Source: Styela clava
Taxonomy: Eukaryota
Assembly: GCF_964204865.1 (NCBI RefSeq)
Contig: NC_135262.1
Coordinates: 16,926,001-16,990,000, forward strand
Length of the DNA stretch: 64,000 nt
Direction: 5' to 3'
The position numbers and the translations under genes are program-made. Below the pieces are notes generated by a model. The model had not been told where the DNA came from, did no database searches, and saw only the letters and a list, made by a program, of their open reading frames with translations. This document shows, in pieces, positions 1 to 64,000 of this stretch (the stretch's first letter is position 1; every line of letters starts with the position of its first letter).

Positions 1-1896
1 GTCGCCAGTGGATGGGAATGGAATTAAAGAGGCTCACTTACGGCGAAGAGATTTTCAAAAACAGCCGCTGGTGAGCAGAAAAATAGAACGAAGAATTTTC
101 GTATGGAAACTTTGTTATGAAATGTGCCCGAAATTTTTTCGAGTTTACCGTTTATTTCAGCCCTAGTATACAATTGAGTGTGTGCGCGCGTTCATGCGTT
201 GTTCCGGCGTAACTGGTTAACGTCACCGATCTGTTTAAAGATGTGTGACACAATTCCACAAAATTATGTTGTGGCTCTTTGCCCTAGTGTTATGTTTAGT
301 ATTATTAGAAAGGTTTGAATTACACGTTACCTGCAAATTTTTAACAAATTTCTTAAAATGTTAAATGGTATTATTCGTAATTGTGCTTTTGGGAATGTAT
401 TATGAATATATATTACACTACACCATATGAGAACCATGGTAATGGCACATTTGTTGAATTTGGTCTGTAAAATGTGTCGCACTGTTCTTATATTTATCAG
501 TGTTATCAGGTCTCAAATTGATTTATAAGCTTCCGCCAGTTTTCATATCGTGTATTTATTTCACCATCTTCTTTCACTGTTTTGTTAGGAAGACGCGTAA
601 CTTCTACAGTTTACATTTATTTTCGGTCATGCTGGTCTTCCTGGTAACTGTACATATTTTGTTTGTTCGTTTGTTGTTATTTTATGCCAAAGAGAGTAGT
701 ATAACATTGATTGATTGTAGTTTTTTATTAATGATTTGGAATAGCACACGAGAGCGTGTCAGAAATTTGAAATTAACACCGAGTATACTACATTCTCGCA
801 TAAGACAGTTTTACGAATAGACTTTCTTTCGCTCAATGGACACTAAGTCACACCAACGCAGCGCAATAATTCAAAAGCATCGTTTCTTTAGGGGTGTCGC
901 GTAACTTCTGTTACATCATCAGAATATTCTGGTGCTTAAATTATGTATGCATGCGCAACACCAAGAAAAGTGTGTTTAACAGGCTACGCATATAGTGCGG
1001 TAAGAAAATTTCCCCGCCGCAACTTAAAATATACCTTCATTCTTGATTGGGATGTTAGATCATAGTCAAACTTTAAAAATTAGACGTCAAATCGAGTCTT
1101 CGGGCGCAAAAAGAATATCATTCCATACGGGTCTTTCGCGCACCTGCGTCGCCATTTATCTCTATCGATTCACTCGGTCGCTGGAACGTCTTGTAAGGCA
1201 GTCGACAAAGCATATATTCGATGCGTATTAATCCCAATTAACCTCGTTTTTCTTGTGTATATCCTCGGGCGTCAGATTTATGAAATTGTACTTCCTCACT
1301 TCGGTGTCGTTACAACAGTCTGTCAAGTACGGCACGACGGCGTCTTAAATTATAATCGAGTCGGCGATACAAGAAAGTAACATAATCCTTTTACAAATTG
1401 AGGAATTATCTCATTTCTACACGGTCAAATGATTATCATCACACAGTATATAGAAAATAAAAAAGACCCGCAAAGGGCAGGTTTGAAAAACATAAAGCAG
1501 CGACAAATAAGCAATTAACAGCGAAAAACAAAAAGTTAAAAAAAACTACAACCCAAATTACCTATAAATTCATTAAGGTACAGAAACCTTCACCAACAAG
1601 AAAATCTAGTGCACAAAAATTTCTTAAAAATAAGTTATTAAAATTGGTAAGCAATTCATAACTTCAACCATCGATGTTCAACAAACAACTGAGATACTGC
1701 ACATATAAAAATGAGTAACATGGAACAAAAAATAAAAACATTGAAAAAAGGATGACATTTTGAGCAGTGAAGTAGCAATTGGATATTATTAGTTCATTGT
1801 GTAAGTATGAGAAAAATCTTCATAGCAAAGCATGAGTCCTGTATTAAATAAACATATGTACAATTTGTGCACGTTGCATGTTTGCCCCATACCCAA

Positions 1897-2973
1897 TTAA
1901 TTCCAATGCCATCCCCTTGCTTGTATTCCTCTGGCACAGACTGGGGAATTTTCAAGCCTCTGTCCATTTTTACTAAATGATTGTCGGTGTTTGAAACAAG
2001 AACTTTTATCAGGCGACGGCATTGTCTCTGCTGTGTCGCCATAGCCGTTTTGGTGACACCATAATTGCATATCCATTTCTTGTAGTTGAATATCCATTCC
2101 AGGGCTGGGCGCTCGTCTACATTGGTTTGGATTATTATCATGTACAATACTGTTATTGTCCAATGAATTTTCTACTGGCATTGTAGATTCGTCCTCCATT
2201 TCCATATTAATATCATTTGAATTGGCCTGCATACCGTTATGATAACCGTTAGGAAATTCTATTCTGCTACGCTTATAAGTCGGGATACTTTCGTCGTCTA
2301 ACATCCTTTTCCTGGGTCGCATATTTCCATTTACATCGGGTGGATGACGGCCGTTGTTGATGTTACCATTTAGTCTGTGAACAATAAGTCCAGATGCGCC
2401 ATGCTTATTATTTCGAGAAACCTCCTGAAGGGCCGATGATTCGAGGAGGCGCACGCACTCTTGAAAGCCTTGCATTCTCGCCAAATCGCACGGCGTATGA
2501 CCGTTGTTATTGCACAAATTCACTCGCGAGCCATTGGTCAGTAAAACGCCAATGGCCTCTATATTTCCAACACGCGCAGCTTTATGTATTGGAGTTTCTC
2601 CTAAATAGTCTTGTGCGTGAAAATTTGCTCCAGATCTCAGTAATTTAACCAAGCATTTTGGGTGACCACCGAAAGAAGCAATATGACACGGTGTTTGTTT
2701 AAACTTCGTTGTGCTCAAATTTGCTCCAACACCAAACGCCAAAAGTACATCCAGACATTGGGTCTTTCCAAAATAAGCTGCCCAATGAATTGGCGTCCAA
2801 CCATAAAATTTGTCTTCGGCCCTCAGCTGATCATGAGATGTTACAGCCCATGCTCTTCGCAAAGCATCAATATCGCCGTCGCGGCATGCCCTGTGGATTG
2901 GGAAATCTCGTTTTATTATATCTTCACTTTCTCCACCCCATAACCCGAGTGCTGATGACTCAAACGAGCTCAT
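1897..2973 (-). CDS. ANKRD10: Ankyrin repeat domain-containing protein 10; intronless CDS, 358 aa
   Basis: N-terminal ankyrin repeats (FPIHRACRDGD, YGWTPIHWAAYFGK, QTPCHIASFGGHPKCL, QDYLGETPIHKAARVG), a bipartite basic stretch RKRMLDD...KRSR, and the C-terminal NGYGDTAET motif matching vertebrate ANKRD10 HGFGDTAES. Confidence 0.92.
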   Translation of the reverse strand: MSSFESSALGLWGGESEDIIKRDFPIHRACRDGDIDALRRAWAVTSHDQLRAEDKFYGWTPIHWAAYFGKTQCLDVLLAFGVGANLSTTKFKQTPCHIASFGGHPKCLVKLLRSGANFHAQDYLGETPIHKAARVGNIEAIGVLLTNGSRVNLCNNNGHTPCDLARMQGFQECVRLLESSALQEVSRNNKHGASGLIVHRLNGNINNGRHPPDVNGNMRPRKRMLDDESIPTYKRSRIEFPNGYHNGMQANSNDINMEMEDESTMPVENSLDNNSIVHDNNPNQCRRAPSPGMDIQLQEMDMQLWCHQNGYGDTAETMPSPDKSSCFKHRQSFSKNGQRLENSPVCARGIQARGWHWN

Positions 2974-3821
2974 ACTGACTTGCGAAGAAACTTAACTTTT
3001 AACAATTCCACACGAGAAAAGAACAAATCGACAGCGCGCACAACAAGAAACAGCGCGAAATGTTGGACCTGTCGCTGATATGCGTGATTCGTTGTTGGTT
3101 GACATCGGGAAAAAAATACAATTGGCGCTTCATTCAAAATAAACCAGACAGCAGAGCTCAAACTCAAATTATTTTGTTGTGAGTCATCTGCAGCGAGCGT
3201 GAACATGTGGCTTTTTTGTAGATTAACTCTCGCATCAAGGCAAACGTAGATAGATACTTTATTTTGAAAAGCTTAATAATACACACAAATTAAAAATGTA
3301 GAATTTTGTAGAGCAAGCAAAATCTTCTTAAAAGTTTAAAAGATGAGAAATATTATGTGCCTGCTCACCAGCACAAACATACACTATACAGAGAAAAATT
3401 ACAATGAAACAAACTTAGACGAGGCTTGGGCACAGAATAATACAAATAGGTCAAATACAATGAACTTGATTTATTCGTAAAAACAAGTTGAAACTAGTGT
3501 AATAGGATATGAACACTACATTGCTTCATTTTCCTTTCATGTCTAATGACAGAATGACGTTGTTCACGCATTGTGGATTAGCTGACTTGACACAATGTCT
3601 GAATGTGTACAATTGTCTCACATTGACATTAAAAATGATTGACGTAAAACTAGATTAATCGAATATCTTGTAACTTTTTGTTTGTCATCTTATTGTCTCA
3701 CAGTATAGGAATATTATAATACAGTGATATGTCATTCTTGTTTATTCAATTATTTTTAAAGTAACTTCTGAACTTGCTGGATTGTGCCTAAATTTCTGTG
3801 GCAGTGTGATAAGATATAAAG

Positions 3822-6800
3822 ATGGCAACTCAATTCAACAGTGAAACAAAATGGTTATCTGCAATCCGACGATGTCATAGTGCTATTTCTAGGAATAAAA
3901 TTGATAGCACATTGCTGAACAATGAGCTAATTGAGTTGACAAAGGTAAATATTTTTTTCACCAAGGTATCCAGTCCTGCACTCTTCCGATTTTATTTTGA
4001 TTCGACCTCAACTTCAGTGATCTGTATGAGCAAGAAATATGAATGGCAGGAATTGTTCTTCAGCTATTACGGTATAATGGGAATATTTGACCACACTTTA
4101 ATGATTCGTAATATCAGTATGATGAAAGAGGCTGTCAAATAGGTGTTTCACGTAACGCTGGTCGGTGGCTTCCTCCACCATCAAGTCCATGCATTCGAAA
4201 ACAAATAACTAACTAATCTCATACCCGACATGGAATGATAACCGGACGAGAGGCTGTAGTTTGCCATATGGTTAAGCCGTCTTATCAGCTTCCCTCTCAC
4301 CAGGCAGCCAGGGATAAATATCTTTGGATCCTTGTAGAAGCTAGAAGAATATGGCTGTAGTGTATGTAGGTATTAAGAAGGGCCTGAAATATAGTGTTTT
4401 ATGTCTGTCCACGAATCTGGGCCGAATCTCAAATCCTAGCACTCTCAGGCGAACCAGGATATATTGTGGCTCCTAATTAAAGAGTGGGGTATACTCAGTT
4501 CAGCATTTCAATTTGTATTCAATCCTGGTTTCTTACTGTTTTCTCTATCATTTTTAGCTACTGAAAACTGAATCAATCTCTTCGAAAATACAAGCAAACT
4601 TGCAAAACTTGCTAGAGAACATCATTATAAATGCTGACATTGAATGGGTACAAAATTCACTGGATGATATATGTGTGAAAAAGGACTCAACTTTGAATCA
4701 ATTTTACAACAGTTATGCACCAAGATCTTCTTTTTTGTCATTAACGTCAGCTTTCAACAAACTGAAGTATGTTATGATTTCATATGTACTTTAGTTATTT
4801 ATTGTTTCTACGCTGACTATATAAAAGTTAAAATTATAATACAATTAAGATTTACATATTTGTCCCGGGGGAGAGGAAAGCCAATTAGTCCGCTCAATCA
4901 TATAGCGTACACAACCTCTCGTCCATTTCCCAGTCCATGTCGGGCATGGGATTAGTTTTGAAGGTGCATCACCTTGATGGTGGAGAAAGTCGTAACTGAC
5001 CCATGGTCATCTGAACCATCCTACGGTGGCGAGGAGTGCAGCAATTTTCTCACACATGATTATCCCTCACAGGATTCAAACCTGCACACCCACGCACGGT
5101 AATCAGAGATGCAGTGGCAAGCAAATTTCAACTGCTTAGTACGATGCGCCACACGCCAATGGATGTGACGTACTAATCTTAGAGTTTGATTTTGGGTTAG
5201 CTTCACTATGGTATATTATGAAACTTCATTTTTTTCATTGGATTGTCTTTTTTCTGCTTAAATTACCCTAGATCAATGGCTGCCAGAATTTGCCATTTTG
5301 GTCTATTAATTGTCTCTGCATTCTGCAGTGTTGGAGTGCGGCAACACTTGTGTCTCAAGCTACTAGAAGAATATTTCAAGAACCGAAGATTTTCTGCTTT
5401 TTTACTTGAAGAATCATCAAAAACTGATCGAAAACATGATTATCAGCAGCAGACTATAACGATAAATTTATTATCAGTTATCAACTCGCTACCTGGAAAA
5501 ATTGCAAATAATACACATGGAAAATTCAGGTATGTCGGAAACGTACTCATTTCTGAATTGCTATGTAGATTTATCTTCTTTCACTTGTATTGAGTTCGAA
5601 TATTGTTGAAAAAATACTCCATGATAAATAGCAATGATGCGATAAGACATATAGAAGTTCGTTTAGTAATGGATTGTACTATGTGCCTTTATTCCAGGAT
5701 GATATGAGGCCCGCCCATCATAACCCATTTCATTTACTACAAACTGACTGAAGTTTGAACATTTTTGTACATTTCATTTTTTTTTTTAATTTTCAAAATA
5801 GATGAATGTTTTTGTAAATATGTCACACTGTTCGTTATTTGTTTTCATAAAGTGACATTTTTCATCATGAACAATTCTTCCAACTACTGGCAGTTCAAAC
5901 TGGTGATGTGTTGGTTGCATTGGTGAACAACGTTAGAAAAGAAAAGAATGTTTCAGTTGCATTTTTAGCACGAATGATTGGGCAGTTTTGTCTGAACGGA
6001 AAAGCTGGTAAGTTTTGGTAGGTTGGAAATTATGAGTGAGTTTCTGAGGTTATCTGTCCGAAAACAAATAACTAACTAGTCCTATAACCGACATGAAATG
6101 GTAACGGGACGAGGGCTGTGGTTCGCCATATGGTTAAATCGTCTTATCGGCTTTCCTTTCCCCCGGTATAAATATATCGACGCATGAAATCCAAATTGGG
6201 CTAAGTCCATTTTTCTAGTTTTGAGAAAAACGCAAAAAACGTTTTTTTTTTGTTCCTTTTTTTTATTTCTCTAATACCTTACATCGACGATGTCTAGTTT
6301 TTATGGTCTACCAAAGTTACAATGAAGGCCATATTTAGATGGTATAAAAAAATTTGTGCTCTGCCCCAATTTTTTTTGGGGGGGGGGGGTTTGGACTTAA
6401 CCCTTTTTGGCTCTAAATTTTCTGGACCAGAAACAATTTTATTGGACTTAGGGCCCCTTTATTTGGTTATTATAGAGTCTGGTATGGACTTAGCGCTTGG
6501 TATTATATTTTTTTAGAGGAGCTATGTCCAAAAAACGGACTTAGCCCCAACTTACAATGCAGTTATCCAGAGATAAGTCCACTATAGTAGACACAGCTCA
6601 TTTTAGTTCTCAAATGTTCTAAAAAAGGCAGGGTTATGTCCATAGCTGTCTTGAGATCTAGAGCACCTAGAGATAAGGCAAATAGACCAAAATATAGAGC
6701 TAAGTCCAGGAAAATCAGCAATTGAAAAATGTCATTTTTTGGAAAAGTGGACTTAGCACTGTTTGGTTTTGAGGTGTCGATATGTGAATCTTTCTATCTT

Positions 6801-9800
6801 ATATATATGAATATATTCATTTCAGCGGATGGTGTTGAATACAGTTACCAATCAGAAACTGCAATAATATACTGCATTACAGATTAATTTGCTAGTTGTT
6901 GTGGCATCTAAAGATGTTGATAGAAGTTCATTCAAGAAACTTAATTTCCTTGCACTTTCAACATACAGTTTCCTTCCATCAGTATATCTATAGTATCTCA
7001 ATGATATATTTGAAATGGTTAGAGGTACCCCAAATATTTACTCATTTTTGAGTTGGAGGCAGTTTGTTCATTTGTGGTTCTGGAAAAATGAGTTTGAATT
7101 CCAAGTTTCTACTGTATCATACAGTTTTCAGTTTCTAAGTTGGATTGACCTAAATTTATCCAGGAGTCTATATTGTTAATGATATTCTTGTTGTTATCAG
7201 ATTCTAATGAACATGAAGACTCAAAATATAAATAATGCGGCAATACTTTACTCTTAAAAATAAATCCGCAGAAGGTTATCTCAAGTTTTCAATATTCGAT
7301 GGATATGAAGATTTTGTGGGGTGTAGGTAGAACCAAGACTAGTGATTGGCATTAATGTTTTTTTTTTTTTGCTACCATACGCATCTCAGGTTGGAGATAT
7401 CCAGTTTGGTTCCAGTTTTATCAGCCAATTTTTTCAATAAATTCGGCCAATTTGAAACGGTACTTGTCATTGCTATATCCTCATTTTACAGATGTATTTC
7501 TTGGAATTTTATTGCCTCTTTGTGTTGCTAATTGCAACACTGATTTTGTTTGGAGAAGAATTGTTCAAAAAATCATATATAGTATTCCTGAGAGATGTTT
7601 AGAGCCAACTGTTCTGTTCATCACTAAAAGTCTACCTTGGTTAGTAATTTGTATCACTTTTGCACAAAAACAGGAGAAAGTCAATGATGGGAGATAATAT
7701 TTGAAAATTTTTTTTGTAAAAAATCGGATAAACAAAATTACTGATTTTTTCTGTCAAATTTCCTATTATAGGCAAGAAACCTAGATTTGTGTGAAATTTC
7801 ATAAATTTGCTAATTTATTGATCAGTTTCTAAAACATTCAAAATTAAAATAAATTCAAGGGAAATTCTAAAATACCAAATTACAGTATTTACATATGGGG
7901 TGGGGGGTTCTATAACAGTGAAAACGGTATTTTATGACTTTAATTAAATGTAACTTCAGATATAGAATATGCATATGCCACAGAGGATTTAAAGCATAAA
8001 TAACATGTCCTGACACTAATCGCTTAATTGTAGGCAATAACAACAATTTATTCATGACATTGCTTTCGTTTATATTAAAACAATAATTCAAATGCTTAAA
8101 AAATCCTAATATAAATGTTTCTTTTTATTAGGTATGGATGCATGGAATGGATATATGGCGATTTGATTAAAAAAAACATGAAGTTCAAATTTTTACTATT
8201 GCACAAATTTATTCTTGTGAAATGTTTTCCTGAATCGAACATTCTGAAAAATATTATAGGATACGTTGCAGATAATATAACAACACAGAATTTGGTTTTA
8301 GAGGTAAGTGCGATGGTTAATGTGGGGTTGTTTTAATTATATATAATCCATGGATAAATCGTTTCATCCCTTAGTATCTTACAACTTGAAGACACACTAA
8401 ATACATGTAAATTGCAATAATTTTTTTTTTCATTGTAGAATCATCTGTTGATTTTGAGCCTTCCGATTGTACATAAATATATACTCACTATTATTCGTTT
8501 ATACATATATAGGTTGTTATATGGCATTTTGCATGCATGAGCATGGCTTTATTCAACAATGGTTACACAAATATATCAATTTCATATTTGAATGGCTCAT
8601 GTTTAGACTCGTTAAATAGATCGACCAATGTTGGTTGTGCAAATTGAATTTCAAACCGATAAACTCTACTTCACATTATGAAAGGAGTTGTTCCAGTTTA
8701 ATATAATCCCTTTTCATGCTCTGCTTAACCTGAAACTGTGTATTGTTGGGTGGTTTTCCCATTTCCTGTGCACAGAGGATTCAAATTGCAGAGTTTAAAT
8801 GAAATTATTATTAAAGCAACTTAGAAACTTAAGAACTTGAACTTAAAAAATCTTATGCTGATTATCCTAACTAAGGGTCCGTTCAAAATAACCACACCAA
8901 TAATGACGGATTTGCCAGCTACAATTTGGGTAACTGACAACTACAAACAAACTGACCCATTGTGAAATGATTATACATAATACTAGAATTTTGCTTTTTT
9001 GTTATTCAGACATTGAAAAAACTTCTCTCAGTTTGGTCAGATTCAAGTTCGATCAAGCATGTATCATATGAACAACATAAATATGTAACTCAAGCAATTC
9101 TTATTTGTATTCGACATTTAGCGAAACACCAAGTGGATCAAAACCAACATGGTATTTTGAATTTGCACTTTTTATTTTTGTTAAATTTTCACGTATTCTC
9201 ATTCTATTTTATTCACATCGGTTACTACGTATGGATGATCATTCAATCGAACCAAATTAAGATTCAAGAAGTGGAAATAGCAAACGTGACCTGTATTTCA
9301 ATTTCTGGTTTCAGGATTTGATCAATCAAATGAAAACGGCCTCGATATACGTCAGTTCGGTTCAATAAAGACGTGCCAAAAATATTGACATCTGGTCAAT
9401 ACGACTTTTCTGACAAAAATAGTTACGCACGCACGGAATCCACTGCCATGTTTGATCGAAGTAAACAGTTCTATATTTTACAAACCAACTGGGAATATCA
9501 TTGCGATTTAATAATTACAGGCCTTGCGGTTAATAAATAACTTCATGTATAAATTATACATAATGTCATTTGACTAATATCGCTTCTGACGCAGAAAATA
9601 AAATGTACTGAATTAAACATTAACTTTGTGATCAAGTGAAATATTGCTCTGGAATTTATTATCTGCGGCGTGATACTTGATTAAAAAATATATAATTTAG
9701 GTATGTTAGCAATTTCGTTCCGTTTTTTAAATAATTATTAATTGTCTGCCCGCATTTACAACTTGAAAATGACTAAACTTACTTACTTTGCAGATAGGTA

Positions 9801-12800
9801 CAACTATGGATATCAAACATTTCATCGTAGTATGATCGTTTTTGTGCGAAAAAAAACAGGCTCACCCGTGACGCACTACTTTATAAAACTTGCCTTTGTG
9901 GTAATTTCATGTCCATACAGTAGCCAAATTTGCTTATATTGCGTCGCGATTCGTATTACAGAAGGGCAGTAAATGTGTCGTAAAAGTCAGACATATTTAA
10001 TCGTACAATCATAAGATTATGTAAACCATGAATAACATACATTTTGAAATTGGAATATTGCCGCAGTTATAACGTCTGTAACGTTTGGTCGACGATAAAA
10101 TGCTTTTAAGATATTTTATCAACCTCATACACTTGGCAGCGATATGAAAAGGGAAGTCGATTTGTCATTTGTAAACAAATGCCTACTATTTTATATCGGG
10201 GTAATACCAGTACTTTTACAAGGAACGTCTGGTGGATAGACTGCAGAGCTTGAAATCATTTTTGTCGTTGTTGACAGAACTGACTATGTGGTTAGCACCC
10301 GGGATGAGTAGTCACCTCGACTCGACAGATCCAAAAATTCGCAGACTTGGAATGATTGCAGGAGAGGTTATTTCTGAGAAAGCAAACATTAAAGGGACTA
10401 ATAAGTAAGTTCATTTGTTGAACATTTTCCCAAAGTAATACATGCTTGAATATGTGACATCATATTATTGATTTATGACGCAGGGCTGTTTCATTTTGTG
10501 GGGAATTTACATACACTTTGATATATCGTCGGTTTGGAAATCAGCAACAATCAGTAGTTTATAATAGGAACAGATGAAAATACATTCACATATAGAAATA
10601 TACACTGAATAATGTCCAAATTACACATATGCTTTTGCCTATTTCCATCATCGAATAAAATGGCAATCGATTATTGCCACTCCTAGCAGTATTGGTAATT
10701 TGTTTCTTACATATGACTAGGATGGGATTTACATATTTATCCCGGAGGAGAGGAAAGCCTATAAAAACGGCTTAATCATATGGAAAACCACGGCCTCTGG
10801 CCTCTTATCTGGTTACGATACCAGTTCAAGTCGATTATGGGATTAGTTGCCAGTTATTTGTTTTTCGGGAGCATGGTCTTGATGTTGAAGAAAGCCATAA
10901 CTCGACCAGCGGTCACGTGAACCACCTTACAGCGGCGAAGAGCCCAGCAATCCTATCGCACATAACTATCCCCGCATGGGATTTGCATCTGCGAACCTAC
11001 GCAGGGCGGCAGGCGTATTCCTAACACTTAGCATGATGCGCCATACCGAAAATATGATCAACTGTACCTATATGAACATTTTAATGCCTAATTATTACTC
11101 TTGTACTTCTAATTTTTCCATCTAAAAATTCATAATTCATTTTGTCAGACTGGAATTTGGTTATGAAAAAGATGATGAAACAAAAGAACTAACCGATTTG
11201 CTAGCCATTGAACCTGCACCACCAGAAGAATATTATCAGTCCCTTTGCCAAGATTTCGTGACTGTAAAAGAAGCTGTTATTTCTGTTATCAATAAACCAT
11301 CATGTAATATTGGGTCAGTAACAACTTTCACAACCTCAAAAGCAACTTTCTTAGAGGTGCTTTCTGGTAAAACCTCAAAAACAAAGGGAACTGAAGGTGA
11401 AAAATCCAAAAATCAAGAAATTGATGATATTTCTGAAGAATCGAGTGATAGTGATGAGGATGATGATCTGCATCCCTACGATTTGTCCAATGATGAAGTC
11501 TATACAAAGGTAGTTTTGAACCTAACAATTTCGATTTCTTTTATTTCAAGTTTTATGAAAAGTTCATAATTCAATAGTGGATTTGTATTGGATTGATAAA
11601 ATAACATTAGACGGTTAATATATCAGATAGTAACTAGTAAGTGGTATAATACAATGAATGCAAATAAAACTTAGCTCATTTTTCGTGGCTGTTATAAAAG
11701 ACTTGAAGACATTAAAAATTAGATAATTCAGGCTGCAAGTGCAACGTATCTGGTTTCGAACTCTTGGATGCATTTGCGGATAGAAATGAATCTACATCAT
11801 GTATTGAGTTTATTGATAAGCAAACATTCTCCCCATTTCAGAAGGAATCGCTTCAAAAAATTTATAATTTTGTTAAATGACCAGGTAAAAGCACCGATGT
11901 ACATTAGAGATTGCATGGAAGGGTTATTACAACAAGATAACAGAGATAAAATGGAAATTTGCTTAACGAGTGCAAAAAGACTGATTGAGGAAGATCCTGT
12001 GTCAGCTGGAGAGGTGAATTCGACATGCAAATAGTGTTTAAATTGATGGAATTAAGTGTATAATCCGTATGTATATTTTCAGATTTCACTGGAGCTGTGT
12101 AAAATTCTTTTACTTCTTGAAGACACTTTTGCTCTTGATAATTTCGCATTGCTGAGAATTTCAACCATGGCTGCTCTTGCTGCAGTGAATCCTGAAAAGG
12201 TAAGATATGAGTCCAATACCATAAATTTGATGCCCAACAAGTAACAACAGTCTACATGCCTTTACACTATTTCAATGTTGTTTTATGCACATGTCAAAAA
12301 AGATTAAATTGTCATCGCAGTTTTCAGGTGTGAACGATGTTGCTTTACATAAATAAACCAGGGAATGCTGAATTTGAATAATATTCGAACTTTCATTTCT
12401 TGGGTTCATTCTGAAATGAGAATTGAGAATATTGGATGTTATCTGAATCTGCTCATACTTTCTAGTGAAATACTGTAGTTGAATCACCTCCAAGCCTTAA
12501 TCCTGATGACCTGTATTTTCTATAATCCTCTAGCTTAATTTTTATATCCTGGCAATGTACTATCGTTAATGTGAACTGAATGACAAGTTCATTAACCCAG
12601 CCAACTTACCCACAAATCAATAGTTGAAAATACTATATTAAATATTAATATTGAAACTTTCATGTCGCAGCTCGGAAACTCCCTTGCAGCGACTTCCAAA
12701 CAAACGCCGCGATTATAGCACTCGTTAAAAAACGTTGATAGTTGATTTTTCTTGTTGCCTAAAATATACAATCCACATCCGGAAATAACCTATAAACTGT

Positions 12801-15800
12801 AATAATTGCATTCACCATAAACGCACACGTACGTTCATTTGTAGTGTTCCAAAGAATACAAATTATTGCGAATAAAAATGGAAAATTGATTGAACATTTA
12901 GCACAATTATTAGATTCTATTTCATACAGTCCAGGAATAACATGGTGACGCTAATTTTAATAGGGCTCGTTTGGAACTGACAATGAACAAAAGGGCACAT
13001 TGTGCGCGAAATTAACAGTGCTTTTCGTCTGCAGTGGGTACTGAGCAAAATACGTCTTCCATGCACGCGAAATTATTGTGATTACATGATTTGAAATAGC
13101 GTGGGTGATGTCAATTTTAGAATAAGGGGAAATTATGAATGTTTAATTTCGTCATTTTTTTGTCGTCGTCACGAGAATACAAATCCAGAAGTCGTTGTCG
13201 CTAGGAAAGTTCTTTCACTAGGGTAAACTAGGAAAGTTCACCCTGAAGCGTAGATAAGTCGGTGAGTCGGCACAAGATATGAGAAAATATAAAATTGACA
13301 AACTCGTAACACCTTTTTCAGACTTGGTATTCCTCCATTGGGAGTCAGAAATTTAGGCTGCGGATTCACTTTTCTAAAGTATCGTCAACTGCTCGTCGCC
13401 GATATTTGTGTAATTACGTTTTTTTTGTCATTGGAAATAGAATTTCGCCAGGAAAAATACTAATTATCGGCGTCTTCGTGGCGCAATACGTACGTTAGTA
13501 CATAATACAATACATCATAGAGATGTTTCACCGCACGCGTCTTTCGAAAGTTTCAAATAGGGGGTGTCGGCCTTAAAACCTTGACTGCTGATTGGTTCCC
13601 GTGTTCCTTGTAACTAGGGTTACCATATTTTTTTGACTTCAAAGCGGGACGCCTCCAAAGACACGACCCCTTAGCTGTGATCCTGTAATTTTACAGTTTC
13701 CAATTTTACTACATAGGTCTGAATTTAAAGCCATCCCGGCTGTTTTCATTGACCATATTGTCATCGAGAGTTCATGCGCATATTCTTTGTCTAAATATCG
13801 GGTTCAGTTCGAAAAATAAAAAGGAATAGACGCTAACGATACAAATGATCCTAATTTAGATTTTTTTATGTAGAGCAGAAGGAATAAAGAATAATGAAAT
13901 AGTCTGCTGTTTTCGAGCATTGAGAATTAACTTTTTCGCCCAAGCATGCTTTTTTGTAGATAACAACTTCAAAACGACGTTGTTCAATGTTGCTTTCGCG
14001 TGAACATCGAAACAGGACCAATTAGAATTGATTTTACATGTGATACGTTCGCTAACAATGTTAGCGGGAAACAACGAAGCAAACAAAATGACGCATTCAC
14101 CTTCAGTAAGTAGGCTAGCGTTGCGCTACACAGCAATGACGGCAACGAGAACATGTTCGTGTATTATGCTGAATGACTGAATGCCAAAGCGGGACTTTTG
14201 AATGAATTGTCGGGACAAAACGCTAAAAAGCGGGACTTTTGGCTGACTTGTCGGGACGGCGGGACAAAACGCTGAAAAGCGGGACTGTCCCGCCTAAAGC
14301 GGGAGTATGGTAAGCCTACTTTTAACCAACATACAGTTGTGAATACTGCACTGAAAGAAGTAGCAAAATACACGTCGAGGAGTCACAGCCACACCTCTTA
14401 CCCGTAAAACCCCAACTCGGTGAAACGTCGCCGTATTGTTACCCTACTGCTTTATGCAAAAGATAATACATGTTCCATATTCCTGTCGACATTTCAGGTT
14501 GCCGACTACCTCACCGGTGAATTTTATGCTGATAATTACTCACTACAGCATCGTTTGGACATCCTTGATGTGTTGACTTCTGCAGCCGGGATTCTTTCAG
14601 CAACTGAAAAAATTGACGAAGTGAAAAATGATTCTATCCAGCTTAAAAGCAATTCTTCAGAAGTAGAACAACAGGAATCTTGGAGAGAAATCGTTGACAG
14701 ACGTATTGAAAGCAAGACGAGGCGCTTTGGAAAAGTATGTTGAAATAAACTTTCTAATTTTCAAATCATAATGATTCAAATTATAATATACAACTGGGGG
14801 AAGCTGATATGTCTGCTCAATGCAATGCAGGACTATGACCCCTGCTACCAGTCCACAATCAGTACACATATAGGCAGTTTATTTTGAGCTCTGTGTTGTG
14901 ACACGGAATATAAGTTTAAAATAATCACAAGGAGATACTCTCTTTATCGGAGCATTGTCATAATGCATTGTTACGTAACGACTTAGAAACAAGACCATTT
15001 ACGTTTAACTTTGGCTTTAAGTTTCCGATCATTATGATAATGCATTAATAGGCTTTAGGCTTGTAAGAAATGTGTTAGTACATAATATTGTCTTCAAAAC
15101 CAGACCAACAGCAAATGCAATTTCCCTTCAAACCTAAGCATGCAGAAAGTTGCAAATTGCAATACATGCAAAAAAAAATTTTTGTCAGTAAAAATATGTC
15201 CAACTGTACATTTATTTACTTATGGCATGTTGGTTGGAATTTTTAATATGTTTATAAATTTGATTTGATCTTGATAATGCGAACAATGAATTATACACCA
15301 TTTACCTCTTCAACTATGACTAATATTTTTATTTAGGGAAAAAAGAAGATATCAATACCCAGAGAAAATAAATTCGGACAGGTTGCAGGATGTTTTTTCT
15401 ATCCACTAATATCTGCTTACGATAAACGACTGAAAACAATGGATTTAATGGGAAATGATTCGATCGTTCTTGGACGATTATTGTACTCTGTCGGAACTAT
15501 CGTTTATTCTGCAACGAACACATTGGTAATGAGGTCCTATATTAATATATTTAATAATACCGGCATTTGTCTCGTATAACCCAGGGGCGGGCATGGTTTT
15601 TGCACTGCGGGCCAAAAATTTTGCCCACCTTGACTGGAGGGTCATGTTAGTGTGAGGTAAAAAGTTTCCCTTTAAGAACAATATTTACAGTGTTACGGAA
15701 GCAAAAGTGGAAAACAATAAGCCTTGTGCTAAAACTAAGTTTAATTGCAATCTCAACAAATTCCTTGAGCTAATTTTAAGCTGAAACATCAAAATTGGGT

Positions 15801-16528
15801 TTACCTTGGTTGCGGCAGCATCGGCGAGCCAAATTCAAGTACCCAATGGGCCGGATTTGGCCCGCGGGTCGTTGTTTGCCCACCCCTGTAACCCCCTGAT
15901 TTGGAAGCGTTTAACGTTAGCTGTTCAGGCATAAGTACCTGATGCAAACTGTACTTGTGACATCCACATCCTAAGTTTGCTGCACTGCTCGCTCTTTATA
16001 TCTAAAGCAGTACAAGGAAATAGTCCTATAGTATTAGCATTATGATGGCCCATCGTTTTCTCGCTTGAAATTTAAAAAAAAAATTTTTTTCATTCCGTTT
16101 TGTTTTTAATTTTTATTTGGTTTCTAAAAAAAAAATTTCATTTCGCGCGTGACAAGGATGGGCCACCATATAGCATGCTCAACTTCATATATGGTATGAG
16201 ACAATAATATTGGTAAGGAAATAAATAAGGCTATGTTTTATTATTCTCACAGGCTGTCAACTCTATGGCTACTTCACTATTAGAATTTGTAATACAAGTA
16301 CAATTTCACTCCGAAGCGTATGTTCGCCAAGCTGCCCTTTTCTGTGTTTCAATGGCAGTAATCAGCGCCGGTCGAAATCTAGTAAAGTTGGACATAATGG
16401 GTGAAGTTACTGACTGGATTCACGAAACTATGTATAAGGACGTGAATACTAAAACTAGAGAATTAGCTGCTCAAACAGCTTTCATGATAAAGAACTATTT
16501 TTCTAAAGAGCTTGAAGTCAACAGATGA
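3822..16528 (+). CDS. TELO2: Telomere length regulation protein TEL2 homolog (TTT complex); 14 coding exons, about 880 aa
   Basis: Manually spliced GT-AG exons with consistent phases: 3822-3944, 4558-4766, 5272-5529, 5853-6007, 7492-7639, 8132-8303, 9010-9151, 10278-10404, 11149-11509, 11885-12013, 12083-12199, 14498-14734, 15337-15525, 16253-16528 (2643 nt). TEL2 motifs: HLDSTDPKIRRLGMIAGE, SDSDEDDDLHPYDLSND, KAPMYIRDCMEGL, EFYADNYSLQHRLDILDVL, IESKTRRF, NKFGQVAGCFFYPL. AATAAA at about 16540. Confidence 0.93.
4145..4330 (+). mobile_element. SINE, 5'-truncated copy
   Basis: CGCTGGTCGG..GCTTCCTCCACCATCAAGTCCATGC...CCGGACGAGAGG...AAGCCGTCTTATC matches the copy at 35050-35385. Confidence 0.75.
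4850..5157 (-). mobile_element. tRNA-derived SINE, near full length (TELO2 intron 2)
   Basis: Minus strand reads TGGCGCATCG (A-box-like) and GCAGGTTTGAATCCTG (B-box-like), with body and tail (CTTTCCTCTCCCC..GGACAAATATGTAAATC) shared with other copies in the window. Confidence 0.8.
6178..6779. mobile_element. TIR MITE, Sola-like, inserted in the tail of a SINE fragment (6055-6177 and 6780-6795)
   Basis: Imperfect TIRs CGACGCATGAAATCCAAA..GCTAAGTCCA and TGGACTTAGC..TTTGGTTTTGAGGTGTCG, ATAT on both sides (AWWT-type TSD), and internal GGACTTAG/CTAAGTCC repeats. Confidence 0.65.
10720..11047 (-). mobile_element. tRNA-derived SINE, full length (TELO2 intron 8)
   Basis: Same family: TGGCGCATCATGCTAAG...GTAGGTTCGCAG on the minus strand and the same tail. 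Confidence 0.8.
13615..14318. mobile_element. Non-autonomous hAT element (TAGGG termini)
   Basis: TIRs TAGGGTTACCATA / TATGGTAAGCCTA; TSD CTTGTAAC/CTTTTAAC (7 of 8); subterminal GCGGGAC repeats. Confidence 0.8.
15582..15888. mobile_element. hAT (Charlie/Buster-type) MITE
   Basis: CAGGGGCGGGCA ... TGCCCACCCCTG termini and GCGGGCC motifs; TSD degenerate. Confidence 0.7.
16044..16167. mobile_element. Miniature copy of the GGTGGCCCATCG foldback family
   Basis: GATGGCCCATCGTT ... GACAAGGATGGGCCACC termini match the element at 17456-18720. Confidence 0.65.
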
Positions 16529-16898
16529 TTGATGATGGAAATAAACGTTGTTTTAATGAAGAAAAAATAGTGTTTTATTATGCCGTCCACATCGCTTTTG
16601 GTGGTACTTGTTCGCTTGGGTCCCAATAATTGTTTTGTCCAGGTTGTTTTCAGTTTAAATGCAACATCTTTCTTGGTAGATGTTTGTTGTTGGCAAATAA
16701 TATTTAACGTAAACAACGAACTACAAAGGCATCTAAACAAGGAATGATTACACGTATTACAATGTGCTTGAATAGGCAACTGCAAAATGGACGACACGCA
16801 TGGACAAGTTGATTAGAAAAGGTTTTCTTATGGATTAGAGAGAGAAAGGAAAACCTAATAAACAGGCGACACCAATTTCTCTTGTCGAGAAACAGATA

Positions 16899-17188
16899 AA
16901 CGAGAATATCGGTCGGAGACCGAAGACTTATCAATCGAAGGTTAGGGATCCCCAAAACAGTGCTCTTACTCCATAGTGACACCGTGTGTCCTATCACTAA
17001 TTAATCAATAACTCGCTAATTATACGACATAATTCATGGAAAATCAATAGGCTTCTGATCCGAGCTATGATGAATGCACATGCAAAATTTGGAGCAGATT
17101 CAACTTCGCTTTCGTGAGATATCGCGTACATCTAACAGACATACAAATATCTATCAACATACTTACCGATCTTAAGATCGATAAGTAA
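16899..17188 (+). mobile_element. Helentron-associated non-autonomous element (HINE/DINE-1-like)
   Basis: Subterminal inverted repeat ACTTATC(G/A)ATC...GATCGATAAGT, ACAG microsatellite and 3' stem-loop ACTTACCGATC-TTAA-GATCGATAAGT; five copies in the window. Confidence 0.7.
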
Positions 17189-17455
17189 AAATGATATATA
17201 AATATTACAATATTTGAAATTTCTATCATTGTGTGAATAAACCTGACTGCTCGGGTGGGTAGACTGCCCACTTCTATGTGTCTTGGTCGGGTATTTTTCT
17301 GACCCTTGTTATCTCAAACGCTCTAAAGCCCGATTTCTTTCTAACGCGAAGGTTTTTTCTCTTTCTGTTTGACCTTCGAAGCGACGGATGTTACTTTCAT
17401 TGGGGGTAATCTTTTGCTGGCTTTAGATTCGGATTTACGTTCTTCATATATGTAT

Positions 17456-18720
17456 GGTGGCCCATCGTTGTCACGCGTAAAATTGAAAATAAAAATAAAA
17501 AATAAAATAAAAAACCGATAATAAANNNNNNNNNNNNNNNNNNNNNNNNNNNNNNNNNNNNNNNNNNNNNNNNNNNNNNNNNNNNNNNNNNNNNNNNNNN
17601 NNNNNNNNNNNNNNNNNNNNNNNNNNNNNNNNNNNNNNNNNNNNNNNNNNNNNNNNNNNNNNNNNNNNNNTGGTCCGCCTCGTGGCCCATCGTTGTCACG
17701 CGTTTTTATTTTTAGAAAATTTGCTTCTGCTTGGGACCAACGTTGTCAGGCATAATCCTACGCGCACAAATGTGTTCCCTGGGTTTCAAACTCACTACTG
17801 ATTTTCTTGAGCAATATTCAATATGAAAATGTTCTATAAATTCTCCATGCTACAAGTTCAACAAGAAGTAATATATTTATAATAATGACAAGAGAATATA
17901 GAATTGAATACGAAAATTTGTTTTTACGTGTATAAGGTAATTTAATTGGAGAATGCTGCTTAACTACTCAGTTGTCTGGACACTCGCGATGCCGGTACCG
18001 TACCGTCTTACCAAATACCGGTAGTCGGTTATAGTCGCTTTGCGTCTGACCGTACCGGTAGCCATACAATCACTCATCATCTCCCATTCTTTCACGAGTG
18101 ATTGCATGGGTACCGGTACGGTCAGACGATACCGTACCGGCATCGCACGAGTGTCTGAGCAGTTAAGCAGCATTTTCCAATTAAATTACCTTCTACACGT
18201 AAAAACAAATTTTCGTATCCAATTCTATATTCTCTTATCCTTATTATAAATATATTGCTTGTGGTTGAACTTGTAGCATGGAGAATTTGTAGAACATTTT
18301 CATGTTGAATTTATTGGATATTGGTCATGAAAATCAGTAGTGAGTTAGAAACACATTTGTGCGTGTAGGATTAAGTCTGACAACGTTGGTCCCAAGCAGC
18401 ATCAAATTTTCTAAAAATAAAAACGCGTGACAACGATGGGCCACGAGGCGGACCATCGTTGTCAACCTTTTTATTTNNNNNNNNNNNNNNNNNNNNNNNN
18501 NNNNNNNNNNNNNNNNNNNNNNNNNNNNNNNNNNNNNNNNNNNNNNNNNNNNNNNNNNNNNNNNNNNNNNNNNNNNNNNNNNNNNNNNNNNNNNNNNNNN
18601 NNNNNNNNNNNNNNNNNNNNNNNNNNNNNNNNNNTTTCACAACTATTTTTTTATTTTCGCTTTTTCATTTTATTTTTTCATTTTTTTTTAAAATTTTACA
18701 CGTGACAACGATGGGCCACC
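17456..18720. mobile_element. Foldback (near-complete palindromic) element containing two assembly gaps
   Basis: Termini GGTGGCCCATCGTTGTCACG / CGTGACAACGATGGGCCACC; arms complementary to a loop at about 18076-18094; N-gaps placed symmetrically at 17526-17670 and 18477-18634. Confidence 0.85.
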
Positions 18721-19064
18721 ATATATATGTATATCATCGTGTTTGCTAATTTTCTCCTTCAAGCATTTCATATGTAGATGTACAGACGAGGTTGCATAGC
18801 AGGATTGTTATGTTGCACTTCTGATTTTTTGTTGTCACTTGAGTGCTGTGGTAAATTCGCAAATTGACCTCGCCGGGTCCGAATGCTGGCCTAGTTCGTA
18901 TAGTCGCGATCGTTCCATCTAATGGACGCATGCCCGAACCAAGTATTAAAATTCCCTCAATACGAGTTATCCGTCGTTAGAAATGAAAGCAACGTTTAAA
19001 TATCGTGAAACATGCACGTCGTTGGTTCATTTTTTAAAGGGCGAGTTTCTTATATATCAAATGT

Positions 19065-19234
19065 GGTGACCGTATATTTGCACCGGTATATCCGCGGTTT
19101 CAATCTATATGCGGGTGCTAAAATCCATGGGTTAGGGTTAGTATGGGTTCAAATATCCGTAAAACAAAAATTTCCATAGGTGCAATAGGTAAATTACGGG
19201 TGCAAATGTACGTGGGTGCAACTGTAATAGAACC
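19065..19234. mobile_element. MITE with GG..CC ends and 9-bp TSD (MULE/Merlin-like)
   Basis: Perfect TSD ATCAAATGT, internal GGGTTAGGGTTAG; sister copy at 44450-44651. Confidence 0.8.
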
Positions 19235-19585
19235 ATCAAATGTGAATCAACTCTAGGCATTCTATCCAGTCAGGTATCCAATGTTTCGCTGACTGGAAGA
19301 CCGTTGGTTTAGGCTTTCGCGACCCCACGACAACAACGAAAACAATTTTTTGGACACTAACTTGTGTTAAAAGAATATCGATCCAATTTATAGTACTTGA
19401 ATCCCAACTAGTACTGAGACTCGTGATCACCGCGACCCAAGATTCGTTTTTTACGAGAAAATGCAAGCACATCGGCTCACTGAAGTTCGTGAGGGTCACG
19501 AAAAAAATGGGCCGTGACAAAAATAAAGTTCAAAAGAACACTGGTATAGGCAGGCTACTAGTACCCGCGACAATATCCTCTATGT

Positions 19586-19979
19586 CAGCAGATCCCAACC
19601 TTTTTTTCGTGCGACTCAAATTTTGTACAAAATAAATTTAGTGAAATCTCGCGACCCAGAAATATGCTTATTGCCTCTCTGGCCGCAAAATTGAATTAAT
19701 AATGTAAGACTATTTTTCGCCTCACTATTGATCTCCAGATTATATATTATTTGCTCGCATTAGCGATTTTTTGAATTAGTGGTGTTAGTATGCATGTTTT
19801 TACACTGTGACGCTTCCCACGTATACAATCACTTTGAGCAACATTTCAGTACGAAATAAACAATAAAATGTATTATAAAATGAAGAAATAACGAAAGTTT
19901 TTGTTTAAAAGACAAGCGACCCAGAAGAATTTTCAGGCGACCAAGCTTTCGGTCGTAACCCATAGGTTGAAAAACACTG
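19586..19979. mobile_element. hAT MITE (CAG..CTG), older copy
   Basis: GCGACCC motifs; TSD CTCTATGT/CTCCATCT; related copy at about 43263-43680 and a related fragment at about 19270-19543. Confidence 0.65.
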
Positions 19980-21983
19980 CTCCATCTGATCTACAAATAT
20001 AGACAAATTTGGCAACGTGCTTATGACAGGTTGATGTATTGTGACTAGAATGTTGTCGTTTGCGAAATTTGGAAATTGTAGCGGCGAGTAGCGTTCTTTC
20101 ATTACGGGATGCATTTGCCTATATTTCATGTTTTTTCAATGGTTCATCAATCACTATCGACTCGTCTACAGTTGCTAAGGTTATTTATCACTTTGTGATT
20201 TGACAAATGTTTCCGGAAAGAACGAAAGTCATCCAATAAACCATCATTCCAAACTAATGCGTTTATAAGCAGCAATTAAAAATTATGGAATGGTGCAAAA
20301 GTAAAATTATTGATTTTCGATCAATCGATACAACAGCAATTGGCATATCCTTAATATGTTTCTCACAAAGAAGTTTCTCTAATTTTTTTTTTTCTTCTAA
20401 AATCAGTTTTACTTGCTTCTCCTCCTTCATCAACGAAGGTAGTTTTTTTAAATCATAAGAATATTTTTACAAAAAAATACGTGATTCATTTCAAATATTG
20501 TTCAAACTAATTAGATCTAACTTGCTAAACAATTCGCAAGCACACTTTTTGTGAGTTTTCATCGCAAAAAATGTAAACATTAAAATAAACGTATGCCCCT
20601 TCTTCTGTGTACGGCGCATGATATTAGTATAGGAGCTGGTCGATTCGAAACAATAAAGCTGGGGAAACCTCATGGGTAGCCTCACGATGCGATAAAGGAC
20701 AAGAGATCAATTCTCAAATATATGGACACTGCTATATGTCATCTTCTATCGGTACCGTAGTCTAACCCATTGAGCGCCCCAAACTTTTTGAAATAAATAA
20801 AATAGATAGCCTTCTATCGACAAATACAATCTTTAACCACTGAAAATTTCAAGCAATTGGTCCAGTAACAATTAATAAAAGAGAAAGGGGAGTTTTCATA
20901 ATAACAAAAAAAAGAATTCTAACAACAACATGATACCAAGGGTCGATTTGTTCAATGGCTTAGGTTCAGCGCCGGATTAACCATTAAACAATATAAGCAC
21001 GTGCTTGGGCACCAAGCAAAGAGGGGCATCACCGAAATTTTAGAGCAGAATTTCATACAGTTTATCGGTGTTTATTAAAATATTATGAGTTCACCAGACG
21101 AATCAAACTTTAAAATGTTCGCTTATTTTTCGTCTTCAAGTATCATATTTACTTTCTTTATTAAAAATAAACACTGAAACTTATTTATTGGACACGAAAT
21201 GAGCCTATGAGTCGTTTTCTCAAATTGTTGTTGTTTTTTCTTTCTAGTATTCTCCTTGTTGCTTCATTTTTGTTTTAAAAAAAATTCTTTTCTTTTCAAC
21301 AATTGGACCAATGAACTATTTACACTATGTGGCGGTTCCACGGTCGCATTTCAGCGATCTAGTGGTCAGCGAAGTCGGGAGTTTTTTGATAAGGTAGACC
21401 AGGGTGGTCCAAACCCTGTCATGCTGATACATTCCGTGCGACTCACAGAACAATTTTAGCGTATATTTGTATCTAATGGAGAAACGTTTTTGAGTTTTTT
21501 TTAGCTCTTCCAACTGGGGTTAAGATTCTGAGACTCAAACCCCTTTTTCTAACGCGTTGTGCCTTTATTTTAGTGAAAACACTCCTCTGTTTTCAAGCGT
21601 CGGCCATGTGACAGTAGTAACGAAACGCAGAGCCGACTTAACGCCGCGCCATCCATTTTTTCAGCTAGATCCCGAAATACCAACTTAGACGGACTTGGTT
21701 GGTATTTGACGATGGCACTAAGCTTGCTCACGCTGCAAGTTTTTAAATTACTCAATATAACAATTCGTAATAAAATGAGTGTCGCAAGAAGGTAACATAA
21801 GGAAAACACGGCGGAAACGTATTTCCTTGCCCATCACACAGTGTCTGGTTTGATTTCAAGTAACTTCTGTCACGAAACGATATAATTTGAAGCCACATTA
21901 AACGCGAGATGCGCAAAATACAACGGTAGTTCTCGGGAAACTTTAAAATAACTTTATAAGGCTTTATATATCTTCTTTAAAAG

Positions 21984-22962
21984 TAGGGATTTGTTCAAAA
22001 AGATTTGTTTTAAAAGAATTGTTTTAAATCAAGTTTTTTTTGCCTGTTTTGTTCAAAATGGCTGTACTATTTGATTTTTTTGTATTAAATAGGTTGAAGA
22101 AAAATGGATGTAAAAACTTGCCAAGCACTTCATATTTGCAACGAATCCATTAAAACGCCACAAATATCGATAGAGGCTCATACACACCTTCTCAAGCTGT
22201 AGTTCAGTGGTTGGCGCAGTGAGGTGCAACCGATAAGCCATTACGTGAACGGCCCTGCGACGAAACCACCTTGCGAAAATTGAAATGCGATCGAATAAAT
22301 GAGTTTGTATAACCTTGAAAAACTCTATCACTTCAACCTTTAAAACAAAGTATGCTAAGCATAACCGGACAGTATTAGCGTAATAATGCCTTCATTTTAT
22401 GAGAAAAATGTCAAAACATGAAATCGAAATCCATATTATGGCGTCATAACAAATTAGTTGTGGCGTCTTTGCAACAGAGAACTCTTACAATTAACATAGG
22501 CTAGGCTAGGGCGTGTCGTCGTTTATATCAGTGGATTGCCACCGATTTAAGCATATTCCTCATTATTGCAACCCACTCGATTTGTCGAAGGCTGCCTTCG
22601 ATCTAATTGCTTTGGTAGTAGCCAAGTGAGCTAAGTTTCATGATTTTTTTTACTCAAAACGTCTCTCTGATATCTCGGATAAACATTCCGGTTAAAATCT
22701 TATGACTTTGGTAGAGATACAAACGTGGCGATAAATGTACGCAATAAAAGTAATTCAAAATAAGAATTTGTACTTACATTTTTGAAATTATAATTCCAGC
22801 TGCGTGTGCAGCTGCCAGAATGCAACGTTTTGGCGTAGTTTCGCGGCGAAGCAAGGGGTATTTCAATAAAAACTACAAAAAATACAGAAAAAAATTGATT
22901 TAAAACAAGCCCTTGTTTTAAATCACGATGTTTTTTTCAGAATTGATAAAAACAAAACCCTA
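21984..22962 (-). mobile_element. Internally deleted hAT element with degenerate transposase remnants
   Basis: TAGGG...CCCTA termini and perfect TSD TTTAAAAG; minus-strand remnant TAPTTELQLEKV weakly resembles the hAT dimerisation motif. Confidence 0.7.
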
Positions 22963-23356
22963 TTTAAAAGAACGCCACCCATGCAACATAATAATAGTCT
23001 GAATATAACGGTAAACTTTCGTTGTTTGTTAAATTTAAAGTAAGTAAACTCGTGATATTTCGATCACCCTTGGGTTTTCTCCGACTTGCAAGACCTCCTC
23101 AAAAGTTTTTGCGGTCCTTCAACCTAGCAACCTTGAACCACCCTGACCTTGAACCTAGCAACCTTGAACCACCCTGAAAAAAAATTTTCACCGTTCCAGT
23201 TTTTTCTTTTTTTTAGTTTAGCCTTTCCAACGAGACAAACCATCGTCTGATATGATATTCTTTAGCGTCAGTCCACTGTAAAATATTCCTAACGTTAGCG
23301 ATTGGCTGTGCCTTCCAAATTTTGCCGTGGGATGGTCTGAAAGTATTTGTTTCCTA

Positions 23357-23967
23357 TGGGGAACAATGGACCGGGGTTCAGTGGGACATGCTCTACAGGG
23401 CACAATTCGACAGTGTTTGATACAATAAGTGCTTAGAGACTTAGAGATGCGTTATATTTTGTGTAATATAATGGTTTCTTTCAACCCATGGCCCAATATG
23501 GAATATATTCGAGAATCAATAATATTTCCAGATTTAGATTCGAGGAAGGAAATAATCAAATTTTTTTGCAAAATGTTTTGTCAAAATATCTGAACTATTT
23601 CAGTTGAACATTGATTTTAAAAATATACAATCTTCAAATTCGAAGTCTCCCCGTACTTTAGACGATTATGCTGATTAATTGCTTATTTTTAAGGGCATAC
23701 TTCGTTGAATGTTGACAGACTGACCCATTGTGCCCCAGGGTCTGTCCGATTGTGCCCCACAAGTGGGGTACAGTGGGACACTTGACAGACGTTTTTCAAA
23801 GCATTTTGGTAGTAAGATGTGTGTCGCAAGGGAATTTCTTTGTTGCTGAATAAAAACTACATTTACCCCTCTATGCATTAGTCCCGCAAACTTAAGAGAA
23901 TATGCAGAATTAACGGCTCAAAATATGCAAAAGAAAAAAAGTGTCCCAACCTTCCCCACTTTCCCCT
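23357..23967. mobile_element. Degenerate pogo-type MITE
   Basis: GGGGA..GTGGGACA / TGTCCCAACCTTCCCCACTTTCCCC ends followed by TA, with internal GTGGGACA repeats. Confidence 0.45.
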
Positions 23968-24914
23968 ACATTTTGGTATTTCGATTCACGTTGAGACTAG
24001 AGGCATGGATCTTTAATATCACACTCCTTCAGGATTAGAGCTCAACCGATATATCGGCCCGATATTGCGTGTTCGCCGATATATCATATCGGCAGTAAAC
24101 GGCCGATATATATATATCGGCTATATATATATGACAGTTAAAAATCTAAAAATGTTCGTGAAAGTTGTTTCACTTACTGTTGGTTGTGATTATTTTTAAT
24201 GGATAATACACTTATGTGGTTTATTGTTTTTATAATTAAATTACACATGAGGGTGCACCAAAGTCTTCAGTGCTTAGGGCACCAAAGGGTCTTAATCCAT
24301 CCCTGCTTCGAGTCAAGCCTAAGATCGTTATGTAGCGAATTAAAAGTAAATATTGAACACAAAATGGATATACAAATCGTTTTGTTCTTTTGGCTTTGTT
24401 GTTAGAATTCTTGTTATTTTTGTTGTGAAAAAATCGTTTTTTTTTACTTGACCAATTTCTCCGAAATTTTCAGTAGTCGTATTTTTCGCTAGAAGGCTAT
24501 TACTTTTATTTAGTTTAAAAATTTGAACTATGAGATTCCATTTTTGTGTGCGATGACGTCATTAAAATTTATAACATTGCGCAACTTGTGGTGGTCTCTC
24601 TTTCGCCAGGACTGTCCGAGTAGGCCTACCTGTAGTTTACCGTACTGTTCCACAGTTTCAGCTTCGTTCAGTATACCGTACGCTTTTCGGGTATTTTATG
24701 GTGAAATATTTCGTTTTGGCCTTCATGTCCATATATTTGAGCATTGCTTTCTTGTTGAAATCGAGAAGGGTTTATTATTACATATATATATACTATACAT
24801 TTTCCTGACAGATTTTCGTGAATTCGGTACGTAGAGAGCGAGAGTTTTTCTAGCCATGCACGAGAGTGGTGTTCTTCGGCTAATACCAATTATAACTGAA
24901 GATAAGTTCTAGTG

Positions 24915-26356
24915 CAGGGGTCACCAAACTACGTCCCGCGGGCCGGATCCGGCCCGCGACGTCATTTTATCCGGCCCGCGGCGTCATTTTATCCGGTCCG
25001 CAATAACACACAAAAATGGCTAAATTTTTTTCCAAGGAAGATTTTCACGAGCATCGTCGTCTTTGTTTATATCGTAACATTGCCCAATCGCAAGATGCAA
25101 AAAAGTGACGTAATAATAGGCCTTTCCGCATCCGCTCAGACACTTTTGTCACCCTGACAGATTTTCAGTCATGGTTGTAAACAAAACTTCGTTTTTGCGA
25201 CTTTGAATGCTACCAGTACGTAACGTTTTCTGCGATACACTTGTACACTCGTGGCGCGTGCTTTCGACGAAACTGTATGTCTTTTTTGTGCTAAAATAAA
25301 CGTCGAATGTGCATTTTGTGCTAACAGTACTGTAATCCCTCGCGTACTGCTCCCAATTTCAAAAGCCACACTAACTTTTGTACTGCTTTAATGCGGATAT
25401 TCATGTAGGTATATGTTACAAAAAATTGAAGTTTATCCGATTTAAATAAAAACTATTCCAGTGGAAAGATCTGAGTAAAAATAGAAAACAATACCAAGTT
25501 TATAATAAACGGTCAAGAAATAACGAAGATATCGGAATTTTAGTACCGCCCGACAGGCCAATTTTTTCCATAATGATTGTATTACTTTTTTGATAAGAAC
25601 TGAACTAAATATGGAAAAATAACACATATCAATCACTAGTCTTTCGATGTGCGTCACATCTATGGTAAATTGAGACTATTTCAGGATTTTATTCTGACAA
25701 CGGTCATTGACACCGCCGAAAGATCGTCGCAAATAAACGCTGCAGTTGTGCATGATAGTTTGACAGTGGTTCATTGTGGGTAATAATTAACGGTGTTCTG
25801 ATTGTACGAACTTCATAAAAATTGTATTAAGTTAGGAAAGAAATACACACGTCCACATAAATTTTATTGGTGTCCATAGACAATATCATTAATTTGAACT
25901 ACGTATAACTGGAGCGTAATTTTTAAAAGCGTCGAATGTTGGCAAATTTATGCGCAAATGAAAAAAATCAAATACCAGATAATAGTTGTTTATTTTATCT
26001 AAATTATGTCAAGATTTCATAGAATTCCAAGCTACAGCAGTTAGTCGTTTTTATGAGCGGTATTTAAACACGGCGTAACGGTACCCAGCAGACGCGATGC
26101 CCACATTTTTGGCCGCGGATTTTGTAACATTTCTAATTCATGACAGCAACGTTTTGATAACAGCTAAACTCAGGATAGTTGTCTAGATATAGGAATCTTG
26201 TTAATTTTTTTCATAGGATGTTCTCGATCTATATTCTGCGATATTCCCAACATTTGTGAATTTATTGTATTGCATTGACAAAAATATTCATCCGGCCCGT
26301 TTCAACACAATTTGAGTCATACCCGGCCCGAGTTCAAAAAAGTTTGGTGACCCCTG
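24915..26356. mobile_element. Non-autonomous hAT element (Buster/Charlie-type), 1.44 kb
   Basis: Perfect TIRs CAGGGGTCACCAAACT / AGTTTGGTGACCCCTG, perfect TSD TTCTAGTG, CCGGCCCG subterminal repeats. Confidence 0.9.
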
Positions 26357-27189
26357 TTCTAGTGGACCAAAATGCAATTTCCACATTTTAACCGTACGTC
26401 AATAAAAATTTGACCTACCAACATTTTATATTATTTAGCGATTTTTGTATGCATGGTATTCATCTATGAACAAGTAAAATGTAAATAATATGCAAAAAAT
26501 CGTGACAAAAATATTTGCTTCTTCCAATCTAATTTTCCTTTGATATTTAAGCCCTCCTGACATACGAACGAACGTCTTTCAGTTCATATTCCGTTTTCCA
26601 AAAGGGTTCGAACAGAACACCAACAGTCTTTGATCTTCTGTCAGATTTTTATATCGCCGTAATCTGGACTTCTGGCAAATCGTGGATGTACGCCGAGATC
26701 CCATTTTTCCTCAGAATAGTTTTTCGATATCATTCAAGCATCTGTTAATTCTGAAAGCTATTTTATTATGACTTAATCCAGCAAAACGACATATTTTGCA
26801 TGTATCAATTTTCCACATTTTGGGGCGCGCCTTTCACGCGTTTTCATTCAGGCAAAATATGAGAATCTAAAATTTATTAGAATTATATATAAACATTTTG
26901 TCGAAACAAGGCGTAGAGATTGAATGGTCAATTCATTTTCCAAATTGAACAATTAATTTTGATCATAATCTGCTTGCAATGATGCAAACGTCTTTGACAG
27001 AATCTTCAATATTTCATCAAAATTGTAGTATAGGTACTCTTCATTAGGTCAAAAGTTTGTGATTTGTCACGATCAGCAAGAATTCTAAAGCAGTGGTTCC
27101 AGTACAATCAAAAACCGACAGCAAAATAAACAGAAATATATTGTTGTTTTGATAAAAATATATTTTTATCGAAGGTTCAAGAAACCTCA

Positions 27190-27335
27190 ACGTATGCGGT
27201 TATTCGCAATTGCATAAAATCCAATCAGTAATATATAAACTCACATCATGCTTGACCCAGGATTCGAACACTATGACATTTTGTATCAGACTGCGAAGTA
27301 GATCAGGCTGCATTGGCGCACTGCGTGGGCTAGCC
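27190..27335 (-). mobile_element. Probable second tRNA-derived SINE family (fragment)
   Basis: Minus strand carries GTTCGAATCCTGGG (B-box) after a GGCTAG.. head; no intact cloverleaf. Confidence 0.4.
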
Positions 27336-27560
27336 TAACCTATACAGCTTTCTTTTTTGTTGGTATATATTAGGTTAGTTGCACTACCTTTACCGGTACT
27401 TTATTGTTTATTCCGTGCTTGGGTTTAGTCACTTGTGCTTAAGATTAAGCAATAATTTTGCTCCTTCCGTTTTGTTCTGTATTTATCCTATTCTCACGAA
27501 AAAGCGAAAACAACTTGTGCCTTTGGATGCATCGTGAATTTATACCATAATACTGTACAG

Positions 27561-28025
27561 CAGGGGTCGGCAACCTTTTGTCGCTCGCGGGCCAAAATTA
27601 AGGTCTTTGGCGGGCCGCACAAATTTTTAGAAAGTTGAAATCCGAACGGATGATACTTGTTATAATAAAAATCAAGCAGTGATACATCTCTCGAATACAA
27701 TATAGATTTATTTCCCTATTGCCTTGCATCTCAAAAAATGCAATTTGAATATTTTCGGCGTCATTGAACCCTTTGCACTTATCTTCTTTAAGTAGCATTA
27801 CCTTTTCTGCGTTTTGTTGCCATTTGTCTAATTATAATTAAATTATAGGCTCATTAAACAAGTAATTGTAAGTTATATACTTGTTAGATTATAATATAAT
27901 TTAGACTACACGTTCCTCACAATAAATTCTGTTAAGTAAAGAATATAATCGTCAAAACAGCTGTTTTGTGACTATAATTCAGTGAAGCGTCGCGGGCCCC
28001 GCGGGCCGTAGGTTGCCGACCCCTG
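27561..28025. mobile_element. hAT MITE
   Basis: TIRs CAGGGGTCGGCAAC / GTTGCCGACCCCTG, perfect TSD CTGTACAG; sister copy at 55876-56369. Confidence 0.9.
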
Positions 28026-29406
28026 CTGTACAGTATAGGTATTTTGGTTGCAAAATTGGTCAATGCGACTCATTAACATTTTGTCAGGGATTTTGTCTTT
28101 CCAGATATGGTAACCATAGTATATATACGATTCAAGACTGCAAGGCAATTGGTTCATTTAATTGAATGTAAATGACTTTAACAGAAGGTTGTTCGGAATG
28201 AACATCATTATTAGCTATATCATGAAGACAAGGACTAAGATTGTACTTTAATTTGTAACCAATCTATTCATATGTCAGTACATTCAATATGTGCTAATGT
28301 ACTATAGGTGGAATAAACGTATGTATGTGCGAATGTCTGTAGGTGCTGAACGCTGTGTTGTGTTGAGTGTACATTGGATGGAATTCGACTCGTAATAATG
28401 TTACAATTTGTTACCGAACTTGGCTGTAAATTTCGGATAATACGGACCCTTCCTACAGTATGGCTGACGAATCAAATATTGAGTAATGATCAAACATTGA
28501 AAGAATAATGAATAATATCGGAATATTCCACAAAGAATGCATGGCTATTGCATTGCATTGACGTATTATATCTCGATACTCGATATATGCTCGCCGTCCA
28601 TTCTGTTAATCTACTTACAATCAACATTTTACATAATAATATGTATGGCTGGGAATTTTTGAATATCTGATGATTCCGGTATCGAATTGAACACTTACTT
28701 ATATATATATAAGTGATATATAATCGTATACGATTTTTTACAGTAATGGGTCCTCCAGACAGTCAAATTACTGAAACACGTGATCCATCACTCAGACAGT
28801 TTTGCATTGAATTTATTGTGCTCACACACAATAAAAAATTCTACTATTCGATTCGAAATGTCCAACCCTATAATATGTCGATTTCTCACATTAACCCAAA
28901 TAAAATTGGAGCGTTAAGCGGACACAAAAATTACAAAATATTTCACTGGCTGGCACAGCGATCGGAAACGACTGCTCTAAAAAAATTACGTATACCTGGT
29001 ATATTACCGGCTCTTGTTAGCGAGCAACTTATAAACAGCGTTTCAGATAAGACTGTTAAGAGCTCAAAATGGAATCGGGCTTGACCAAATGGCATATCTT
29101 CTTAATACCCCATTCAAATCCGAGTCAATAGATCCAACCTTTTTCTATGAAAATGCAACCAAAATTTGAAAAAAAATGGAGAAATGCCTGAACGACAGCA
29201 ACTGCGCATAAAAAGATGAAGAAACATTCTTTTGTTAGAGGCATCGTTACGTTTTAAACCTATTTCGTTTGTTGCAAGTATTTAATCAATATTTCTGCCA
29301 GCATTTTTAGCATTACTTGTTCCTTTGTCGTCAATGTCGATTCGACAAAAACTTGTTCCACAGTACAAGCAAAATTATAATGATGGACACTTTCTAGAAT
29401 CTAGAC

Positions 29407-29658
29407 CAGACATGGGCAAAGCACGGCCCGCAGGCCAAATCCTGCCTGTTGGGTAATTCAATATGGCCCGCCTGATGCTGCCACAACCAAACTAAAATCA
29501 AATTTTGATGTTTGAAACAAGACTCCTTGTTTTCCACTTTTGCTTTTGTAGCACTGTAAATATTGTTAATAAAATGTAATTTTTTACGTCACACTTGGCC
29601 CGCCAGTATGGGGGGGCAACATTTTTGTCCCCAGGTTTATAAACCTCGCCCACCCCTA
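29407..29658. mobile_element. hAT MITE
   Basis: CAGACATGGGCAAA ... GCCCACCCCTA with perfect TSD ATCTAGAC. Confidence 0.8.
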
Positions 29659-29931
29659 ATCTAGACCATTGATCGTTTTGCAATTTGAATTATATTTTCG
29701 TTTGGTATGAGTGGGATTCTCCGCCCATCATTAGGCGTGTTCTGAACCTATAAACCATTTTCAAACTTTCCAGTGCCATGGGTTTGCCTCCTCTTTAACT
29801 GTTTGGATTCTATGAGCTGACATTTAGATTGAAATCATTGCATCCGATATAAGCAAAACTAAAAAAGGTTGATTTGTATTTGCACAATTATTTGCAAACT
29901 ACAGAATATGGTAAACTATAAAACTAAGACA

Positions 29932-31752
29932 TTACAAAAACTTTTCTTCAATTGCATCAATGAAATTCTGTTTTTTCCCTGTTACATTAATGCCATTGTT
30001 TTTACAAAATTCTTTAAGGACCGATACAGTAAGTTTCGCAAGTTTACCTGTTGATGCAAGTTCTTTTATGTCAGCTATGTTCATCTGCTTGGCATTGGTA
30101 CCGCCATTTGCTGCTTCCGTCTTTCGTTTTGTAGCAGTTGGCCTTGGTTTACTGACTTTTGCAGTTGGATCATAACCAGAAGGATAAACCTGTTCCTTAA
30201 ATTGTGCAATCAAGTCTCCTGCTTTTTTGGTTATCCTATCAAAGTTTGGTTGTGTCAGATCATCTATTTCATCTGGTGCATCTTTTTCTAATGCCATTGC
30301 TTCAAGATTACGATAATGTGTTTGTAAAGCTGGATTGTCAAAATTCATAGGATGGTATGTGAACTTTAGTTTCCTGATAAAAGTTCCAGCAGTTTTCACT
30401 GCCTCCTCATCTGGTTCTTTAGTCTCTTTCAATTCAATATTTCTCATGTCTTCTGAAAAAGGCAAGAAGATAACATAAAACCCTGGAGATTGTTTTTGCT
30501 CTCCCGTAGTTTCATCAATAACTTCTTGTTGTGGAAGTAAAGCAACACATCTAGGTGCGGTGTTGGAACGTGCTGATAAACTGCATATGGGAACAACATC
30601 TCTTTCAATACATTTTATTAAAAGAGCAGAAAACAGTGTTGTACTGCCTTTAACAGCTTTTTCATTAGGATATATAAATTGAGCTGCTTTTACATGTAAC
30701 CATGGCTTCACTGCTTTGGCTGTTGGCTTGAATCCTAGAAGTTTCATCCCTGTACCAAAGAATTTTCTCATATCTGCTACTTCGTCATTTTCAAACATAA
30801 TGTCCCGATTCCCCCACTTTTGTGATAATTTGATATCACCAGGCAGCAGAATATCCCCTGTGTCTTTCTCAACAAAGTTAGTTTTTGCAAATGCTTCTTC
30901 ATTTGACGTGGAATCTATATTGACATTACTACTCTTTGTTGCCCGCCTTGCTGCAGTATAAACACCAACATACATTTCCATCCCATCAAACAATTGAAAT
31001 GAAATAGTACCCATCGCTCTTTGCTTGGAGCATTTTCTGAGCAGAAAATCATATAAATTTGTGATACCATCAACTGGATTTTGTATAATAGAAACATCCG
31101 CATCAACATCAGATATAATATCTTTGTAAAATTTCTCATAGTCGAAACTCCTGTTAAATGAAAGGACTTGGATTGTTATATCTTGTTCCATGAGGTCCTT
31201 GGCCTTCGTTCTAGCTCGCAAATGTGCATTTCTATCACCATGATGTGGATCATCTTCCCATGTGAACAAAATCAATGTCTTCGAAGACAGACTGACTGTT
31301 GTTCGACTAAATATTGATGAACAACACCAAAGTAGATCACTGATTTGATGATCATTGCATTGTCCATATTTCAATTTGAAATCAGCTTCTGTTGAATCTT
31401 GTAATGTTTGAAGCTCTTCAATCCTAGCAGCAGATGATGAATCCAAATCTTGTACAACATAAATATTCTTGAAATCGGACGGATTTTTAGTCTCTTCTGT
31501 ACCAAAGAAAACAAGAGCTTGTAGGTCACGTTCACTGCAAATAATCTTGTTTCTCAGCATATCTTTCGCTGCCTCACATATTTTATTAAATGGGCAACTT
31601 TCATCATCATCATTTGTGAGTTGGAACATTTGCTCACAACAATCGACTGCAATCATGACGCTATCCCGACCGGAAAATGAGGCCCAAGTTCCTTGATCAT
31701 CTTGGCCTTCCTCCGTCACACCCAAATCATCATAAAAATTAAAGTCAGCCAT
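29932..31752 (-). CDS. XRCC6: Ku70 (X-ray repair cross-complementing protein 6); intronless CDS, 606 aa
   Basis: vWA start SGRDSVMIAVDC, Ku core (LLGFKP, FIYPNEKAVKGSTTLFSALL, GFYVIFLPFSEDMR, FDNPALQTHYRNLEAMAL) and C-terminal SAP domain (KLTVSVLKEFCK). The true ATG is at 31752; the track start at 31758 is TTG. Confidence 0.96.
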   Translation of the reverse strand: MADFNFYDDLGVTEEGQDDQGTWASFSGRDSVMIAVDCCEQMFQLTNDDDESCPFNKICEAAKDMLRNKIICSERDLQALVFFGTEETKNPSDFKNIYVVQDLDSSSAARIEELQTLQDSTEADFKLKYGQCNDHQISDLLWCCSSIFSRTTVSLSSKTLILFTWEDDPHHGDRNAHLRARTKAKDLMEQDITIQVLSFNRSFDYEKFYKDIISDVDADVSIIQNPVDGITNLYDFLLRKCSKQRAMGTISFQLFDGMEMYVGVYTAARRATKSSNVNIDSTSNEEAFAKTNFVEKDTGDILLPGDIKLSQKWGNRDIMFENDEVADMRKFFGTGMKLLGFKPTAKAVKPWLHVKAAQFIYPNEKAVKGSTTLFSALLIKCIERDVVPICSLSARSNTAPRCVALLPQQEVIDETTGEQKQSPGFYVIFLPFSEDMRNIELKETKEPDEEAVKTAGTFIRKLKFTYHPMNFDNPALQTHYRNLEAMALEKDAPDEIDDLTQPNFDRITKKAGDLIAQFKEQVYPSGYDPTAKVSKPRPTATKRKTEAANGGTNAKQMNIADIKELASTGKLAKLTVSVLKEFCKNNGINVTGKKQNFIDAIEEKFL

Positions 31753-32407
31753 ATGCAAAAGATCTGGCTTGTGCTTAGCTATTTATCTTTTTCAGAAAGA
31801 GAGAGAAGGAAGCATTAGAACATGCAATGGCATAAGTACACATAGAAAGGAACAATTACAATTCCTAATCAATCATAGGTCACAACAGAACACCAAAATA
31901 ATATGCTCTATTCCTAGTTTACCAGAAATAAATCTCATGGGAATAAAATGAAAACCAAGGTTTTAACAGATACATGCAAATTGAAATGAATTATATTGCC
32001 AAATGTAAAAAGTATATTATTCGTGCTTTTTCAGTTAAAATTTTTTAAATTAGTTGCTAAAACAAATTCTTGCAAGGTTTACACAACACAGTAAATTGAG
32101 GCCCTAGAAAAAAATTTAGAAAACAACCAGACCACCCATCAAAAAACCAAAATACATTTTGTTATTAACACCATCAAAACATACGTTTACATACAATAAA
32201 ATTTAAATAGGAGCAGTAGATGTCTGAAAGATAGGAAATAGTGGTTAAGAGGTGAAAATTTATCACCGAAATCACATTATTGAAAACTAAAATATCGAGC
32301 CGAAGAGAGTCAGTTTGTGTTTTCTGATGCCAAAGCAAGTATAAAATAACCAATACCAGATATTATTATTCAATAGCTTACATTGGTGGTATTGCTAGCT
32401 AACTGTC

Positions 32408-32672
32408 GATACTCCTGAAGTATGCGTACCAAGATGGCAGACACCGGAACGTAGTATGTGTAACACGTTAGGGTTAGGCCATAATTTCATTCCAATTTTT
32501 CTTATTTTAGTTCTCTTAAGAGTTCAGAGACTAGTCAAGTGACTCCCGTAGTATTTGTACCTAAAATTATAGCCTAACCGTAACCGGGTACACATACTAC
32601 GTTCAGGTGTCTGCCTTCTTGGTACGCATACTTCAGGAGCGCCGCCATCTTGGTTCGCATACTTCAGGAGCC
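32408..32672. mobile_element. Palindromic MITE with TTAGGG motifs between ZC3H15 and XRCC6
   Basis: About 76-bp inverted arms CTCCTGAAGTATGCGTACCAAGATGGC...; relatives at 35781-35988 and about 52112-52290. Confidence 0.8.
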
Positions 32673-32813
32673 CAACTGTTATAATGAGTTTGTGATATAA
32701 CAGACCAATTTAAAGCAATAAACAAGAATTTTTAATAATCTAACAATGTTTATAATGGTGATAAATTTTCACCTGGAATTCAGTTATTTTTTAAATAAAA
32801 TGAGCAGTATGTA

Positions 32814-34022
32814 TTATTCCATATCATCAATGTCATCTAAATCATCTAGATCTTCTGTAAATAAGTCTTCATCAACAGGAACATTTTCTGCAGAGTTATT
32901 CGTATCTTCAGCATTTGTTGGCCCGGCAGCTCCAGAATTCTCAATGCCGTTTGTTAAAGGATCTGTTTTTGTTGTATTCGATACATCTTCCTCACCTCCA
33001 GTGTCTGCTACATTATCCGTAAGTGTAAATGTATTCAGCGATAATTCTTTGACGGTTTCCGATACATCGTCAATTTCTCGTTCCGATGATGCCAAAGTTG
33101 CACCCTCATCATTTTCATCATCTTCATCAATCATGTCCGGACGGAATTCAAACATTTCTCTTCCACTTATTGAAGCTTGTGCCCCAGATTTAAACTCATT
33201 TTTCCTCTTCTCTTTGCTAGCTTCTAATTCTTTTATTTTTTCTTCTCGTTTCTTTTTTTTCCAAACCAAAAATGTTGCTAACGTAATTTTTGTTACATTA
33301 GCACCAAGCGCAGCTCTTTCTTTTTCGATTAGATCTTCTATTGATATTTTTTCTTTCTGATCCTCCATTTTTTTCTGGTCAGATTTCAGTATAAAACCTG
33401 GTGGCAAAGCATGCCTGTACATGCAAGTATCTGCACCATTCGGGCATATCCAAAACCAACCATACTTTTTCTCTTCAATTGCTTGTAAGAAAAATTTACA
33501 GACTTTATCGGTTTTAGTTTGATTATTTGCGCCATGTTTTTTTTCAACAACTTCTTTGAGCTTGTCTTCATCCCACGAATCCATATTGTCTCCTTCACGT
33601 TCATCATCTCTCGCGTCAAAATATAAACTTCTTTTTTCACTCTTTCGTTCGATAGTAAGATCATGAGAGAATTTACATTTCGCTCCCTTTTGACACATGC
33701 CCTGTTTAAAAAAAGCACACAAAACTGATTTCGGGTCCACGCCCTTTCCAACTTTATTCTGGGCCATAACAGGACGAAACAAGTTATCCAATTCATCTTC
33801 CGTCTTTTTATCTTTCTTTTTTCTTTCTTCCTCCTTGAGTAGTTCCTGCTTTCTTGTGCTCGGTGATCCTCCATATTTCACCTGCTGAGTGACATTTTTA
33901 ATAAACTTTTGTTGTTTGTTTCCTTTTTTATTTTTCAATCCAAAAGTTTTGTCCTCGATAACCTTATCCTTCTTCTTTTGCTCTGTTTTCACATTAGCCT
34001 TTTGCTGCTTCTTGGGAGGCAT
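32814..34022 (-). CDS. ZC3H15: Zinc finger CCCH domain-containing protein 15 (DFRP1/Tma46 family); intronless CDS, 402 aa
   Basis: IEDKTFGLKNKKG, CCCH fingers (CAFFKQGMCQKGAKCKFSHD; KYGWFWICPNG..CMYRHALPPGF) and DFRP domain (LIEKERAALG..TKITLATFLVWKKKK, SGREMFEF). Confidence 0.96.
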   Translation of the reverse strand: MPPKKQQKANVKTEQKKKDKVIEDKTFGLKNKKGNKQQKFIKNVTQQVKYGGSPSTRKQELLKEEERKKKDKKTEDELDNLFRPVMAQNKVGKGVDPKSVLCAFFKQGMCQKGAKCKFSHDLTIERKSEKRSLYFDARDDEREGDNMDSWDEDKLKEVVEKKHGANNQTKTDKVCKFFLQAIEEKKYGWFWICPNGADTCMYRHALPPGFILKSDQKKMEDQKEKISIEDLIEKERAALGANVTKITLATFLVWKKKKREEKIKELEASKEKRKNEFKSGAQASISGREMFEFRPDMIDEDDENDEGATLASSEREIDDVSETVKELSLNTFTLTDNVADTGGEEDVSNTTKTDPLTNGIENSGAAGPTNAEDTNNSAENVPVDEDLFTEDLDDLDDIDDME

Positions 34023-34052
34023 TTTTAAATTTTCAACAACTACTAACGGAAA

Positions 34053-34075
34053 ACTGTTTAGAGAAGAACAGAGAT
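34053..34075 (-). promoter_or_regulatory. Strong splice acceptor about 31 nt upstream of the ZC3H15 ATG (candidate SL trans-splice site or 5' UTR intron end)
   Basis: Minus strand TCTCTGTTCTTCTCTAAACAG followed by a short leader to ATG. Confidence 0.45.
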
Positions 34076-35049
34076 AATCAAAGGCTTCTTGTTCAAATTG
34101 TCATTCAAATTTGATCAGAAGTTGTTGTCAAATAAATTTGAACAATAGAACCTTTATAATAGTACAATATGTAAAATTCTTAATCATATTTTAGTTATGT
34201 ATAATAATACAGTTTTGTTAATTTTCACGGCGACTTGGCAACTCCCTTTGGGAACCGTTGGCATAACATGTTTATGGGCCATGAAGTATACTGGTATACA
34301 TACAAGATACAACATATCAACAGATAGGACTCGTATAAATATTCCATGTTTTTATCAACCATTCCGATTATCTTTCTATATCATAATTTGTAAAGTTTCA
34401 TTATTTTTAAAGTTGATAGATCAGATATGAATACAAAGTTAATTAAAGCTACAAAAGCCTACTGTGTCCCTATCATCTGGTAACTGGACCAGAGCTGATG
34501 AGACTGTGGTTCGTCCTAGGATTAAGCCGTCTTATTGCCTTTCCTCTCCCTGAGATAAATTCGTAAATCCTATCGTAATAACTTCAGAACTTGTTTCTTT
34601 GATACCATTATTACATGAAGTTCAACTCTATTATTCATCATCGAATCTTTATTTCAATTTATGTGTAGCGTGCGTTCAATATTTTACTTTTTCAATTAAC
34701 TTCAGTAAAGAACTTGCATGTCAAAAAAAAAGTTTGGGCCTGACAATACTCCAATATTCATTATAAGTATCCCCTAATGTTTGTCTCTGAGATTTTATTA
34801 TTAAGCTATATTTCCGTATTTTTTATTTTTTTAGTAACTAACCCTTTCTATTTCAAAAGCAATGAGTTCTAAAAGACTGAAGGCAGTAATCTATACATAA
34901 TCCTGCATTCTAACAGTTCTAATGAACTTAATATTATGGTCTAGTCCGCAACAACATTAAACTGATTATTTATGCCTAACCTGGATATTAGTTAAGATTT
35001 TGTGAATATAATTTTTCAAATGATCGACCACCTTCGCCACTTTCTCCTA

Positions 35050-35385
35050 TATGGCCTAACGAGCTAAGCGTTAGGAATACGCTCACCACCGCACCTCTAA
35101 TTACTCTGCGTGGGTTCGAAGGTTTCGAATCCCATGCAGGGATGGTTATGTGCGAGAGGATTGCTGGACTCCTCGCCGTCATTCTGTCATTGGGTGGTTC
35201 ACGTAACCGCTGGTCGGTTACGGCTTCCTCCACCACCAAGTCCATGCTTCCGAAAACAAACAATATATCTAATCCCATACCCGACTTGGAATGGTAACCG
35301 GACGAGAGGTCGTGGTTCCCCATATGGATAAGCCGTCTTATCGGCTTTCCTCTCCCCCCGGATAAATATGTAAATCCTATCCTAT
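35050..35385 (+). mobile_element. tRNA-derived SINE, full length (a 3' fragment also lies at 34470-34575)
   Basis: TGGCCTAACGAGCTAAG (A-box-like), GGTTTCGAATCCC (B-box-like), family body and ATCCTATCCTAT tail. Confidence 0.82.
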
Positions 35386-35415
35386 AAAGTTCTCAAATTA
35401 AGAACCTCAATCTCG

Positions 35416-36201
35416 GGACCCTACTAAAAAGGTAGGTATCATAGGTATCACAGGTATCATAGGTATCACTCCATAAAAAGATAGGTATATAGGTATCACT
35501 CCATAAAAAGATAGGTATCAGTAGTAAATGACTAAAAAGGTAGGTATCAGTAGTAAATGACTAAAAAGGTAGGTATCAGTAGTAGATGACTAAAAAGGTA
35601 GGTATCAGTAGTAAATAACTAAAAAGGTAGGTATCAGTAGTAAATGACTAAAAAGGTAGGTATCAGTAGTAGATGACTAAAAAGGTAGGTATCAGTAGTA
35701 AATGACTAAAAAGGTACCGGTAGGTATCAGTAGTAAATAACTAAAAAGGTAGGTATCACAGTAGTAGATGACTAAAAAGGGGGCTCCCGAAGTATGCAAA
35801 CCAAGATGGCGGACATCGGAATGTAATAATATGTGTACTAGGTTAGGGTTAGGCCATAATTTTAGGTATAAATACTACGGGAGGCCCTTGGCTAGTCTTA
35901 GAACTGATAATAGGACTAAAATAAGGAAAATTGGAAAAAAATTATCGCCTAACCCTAACCTGTTACCCATGTTACGTTCCGATGTCCGCTTAGTCATTTA
36001 CTACTGATACCTACCTTTTTAGTCATTTACTACTGATACCTACCTTTTTAGTCATTTACTACTGATACCTACCTTTTTAGACACTGATACCTACCTTTTT
36101 AGACACTGATACCTACCTTTTTAGTCATCTACTACTGATACCTACCTTTTTAGTGAGTGATACCTATGATACCTGTGATACCTACCTTTTTAGTAGGGCC
36201 C
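35416..36201. mobile_element. Merlin-like foldback element with 29-bp tandem repeats in both arms
   Basis: GG..CC termini (GGACCCTACTAAAAAGG / CCTTTTTAGTAGGGCCC), perfect 8-bp TSD CAATCTCG, unit AAAAAGGTAGGTATCAGTAGTAAATGACT direct on the left and inverted on the right. Confidence 0.8.
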
Positions 36202-36891
36202 CAATCTCGCACCTATCGCCAATTGACCGCGAAATGACTATCGTCGAGTATGACTATCGTCGCAAATTTATTACATTCCACTCCCCACATTATCTTTGCA
36301 TGAGGTTGTAGGTATTGGTCATTATCAACGTAATTGTTGAAAGAATGTACAACAGCCCGAAAGTTTATTACTATCGTGTATTTTGTTTTTTAAGTTTGGC
36401 CCAAGCCTCATTTAATTGAGCTTGTGTTTTTGTGTGCGTGCTGGTGGGCAGGCACATGAGATACTTCATGTTTTAAACTTTTTTGTAGGTTTTGCTTGCC
36501 CTCCAGAATTCTCCATTTTAAATTTAGGTTTGTTATGGAGTTTTCGAAATAAACTATCTATCTATCTAAACTAGATCTGTAGATCGAGAAATGTGGTTAT
36601 GATCAGTAGCGCCATCCCCTGGTAAAATGAACCATCGAGCCTACCCGGTTTGGGAATATTTTTGCGGTTCACGGTCCGGGATCGACACCCCATTGCTGTC
36701 TGACTCGCTTTTTTATGATATGATAGGGAACAATTGTGACAACAAATTGTCACGCATGTAGAGTTCTGTACTTTTACAATATGGTGTAAGTCCTATATAT
36801 ACTGGGTTCTTGGGAAAGGAATTTGGCATTACATTTTATATGTCTGAAAGAGTAATGCACGGGAAGTGAACAAATGAGAGCTCACAACTAT

Positions 36892-37330
36892 GGACCTTTC
36901 CCTGAGCATCGACTTCCTTGTTTACTCCGTGACATTGACCAATCAGCAAGATGCAAAAAGTGACGTAACAATGCTCCCTTTTCGCATCCGCTCAGACACT
37001 TTTCTCACTCAGACAGATTTTTTAGTCTAGTCTATCACAGCTATTTCTACACTAATTTTTTAGTACTGCAATGAAATTAAAACTCCCAGGAAGACATAGT
37101 GATCATTGAATTATATGATTTAAATTTCCGAAACACAACTGAAAAGTAACGAATAGAGTTCAAAAACGCGAAAACGAGGTAATGTTTACGACCACGCCTG
37201 AAAATCTGTCTGAGTTTGAAAAGTGTCTGAGCGGATGCGAAAAGGTAGCATTGTTACGTTACTTTTTGCATCTTGCTGATTGGCCAATGTCACGAAGTAA
37301 ACAAGGAAGTCGATTCTCGGGGAAAGGTCC
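36892..37330. mobile_element. Long-TIR MITE (about 135-bp arms, GG..CC ends)
   Basis: GGACCTTTCCC...GGGAAAGGTCC; partial copies at 38846-39150 and about 25050-25168. Confidence 0.8.
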
Positions 37331-37484
37331 ATTGATTTTGGATGAATTATGCCGTATAATTAGCGAGTTATTAATTAATTAGTGGTGGGACACACGGTGT
37401 CACTATGGAGTAAGAGCGCTGTTTCGGGGTATCCCCTAACTTTCGATCGATAAGTCTTCGGTCTCCGACCGATATTCTCGCTTA
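37331..37484 (-). mobile_element. HINE-like element, 5' half, truncated by the adjacent MITE
   Basis: Reverse complement of about 16899-17050. Confidence 0.7.
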
Positions 37485-38363
37485 CTTTTTGATGTCCAAT
37501 TCGATCGAAACTTTTACGAATAGATGCACTGCCCTTCCCCCACTTAAAATTTATCGTTTTAAAAGTTTAATGCTTGTTATAATATGTACATATCTTCAAA
37601 TTTTGTATTCAAACCGTTGTCTCGAAAAGGTAGGCTACTGACAGCTAAGATTAACCAGCACAGCCCACTCTATTACAGCTCAAGCGGCCTCGTCGATTTT
37701 TCTCTCACCCGATATAAATAGGAAAAACCATCTCTATTCTGAGACTTTGCCAATTTTCGTTTGAAAGGTGTAGCTGATGACAACGAAGAAAAAGTTGGTG
37801 GCTATTGGCCTCCTTGTTTTTCAGATGTGTGTCCTCATCAATCAATTAATTAATACAACGATCAATTATTCCCTCATTAATCTCCCCTTATTATTATTAC
37901 TTCGATCGTTCCATTATCCTCACTGGACTTACATTCATTTTATCGGCGTATATGAGTAGGCCTACATTGAAATCTCTTGCACATGTTTTGTTCGTGCCCA
38001 TTACACAAGGCTGCTGACACTCATATTTTTCCTTGTGTAGTGCCGCTGTACAGACAGACATACCTTGATTGCAATGACGTTTGTAATAACTTATTGTATT
38101 TTATTGATAATACTGTCTCGATATTGCTTGAAAAACCAAAGAATATACGATGACAGTGGCTTTTGAAATGCGGGAAACAAGTGAGCTCATGCAGTTGCGT
38201 GATACGCTAATCTTGAGCGTTGTCCTTTAATATTCTTTCGTAACTTCAACACCACATACTCTGGATTGTTATTCGTGACTATATTTTACGTGGCGTGACA
38301 AATAAAAGGATTAAGTGTAAACATACTCCCATGAATTTTCTTCAAAAGTCTGAAATTTTAGTG

Positions 38364-40492
38364 CAGTGATTCCAAAGTGGGCGATATCGCCCCCAGTGGG
38401 CGAAAACGATACAGAGGGTGGCGAAAAAGTCGAAGGGGGCGATTTCACGAAATCTGTTTCATGTTCGGCGCATCGTGCAATTAATTCTGTACTCTGTGTG
38501 CATTCGCAGGCTTGAATCACGTGGGCGATTATCACACGCGAAAGGATTTCTGGACTCGTCTTCGCAGTAATGTACGGTAGTTTGCGTCTCCCATATGCAG
38601 TGGTCGGCAAAATACGACAGGAGTAAAATAATCTGGCCCGGGACGATTCACTGAATGAACCTTTCCCCGACCTTTGACCGCGGAAAATTCTTCTCATACT
38701 TTACCATTTTAAAATTTTCGGTGCTTATTTTAGGAGTGGTTTCACGAGTTGTTGCCTGTAAAATGGGGTATTTGTTTCAAACTATCATTCCAATACACAC
38801 CATTCAACAATCTGTTTTTTAAAAGTACCGATAAACAATTTGAGCCTAGTCTATCACAGCTATTTCTACACTAATTTTTGATTACTGTATTTAAACTGAA
38901 ACTCATAGGAAGACAAAGTAATCATTGACTTATTTGATTTTCATTTAAATTTCCGAAAAACAACTAAAAACTAACGAAAATAATAAAAAAAAAACGCGAA
39001 AATGAGGTAATGTTCACGACCACGACTGAAAATCTGTCTGAGTGAGTGTGTCTGAGCGGATGCGAAAGGGGGCATTTTTACGTTTTTTTGCATCTTGCTG
39101 ATTGGCCAATGTCACGAAGTAAACAAGGAAGTCTATGCCGGGGGAAACATCCAAACGGCGGTTTTGACGATGAAATTTTTTTATTTATAATCTACGCTCG
39201 AGGAATAAACTACATTTTTTACGTGACAGAATTTATCGTGAGACACGTTTGGACTAAATTTTTTTATATCCTAAAAATTCTATTGGACAGCCACTCGTTT
39301 AACGAGCCTACAATTTAATTATATTTAAACAAATGGAAACACGAAGAAAAGTTGATGCTGAGGGCAAGGGTTCAATAGCGCAGTCAATATTCGAATATCT
39401 TGCAATGCAATATGAATATCTAATTCATATTCTATTCGAGAGATTCATCACTGCTTAATTTTTGTAAGAATGTATCTTCTTGAAGAAAATCTTTATCAAA
39501 ATTTCACAAATCATGCGACAATATTCACTTCGATGTTTGGAAGTACATATTTGTGCGAACAATTATTTTCGAAAATGAACAATACGAAGAACAAGCAAAG
39601 AACATCAAGGGATTATTGATGCCCACTTAGAAAATGTTGCAATTTTGACGTCGTAAAGCTATTCAGCGTGATGCAGCAACAATACAATGTCACATTAAAT
39701 ATCATTGTAATATTTTTTTAATAAGACGACTGAGTTGAGTTCACGAATTGTCGCAGTTTTCGATCGCTGTTCCGTTTTTAACTTTCAAAAAATGTATGCG
39801 ACCCGCAAAAGACTAGCAACCCTGAATTTTGTCCCGCGAGTGACGTAAAATTTGCCGACCCCTGGGCCGCAGCCGATAGTGGATAGTCGGTCGCGGCTTC
39901 TTTCACATCCGAGTCCATGAATCCAAAAACAAATGGCTGATTAATTATGGACTGGAGGCCGTGGTAGGATGAGGAATCGGGGAGGAATTTTACCGAAGTA
40001 TTTTGGTGCAGGTCATCAGGCTGTAGGAATGAATGAGATGTACGAAAATCAATATTATAAGTTTGGGAAAATTAACTTGGTTTTCATTATTTTAATGTGA
40101 AGTGAGGTTAATTTAGGAAGTGAAATGCTATAAGGCAAGAGTACACGCAAGAGAGCGGTTTTTGAGGAGGTACAACCCTGGATTCTTTCATTTCCGACCT
40201 ATTATAAGGTGAAAACGGGGTTTTAAGTCGTGCTACTATTGCTATCAAAACAACGAAATCGCCTTTCCACCAGTAAACGAAGTAATTTTTGATATAATAA
40301 AAAACTCGCTGAAGAACACCAAGCTCATCTATCTCATTAAAAAAAACACTATAAACTATGATTTGTCTTCTTATATGGTCTGCAATATATATATTCGTTT
40401 CTGACTCACCATTTTTTTGTATTGCTGGGGGGCGATGAAGTCGTATAAACTCGTGTAGGGGGGCGATGGTCAAAAAAGTTTGGAAACCACTG
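38364..40492. mobile_element. Non-autonomous hAT element (about 2.1 kb) with nested insertions
   Basis: CAGTGATTCCAAA / TTTGGAAACCACTG termini, TTTAGTG flanks on both sides, GGGCGA subterminal repeats. Confidence 0.72.
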
Positions 40493-40559
40493 TTTAGTGC
40501 ATCTGTTCAGTGAATTTTTACCACTAAAAATGCATTAGAAATTTTATAAACAAATTGGA

Positions 40560-41160
40560 AATTTGACATAACCTACCCATTCAACTTCGAAGATTTTTTC
40601 TGCGACACCATTATAGTTGGATACTACGGGTTACATATTCTAATGCCTTTTATATTGAACCTTGTAATGCCACTATGATTTCGCACTGTCTCGAGATATA
40701 GCCAGGTTCAAAATTGAACAAAAGAGAATATTTACTGATCACCGAGGCAATAGCAAACCCGGCAGAAATAGGGCTCATGGATAGAGTCAAACTTTGCTAG
40801 ATATTTTCAAAATCTTGCAATCTTGTGACTTCATTTTTAAAAAATTATGATGATCAAATTTAAGGACGATTGAATTGTATCGTATCCGTATATTCTGTTT
40901 TCACGCCGGAAGTTAACCCCAGAACCCTTTATTTTCATAACATGGAATGTAATCTTGAAACAAGTTACTTCTCGTTATACATATTCAAAATAAATCCGCA
41001 AGATGAAATGTATTTCATACACATTGTAATTGAAACAAATAATTGGCAAGAAGAAGTGGAAAAAGTGTTACACGACATTTTTGCTAATTGAAGCTTCGAA
41101 TGAACTGCTACCGTGCACATAATCAGAACTTCATTCTTATATTTGGCGATTGACAACCGG
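40560..41160 (-). pseudogene. Highly degenerate LINE (RTE/CR1-like) reverse-transcriptase C-terminal fragment
   Basis: Minus-strand remnants MKYISSCGFI, YGYDT and RLQDFENI occur in the order of LINE FKYLG / YGCETW / KLQAFENK motifs, with many stops. Confidence 0.35.
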
Positions 41161-42427
41161 TGCGGTGGATGACTAAGCGATTGCTATTAATTTAGTTAGT
41201 GTATGTCACCTGCTAACTGGTTTTAACGTTTGTCGTTACATAACTTAAGCAGTGACATAATAATAAAAGTATGTAAATGAATAATAAGTCGCAATAGCTC
41301 ATCTATTTGATGGATCAATAATTTTATGAGTGTCAAAAACTACAAAGTAGCGACTTAACATTTATAAATCACCATGGCAACCAATATGACACGTTCCGCG
41401 ATATATAGCACATCATCAGAAACATAGATGTCTCGTTTATCACAACGATTGATTGGCATAATTGCTATTTACACTTTTTTCTCACTATTTGGAAGGATGG
41501 GCCTGAAAAGTTGTGAACTATTGTAGTTGACTATAAGACGCAACTATGATGTGCGGGGCATGAGATGGTACTTTTAATGAGCTATCAAAACGTGAAAACT
41601 AAAAATAGTTTTGAAGCACTCCGAAATGTGACACCTGTCAATTTATTACATTACCACAGATATGAATATGTCACCGTAAAAGATAAATGTTTTTATGGCG
41701 CCAGGCGTACTTTGACCGCCTTGACCTATAACCTGGAGCGGAACGCAAGTACTCGCATATTACAGGAATTAATTACACATTAATATTGTGAAAGGAGGGC
41801 GTAAAATCTGGACGTGACTTTTGGTTAGGCAACTGCAAACGATCCGATCAAAATCAGTGCATTGATCAAAACCTCATGAATATATATTTATTGGAACAGT
41901 TTGCTCATGACGTTGTCACGCGCACTTACGCGGCAGATATTGTCGATTGAATGGCGACTTCACGTAAATACGATCAGAAAAACTGCTCTGCGGCACTGAG
42001 GCACTTGGAAATACTCAATATATGGGATATCAGTGATTTTTGCAAACGAAGAATGCACTCGGGGGCATATGATAATTGAATCAGAATAATACATCGTCAA
42101 TCACCAAACTTCTGTTTAATTCAAAGTTTCAAACGTTTAATTCAAATGTCGATGTAACAATTTTAGAATGTTGTAATATTTTCAAAGAATAAGTCGTAAA
42201 CGAATAAGAAACAAAAAATGCACATTTAACAAATTTATGCATGAGATTTTCGACAAACGCAAAAAATGAAATGAGACTGAGAGCATGTAATATATCAAGC
42301 ATGGGCCATAGATAAACTGCAAGATCTATCTATGGCCCATACTTGATTCAAATTGACATAATCCAAAGTTTTTAAGTTCCATCGCATTGTTGACATAAAA
42401 TTCTGTTGATATTTGTGATCGATATAG

Positions 42428-42886
42428 TCAGGCGCTGAATGAGGGGCAGATCAGGGTCGGTATCTTGCAGTGCTGCTTGACATAGTCGTCCACAGACCCT
42501 AAAATGATTCTTCCGATAATTCCTAAACCCCTAGACCCCATAATGATTAAATTCACGTCGGATTTATTTGCCATGGATACAATTGTCTCGCCAACGCCGT
42601 TTTTATCATCGTGAATTACAAATTTGTGGCTTATTCCGAACTCCAAGCACATTGTTTCGTACTTCTTCTTTAATTCATCGTGTTTGGTCTTCCGATCTGA
42701 CAAATACTTCTCAGCTTTGCCAGGAATATATCCAACACCTCCCGCATGAACGTAAGCCGGGAGTCTGATTGGATCAGCTACGTGTAGTAAAACGACTTCA
42801 TCTCCGGCTCTATGCAGTAGTCTCGTGTAATAGTTCACAACGAAATCGTCATTTACCCCGTTTTTTATGCATAAAAGTACTCTCAT
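42428..42886 (-). CDS. Universal stress protein (UspA-like); intronless, 152 aa
   Basis: GDEVVLLHV, GETIVSMA, LIIMGSRGLGIIGRIILGSV (G-2x-G-9x-GS) and HCKIPTLIC. Confidence 0.92.
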   Translation of the reverse strand: MRVLLCIKNGVNDDFVVNYYTRLLHRAGDEVVLLHVADPIRLPAYVHAGGVGYIPGKAEKYLSDRKTKHDELKKKYETMCLEFGISHKFVIHDDKNGVGETIVSMANKSDVNLIIMGSRGLGIIGRIILGSVDDYVKQHCKIPTLICPSFSA

Positions 42887-44449
42887 TTTACTCTTTTGTC
42901 AATTTTTATAACGAACTGCACACCTAAGTTCTTCAGCTGACTACAGTTGATACTGACTATCGCTACAACCGACAGGCCTATTTCAATCTTTCGCGAGGGT
43001 ATGCGATTCGTGATTGTGAAACGAGACGGTCCGTGATTGATATACGCAGCCGGCTCTAACCGGAGCAAAACTGGTGGGAACCAGCAATTGATTTCGAAAA
43101 ATGATGTTTTGACGAGGCCAATAACATGATTGCTCATCACGCATATCATGAAAATAGGCCAGTTTGATACTATAGGAAACTCAAGTAGACACAGAGTTAC
43201 TACAGGTCATAATAGTTTGAAACGACATTTATATGACAAAGACAGTAATATATGATCTATTTCAGTGGTCACTGCTTTTTTTTCGAGGGCCACATATTTT
43301 TGACAATAAATTTTGTAAAATCTCGCGACCCAAGGACATGATCAAATACTAAACGGCATGTAGTACATGGCCGCAAACCTAATGACTAATATAAAATAAT
43401 CATTTTTACATAACGTTTATTCCCGTAAAAAATTACTCAAAGTGAAAAGGCAGTGCTTGTTTGCTATCAGCGAGATTCCGAAATGGCGGCGTGGCGTTAC
43501 TTAGCTGCCCACATATTCAATTACTATTGAGCAACACTTCAATACAAAATACAAAATAAACAATAAAATTTACTACAAAATAATGTCAGTAACTATTAGG
43601 TTTTTGTAGAAAAAACAAGCGACCTAAAAATTTGCAGGCGACCCAGTTTGGGGTCGCAACCCATAGGTCAGGAAACACTTATTCATTTCAATTTTTCATG
43701 CAATACCATTCTTTTGGCCTTGTGTGGTCGTGACATTGGGGTTTAATATATATATATATGCCTATGAGTATTACTTGAGTTTCACAGTACTAAGGTTCGC
43801 TGGTAATTTGTGTATTTCTGAAACGAACCAACAATGACATTGCGATTTTTGCGTCAGAAAGTGACGACTGTATTGATTATTTATCGCAGGGAAAAGGGGG
43901 ATGCAACGGCATTGCTGTCTGTTCCGTTTTGTTTTTGTTGCTACTGTTGAATGTATGTTGATTGTAAAAAGTAGCCAATCGAGGATACATAATTTTATAA
44001 CGTTCCACATTAGTTAGTTTAGTGTAGAAAACCATATTTTATTTACTTCTATTTATTTATTCAATTAGTGTATGTACTGAACTTTAGTGACATGACATTT
44101 TGTATTCTTAGGCATGTATATCCTTATTACAAGTGGGTGTGGGGTGGGCGCGTTTCGAAATAGGTAAATGATGAAACCTCTTTGCAAGCAAAATTCAGTC
44201 TGTTCTGACACCTCCAAGACGATTTGTCGCAGTTCATTAGCTTCTCCAATACAAATTTCTCAGCGGAAAATACCGGATACAACTGGTTGAAACAGAGATT
44301 GCAATATTACTCCATATCACAAATCGCTATTCAGCTCGAAGTGACACATACGACTCGCAGATAAGGCATTTTATTAGATCAATGCTCTTTGGATATATGA
44401 TTATGACGTCACGCGAAGACATCCTCGAAATGATTGATGCATCTAAGAT

Positions 44450-44651
44450 GGTGACCGTACATTTGAACCCACGTATATTTGAACCCATGTGTATATCCGC
44501 GGGCCAATCTATATGCGGGTGCTAAAACCCATGGTTTAGGGTTAGTATGGGTTCAAATATCAATAAAAAAAAAAAAATTCCATAGGTGCAATAGTATGCA
44601 GGTGCAATTGTCGTGGGTTCAAATGTACGTGGGTTCAAATGTAATGGAACC
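44450..44651. mobile_element. MITE with 9-bp TSD (same family as 19065-19234)
   Basis: GGTGACCGTACATTT...GTAATGGAACC with perfect TSD ATCTAAGAT. Confidence 0.82.
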
Positions 44652-45027
44652 ATCTAAGATACTTCTTCGAATACTTTTTATGACAATTAGGCATTAGTTA
44701 TTAAAACGACATGTCACAATCGAAAGTCAGTCGTAGCATGGATCTTACGCATATTCACGTCTGATACTATATAACAAGTTTATGAACTTCATCGCAATCT
44801 ATTACGTATCTCCTAAATTTTTCTTTCGTGTCGAATATTCATGTAAAGCGCGTTAATTCAAAGTCAAATGCACCCGCTGATCACAGTAACGTTTTTCGTG
44901 CTGTCGGGGCGTGACAGGCAATCTGACAAAAATAGATTAATTACACATTTCTAGTAATTGAAGTAAATATATAATATAAATACATTCGTTCAATTACAAG
45001 CATCATTTGATACATTGTAGCGGAGTA

Positions 45028-48003
45028 GGGGAGAGGCAGGTTAGTTGATGCTGTAGTTTAGATGATACAGCGCTTCTCACGGCCGTGCAATGCACTTCAA
45101 GAAACTGATGCGCCACCTGGTGTTTGGCTAGAATATGTTCTTCCTTTCTGTTAGTCGTCTGACGATGTTGGTTGCAGCACGTTTAAAATTTTCGAAAAAA
45201 ATCAATTTTTAAGATCTGGAGTGAAAACGTCAAATCAAGGTAAGTTGATTATTTTTTCAGGCATTATAAATGAGCGATGCAAGCGAGTATTTCCTTGCAG
45301 TAGTGTATGATATCGCTTACATAACAGCCTACATGTTTCTGGATACTGATTTGAATTCTTCCCACTACGGCCCTTTTTTTCAAAATGGCCACAGGTTGAC
45401 TAGTTGATACAATAGTGGTTCCATTAGTTGATACGTGTATCGACTTACCCTGCTATTTATTCCATGTATTTTTTTAGCATATTTTTCAGCAAATATATTT
45501 TCAGACTTTCTTTTAACCGGGTTTTATGGTTTGCGGCATTGTCAATATTTTTACGCTGCCAATATTGTTTTCAACGTATTTTAGGTGATGCCTCAGTTCT
45601 ATAGAAGAAAAACAAACAGAGCCATAGGAACTCCCCCGGATGTGATGTCGAGGGCGGCTGACGATGTTGTTCGCGGGCGATCATTGGGGAGTGTAGCTGA
45701 AGCATTTGGCATCGATAAAATGACTTTGTCTCGTTTTATAGTCAAGCGCAAAAATAATCCTAACGCAATTACAGGTTACGCTGCTGTTGCACATTATATT
45801 ATTCCTCAGCAAATGGAAGAAGATCTGGGAAATCATGTCAAACGATTGGCCGACATGTTTTTTGGACTCTCTCTTGAACAGTGTTGTAAACTAGCTTATG
45901 AATTTGCATTTCAAAACCAGTTGTATATGCCAGTGTCTTGGAAAATCAACAAAAAAGCGGGAAAAACTTGGTGGCTAGAGTTCAAAAAACGACAAAATCT
46001 TTCCATACGGACTCCAGAGGCAACTTCACTCGGAAGGGCGACTGCATTTAATCGTCACACGGTTGGTGAATTTTTCGACAACTTAGCACAGGTCATGGAT
46101 GTGGACGATTTTCACCCTGAAGATATTTACAATCTCGATGAAACCGGGTGCACCACTGTTCAAACCCCATCTGATATTGTTACAGCCAAGGGTAAAAACA
46201 AGTGGGTGCAGCTACGTCTGCTGAGCGTGGTGAACTGGTTACGGTAGTCTACACATGGTGCCTCTGGTAATGTGCTTCCACCTATGTTTATATTTCCGCG
46301 CGTAAACTTTCACAACCACTTTATCATTGAAGGGCCACCGGGCTGCATTGGACAAGCAACAAAGTCTGGCTGGATTAATGAAGAACTTTTTCTTGTTTAT
46401 CTAGAACATCTGGTGCGCCAGACTCGTTGTACTCCCGAAAGAAAAATTCTTTTGATTTTGGATAACCACGAGTCTCATATTTCTTTACGTGCTGTTGAGA
46501 TGGCAAGATCCAATGGAGTAGTTATGCTTACTTTACCACCTCACACATCTCATCGATTGCAACCGCTTGATAAAACGGTGTATGGTCCTTTCAAAGCCAG
46601 TTATAACAGAGCGATGGAGAGTTGGCTACGTAGTCATGCTGGAAAAACTGTTACAATATATGATGTTCCTGGCATTGTAAAAGAGGCTCAAATGTCAGCA
46701 ATGACATCGAGGAATATTCTATCTGGATTTCAAAGCACTGGTATATACCCTTCCAATCGCGATATTTTTACTGATACAGATTTTGCAGCTGCAACTTTGA
46801 CGGACCGAGAAGTCGTTGATCGTGATGAACCAGGACGGTCCTCAAAATGCACGGTTCCACTGACCCCAGGCTGTAGTAATGAAAATCTTTGCACTCATAA
46901 ACCGAGGGTTAATGAATCAGCATTTCAGTTACAGAAAACGGGCAACCCAGATCCCCAGATCTTGCTCATCGTACGTATCGCCAAGCGAGATTCAAAAAAT
47001 CCCAAAAGCTCCACAAAGAAAGACCAAGCGCTCCCGAAAAAAGGAAAGACAAAGATTTTAACTTCCACGCCTGTATTAAAAGAGATTTCCCTAGAGAATG
47101 AAAAAAGAAAGAAAAACAAGAAATGCAGTTCGTGAAAAAAACTTTTCGCTACAAAAAATAGGAAAGTTCGCCCCCACAATACTAGCAATAGTTCAGAAAA
47201 GGAGTGTGCTGTTGTTAGATATGATGACACGACTGATGAAGATGAATTATCTGCAGAAGAAATCATGGGAGGTGATTACGTGGTTGTCAAAGTAGACGGG
47301 AGATCTAGAAATGTACATTACATCGCTCGTATAGATTTGCTAGAAGATAATGAGTATGAGGGAGTTTTTCTAAAGAAAGTTTCTAGTCGAGTTTCTGTCG
47401 AAGCAGAGCACACTGGTTTTGTATTTGTTCCAAATGAAGATGATGGGGCTTCATTCTCGCATGAGGGCATAATATGCAGACTACCTCAGCCAACAATTCC
47501 TGCAGGATCAGCTCGGAGATGTGTTCGACTTAAATTTGATTGCGATTTGAGTAAATGGAATGTAAATTAGAGGTTGTCTACCACCATCCAGCAAACCATT
47601 TCGTTAAACGAGTTATTTGTATTTTTTTATTTATTTTTGCCGCCGTTCCTGGTGAAACTTTCTCTCTCGTTCTTTTGAAACAAGTTATAAGTGATATTTG
47701 TGCCTCGTTCCATTTCATTTTTAAAGTAATTGCCTGCTTTTAAAAACTTTATGCAGAGTGTATCAACAAAACTACCACTGCGCATCAAGTATCCTTACCA
47801 GGCAGGATATTTGATACGTTTGACAAGAAAACTTTAGCGACTGTAAGCGCTAAGTTAGGAAATGACTGAGAGCCCCATTTTGTGGTCATGTGTGAGGAAC
47901 CTATAAATGAATAAATAGGACAAACCAGAACGGCGATTATTCGAACGGTATTTTTTATGGATCAGTAAAACTAAATTATGTATCAACTTACCTGCCTCTC
48001 CCC
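45028..48003 (+). mobile_element. Full-length pogo-superfamily DNA transposon (DD35D), about 2.98 kb
   Basis: TIRs GGGGAGAGGCAGGTTAGTTGAT / ATCAACTTACCTGCCTCTCCCC (one mismatch) and TA TSD. Confidence 0.92.
45588..47570 (+). pseudogene. Frameshifted pogo transposase (HTH + CENP-B-type HTH + DDE_1 + C-terminal beta domain)
   Basis: Catalytic motifs YNLDETG, LILDNHESH and LQPLD (35 residues between D2 and D3); homology switches frame at about 46197, 46255, 46935, 47040 and 47135. Confidence 0.88.
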
Positions 48004-48249
48004 TATAGTTTTCTCCAGTGTCAGTATGAGGACTTGAAGACTAAAAAACACATGCGAAGTTATCTAATATAACAAACTTTCTCGTTTGGGAAAATATAAC
48101 ATTAGAAATAGAAAAATTCAAATTTCTGAATGTTGTATTTTATTTTTTAAGCAAAACTATCACTGACTTTATACATATCTTCATGAAATATATGTTTACT
48201 TTTACATATGGCAATGTAGCTCAAAGCAATGCCAAATTTGAGATAATTG

Positions 48250-48435
48250 TTACTTATCGATCTTGATCGGTCTGTTTGTTTGTCTGTCTGTTGGACACTT
48301 TCGTGTGTTACGCGATATCTCACGAAAGCGAGGTTGAATCTGCCCCAAATGTTTCATGTGCATTCATCATATCTCGGACCAGAAGCCTATTGATTTTGGA
48401 TGAATTATGTAGTATAATTAGCGAGTTATCAATTA
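48250..48435 (-). mobile_element. HINE-like element, 3' part
   Basis: Reverse complement of the family 3' half (TTACTTATCGATC, TGTCTGTCTG). Confidence 0.7.
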
Positions 48436-48857
48436 GGTCCCCGATCGCTATCTCGTTTTTATATTGCACTTTGTCCTGTTGTTTGTTTTCTCGGAATACT
48501 CGGTAACATTGATTGACAAGCTCGTAAAATAACTCGACACTGAATGTCTTTTAAATAACTCATAAGTGTTAGATAAATCATTTAGAAAAATACCGCTTCA
48601 GCATGATCACGTATTGTCGATTATAACTTGATGATCTGTCAATCTTTTGAGTACTCGAAATTTGTCAATTAGGCAGACCGTGAATAGGCAGTTTTGTGGA
48701 TAGTGGCGTATATCGGGGTGTGGCAGCCACAGCTCGTGCCATGGGCGCTCTTTGGACAAGGACACGAAAGAGGCGAAAATTTTAATTGTAAAATGTTTCA
48801 ATAAAATTATTTCAACTCAAAAGTGCAAAGTGATTGCACAAAGAACAATAATGTAAT

Positions 48858-49160
48858 AACAAGAATATCGGTCAGAGACCGAAGACTTATCGATCGAAAG
48901 TTAGGGGATCCCCAAAACAGCGCTCTTACTTCATAGTGCCACCTTGTGTCCCATCACTAATTAATTAATAACTCGCTAATAATACGACATAATCAATCAA
49001 TGCCCAAAATCAATATGCTTCTGGCCCGACATGTGATGAATGCACATGCAAAATCTGGAGCAGATTCAATCTTGCTTCCGTGAGATATCGCGTGCATCTA
49101 ACAGACAGACAGACAGACAAATACCTATCAACATACTTACCGATTAAAATCGATAAGTAA
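48858..49160 (+). mobile_element. HINE-like element, full length
   Basis: ACTTATCGATC sub-TIR, (ACAG)n and terminal hairpin ending GATAAGTAA. Confidence 0.75.
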
Positions 49161-50257
49161 TAATGACGGGATATAAACAAAGGATCACAAAGTGTAGCAC
49201 ACTGCAACATGAATAACTGAACTTAATTCTCATAACAATTATCAATTTGAGCATGAATCTGGAGCAGTTGGCGAATTTAAACAAGTGAAGAAAATGGCTA
49301 ATCCGAGAAAGACATTGAAAAAGTTTCGAACATGAACGAAGAACTTGAATCCGATGTACTCGACTTCATTTTAAAACGCGGTGTTGGACATATGAACTTT
49401 GATAAAAAATACTGGATAACATATTTTTTCAAATAAAATGAGAGCAAAAATGACCAAGCTTGGTTCAAAATATTTTCAGAACAGTCCTAGACCTTTTTTT
49501 TATCTAAAAATAATCGTGTAATTAGCGGTTATTGTGGCCTGCAGGTATTCTTACATTCATAGTCGAATATGAAGATGAAAATATATTTCCCATTCTCCGG
49601 ATGACTTTGCAAATTCTGCCATTCAAATTTTTTGTTGCTTGTTTATTGTCTATATAAAATGGCTTGTTACGTTATTATATTTCGTAATTAAGGAAATACA
49701 ATTTAATTTGAACAGGAAAAAGAAACTATCAAAGTAGGGGCGCATTTTTTTAACTTTGCCATGAGCGTCATTTATGCCGATACGCCGCTGTTTTATGCGA
49801 TTCCGTTTCATTATTCACCGATTGTCATATTTGATCATTAGTTGTCTAGGATATTTATTCGATCATCATTTTACCTTCAGTCTAAATTGAATATAAGATA
49901 TCTTTGGCGTTCTCTTGCTGTATTATGGTTTATGGGCTAATGATTTGACAACACACAATATTTTGCTGTGTGGGATAAACTATGAATCGATATCGAGAAT
50001 GTCTTATCACTAGCCCTGATTTATTTACCGGAATTGCCATCAGATGAAGTCATTTTCCTCAATGTAGGCTAAATCCGTTCACTTAATCATATCCTAATCC
50101 GGTACGAATAATGAATGAACCAAGAGTGCTATCTCGCTGTTAATCACGCATGTGTGGGCCCATATACAGGTGTATAAGAGGAAGCTAAAAAAAAACATTC
50201 TGGAACTTTTGTGTAAATGCAGTTCGTATATTTTAAACCTTAAAATCAGCAGGAACA

Positions 50258-51796
50258 ATGAGATTATTTTTATTTGCGTTTATGTCTTATGGCACGTTTG
50301 CGACAGTTTTGGGATATCAGGTGTTCGTTAGGACTCTCACAGGTAAAACCATCACTTTAGAAGTGGATGGAACTGACACAATAGAATCTTTGAAACAGCA
50401 GATTTTGGAGAAAGAAGGTACTCCAGTTCACCAACAAAGATTTATATATGCGGGTAAACAGCTTGAGGATGGAAGAACATTGGACGATTATGGAATTCAA
50501 AACGGAGCAATCTTGCATTTAATCCTACGATTATCCGGAACGATACAGGTATAGCAACTAACCCCCAAATGTACCCCATTTCATGTTGAAATCATCAAAA
50601 CAAAGTTAATTTTCCCCAAAATTCGAAAACTTTCGTAGCAAACAAATTACACCAGTTTAAGAAACATAACATGTTCCACCCAGTCATTATCAAATTAAAA
50701 TTTTTTATTCTCAAAACCTTTGGCACTGAGTGAAATAATTATATCCAAGTTCCCATCCGTACGATGTACATAATTACCCTTATTGAGATAATAGCCAATT
50801 TGGTGTAGTTTTGTAGTTACATAAGAACTAATTGGCTACACAGGTACAGTCGGTGGGTCCTTTTTGTGACCCGTAGATCAGTGGTTCGTCATACCTGCCC
50901 TAGGCTTTGCTATTTGTGAGGCCCCTCTTCAACAATGACGACATAAAAATTGTGGCCTCATAATAGGCTTTTTTTTTTGGGGGGGGGGGGGGGGGGTTGT
51001 TATGTATATATATATATGTCGTCATAAACTAAATTTGAAATTTCGAGAAATGCGAAATTTTATGACAAGATATTACGCTAATCATCAGAGTATATTTGAT
51101 ACAAAGTCGAATTTAAAAACACTGAGAAAAATTAGGGCTATAAAAAAAAATATCATGTCACCAGAAAGCCAATACCCGTTTAATGATCGCGGACAGAGGG
51201 GGGCCCAATTACTGTTAAATAAAACATCAGTAATTTATAAAAATATCATTTCATTTTTTGAAATAATCGGGTAAAAATGATATCAACCTAATTACAAAAT
51301 TAAGCAAATACCAGTTTTTAACGTTTCACACCGGCTTTATTCTGGAACAATCTTTTACAATTCAGAAACGACTTAAAACTGAATTAAGTTCAAAGTTGAA
51401 TGTCGAGGACCCTCATGCTTCAGCCTCCCTTGCCTCCTGGTAAATACGCCTCTGCTATTCATAGAATACCCAACTTAAACCAGGGTTCAATTTCTCATAT
51501 GAATATTCACTCTTGTCGAGTTCCTTTTATTCCGGAAATAATATAAAAATTTAAGCAGTGTTATATTTTCACAGATCACGGTGGACTACTTTACTAAATC
51601 GACGTTCCAACTTATTGTTACACCATCAGACACAATTGCAGAATTGAAGACTGAAATTTTGAACCAAGAAGGAATATCTACCGTGAACCACATATTAGTT
51701 TTTGATGATACCGTTTTGAATGATGCAGAGACCATAAATGATGCTGGCATCGTAAATGGTTCAGTGCTCAAGCTATTTGTGAGAGTGTTGTGCTAA
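50258..51796 (+). CDS. Predicted secreted tandem (di-)ubiquitin-like protein; 2 exons (50258-50548, 51575-51796), 170 aa
   Basis: 19-aa hydrophobic leader, UBL1 50/76 identical to ubiquitin by manual alignment, phase-0 intron CAG|GTATAG...TTTTCACAG|ATC, and a divergent UBL2 ending FVRVLC-stop. Confidence 0.85.
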
Positions 51797-52587
51797 AACT
51801 ATTATGTATAATTGTGTCAGAAGGAATTTCACATGAATACTGTTTATCGTAAAATTTATTAAGCATGGAATATAAGCTATGGAATGAATAATTTTTCGGG
51901 TGGAACTGTAATTCTTGGCATGGAGATATATAAAGTATATATAGTTTTAAATCAACTTGCAGCGTCGCCAAGGACGTAAATCACAAAATATATTTACGTT
52001 TTCTAGAAACATCGATCAAAACATTCATTATTCAAATTAGAAATGATAATTAACCTTATGATTTCTGCAAAACAAAGAATTCTAATAAACTCCAATATTA
52101 ATTTAATTCAACGGCGCTCCAGAAGTGTGTGTACCAATACGGAGGTAACTAATTTTTTTCGCCTACTTTACATCAAGTTGTGTAATGGGACCGAAACCTA
52201 TGGGCAGGGGTATATTCACTTGGCTAACACAGACAGTGCCCGAACTCGTAATCGAACTAAAATAAGGAAAATCGCCTCAATACTAAACCCAGACTGTGTC
52301 GATTCCGCGTTTAAAAGGATGATGAATAGTTTATTAATTGATTTCGTCTCGCCGGAAAGATAGGTTTAATAAATTTTGAGAATGTATCTTCCAATATCAT
52401 TCTTTACTACTATAACATCTTTCGCGAGACTCGGAAAACCCACACTACTGAATCGCATCGAAAACTATCAAGAACTGTAGGGATCCTGGGTAAGCTTAGA
52501 TATTATTTGCAGGATTTTACTCTAAGAACCGTTTACTTCTTGGGGAGTCTGGGGGGCGTTTTCGCCCACTTCGACTTATAACTAGTG

Positions 52588-52919
52588 CGAGGATATCGCT
52601 CGGAGACCGAAGACTTATCGATCGAAAGTTAGGGGATCCTCCATTCATTCACTCTGACTCTATAATGACACCGCGTGTCCCATCACTAATTAATTAATAC
52701 CTCGCTAATTATACGACGTAATTCATCCAAAATCAATAGGCTTCTGGTCCGAGCTATGATGAATACACAAGCAATTTGGAGCAGATTCAACCCCGCTTTC
52801 GTGAGATATCGCGTGCATCTAACAGACAGACAAACACCTATCAACATACTCACCGATCTTAAGATCGATAAGTAAAAATACCTATCAACACACTTACCTA
52901 TCTTAAGATCGATAAGTAA
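52588..52919 (+). mobile_element. HINE-like element with duplicated 3' end
   Basis: Family sequence; CCTATCAACA..ATCTTAAGATCGATAAGTAA is present twice in tandem. Confidence 0.75.
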
Positions 52920-53881
52920 CAATTTGGACTATAATTCGGCGAGTGAAGAGGTCTAGCCTACGAATTTGGCATTAGAAGACTCCATCATAAATAGCTTGGC
53001 ATATCTTCTGATAAATTTATTTCTATTTCACTACCGATTATTAGTTTACGAAACCGATCGCTTTACCAGTGAACAAGTATTGTAACGGTATGCCATTTCT
53101 TTGTCGGTGATGAGTGGTGACTAGTGAAACGGTAGTGCTGTGATTTTGTGCATGCCTTAGCTAGGACGTCTCTAAAATGTCGCGTCGCACACTTGTCCTC
53201 GCGTGTCACACAACACTTACGAGTGGAATAAACAGCACAGGGGACAAAGTGCGGGGCAAATCGCAGAAGGCAAGTGTTAAACAGTTGCGACACGACATTT
53301 TGAGACATTCATGCTTATATCTTCTTTATATTTTCTGCCTTCCGTGAGATAATGTAGATTGTGGACAATCAAAGTCTCACCTAAAGAGACCAACGGTTAA
53401 AACTTTTCACAAACAACCAGAATAAAGTTGTTCCTGTCCACTGTATAAGTGTCGAAATGAATTTGAGTGGATTCTTATGCTTTATATTAGCATACTGGCT
53501 TTACTCAAGAAAAGAAATCTCACAGTACTCATTATCAATATAAATGCTTAAGATAAAAAACACTTGTATTTGAATTCATTCATTTAATACATGATTTATA
53601 AAGAAAAAACACTAGCGCATGAATGGCTCTGATTGCAATATATAAAAATGTAAAATCGTTCATCAATATAAACATGTATATAATTTTCATAAAACTGGTA
53701 AAGATCTCAATGGATCAATCTCAATCAATGGAACGTAGAATGAATATTGCACTTTGAATTTAAGTACTAATGAAGAGATTCCAAAAGAAACATCCGCCGA
53801 TTAATGTGACAGATGAGCGATCATACTTGATCATAAGTTGTTTTTAGGATCAGAACTGCTATCAACATATATACGTATATA

Positions 53882-56800
53882 TCAAGTATCATTGTCAATA
53901 AGGGGTTTATTCTGTGAATCAACTTCATCAGAATTCTTTGGTATATTATTTTTGCTAACATTCCTTTTTCTTGGGAACTTGCACAAAAACACATCATGGA
54001 TTGGATTGTTGAAATGATCAGGTAACAGCATGATGGCAAATCCAAGTAACACCAGAGAAGCAGCAAGAACACGTGTGGCATTAAACGTGACTCCTCTAAC
54101 AGCAACATCTACAACTGTAAATAAAATTAAACTAGGTTGTTTGCCTGGATTAGCATGTTAAACCGCATGTATGTATTTATTATAAGCAGCTATTTATTGC
54201 AAAAAAAACGATTAAAATGAACATTGCTTTTCGTTTAACTTCGAAGTAACCCGCTTGTTTTTCATACTTTTTGGAACACCGATAATCGGACTCGGAAACT
54301 CTCATGCCACAGATTCTGAAAAGGTAGCCGCGATTACGCGTTCGTTAAAAGAGCCGGCATTTTTAACGTTCAATGACTTTTCCGCCGCGTAAAATATCCA
54401 TCCTGCATGATTTTAAAATGTCTTTTTATATAAATTTAATTGATTTTAACATAACTCGTGGTTGCGCCGACTTACGACAAAACATAAACATCACTAAGAT
54501 ATTACGCCAATCTGTGAAAATAATAATGTGCTTTGAATTGCCCGAATATAGTTAATTTAGATAGGTATTTTTGCGTCCCAGTGAATTCGTTATGGCCGTT
54601 AAAAAAACATCTGCAATATAAAGTACATTTGTATATCGAAAATACATCTTCATCGTCCCGAAATTTTCGCGGAACGGCTTTTGAAACAGTCCTAGCAAAA
54701 GTCAGTCCATGACCGATACGGGCATATTCAAACCGTCTAGGTTTATTAATTTAATTGTGCTTAATTTAACATGCGGTAGCGTCGTCAAAATGAAAGCATT
54801 ACTACACAAATTACCACGTCAATCCGCGAACATAAAAATGTGTGCCAAAGTGCTCGATTATATCTTGATTTGATTCGAATTTGACAAATCTGCGCCAATG
54901 GTTATTTTTAAGATATCACCGTTAGAAAAATTCCTTAAGTCTGCGATAAAATTTCAGGAAGTATATTCCTAGCCTAAGTAGTTACAAATATTTATGTGGC
55001 CGAGGGGTACTGGAATACTTACATTTCACCTCACCGCTGATCAGTAACTGCTCGGCGGCTGCAAGTTGGCACATCGTGCAAAGCGTTAGGAATATTCTTG
55101 GCACCGCAACTCTGCTTAGCCTGCAGGTTTGAAGCTCATGGGGGATAATCATGTTCAGGAGGATTGCTGGACTACTCGCTGCTGTCGGGTGGTAAACATA
55201 ACCGCTGGTCGTTTACCGCTTCCTCCACCATCAAGTCCATGCATTAAAAAATAACTAATCTCATACCTGACATAGACTGATAACCAGACGGGAGAGGCTG
55301 TGACTGGTAAGTCATCTTAACCCCTTTTTCTCTCCTTCGGAAAATCCTATACTAACTTTACCTGCATTTAGCGGAACTCCAAGCATCAAAGCAATTGATA
55401 TGAAGAGAGGATAAGTATAGGCAACTCCAAAACTTAAAACATAGTTGAAAACTGAATGAAGAGCAAAACATTATGTTAAATTAATTAATTAGTGAATAAA
55501 GAACATAAATTTATATTTTATGCTAAAATTCACACTTGAAGCTGTTATCACATTGCATTAAAGTATTGTAACTTAAGATAATATATCTTTTAAAAATTTA
55601 CTAACCTAATCCTAAAAACGAAGATGCGATCAAAGGATTCCAAGGAATGTTATCTCCCGTGAAATGTTCAACATTGGTGAAATATAAAGTGATAAATATT
55701 GTCCACATAAGAAAAATATTACTGATTCCGAGATATGTGAGAAAAAGTGAGACTTGTCCCAGAGTTGCAGCACCAACCCAAACTTTGAAAATGACCTAAA
55801 AATACATGTTATCAATATTATTTTTTCAGTCACTACCAGTTTCAACCAAAGAAAAAGCACCATATTGGTCTATAACAGGGGTCGGCAAACTTTTGTCGTT
55901 CGCGGGCCAAAATTAAAGGTTGTAAGTCATTGGCGGGCCACACATATTTTTAGAAAGTTAAAAACCGAAGGAATGGCCAATGAATCACATTTTTTCACAC
56001 AGATTTCAGTTAAATTTCAAGCAGCGTGCAAAGACTGATCATTTGAATATTTTTTGCGCCATTAAAGCATTTGCACTCAGCATCAACTTTTTTACATACT
56101 GTTGCCATTTGTCTGATTATAATCAATTTATAGGCTCATTAAACGAGTGATTGTGAATTATATAATTGTCAGGTTATAATATAATTTACTGTCTCTAAAC
56201 AAATTCTGTTACCTAAAGAATATAATCATCAATACAGTTGTTTTGTTAATATAATTCAGTGAAGCGTCGCGGGCCGGATTATATTGTTTCGCGGGCGGCA
56301 TTTCATGGGCCGGATTATATTGTTTCGCGGGCGGCATCTGGCCCACGGGCCATAGTCTGCCGACCCCTGGTCTACAAGCTATAGCGTTCAAGCAGCAACG
56401 TAACAACAAAAAAATAAAAACAAAAAATTCTACAATATAAAAAATCCATACAAAGACACAGAAATGATTGGGCAATAATGACTGGAACTGTACATTATTG
56501 AACATGTTGGGAAAAATTTCTCTCAATTGAAAAATCTGTGTGAAGATAATTGGCACATTGTACTAAATTGTTATCTCAAAAGTTTTCTACCTTATAAAGA
56601 GCTGCTCCGAGAGCTGTTGCAATGGCCATCAAGGCACCAATTAATAAATTTGAACCTCCAGCAAATCCTGCTGCATATCCGAACAGCACAACACCAGAAA
56701 TACAGAAAATGCACGCCAAAATCTGCAGAAAAGATAGTACCGTAGTTATCTTAACTATAGTTCATATCTCAATTCTCTAATGAGAAAGTGGAAATAAATA

Positions 56801-58783
56801 TTGTGTGGGTGGACAACATCAAAATTCCAACTACCAAGATAGTAAAAATAAAAGAAAGCTAGTAAAAATCATACAGTTTTTGAAGAAAAATATTATCTCA
56901 TCTCATCTACTGTATATCTGCGCATTTAATATATGCGAATATTTACGAATGCATCGTTTTTAAGGGGTCGGCTTATATGCAAGATTACTTTAAAGTAGCG
57001 GCACATGCGGGTTCAGAATTACAAAAGAATATACCTACCCTGATCACATACAATTTCTCTTTGAGTATGCACAGGGACAACATATAAACAAAAGCAACAT
57101 TTGAAGCAAAAATAGCAGAAGCATCAGTTGCTGCAATGAACTTTAAAGCAATCATGTATAAATAATTTGTTGCAACCCATAATATATTCATTGGAACAAT
57201 TCTTAGAAAAAATTGTTTAGTTGTGATTTTGGATGTTTCGAATACTTTTTCTGATTCTCTGAAAAAGAAATTATAGATGTTGTAGAGGCAATTACAAATG
57301 TTTGATTTAAAAATTTCTTGATTTTAGACACAATTTTCATTCTCAGGCTGCACAAATATTGAAGTGATTAATAAGCATATTTTAATTTAACAAGAAGCTA
57401 CAAAATAGCATGAGGAAATCCTGTTTAACAAATTTTTATTGGTTTTGCAAGTTGATTTCCTATTAGCTATCTACATACTCACAATAAATAAGCATAATAA
57501 GTTTTTGAAATCGTTATTAAAAACAAGGCAACTTCATTCAAATACTGGTATTTGAAAGCATAATGTTAGTGTTTAATTCCATGTTTGCTCATAACTTCAT
57601 CAAAACAAAATTTAAATATGTCAGGCTGAATAAAATTTATAATGAACTTATAACCTGAAAATCTTACTTTATTACTTCAATTATCTTTTGACGATTTCTG
57701 TATTTCAGTGCAATACATATACAATAAATTGGAAAGCATAAAGTCATCCATGAAGTTCCAAACCACGTCATAAAATATGGTGCATCGAAACTTGCAAGTT
57801 GAATGGCATTCTGAGCAAATTGCTGAGCACCGACCCAGGATATCGCCAATAATATTACGATTATACAACCTGTAAAACACATAATACACTTGAACTTCAT
57901 GAAAATTACCGGTAAATAAACACTATATAAGCCGAATTGTGTATCATCTTTCAAAACAATCTACATTGGTTATTAAGATAGAAATAAACTTATACTAGAT
58001 TTCAATTTCATCCTAAGAAAAGGGAACGCTAACAAAATAGAGCATGGTGAAAAACAGCCTCTTGTAGATTACGAGATCAACATAGATATGTTAAATGAAT
58101 TGTATTTCACTATCAAGCATTAGATAGATATACGCGTTGCATGTCACACATTACTTATGTCGTTTTTATAGTAAACCAATAAGGACCTGGAAGGCTACCG
58201 AAAATGTCATAGGGCTGTTGATGAAGGTGCCCAGCCCACTGGCGACTCGGGCATATGGATTGCCAAAGCTTTTACCATAGAATGCTAACACTTGACATTC
58301 TATGAACTTCATTCTATTCATGTTTACACATAAATGAAATTGTCATCTATTACCTACTAATATCTTCTTTCTCTTTTCTCTGCAATTTTGGTTATCAAAT
58401 GGTTCTTCCATGAGTGATTCATTCACAATAGGAGAATAATTCTCTGGTTGAACTTGAATAGCGTCATTTAAATTTTGCTGGACCACATCTAAGTTATTTA
58501 ATATAATGAAGTTTAATTTTTTACATTTGAAAATAATAACAAATTTGATGTAATTTTTATGCTTCTCTCTATGACTTCATAGCAAAGCAATAAGTGTTCG
58601 ACGTATTCATTTTGACGAAGACTTTAGATAAGAATGCACTAAAAAAATTTAATTCGGTAACATTGACCAAAACGACGATTGTTTTACATTTTGAAAGATA
58701 GTATCATGGAACATGTCAATAATAAAATATTATCCATAATTAAATAAAATGTCCTTACATCTACTTTCTCCATTCTTTTTCAT
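53882..58783 (-). CDS. SLC35F3/SLC35F4-like EamA/DMT transporter (putative thiamine transporter family); 8 exons, 408 aa
   Basis: Exons 58783-58759, 58488-58354, 57869-57668, 57258-57039, 56722-56591, 55795-55606, 55451-55362, 54114-53882 splice in phase (1227 nt). Motifs SWVGAQQF, FDAPYFMTWFGTSW, LWVATNYLYMIAL, SNVAFVYMLS, AALYKVIFK, FGVAYTYPLFIS..GVPLNAVVD. Confidence 0.9.
55066..55350 (+). mobile_element. tRNA-derived SINE (last intron of the SLC35F gene)
   Basis: TGGCACATCGTGCAAAGCGTTAGG..GCAGGTTTGAAGC, plus family body and tail. Confidence 0.75.
55876..56369. mobile_element. hAT MITE
   Basis: CAGGGGTCGGCAAAC / GTCTGCCGACCCCTG; TSD GTCTATAA/GTCTACAA. Confidence 0.88.
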
Positions 58784-59082
58784 AATATGTATTGTATATT
58801 ACACTTTATACGAGTTGATTGGTCAAATTGCATATTTCACTAGAACTACATAAACTGTGTGTTAAGATAAGTGGTTAGTTTAGAAAGGCAGTACTTGTAT
58901 GATTGTATATATAAAATAAAATTTGTTTAGGATATAACAATATTTGTTCCTTCTGTTAGCATAAATGAAGACAGAATGTTCCTGGAATAACACAATTGTT
59001 GATGGCCACTATAAGAACATAATGTCATGTTGTTATTTTTTAACAATAGCAAAGTGTAATCATTAGTGTTTGAAATACCACA

Positions 59083-59655
59083 TTATAAAAGCACATGTAA
59101 TAATTTTTGAATCTTGTTAGAAATAGCATGAACATTAGTGTCATTATTATTGTCATCATTATGTACTACAAAATCCCATTCTATTCCATTATCAAGTGCA
59201 CATTCAGATGGTGCATCATCAATACCACTCACAAATTTCCAACCTCGATTTATACGAGTTGTATCAGAGCATGAAATTCTTAATAAAATAGTTTTTTCTC
59301 TGTAATATTTTTGGAAATATTCAATATCTGATGGTCTTCTAGCATCAGTCACAATCCAGATTGGTTTAGAAGCAATTTGTGTTGCGAGCCTGCAAAATAC
59401 TTCAGAATCTTTGTTTCTTTCACTTTCGCCCCATTTGATCATGTCATCTCGATATTTTTCTTTATATGATGATGAATCCAATAGTCTTGTAAAATCAAGA
59501 TTATGAATTTTTGCATATTGTTCTTTCAATGGAGATGACAGTCTGATAATATCACAATGTTCAAAACCAATTTTTGAAGAGAGCAAGTCACTGAAACAAT
59601 CTTTCCCACTTTTTCGTTTTCCACTTACAATTATAATTTTCTTTGGTTCAATCAT
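59083..59655 (-). CDS. PMVK: Phosphomevalonate kinase (animal type); intronless CDS, 190 aa
   Basis: SGKRKSGKD P-loop, RLSSPLKEQYA, YKEKYRDDMIKWGE, WIVTDARR, RGWKFVSGIDDAPSECALD. Confidence 0.96.
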   Translation of the reverse strand: MIEPKKIIIVSGKRKSGKDCFSDLLSSKIGFEHCDIIRLSSPLKEQYAKIHNLDFTRLLDSSSYKEKYRDDMIKWGESERNKDSEVFCRLATQIASKPIWIVTDARRPSDIEYFQKYYREKTILLRISCSDTTRINRGWKFVSGIDDAPSECALDNGIEWDFVVHNDDNNNDTNVHAISNKIQKLLHVLL

Positions 59656-59841
59656 CCGGAATGTGATTTTATTTGAATGTTTACTGGTATTAAAATACTC
59701 AAGCGCACAGCTGTTTAAATGCTAAAAGTACCCATGAATACAGTACGGTAGTTTTCTGAAATGCAGAAATGGTAATAATGGACTACTGCTGTACGGTACG
59801 GGTACCGGTATGGTAGGTACTGTAATACAGTAATATAAAAC

Positions 59842-60281
59842 TAGGGTTGCCAACTATGGAAAGTTTCAATAAAGGACATAGATTACCGTCATCATTTATT
59901 TTGTAACTTGCAGGAAAGAACAATATAAAACAATGAAATAAAAATTATATACATGCTAAAAAGATATAATAAAGCAATCTTCACATGTTTTTCATTTATT
60001 TAACATTGACCAAAACAATGTTAATAAAATTGTTATTTCTTTGGCTATTTGAGCCGAACCGAAGCGAAATTAAAAAGTATAATTAAAGCTTGCAAATACA
60101 TAAATGAAGGCAATTTTTTAAGAACGGAACAATATCAAACACAGTACTATAACTGTCGGGCCAAACGACGTAGGAAAGAATAAAGGACAATTAGCATCTT
60201 TTCTAAATGCTAAAAAGGACAAGGACCGAAAAGCTTAATTAAACGATTGTCCTTTGAAATAAAGGACGGTTGGCAACCCTA
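59842..60281. mobile_element. hAT MITE (TAGGG termini)
   Basis: TAGGGTTGCCAAC / GTTGGCAACCCTA; TSD TATAAAAC/TATAAAGC; AAAGGAC repeats. Confidence 0.82.
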
Positions 60282-60439
60282 TATAAAGCAAACAATATAT
60301 TTTTGCATTTCGAAAACAAACCTATCACAGTAACTAACAAATAAATCATACTGCCCAATAGTCAAAAACAAATCGGTGATGTCCTTATCACTTCAGCAAC
60401 AGATCCACAACACTCAGACACTCGCATTTGTAATCTTGA

Positions 60440-60740
60440 ACGTGGTAGCTAGGTACGGTACCGGTACCGTACGGCTGTACCGGAAACGATCACCGCACAA
60501 TCACATCATCCAATACAGCAATAGCCAACCAGATAAGATCTATGATAGATCAGTAGAATATTCCAGCATGATATCTGGTGGCGCGTCTGATTCCACGGCC
60601 GTCCATTCTATGACGTTCCTATAATTCAAAGGAATCCGCACGCCGAGCACGTGCTCTCAAGAAGGGAAATCCCCGGTTATATTATTGTTATTGTCCGTCC
60701 AGTCTCGTCGTGGTGTCGAGAATGGAAAAGTAGGTATTGG
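60440..60740. promoter_or_regulatory. Probable bidirectional promoter for PMVK/SLC35F and NTHL1
   Basis: CpG-rich unique sequence between divergent genes; CACGTG E-box at about 60648; GGGAAATCCC (60664-60673) fits the NF-kB consensus; flanked by GTACCG clusters. Confidence 0.45.
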
Positions 60741-61410
60741 CTAGTTTAGGGTTTATTTTGAAAACTTTTCAACATACTCCATATATTCTCAATTTATATT
60801 ATACTAGGCTTTTATTTGTACACCTGCAATTAATTGTACATAATACTGAAAGTTTCATTTTTCAAGCAAGGAAAAGCAGCGACCCGCATTGATCCAATTG
60901 ATTTTGACTACTGGTACCGGTACGCGGTACCTATCTTGCCTCTTGAGTTCCTAACGAAAATTTTCACTATGTGGTACAATAGACGACGGTACCGGTATTT
61001 CTTCAGGCCTACTCTCATTTGTTTTCGCCCGTTCACTTGCAGACTTGATCAAATGGCTTGCAAGCTACAAAACAAAGGAGCTACCGTAACTGAGGCAAAT
61101 TTTCACCAAATTCCTCACACCCTACAATCCTGAAGATCATTGGTGTTTCTGGCAATGCATTAGTCTTTCTCTATATAGATGTTGCAAATTTCAATCATTA
61201 ATATCTCCTTTAACAAAATTGGACAATAAAATGCACGATTTGTTCATCAAATTCTAATTTGTAAATAATGCTGTCCTGTTTGCATTTTGTTAATTGTTTT
61301 TTTATGGTCGTGCACTTACTATACTATAAGTTTTCAGCTTTATACCAAATTCTGAAGTTATTCTCGGTTTATTACTGCATTTGATAAGTGATTCTACTAA
61401 TCCTATAGAT

Positions 61411-61983
61411 CAGGGGCGGGCAACCCCTGGCATGCGAGCGAGGCCTCAGAAACGAGATCATTCTACTTCAGATAAAAAGTTTCGAGGCTCTGATTTAACT
61501 GACGAAGCTCGGTGTTTGTTTATTCATTATCGTTTGTTAACAATCTGTTATTCATTTAAAATTTTAAACTATTTTTGTCTTTTCATGACATATGGCTACA
61601 AAGAAATATATTATGACATAACAACTGAGTTAGCACTTGATGAATTGTGACGAGACACAGCATTCATTGTGGGGCGGGGTTCATCGTTAAGTAATATATA
61701 GTTCGTCTGTGCCACCATTTTCTTCATTACTGATTGATTTATGAAGTTGTACAGCTCATGTTGGTTAGAGTTACTTGCTAACTTACTGAAATAAATTGTA
61801 ATTTCCCGAATACTGGAATAGTGAATCTGTCTATAGCTTACATGTTTAAAAGGTTTATTATTGTGTATTTTTGTTTTAAAAGTAACAAAGCATTGTTTTT
61901 AATTTTGGTCGGCACGCGGAAGAATTTTGTCGTTAAATTTAGCCGATTTGGGCACGCGAGCAAAAAATGGTTGCCCACCCCCG
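61411..61983. mobile_element. hAT MITE
   Basis: CAGGGGCGGGCAACC / GGTTGCCCACCCCCG; perfect TSD CTATAGAT. Confidence 0.88.
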
Positions 61984-62122
61984 CTATAGATTATAAAAAT
62001 ATGTCTATTTATGATTATGATTTTGGTAACATCAGACAACTATTTTGCACCGGTTTATCTCTTGTATCTATGATCAGTATACATGTTATATTAATACAGT
62101 TGTCTTCCTAGCTAACATTATT

Positions 62123-63695
62123 ATGAGTGGTACAAGAAGCCCGTACTTCACTCGGTTTCGAGTATTGACTGTACCTGCAAATTCTGCCACTGCAAATGTA
62201 ACTCCAAAAAGCAATGGAATTTCTCAAGCCAAGAAAATGAAAAAAGACAGTTGTTCTGATACTGACCAAGTTCAAACTAAACGAAAAATAAAAAAAGAAA
62301 CAAAAATCGAGATCAAACAAGAAGTTATCGATTCCTTTAATGACGAATTTCCTAAACCTGTAATCAAATGGGAACCAAATAATTGGATGTTGTTATTGAA
62401 CAATATTAGAAAAATGAGAGAAGATAAAAACGCACCTATCGACACAATGGGATGTGAAAAATGCAAAGGAGAGAACTATTCAGAAAAGGTCTGATACATA
62501 GCTAAATAAGTGATCGTACCAAGTGTGGTAACTTCCATTGCATATTTTGTGTAATTATACTCCATATTTTGGTATTCCCAACTTTGTTGTATCTGATTAC
62601 TGGCAACAGTAATGTATCTGCTGAGTCGTGTTTTATTGGTGCTTTATTGTTTATGTACTGGTTTAAAGCCTAGTATCTGTAAAAGTCGTGTAGTTGTTGG
62701 AGGAGATAACGAACAAACCCTAGGATCCAACACAGAGTGTTCCTAATCCGGGATTGACCAATGCTATGAAATTGGAAAAATATTGGGGATGTTACCCTTA
62801 CTTTCCTACCAACCATAAATTGGTCTTGTTCGGTCTACTTCTCATGTTGGTGTGAACGTATCTAATAAAATGCTTTGAATTCAGTAACAAATTATTTTTG
62901 CAAAAATATGTGAAAACTGATCTGTACTTATCGGCTTCACTCAAATACTATACTCCATTCATCAATTAATTTGTACGAAACTCCATTTCAGGATAAAAGG
63001 TTTCATCTTCTCGTATCATTGATGTTGTCAAGCCAAACTAAAGATCATGTGACGCATGCTGCAATGCTGAGATTAATAGATCATGGTTTATCTGTTGAAT
63101 CTGTTTTAAAAATGCAAGATTCTAAACTTGGTGATCTTATATATCCAGTAGGATTCTGGAAGGTGATAAATGTTTTTTTGTGTTAGATTTTCTAAATGAT
63201 ATAGCCAAGTGTCTAAATGATGTTGGACACCTGCATAGTCATGCTCGTTTATCTGATGATGCAACAGGATAGTCATATTTGTAAACAAATCTTTATATCA
63301 AAGTTTGTAGCTAACATTATGACCACAAGTGAATAAGATAACCTTCATTAAGATTTCCTTTCACATGTTTCTCAAACCTTCCTTATTCCTTAGCTATAGT
63401 TCCAATCGAAATTGAATTGATTCATTCACACAACACTTGAAGCATTTAGCAAACTTTATCTATATGCAGGCAATGCAGCCCATATTTAATAGCAAATAAG
63501 AAGTTGTTCATCAAAGTTAAAAATTGTCTTTGCAGAAGAAAATATCTTACCTGAAAAGAACTGCAGAAGTATTGAAAAAAGAATATGATTGTGACATTCC
63601 CAACTCAGTAGAAGACTTAGTTAAATTGCCAGGAGTTGGACCGAAGATGGCTTATCTTACAATGACGTGTGCATGGAATAAAGTGGTTGGGATAG
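62123..63695 (+). CDS. NTHL1: Endonuclease III-like DNA glycosylase/AP lyase; first three coding exons (62123-62488, 62992-63162, 63536-63695), continues beyond the window
   Basis: WEPNNW..NIRKMR..APIDTMGC, RFHLLVSLMLSSQTKD, LIYPVGFW and the HhH motif LVKLPGVGPKMA with the catalytic Lys; GT-AG junctions in phase. Confidence 0.94.
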
Positions 63696-63713
63696 GTATG
63701 TGTTATTATCCGC

Positions 63714-63935
63714 GTTGGCATAGCATCATGAATACGCTTGTCTTTGATTTCTTTTCATGTGATCACAGGTTAGAATCCTGTGTAGGCTATTTATGTGTGA
63801 GAGGATTGCTGGGCGGGTCGGCCCCAGCGTTCTCTACATTCAAGTTCATGCATTTGAAACAAATAACTGGTTAACTAATTCTATACCGGACTGGAAAACG
63901 GACGAGATTCCCCAGGATAAATATGAAATCCTATT
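63714..63935 (+). mobile_element. Degenerate tRNA-derived SINE in an NTHL1 intron
   Basis: TGGCATAGCATCATG..CAGGTTAGAATCCTG..GAGAGGATTGCTGG..CGGACGAGA..GGATAAATATG. Confidence 0.7.
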
Positions 63936-64000
63936 TCTTTATGTGTCTGATTAATGAAGTAATGGAGCATCTAATTGCAAAATAAGAATCTGATCTGCTT

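Follow-up and report, generated by a model that had tools for sequence, protein, structure and literature searches.

A tandem ubiquitin-like gene of Styela clava with a signal-peptide-like leader and a retrotransposon in its splice donor

The cytosol and the nucleus are almost the only places of action of ubiquitin-family proteins, and the signal-peptide-bearing exceptions with which the present case was compared are effectors of parasites and factors of plastid import. In the genome of the ascidian Styela clava, two open reading frames together encode a pair of ubiquitin-like domains (UBL1 and UBL2) behind a hydrophobic leader, which raises the question of whether this animal possesses a ubiquitin-fold protein that enters the secretory pathway. 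If so, a secreted di-ubiquitin mimic in a free-living chordate relative would represent a new use of the ubiquitin fold, as well as a concrete candidate for the extracellular ubiquitin puzzle in ascidian fertilisation or immunity. If the gene were unexpressed or its product cytosolic, it would be just another divergent ubiquitin-like gene.

Gene structure and domain composition

The window, i.e., the whole stretch of 64,000 nucleotides that was analyzed, corresponds to C17:16926001-16990000 of the S. clava genome (377 Mb). The original prediction, made from the sequence, had joined two open reading frames through an intron at 50549-51574 into a protein of 170 amino acids, and had called the intron canonical. 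The join was upheld, as the 170-residue product matched letter for letter the public S. clava prediction XP_039256160.1, and both the exon junction and the start at 50258 were identical in the 170-residue model of the NCBI pipeline. The word canonical needed qualification for the donor, since from its T onwards this consists of retrotransposon sequence. The public record bears the names "polyubiquitin-like" or "ubiquitin-NEDD8-like protein RUB2". The gene model is already public, hence not new, yet it seems that nobody has described the gene: no mention of the accession was found in the literature, and a literature search combining "Styela clava" and "polyubiquitin" found nothing relevant. The features of the gene are the following:

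50173..50178, + strand: TATAAG, a TATA-like hexamer located 85 nt ahead of the ATG (pattern scan)
50258-50548, + strand: exon 1 (291 nt, 97 codons), ending CAG/GTATAG
50258..50314, + strand: leader of 19 codons, Met-Arg followed by a hydrophobic core, with -3/-1 occupied by small residues; signal-peptide-like
50315..50542, + strand: UBL1, residues 20-95 (Pfam, ubiquitin alignment, AlphaFold)
50543..50548, + strand: first two codons of UBL2, coding for Ile-Gln and closing exon 1 (ubiquitin alignment)
50549-51574, + strand: intron (1026 nt, phase 0, GT..AG), donor CAG/GTATAG
51575-51796, + strand: exon 2 (222 nt, 73 codons plus TAA)
51575..51793, + strand: remainder of UBL2, residues 98-170; acidic, ending Val-Leu-Cys
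51794..51796, + strand: stop codon TAA (open reading frame listing)
52084..52089, + strand: AATAAA nearest to the stop on its 3' side, at a distance of 288 nt (pattern scan)

The acceptor end of the intron at 51574 reads TTTTCACAG/, with a T-rich tract and CAG. Judged by their motifs, the TATAAG hexamer is a possible core promoter and the AATAAA a possible polyadenylation signal, while a candidate donor GTGAGA at 51779 (phase 0, before the final five codons) could in principle lead to a further exon. Several other elements were observed in the surroundings of the gene. Just past the first AATAAA, a repeat of ~165 nt (52106-52274) with more than 2000 candidate copies at 89-95% identity was SINE- or MITE-like. 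About 3 kb upstream of the gene, three consecutive open reading frames of 220, 287 and 101 amino acids (45585-47570, + strand) resemble a DDE-type DNA transposase that has been broken up and has a helix-turn-helix at its N-terminus, and a single-exon frame of 152 amino acids at 42428-42886 (- strand) looks like a universal stress protein (USP-like), in both cases by translation alone.

For the similarity analyses the exons were searched separately, full-length work used the public record XP_039256160.1, and in the pairwise alignment of UBL2 with ubiquitin the last two residues of exon 1 were prefixed to exon 2. Both exons matched the ubiquitin family (PF00240) above the curated Pfam cut-off of 25.4 bits: residues 22-92 of exon 1 with E 1.9e-29 and 101.7 bits, and residues 1-70 of exon 2 with E 1.2e-13 and 51.0 bits. 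Each unit has a beta-grasp fold. In the AlphaFold model (mean pLDDT 80.5, mostly 75-94 in the domains), residues 20-95 and 96-170 form two beta-grasp domains with strands and helix in ubiquitin order.

Compared with the ubiquitin of the animal itself (RPS27A and polyubiquitin genes), UBL1 was identical at 50 of 76 positions (66%), the count given in the original prediction. The predicted interaction patch and lysine set were also recovered in the alignment: UBL1 retains Leu8, Ile44 and His68 (besides Arg42 and Arg72), with Val70 replaced by Ile, and has Lys at ubiquitin positions 11, 27, 33 and 48 only, those at 6, 29 and 63 being gone. Position 1 is Tyr instead of Met, and the tail reads LRLSGT instead of LRLRGG. 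UBL2 is more distant (~35% identical to ubiquitin), has lost Phe4 and Lys6, and found no nearer relative than ubiquitin itself among solved structures. Its reported acidity (pI 4.2), its NGS sequon (one only, at residue 158) and its end in Cys rather than Gly-Gly were all found as described, Cys170 being the final residue (Val-Leu-Cys) and the sole Cys of the protein; a single sequon and a single Cys are no more than expected by chance. The ubiquitin alignment placed the intron not exactly between the two domains, but two codons inside UBL2, after Ile-Gln.

Gly-Gly is absent both from the junction (LSGT) and from the C-terminus (VLC), and therefore the usual activation, conjugation and cleavage are not possible for this di-UBL. 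Accordingly, the protein has no C-terminal Gly-Gly, free or exposed by processing, as would characterize a conjugatable modifier; nor does it have the identical repeats and Gly76-Met1 junctions of a polyubiquitin precursor, its two units being 66% and ~35% identical to ubiquitin, with no Gly-Gly-Met. The proposal of a non-conjugatable tandem di-ubiquitin-like protein, whose junction offers DUBs no Gly-Gly, was thus supported by Pfam, alignment, AlphaFold and Foldseek results: a tandem di-UBL neither conjugatable nor cleavable at Gly-Gly.

When UBL1 was compared with the ubiquitin genes of the same genome, pS ranged between 0.81 and 0.86 and pN between 0.23 and 0.25, and the reading frame was intact over the 170 codons. 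Since silent sites are saturated while replacement is ~24%, the split from ubiquitin is old, and selection has since maintained both frame and fold. These values indicate an old gene under long purifying selection rather than a recent dead copy.

No close paralogue was found in the genome, where the gene is single-copy; the next-best matches were polyubiquitin (65-67% identical), RPS27A and an intronless multi-UBL cluster on C5. No orthologue was found in the protein collections searched, from which other styelid proteomes may be absent. The search with the exon 1 open reading frame returned its own public record and then ordinary di-ubiquitins only, while the search with exon 2 (1.84 billion representatives) yielded no orthologue among the best 150 matches listed, which were long multi-UBL proteins with summed scores, below which a two-domain orthologue could rank. 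The UBL2 region and exon 2 alone shared words with almost nothing in the protein collections, and atlas searches gave generic ubiquitin clusters only. The locus is thus a real, old, single-copy, two-exon gene of S. clava without counterpart in the protein collections searched.

The C5 cluster (C5:20757992-20790823) consists of intronless open reading frames of ~240 amino acids located beside a polyubiquitin gene. The one that was read has three ubiquitin-like domains and an RLRGG end, and by translation the cluster looks like a family of conjugatable tri-UBL modifiers.

A retrotransposon within the splice donor

Comparison with dispersed repeats of the genome identified three elements inside the intron:

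50550..50794, + strand: 5' part of a long terminal repeat (LTR), 245 of 592 nt, occupying intron bases 2-246
50795..50851, + strand: terminal piece of a second dispersed repeat (copies 96-98% identical), adjoining the truncated LTR
51281..51454, + strand: older dispersed repeat (73-85% identical to its copies)

The repeat at 50550-50794 had at least 40 scored copies with 91-94% identity among 504 candidates in the genome. The family, defined by comparison with eight loci, has an LTR of 592 nt with inverted ends TATAGCA...TGCTATA and corresponds to a non-autonomous retrotransposon of ~2.3 kb, with a polypurine tract GATGGGGAGATAA and a TGG primer site; no open reading frame longer than 78 amino acids was found in the one copy checked. 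Because two of the three LTR pairs checked were 99.5-100% identical, the family is regarded as active. Two complete copies were flanked by flush 4-bp target duplications (CACG and GTAT). One copy is located at C6:7496900-7500900 (- strand), and the genome holds hundreds of copies.

At the locus under study, the inferred target duplication is CAGG (50546-50549) and the LTR starts right after it, from which it follows that the element integrated between bases +1 and +2 of the intron. Within the donor, the G is original and the T is the first base of the LTR. Moreover, the pre-insertion sequence was CAG/G and not CAG-ATC, so the intron is older than the LTR. An introner-type origin, in which the whole intron would be one transposon inserted into a continuous frame, was rejected on three grounds: the target was CAGG and not the required CAGA, the 3' end of the intron did not match the LTR end, and the remaining intron is a patchwork of other sequence. 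Elsewhere in the intron (50968-50998), a long T run followed by a long G run, beside a (TA)n tract, may mark a place where the assembly or a polymerase slipped.

The locus therefore presents a retrotransposon inside a splice donor to which it contributes the T, a natural experiment on a small scale in the tolerance of splice sites to damage. The resulting donor, GTATAG, is a chimera without the usual A at +4 and G at +5. With this composition it is probably weak, and splicing is not to be taken for granted, a point that counts against reading the gene as living. If the LTR, starting at intron base 2, had weakened or abolished splicing, the gene would be crippled and would give nothing useful, or only a read-through product of exon 1 with 98 residues (leader, UBL1 and three residues more), as the unspliced frame closes one codon into the intron. 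The activity of the family is in keeping with such a loss, and so is the youth of the insertion: the copy departs by 3.3% from the family consensus, with two small indels in 245 nt, and is thus too recent for damage to have appeared in a dead exon 2. However, the LTR happens to start with T, so that the GT donor survives together with the preceding CAG and the A at +3, and the NCBI pipeline picked the junction 50548/51575. In addition, the 513 coding bases have stayed in frame while the adjoining LTR was truncated, gained indels and was joined to another repeat, which, from such small numbers, is a weak hint of continued selection. Overall, a gene crippled at its donor seems unlikely, albeit serious enough to be kept in view.

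The leader and the route of the protein

The leader opens with Met-Arg, continues with seven core residues (Leu-Phe-Leu-Phe-Ala-Phe-Met) and closes with a stretch of lower hydrophobicity whose last residues are Thr-Val-Leu-Gly. It has the features of a classical secretory sequence, namely a positive n-region, an uncharged h-region within 7-15 residues and small residues at -3/-1. A rule filter was devised on the basis of a positive n-region, an uncharged core of 8 residues whose hydropathy averages 2.0 or more, and permitted residues at -3/-1. The leader passed it at two sites, with cleavage after residue 15 or residue 19. Among other ATG-led open frames of the window, 5 of 310 (1.6%) and 19 of 838 (2.3%) also passed the filter. 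The basic n-region, hydrophobic core and cleavage-site form noted in the original prediction were therefore recovered. In the AlphaFold model, residues 1-17 had pLDDT values below 50 and no secondary structure, and lay outside the fold. Based on these features, a signal peptide is plausibly the most natural reading of the leader.

Only two Met residues occur in the protein, at codons 1 and 9, both in the leader; the mature part is Met-free, which confirms that UBL1 and UBL2 provide no alternative start for a leaderless form. The Kozak -3 position is A at Met1 and T at Met9, giving Met1 the better context. Given that the only Met codons lie in the leader and that an in-frame TAA is found at 50234, 8 codons upstream of the ATG at 50258, every product starts in the leader.

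A language-model search with residues 1-30 gave no usable match. The DNA of promoter and leader (49950-50330) has no second copy in the genome, and on this ground the possibility that the leader was copied from another gene was rejected. A relic of a ubiquitin repeat was likewise rejected, with no significant similarity at either DNA or protein level, and a weak gapped match between promoter and UBL2 DNA (p ~0.007 across three tests) was judged to be due to chance. Upstream of the main ATG there is an open reading frame of 8 codons (50217-50243, + strand) that starts Met-Gln-Phe-Val and closes before it; this start resembles the first residues of ubiquitin, no significant similarity was found, and the resemblance is probably fortuitous.

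The overwhelming majority of ubiquitin-family proteins are cytosolic, and a secreted member has a low prior. A protein that is made and stays unsecreted was also weighed, with the leader as a membrane anchor or inert extension and the UBLs as a cytosolic ubiquitin mimic that might, for example, dock ubiquitin-binding proteins at a membrane. In line with this, UBL1 retains residues that have known cytosolic readers (Leu8, Ile44, His68, Arg42 and Arg72), the charge derived from the sequence is +2 on each side of the hydrophobic stretch, so that topology is not dictated, and ~2% of arbitrary ATG-led frames pass the same signal-peptide rules. Membrane-tethered UBLs are also known in other forms (MUB/UBL3, TMUB1). 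On the other hand, the uncharged stretch outside the fold is only 16-17 residues long and adjoins strand 1 of UBL1 with no linker, and therefore a cleaved signal fits better than a membrane span; the two good -3/-1 cleavage sites also argue against retention in the cytosol, which appears rather improbable on balance. Finally, a non-coding leader, with transcripts entering UBL1 via the AG at 50320 and the annotated start as an artefact, would be favored by the acceptor-like, in-frame TTTTGGGATATCAG/G at 50307-50321 and by trans-splicing, common in tunicates, but is very improbable given that UBL1 and UBL2, both Met-free, would have no start codon behind such a spliced leader, that no upstream coding exon is evident, that an in-frame stop lies at 50234 and a TATA-like box 85 nt ahead of the ATG, and that the public model begins at 50258.

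The preferred reading, to which we assign a probability of about 40%, is that the gene is living and encodes a non-conjugatable di-UBL which a signal peptide directs into the secretory pathway. Points in its favor include the CAG/G donor that preceded the LTR and the older repeat within the intron. The transposon-altered donor would have to be spliced, and translation would start only in the 19-residue hydrophobic leader, most likely a cleavable signal peptide. The acidic di-UBL of ~151 residues would then pass into the ER lumen, to be secreted or held in a secretory compartment. There it may serve as a soluble binding module, with UBL1 offering the Leu8/Ile44/His68 face of ubiquitin, and its single Cys, at the C-terminus, might form a disulfide with another copy of the protein or with a partner. 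Besides the altered donor, it counts against this reading that the known readers of the Leu8/Ile44/His68 face are cytosolic and that the mature part has no pair of Cys residues.

The original prediction went further, proposing a secreted mimic of linear di-ubiquitin. Its sequence statements were all borne out on checking, apart from the two corrections concerning the place of the intron and the donor. As for the mimic itself, the di-UBL architecture and the form of the leader held (Pfam, Foldseek, rule filter), while the sequon and the Cys added nothing beyond chance. That the protein is a truly secreted linear di-ubiquitin mimic, with Cys disulfides, acting in a chordate invertebrate as an extracellular ligand, decoy or component of a fertilisation ubiquitin-proteasome system, is doubtful at present. 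The literature context invoked by the prediction was confirmed both for the nematode effectors (PMC4802876) and for ascidian fertilisation, in which an extracellular ubiquitin-proteasome system of still poorly known molecular composition takes part (PMC10341865). The latter is a motive for testing the secreted reading and no evidence for it.

Relation to known ubiquitin-like systems

The closest known system is linear (Met1-linked) di-ubiquitin, which likewise has two head-to-tail ubiquitin folds without a linker. Linear di-ubiquitin chains were the best Foldseek matches (E ~1e-20, 51-53% identity), and linear di-ubiquitin or polyubiquitin precursors were the top sequence match for both domains. 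In contrast to them, the S. clava protein has a hydrophobic leader in place of Met1, a junction reading LSGT-IQ instead of RGG-MQ, no C-terminal Gly-Gly, and a second unit only ~35% identical to ubiquitin in which Phe4 and Lys6 are lost; its gene, in addition, has an intron after codon 2 of that second unit.

The tandem UBLs ISG15, FAT10 and OASL share the di-UBL arrangement and a size of ~150-165 residues. The structural comparison with linear di-ubiquitin and ISG15 suggested in the original prediction placed ISG15, OASL and FAT10 as second-tier Foldseek matches (E 1e-13 to 1e-15, 23-25% identity), with ISG15 below all di-ubiquitin entries; neither sequence kinship with ISG15 nor its LRLRGG end was found. 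ISG15 and FAT10 end in Gly-Gly and become conjugated, whereas the S. clava protein ends in Cys. To our knowledge, a signal peptide is absent from ISG15, FAT10 and OASL. The CaaX box of MUB/UBL3 is also lacking, as the Cys of the S. clava protein is the last residue and not the fourth from the end.

A ubiquitin-family domain behind a leader is found in cyst-nematode ubiquitin extension proteins of the Hs-UBI1 type, in which, as summarized in PMC4802876 citing Tytgat et al. 2004, the ubiquitin domain follows a signal peptide and the protein is released from the cell. In these effectors a single ubiquitin domain carries a short extension at its C-terminus, while the S. clava protein has two UBLs and no extension; they are injected into plant cells and act inside the host, while S. 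clava is free-living. The apicomplexan PUBL is also ubiquitin-derived and routed by a leader through the secretory pathway (PMC5487736). It functions in an import machine that derives from ERAD and belongs to a secondary plastid, and it retains a role in conjugation, whereas an ascidian has no such plastid and the S. clava protein no Gly-Gly.

Within the same genome, the tri-UBL genes on C5 are likewise ubiquitin-derived and multi-UBL. They differ in being intronless, in having three UBLs and no leader, and in ending in RLRGG, and their best match to UBL1 was only 47% identical.
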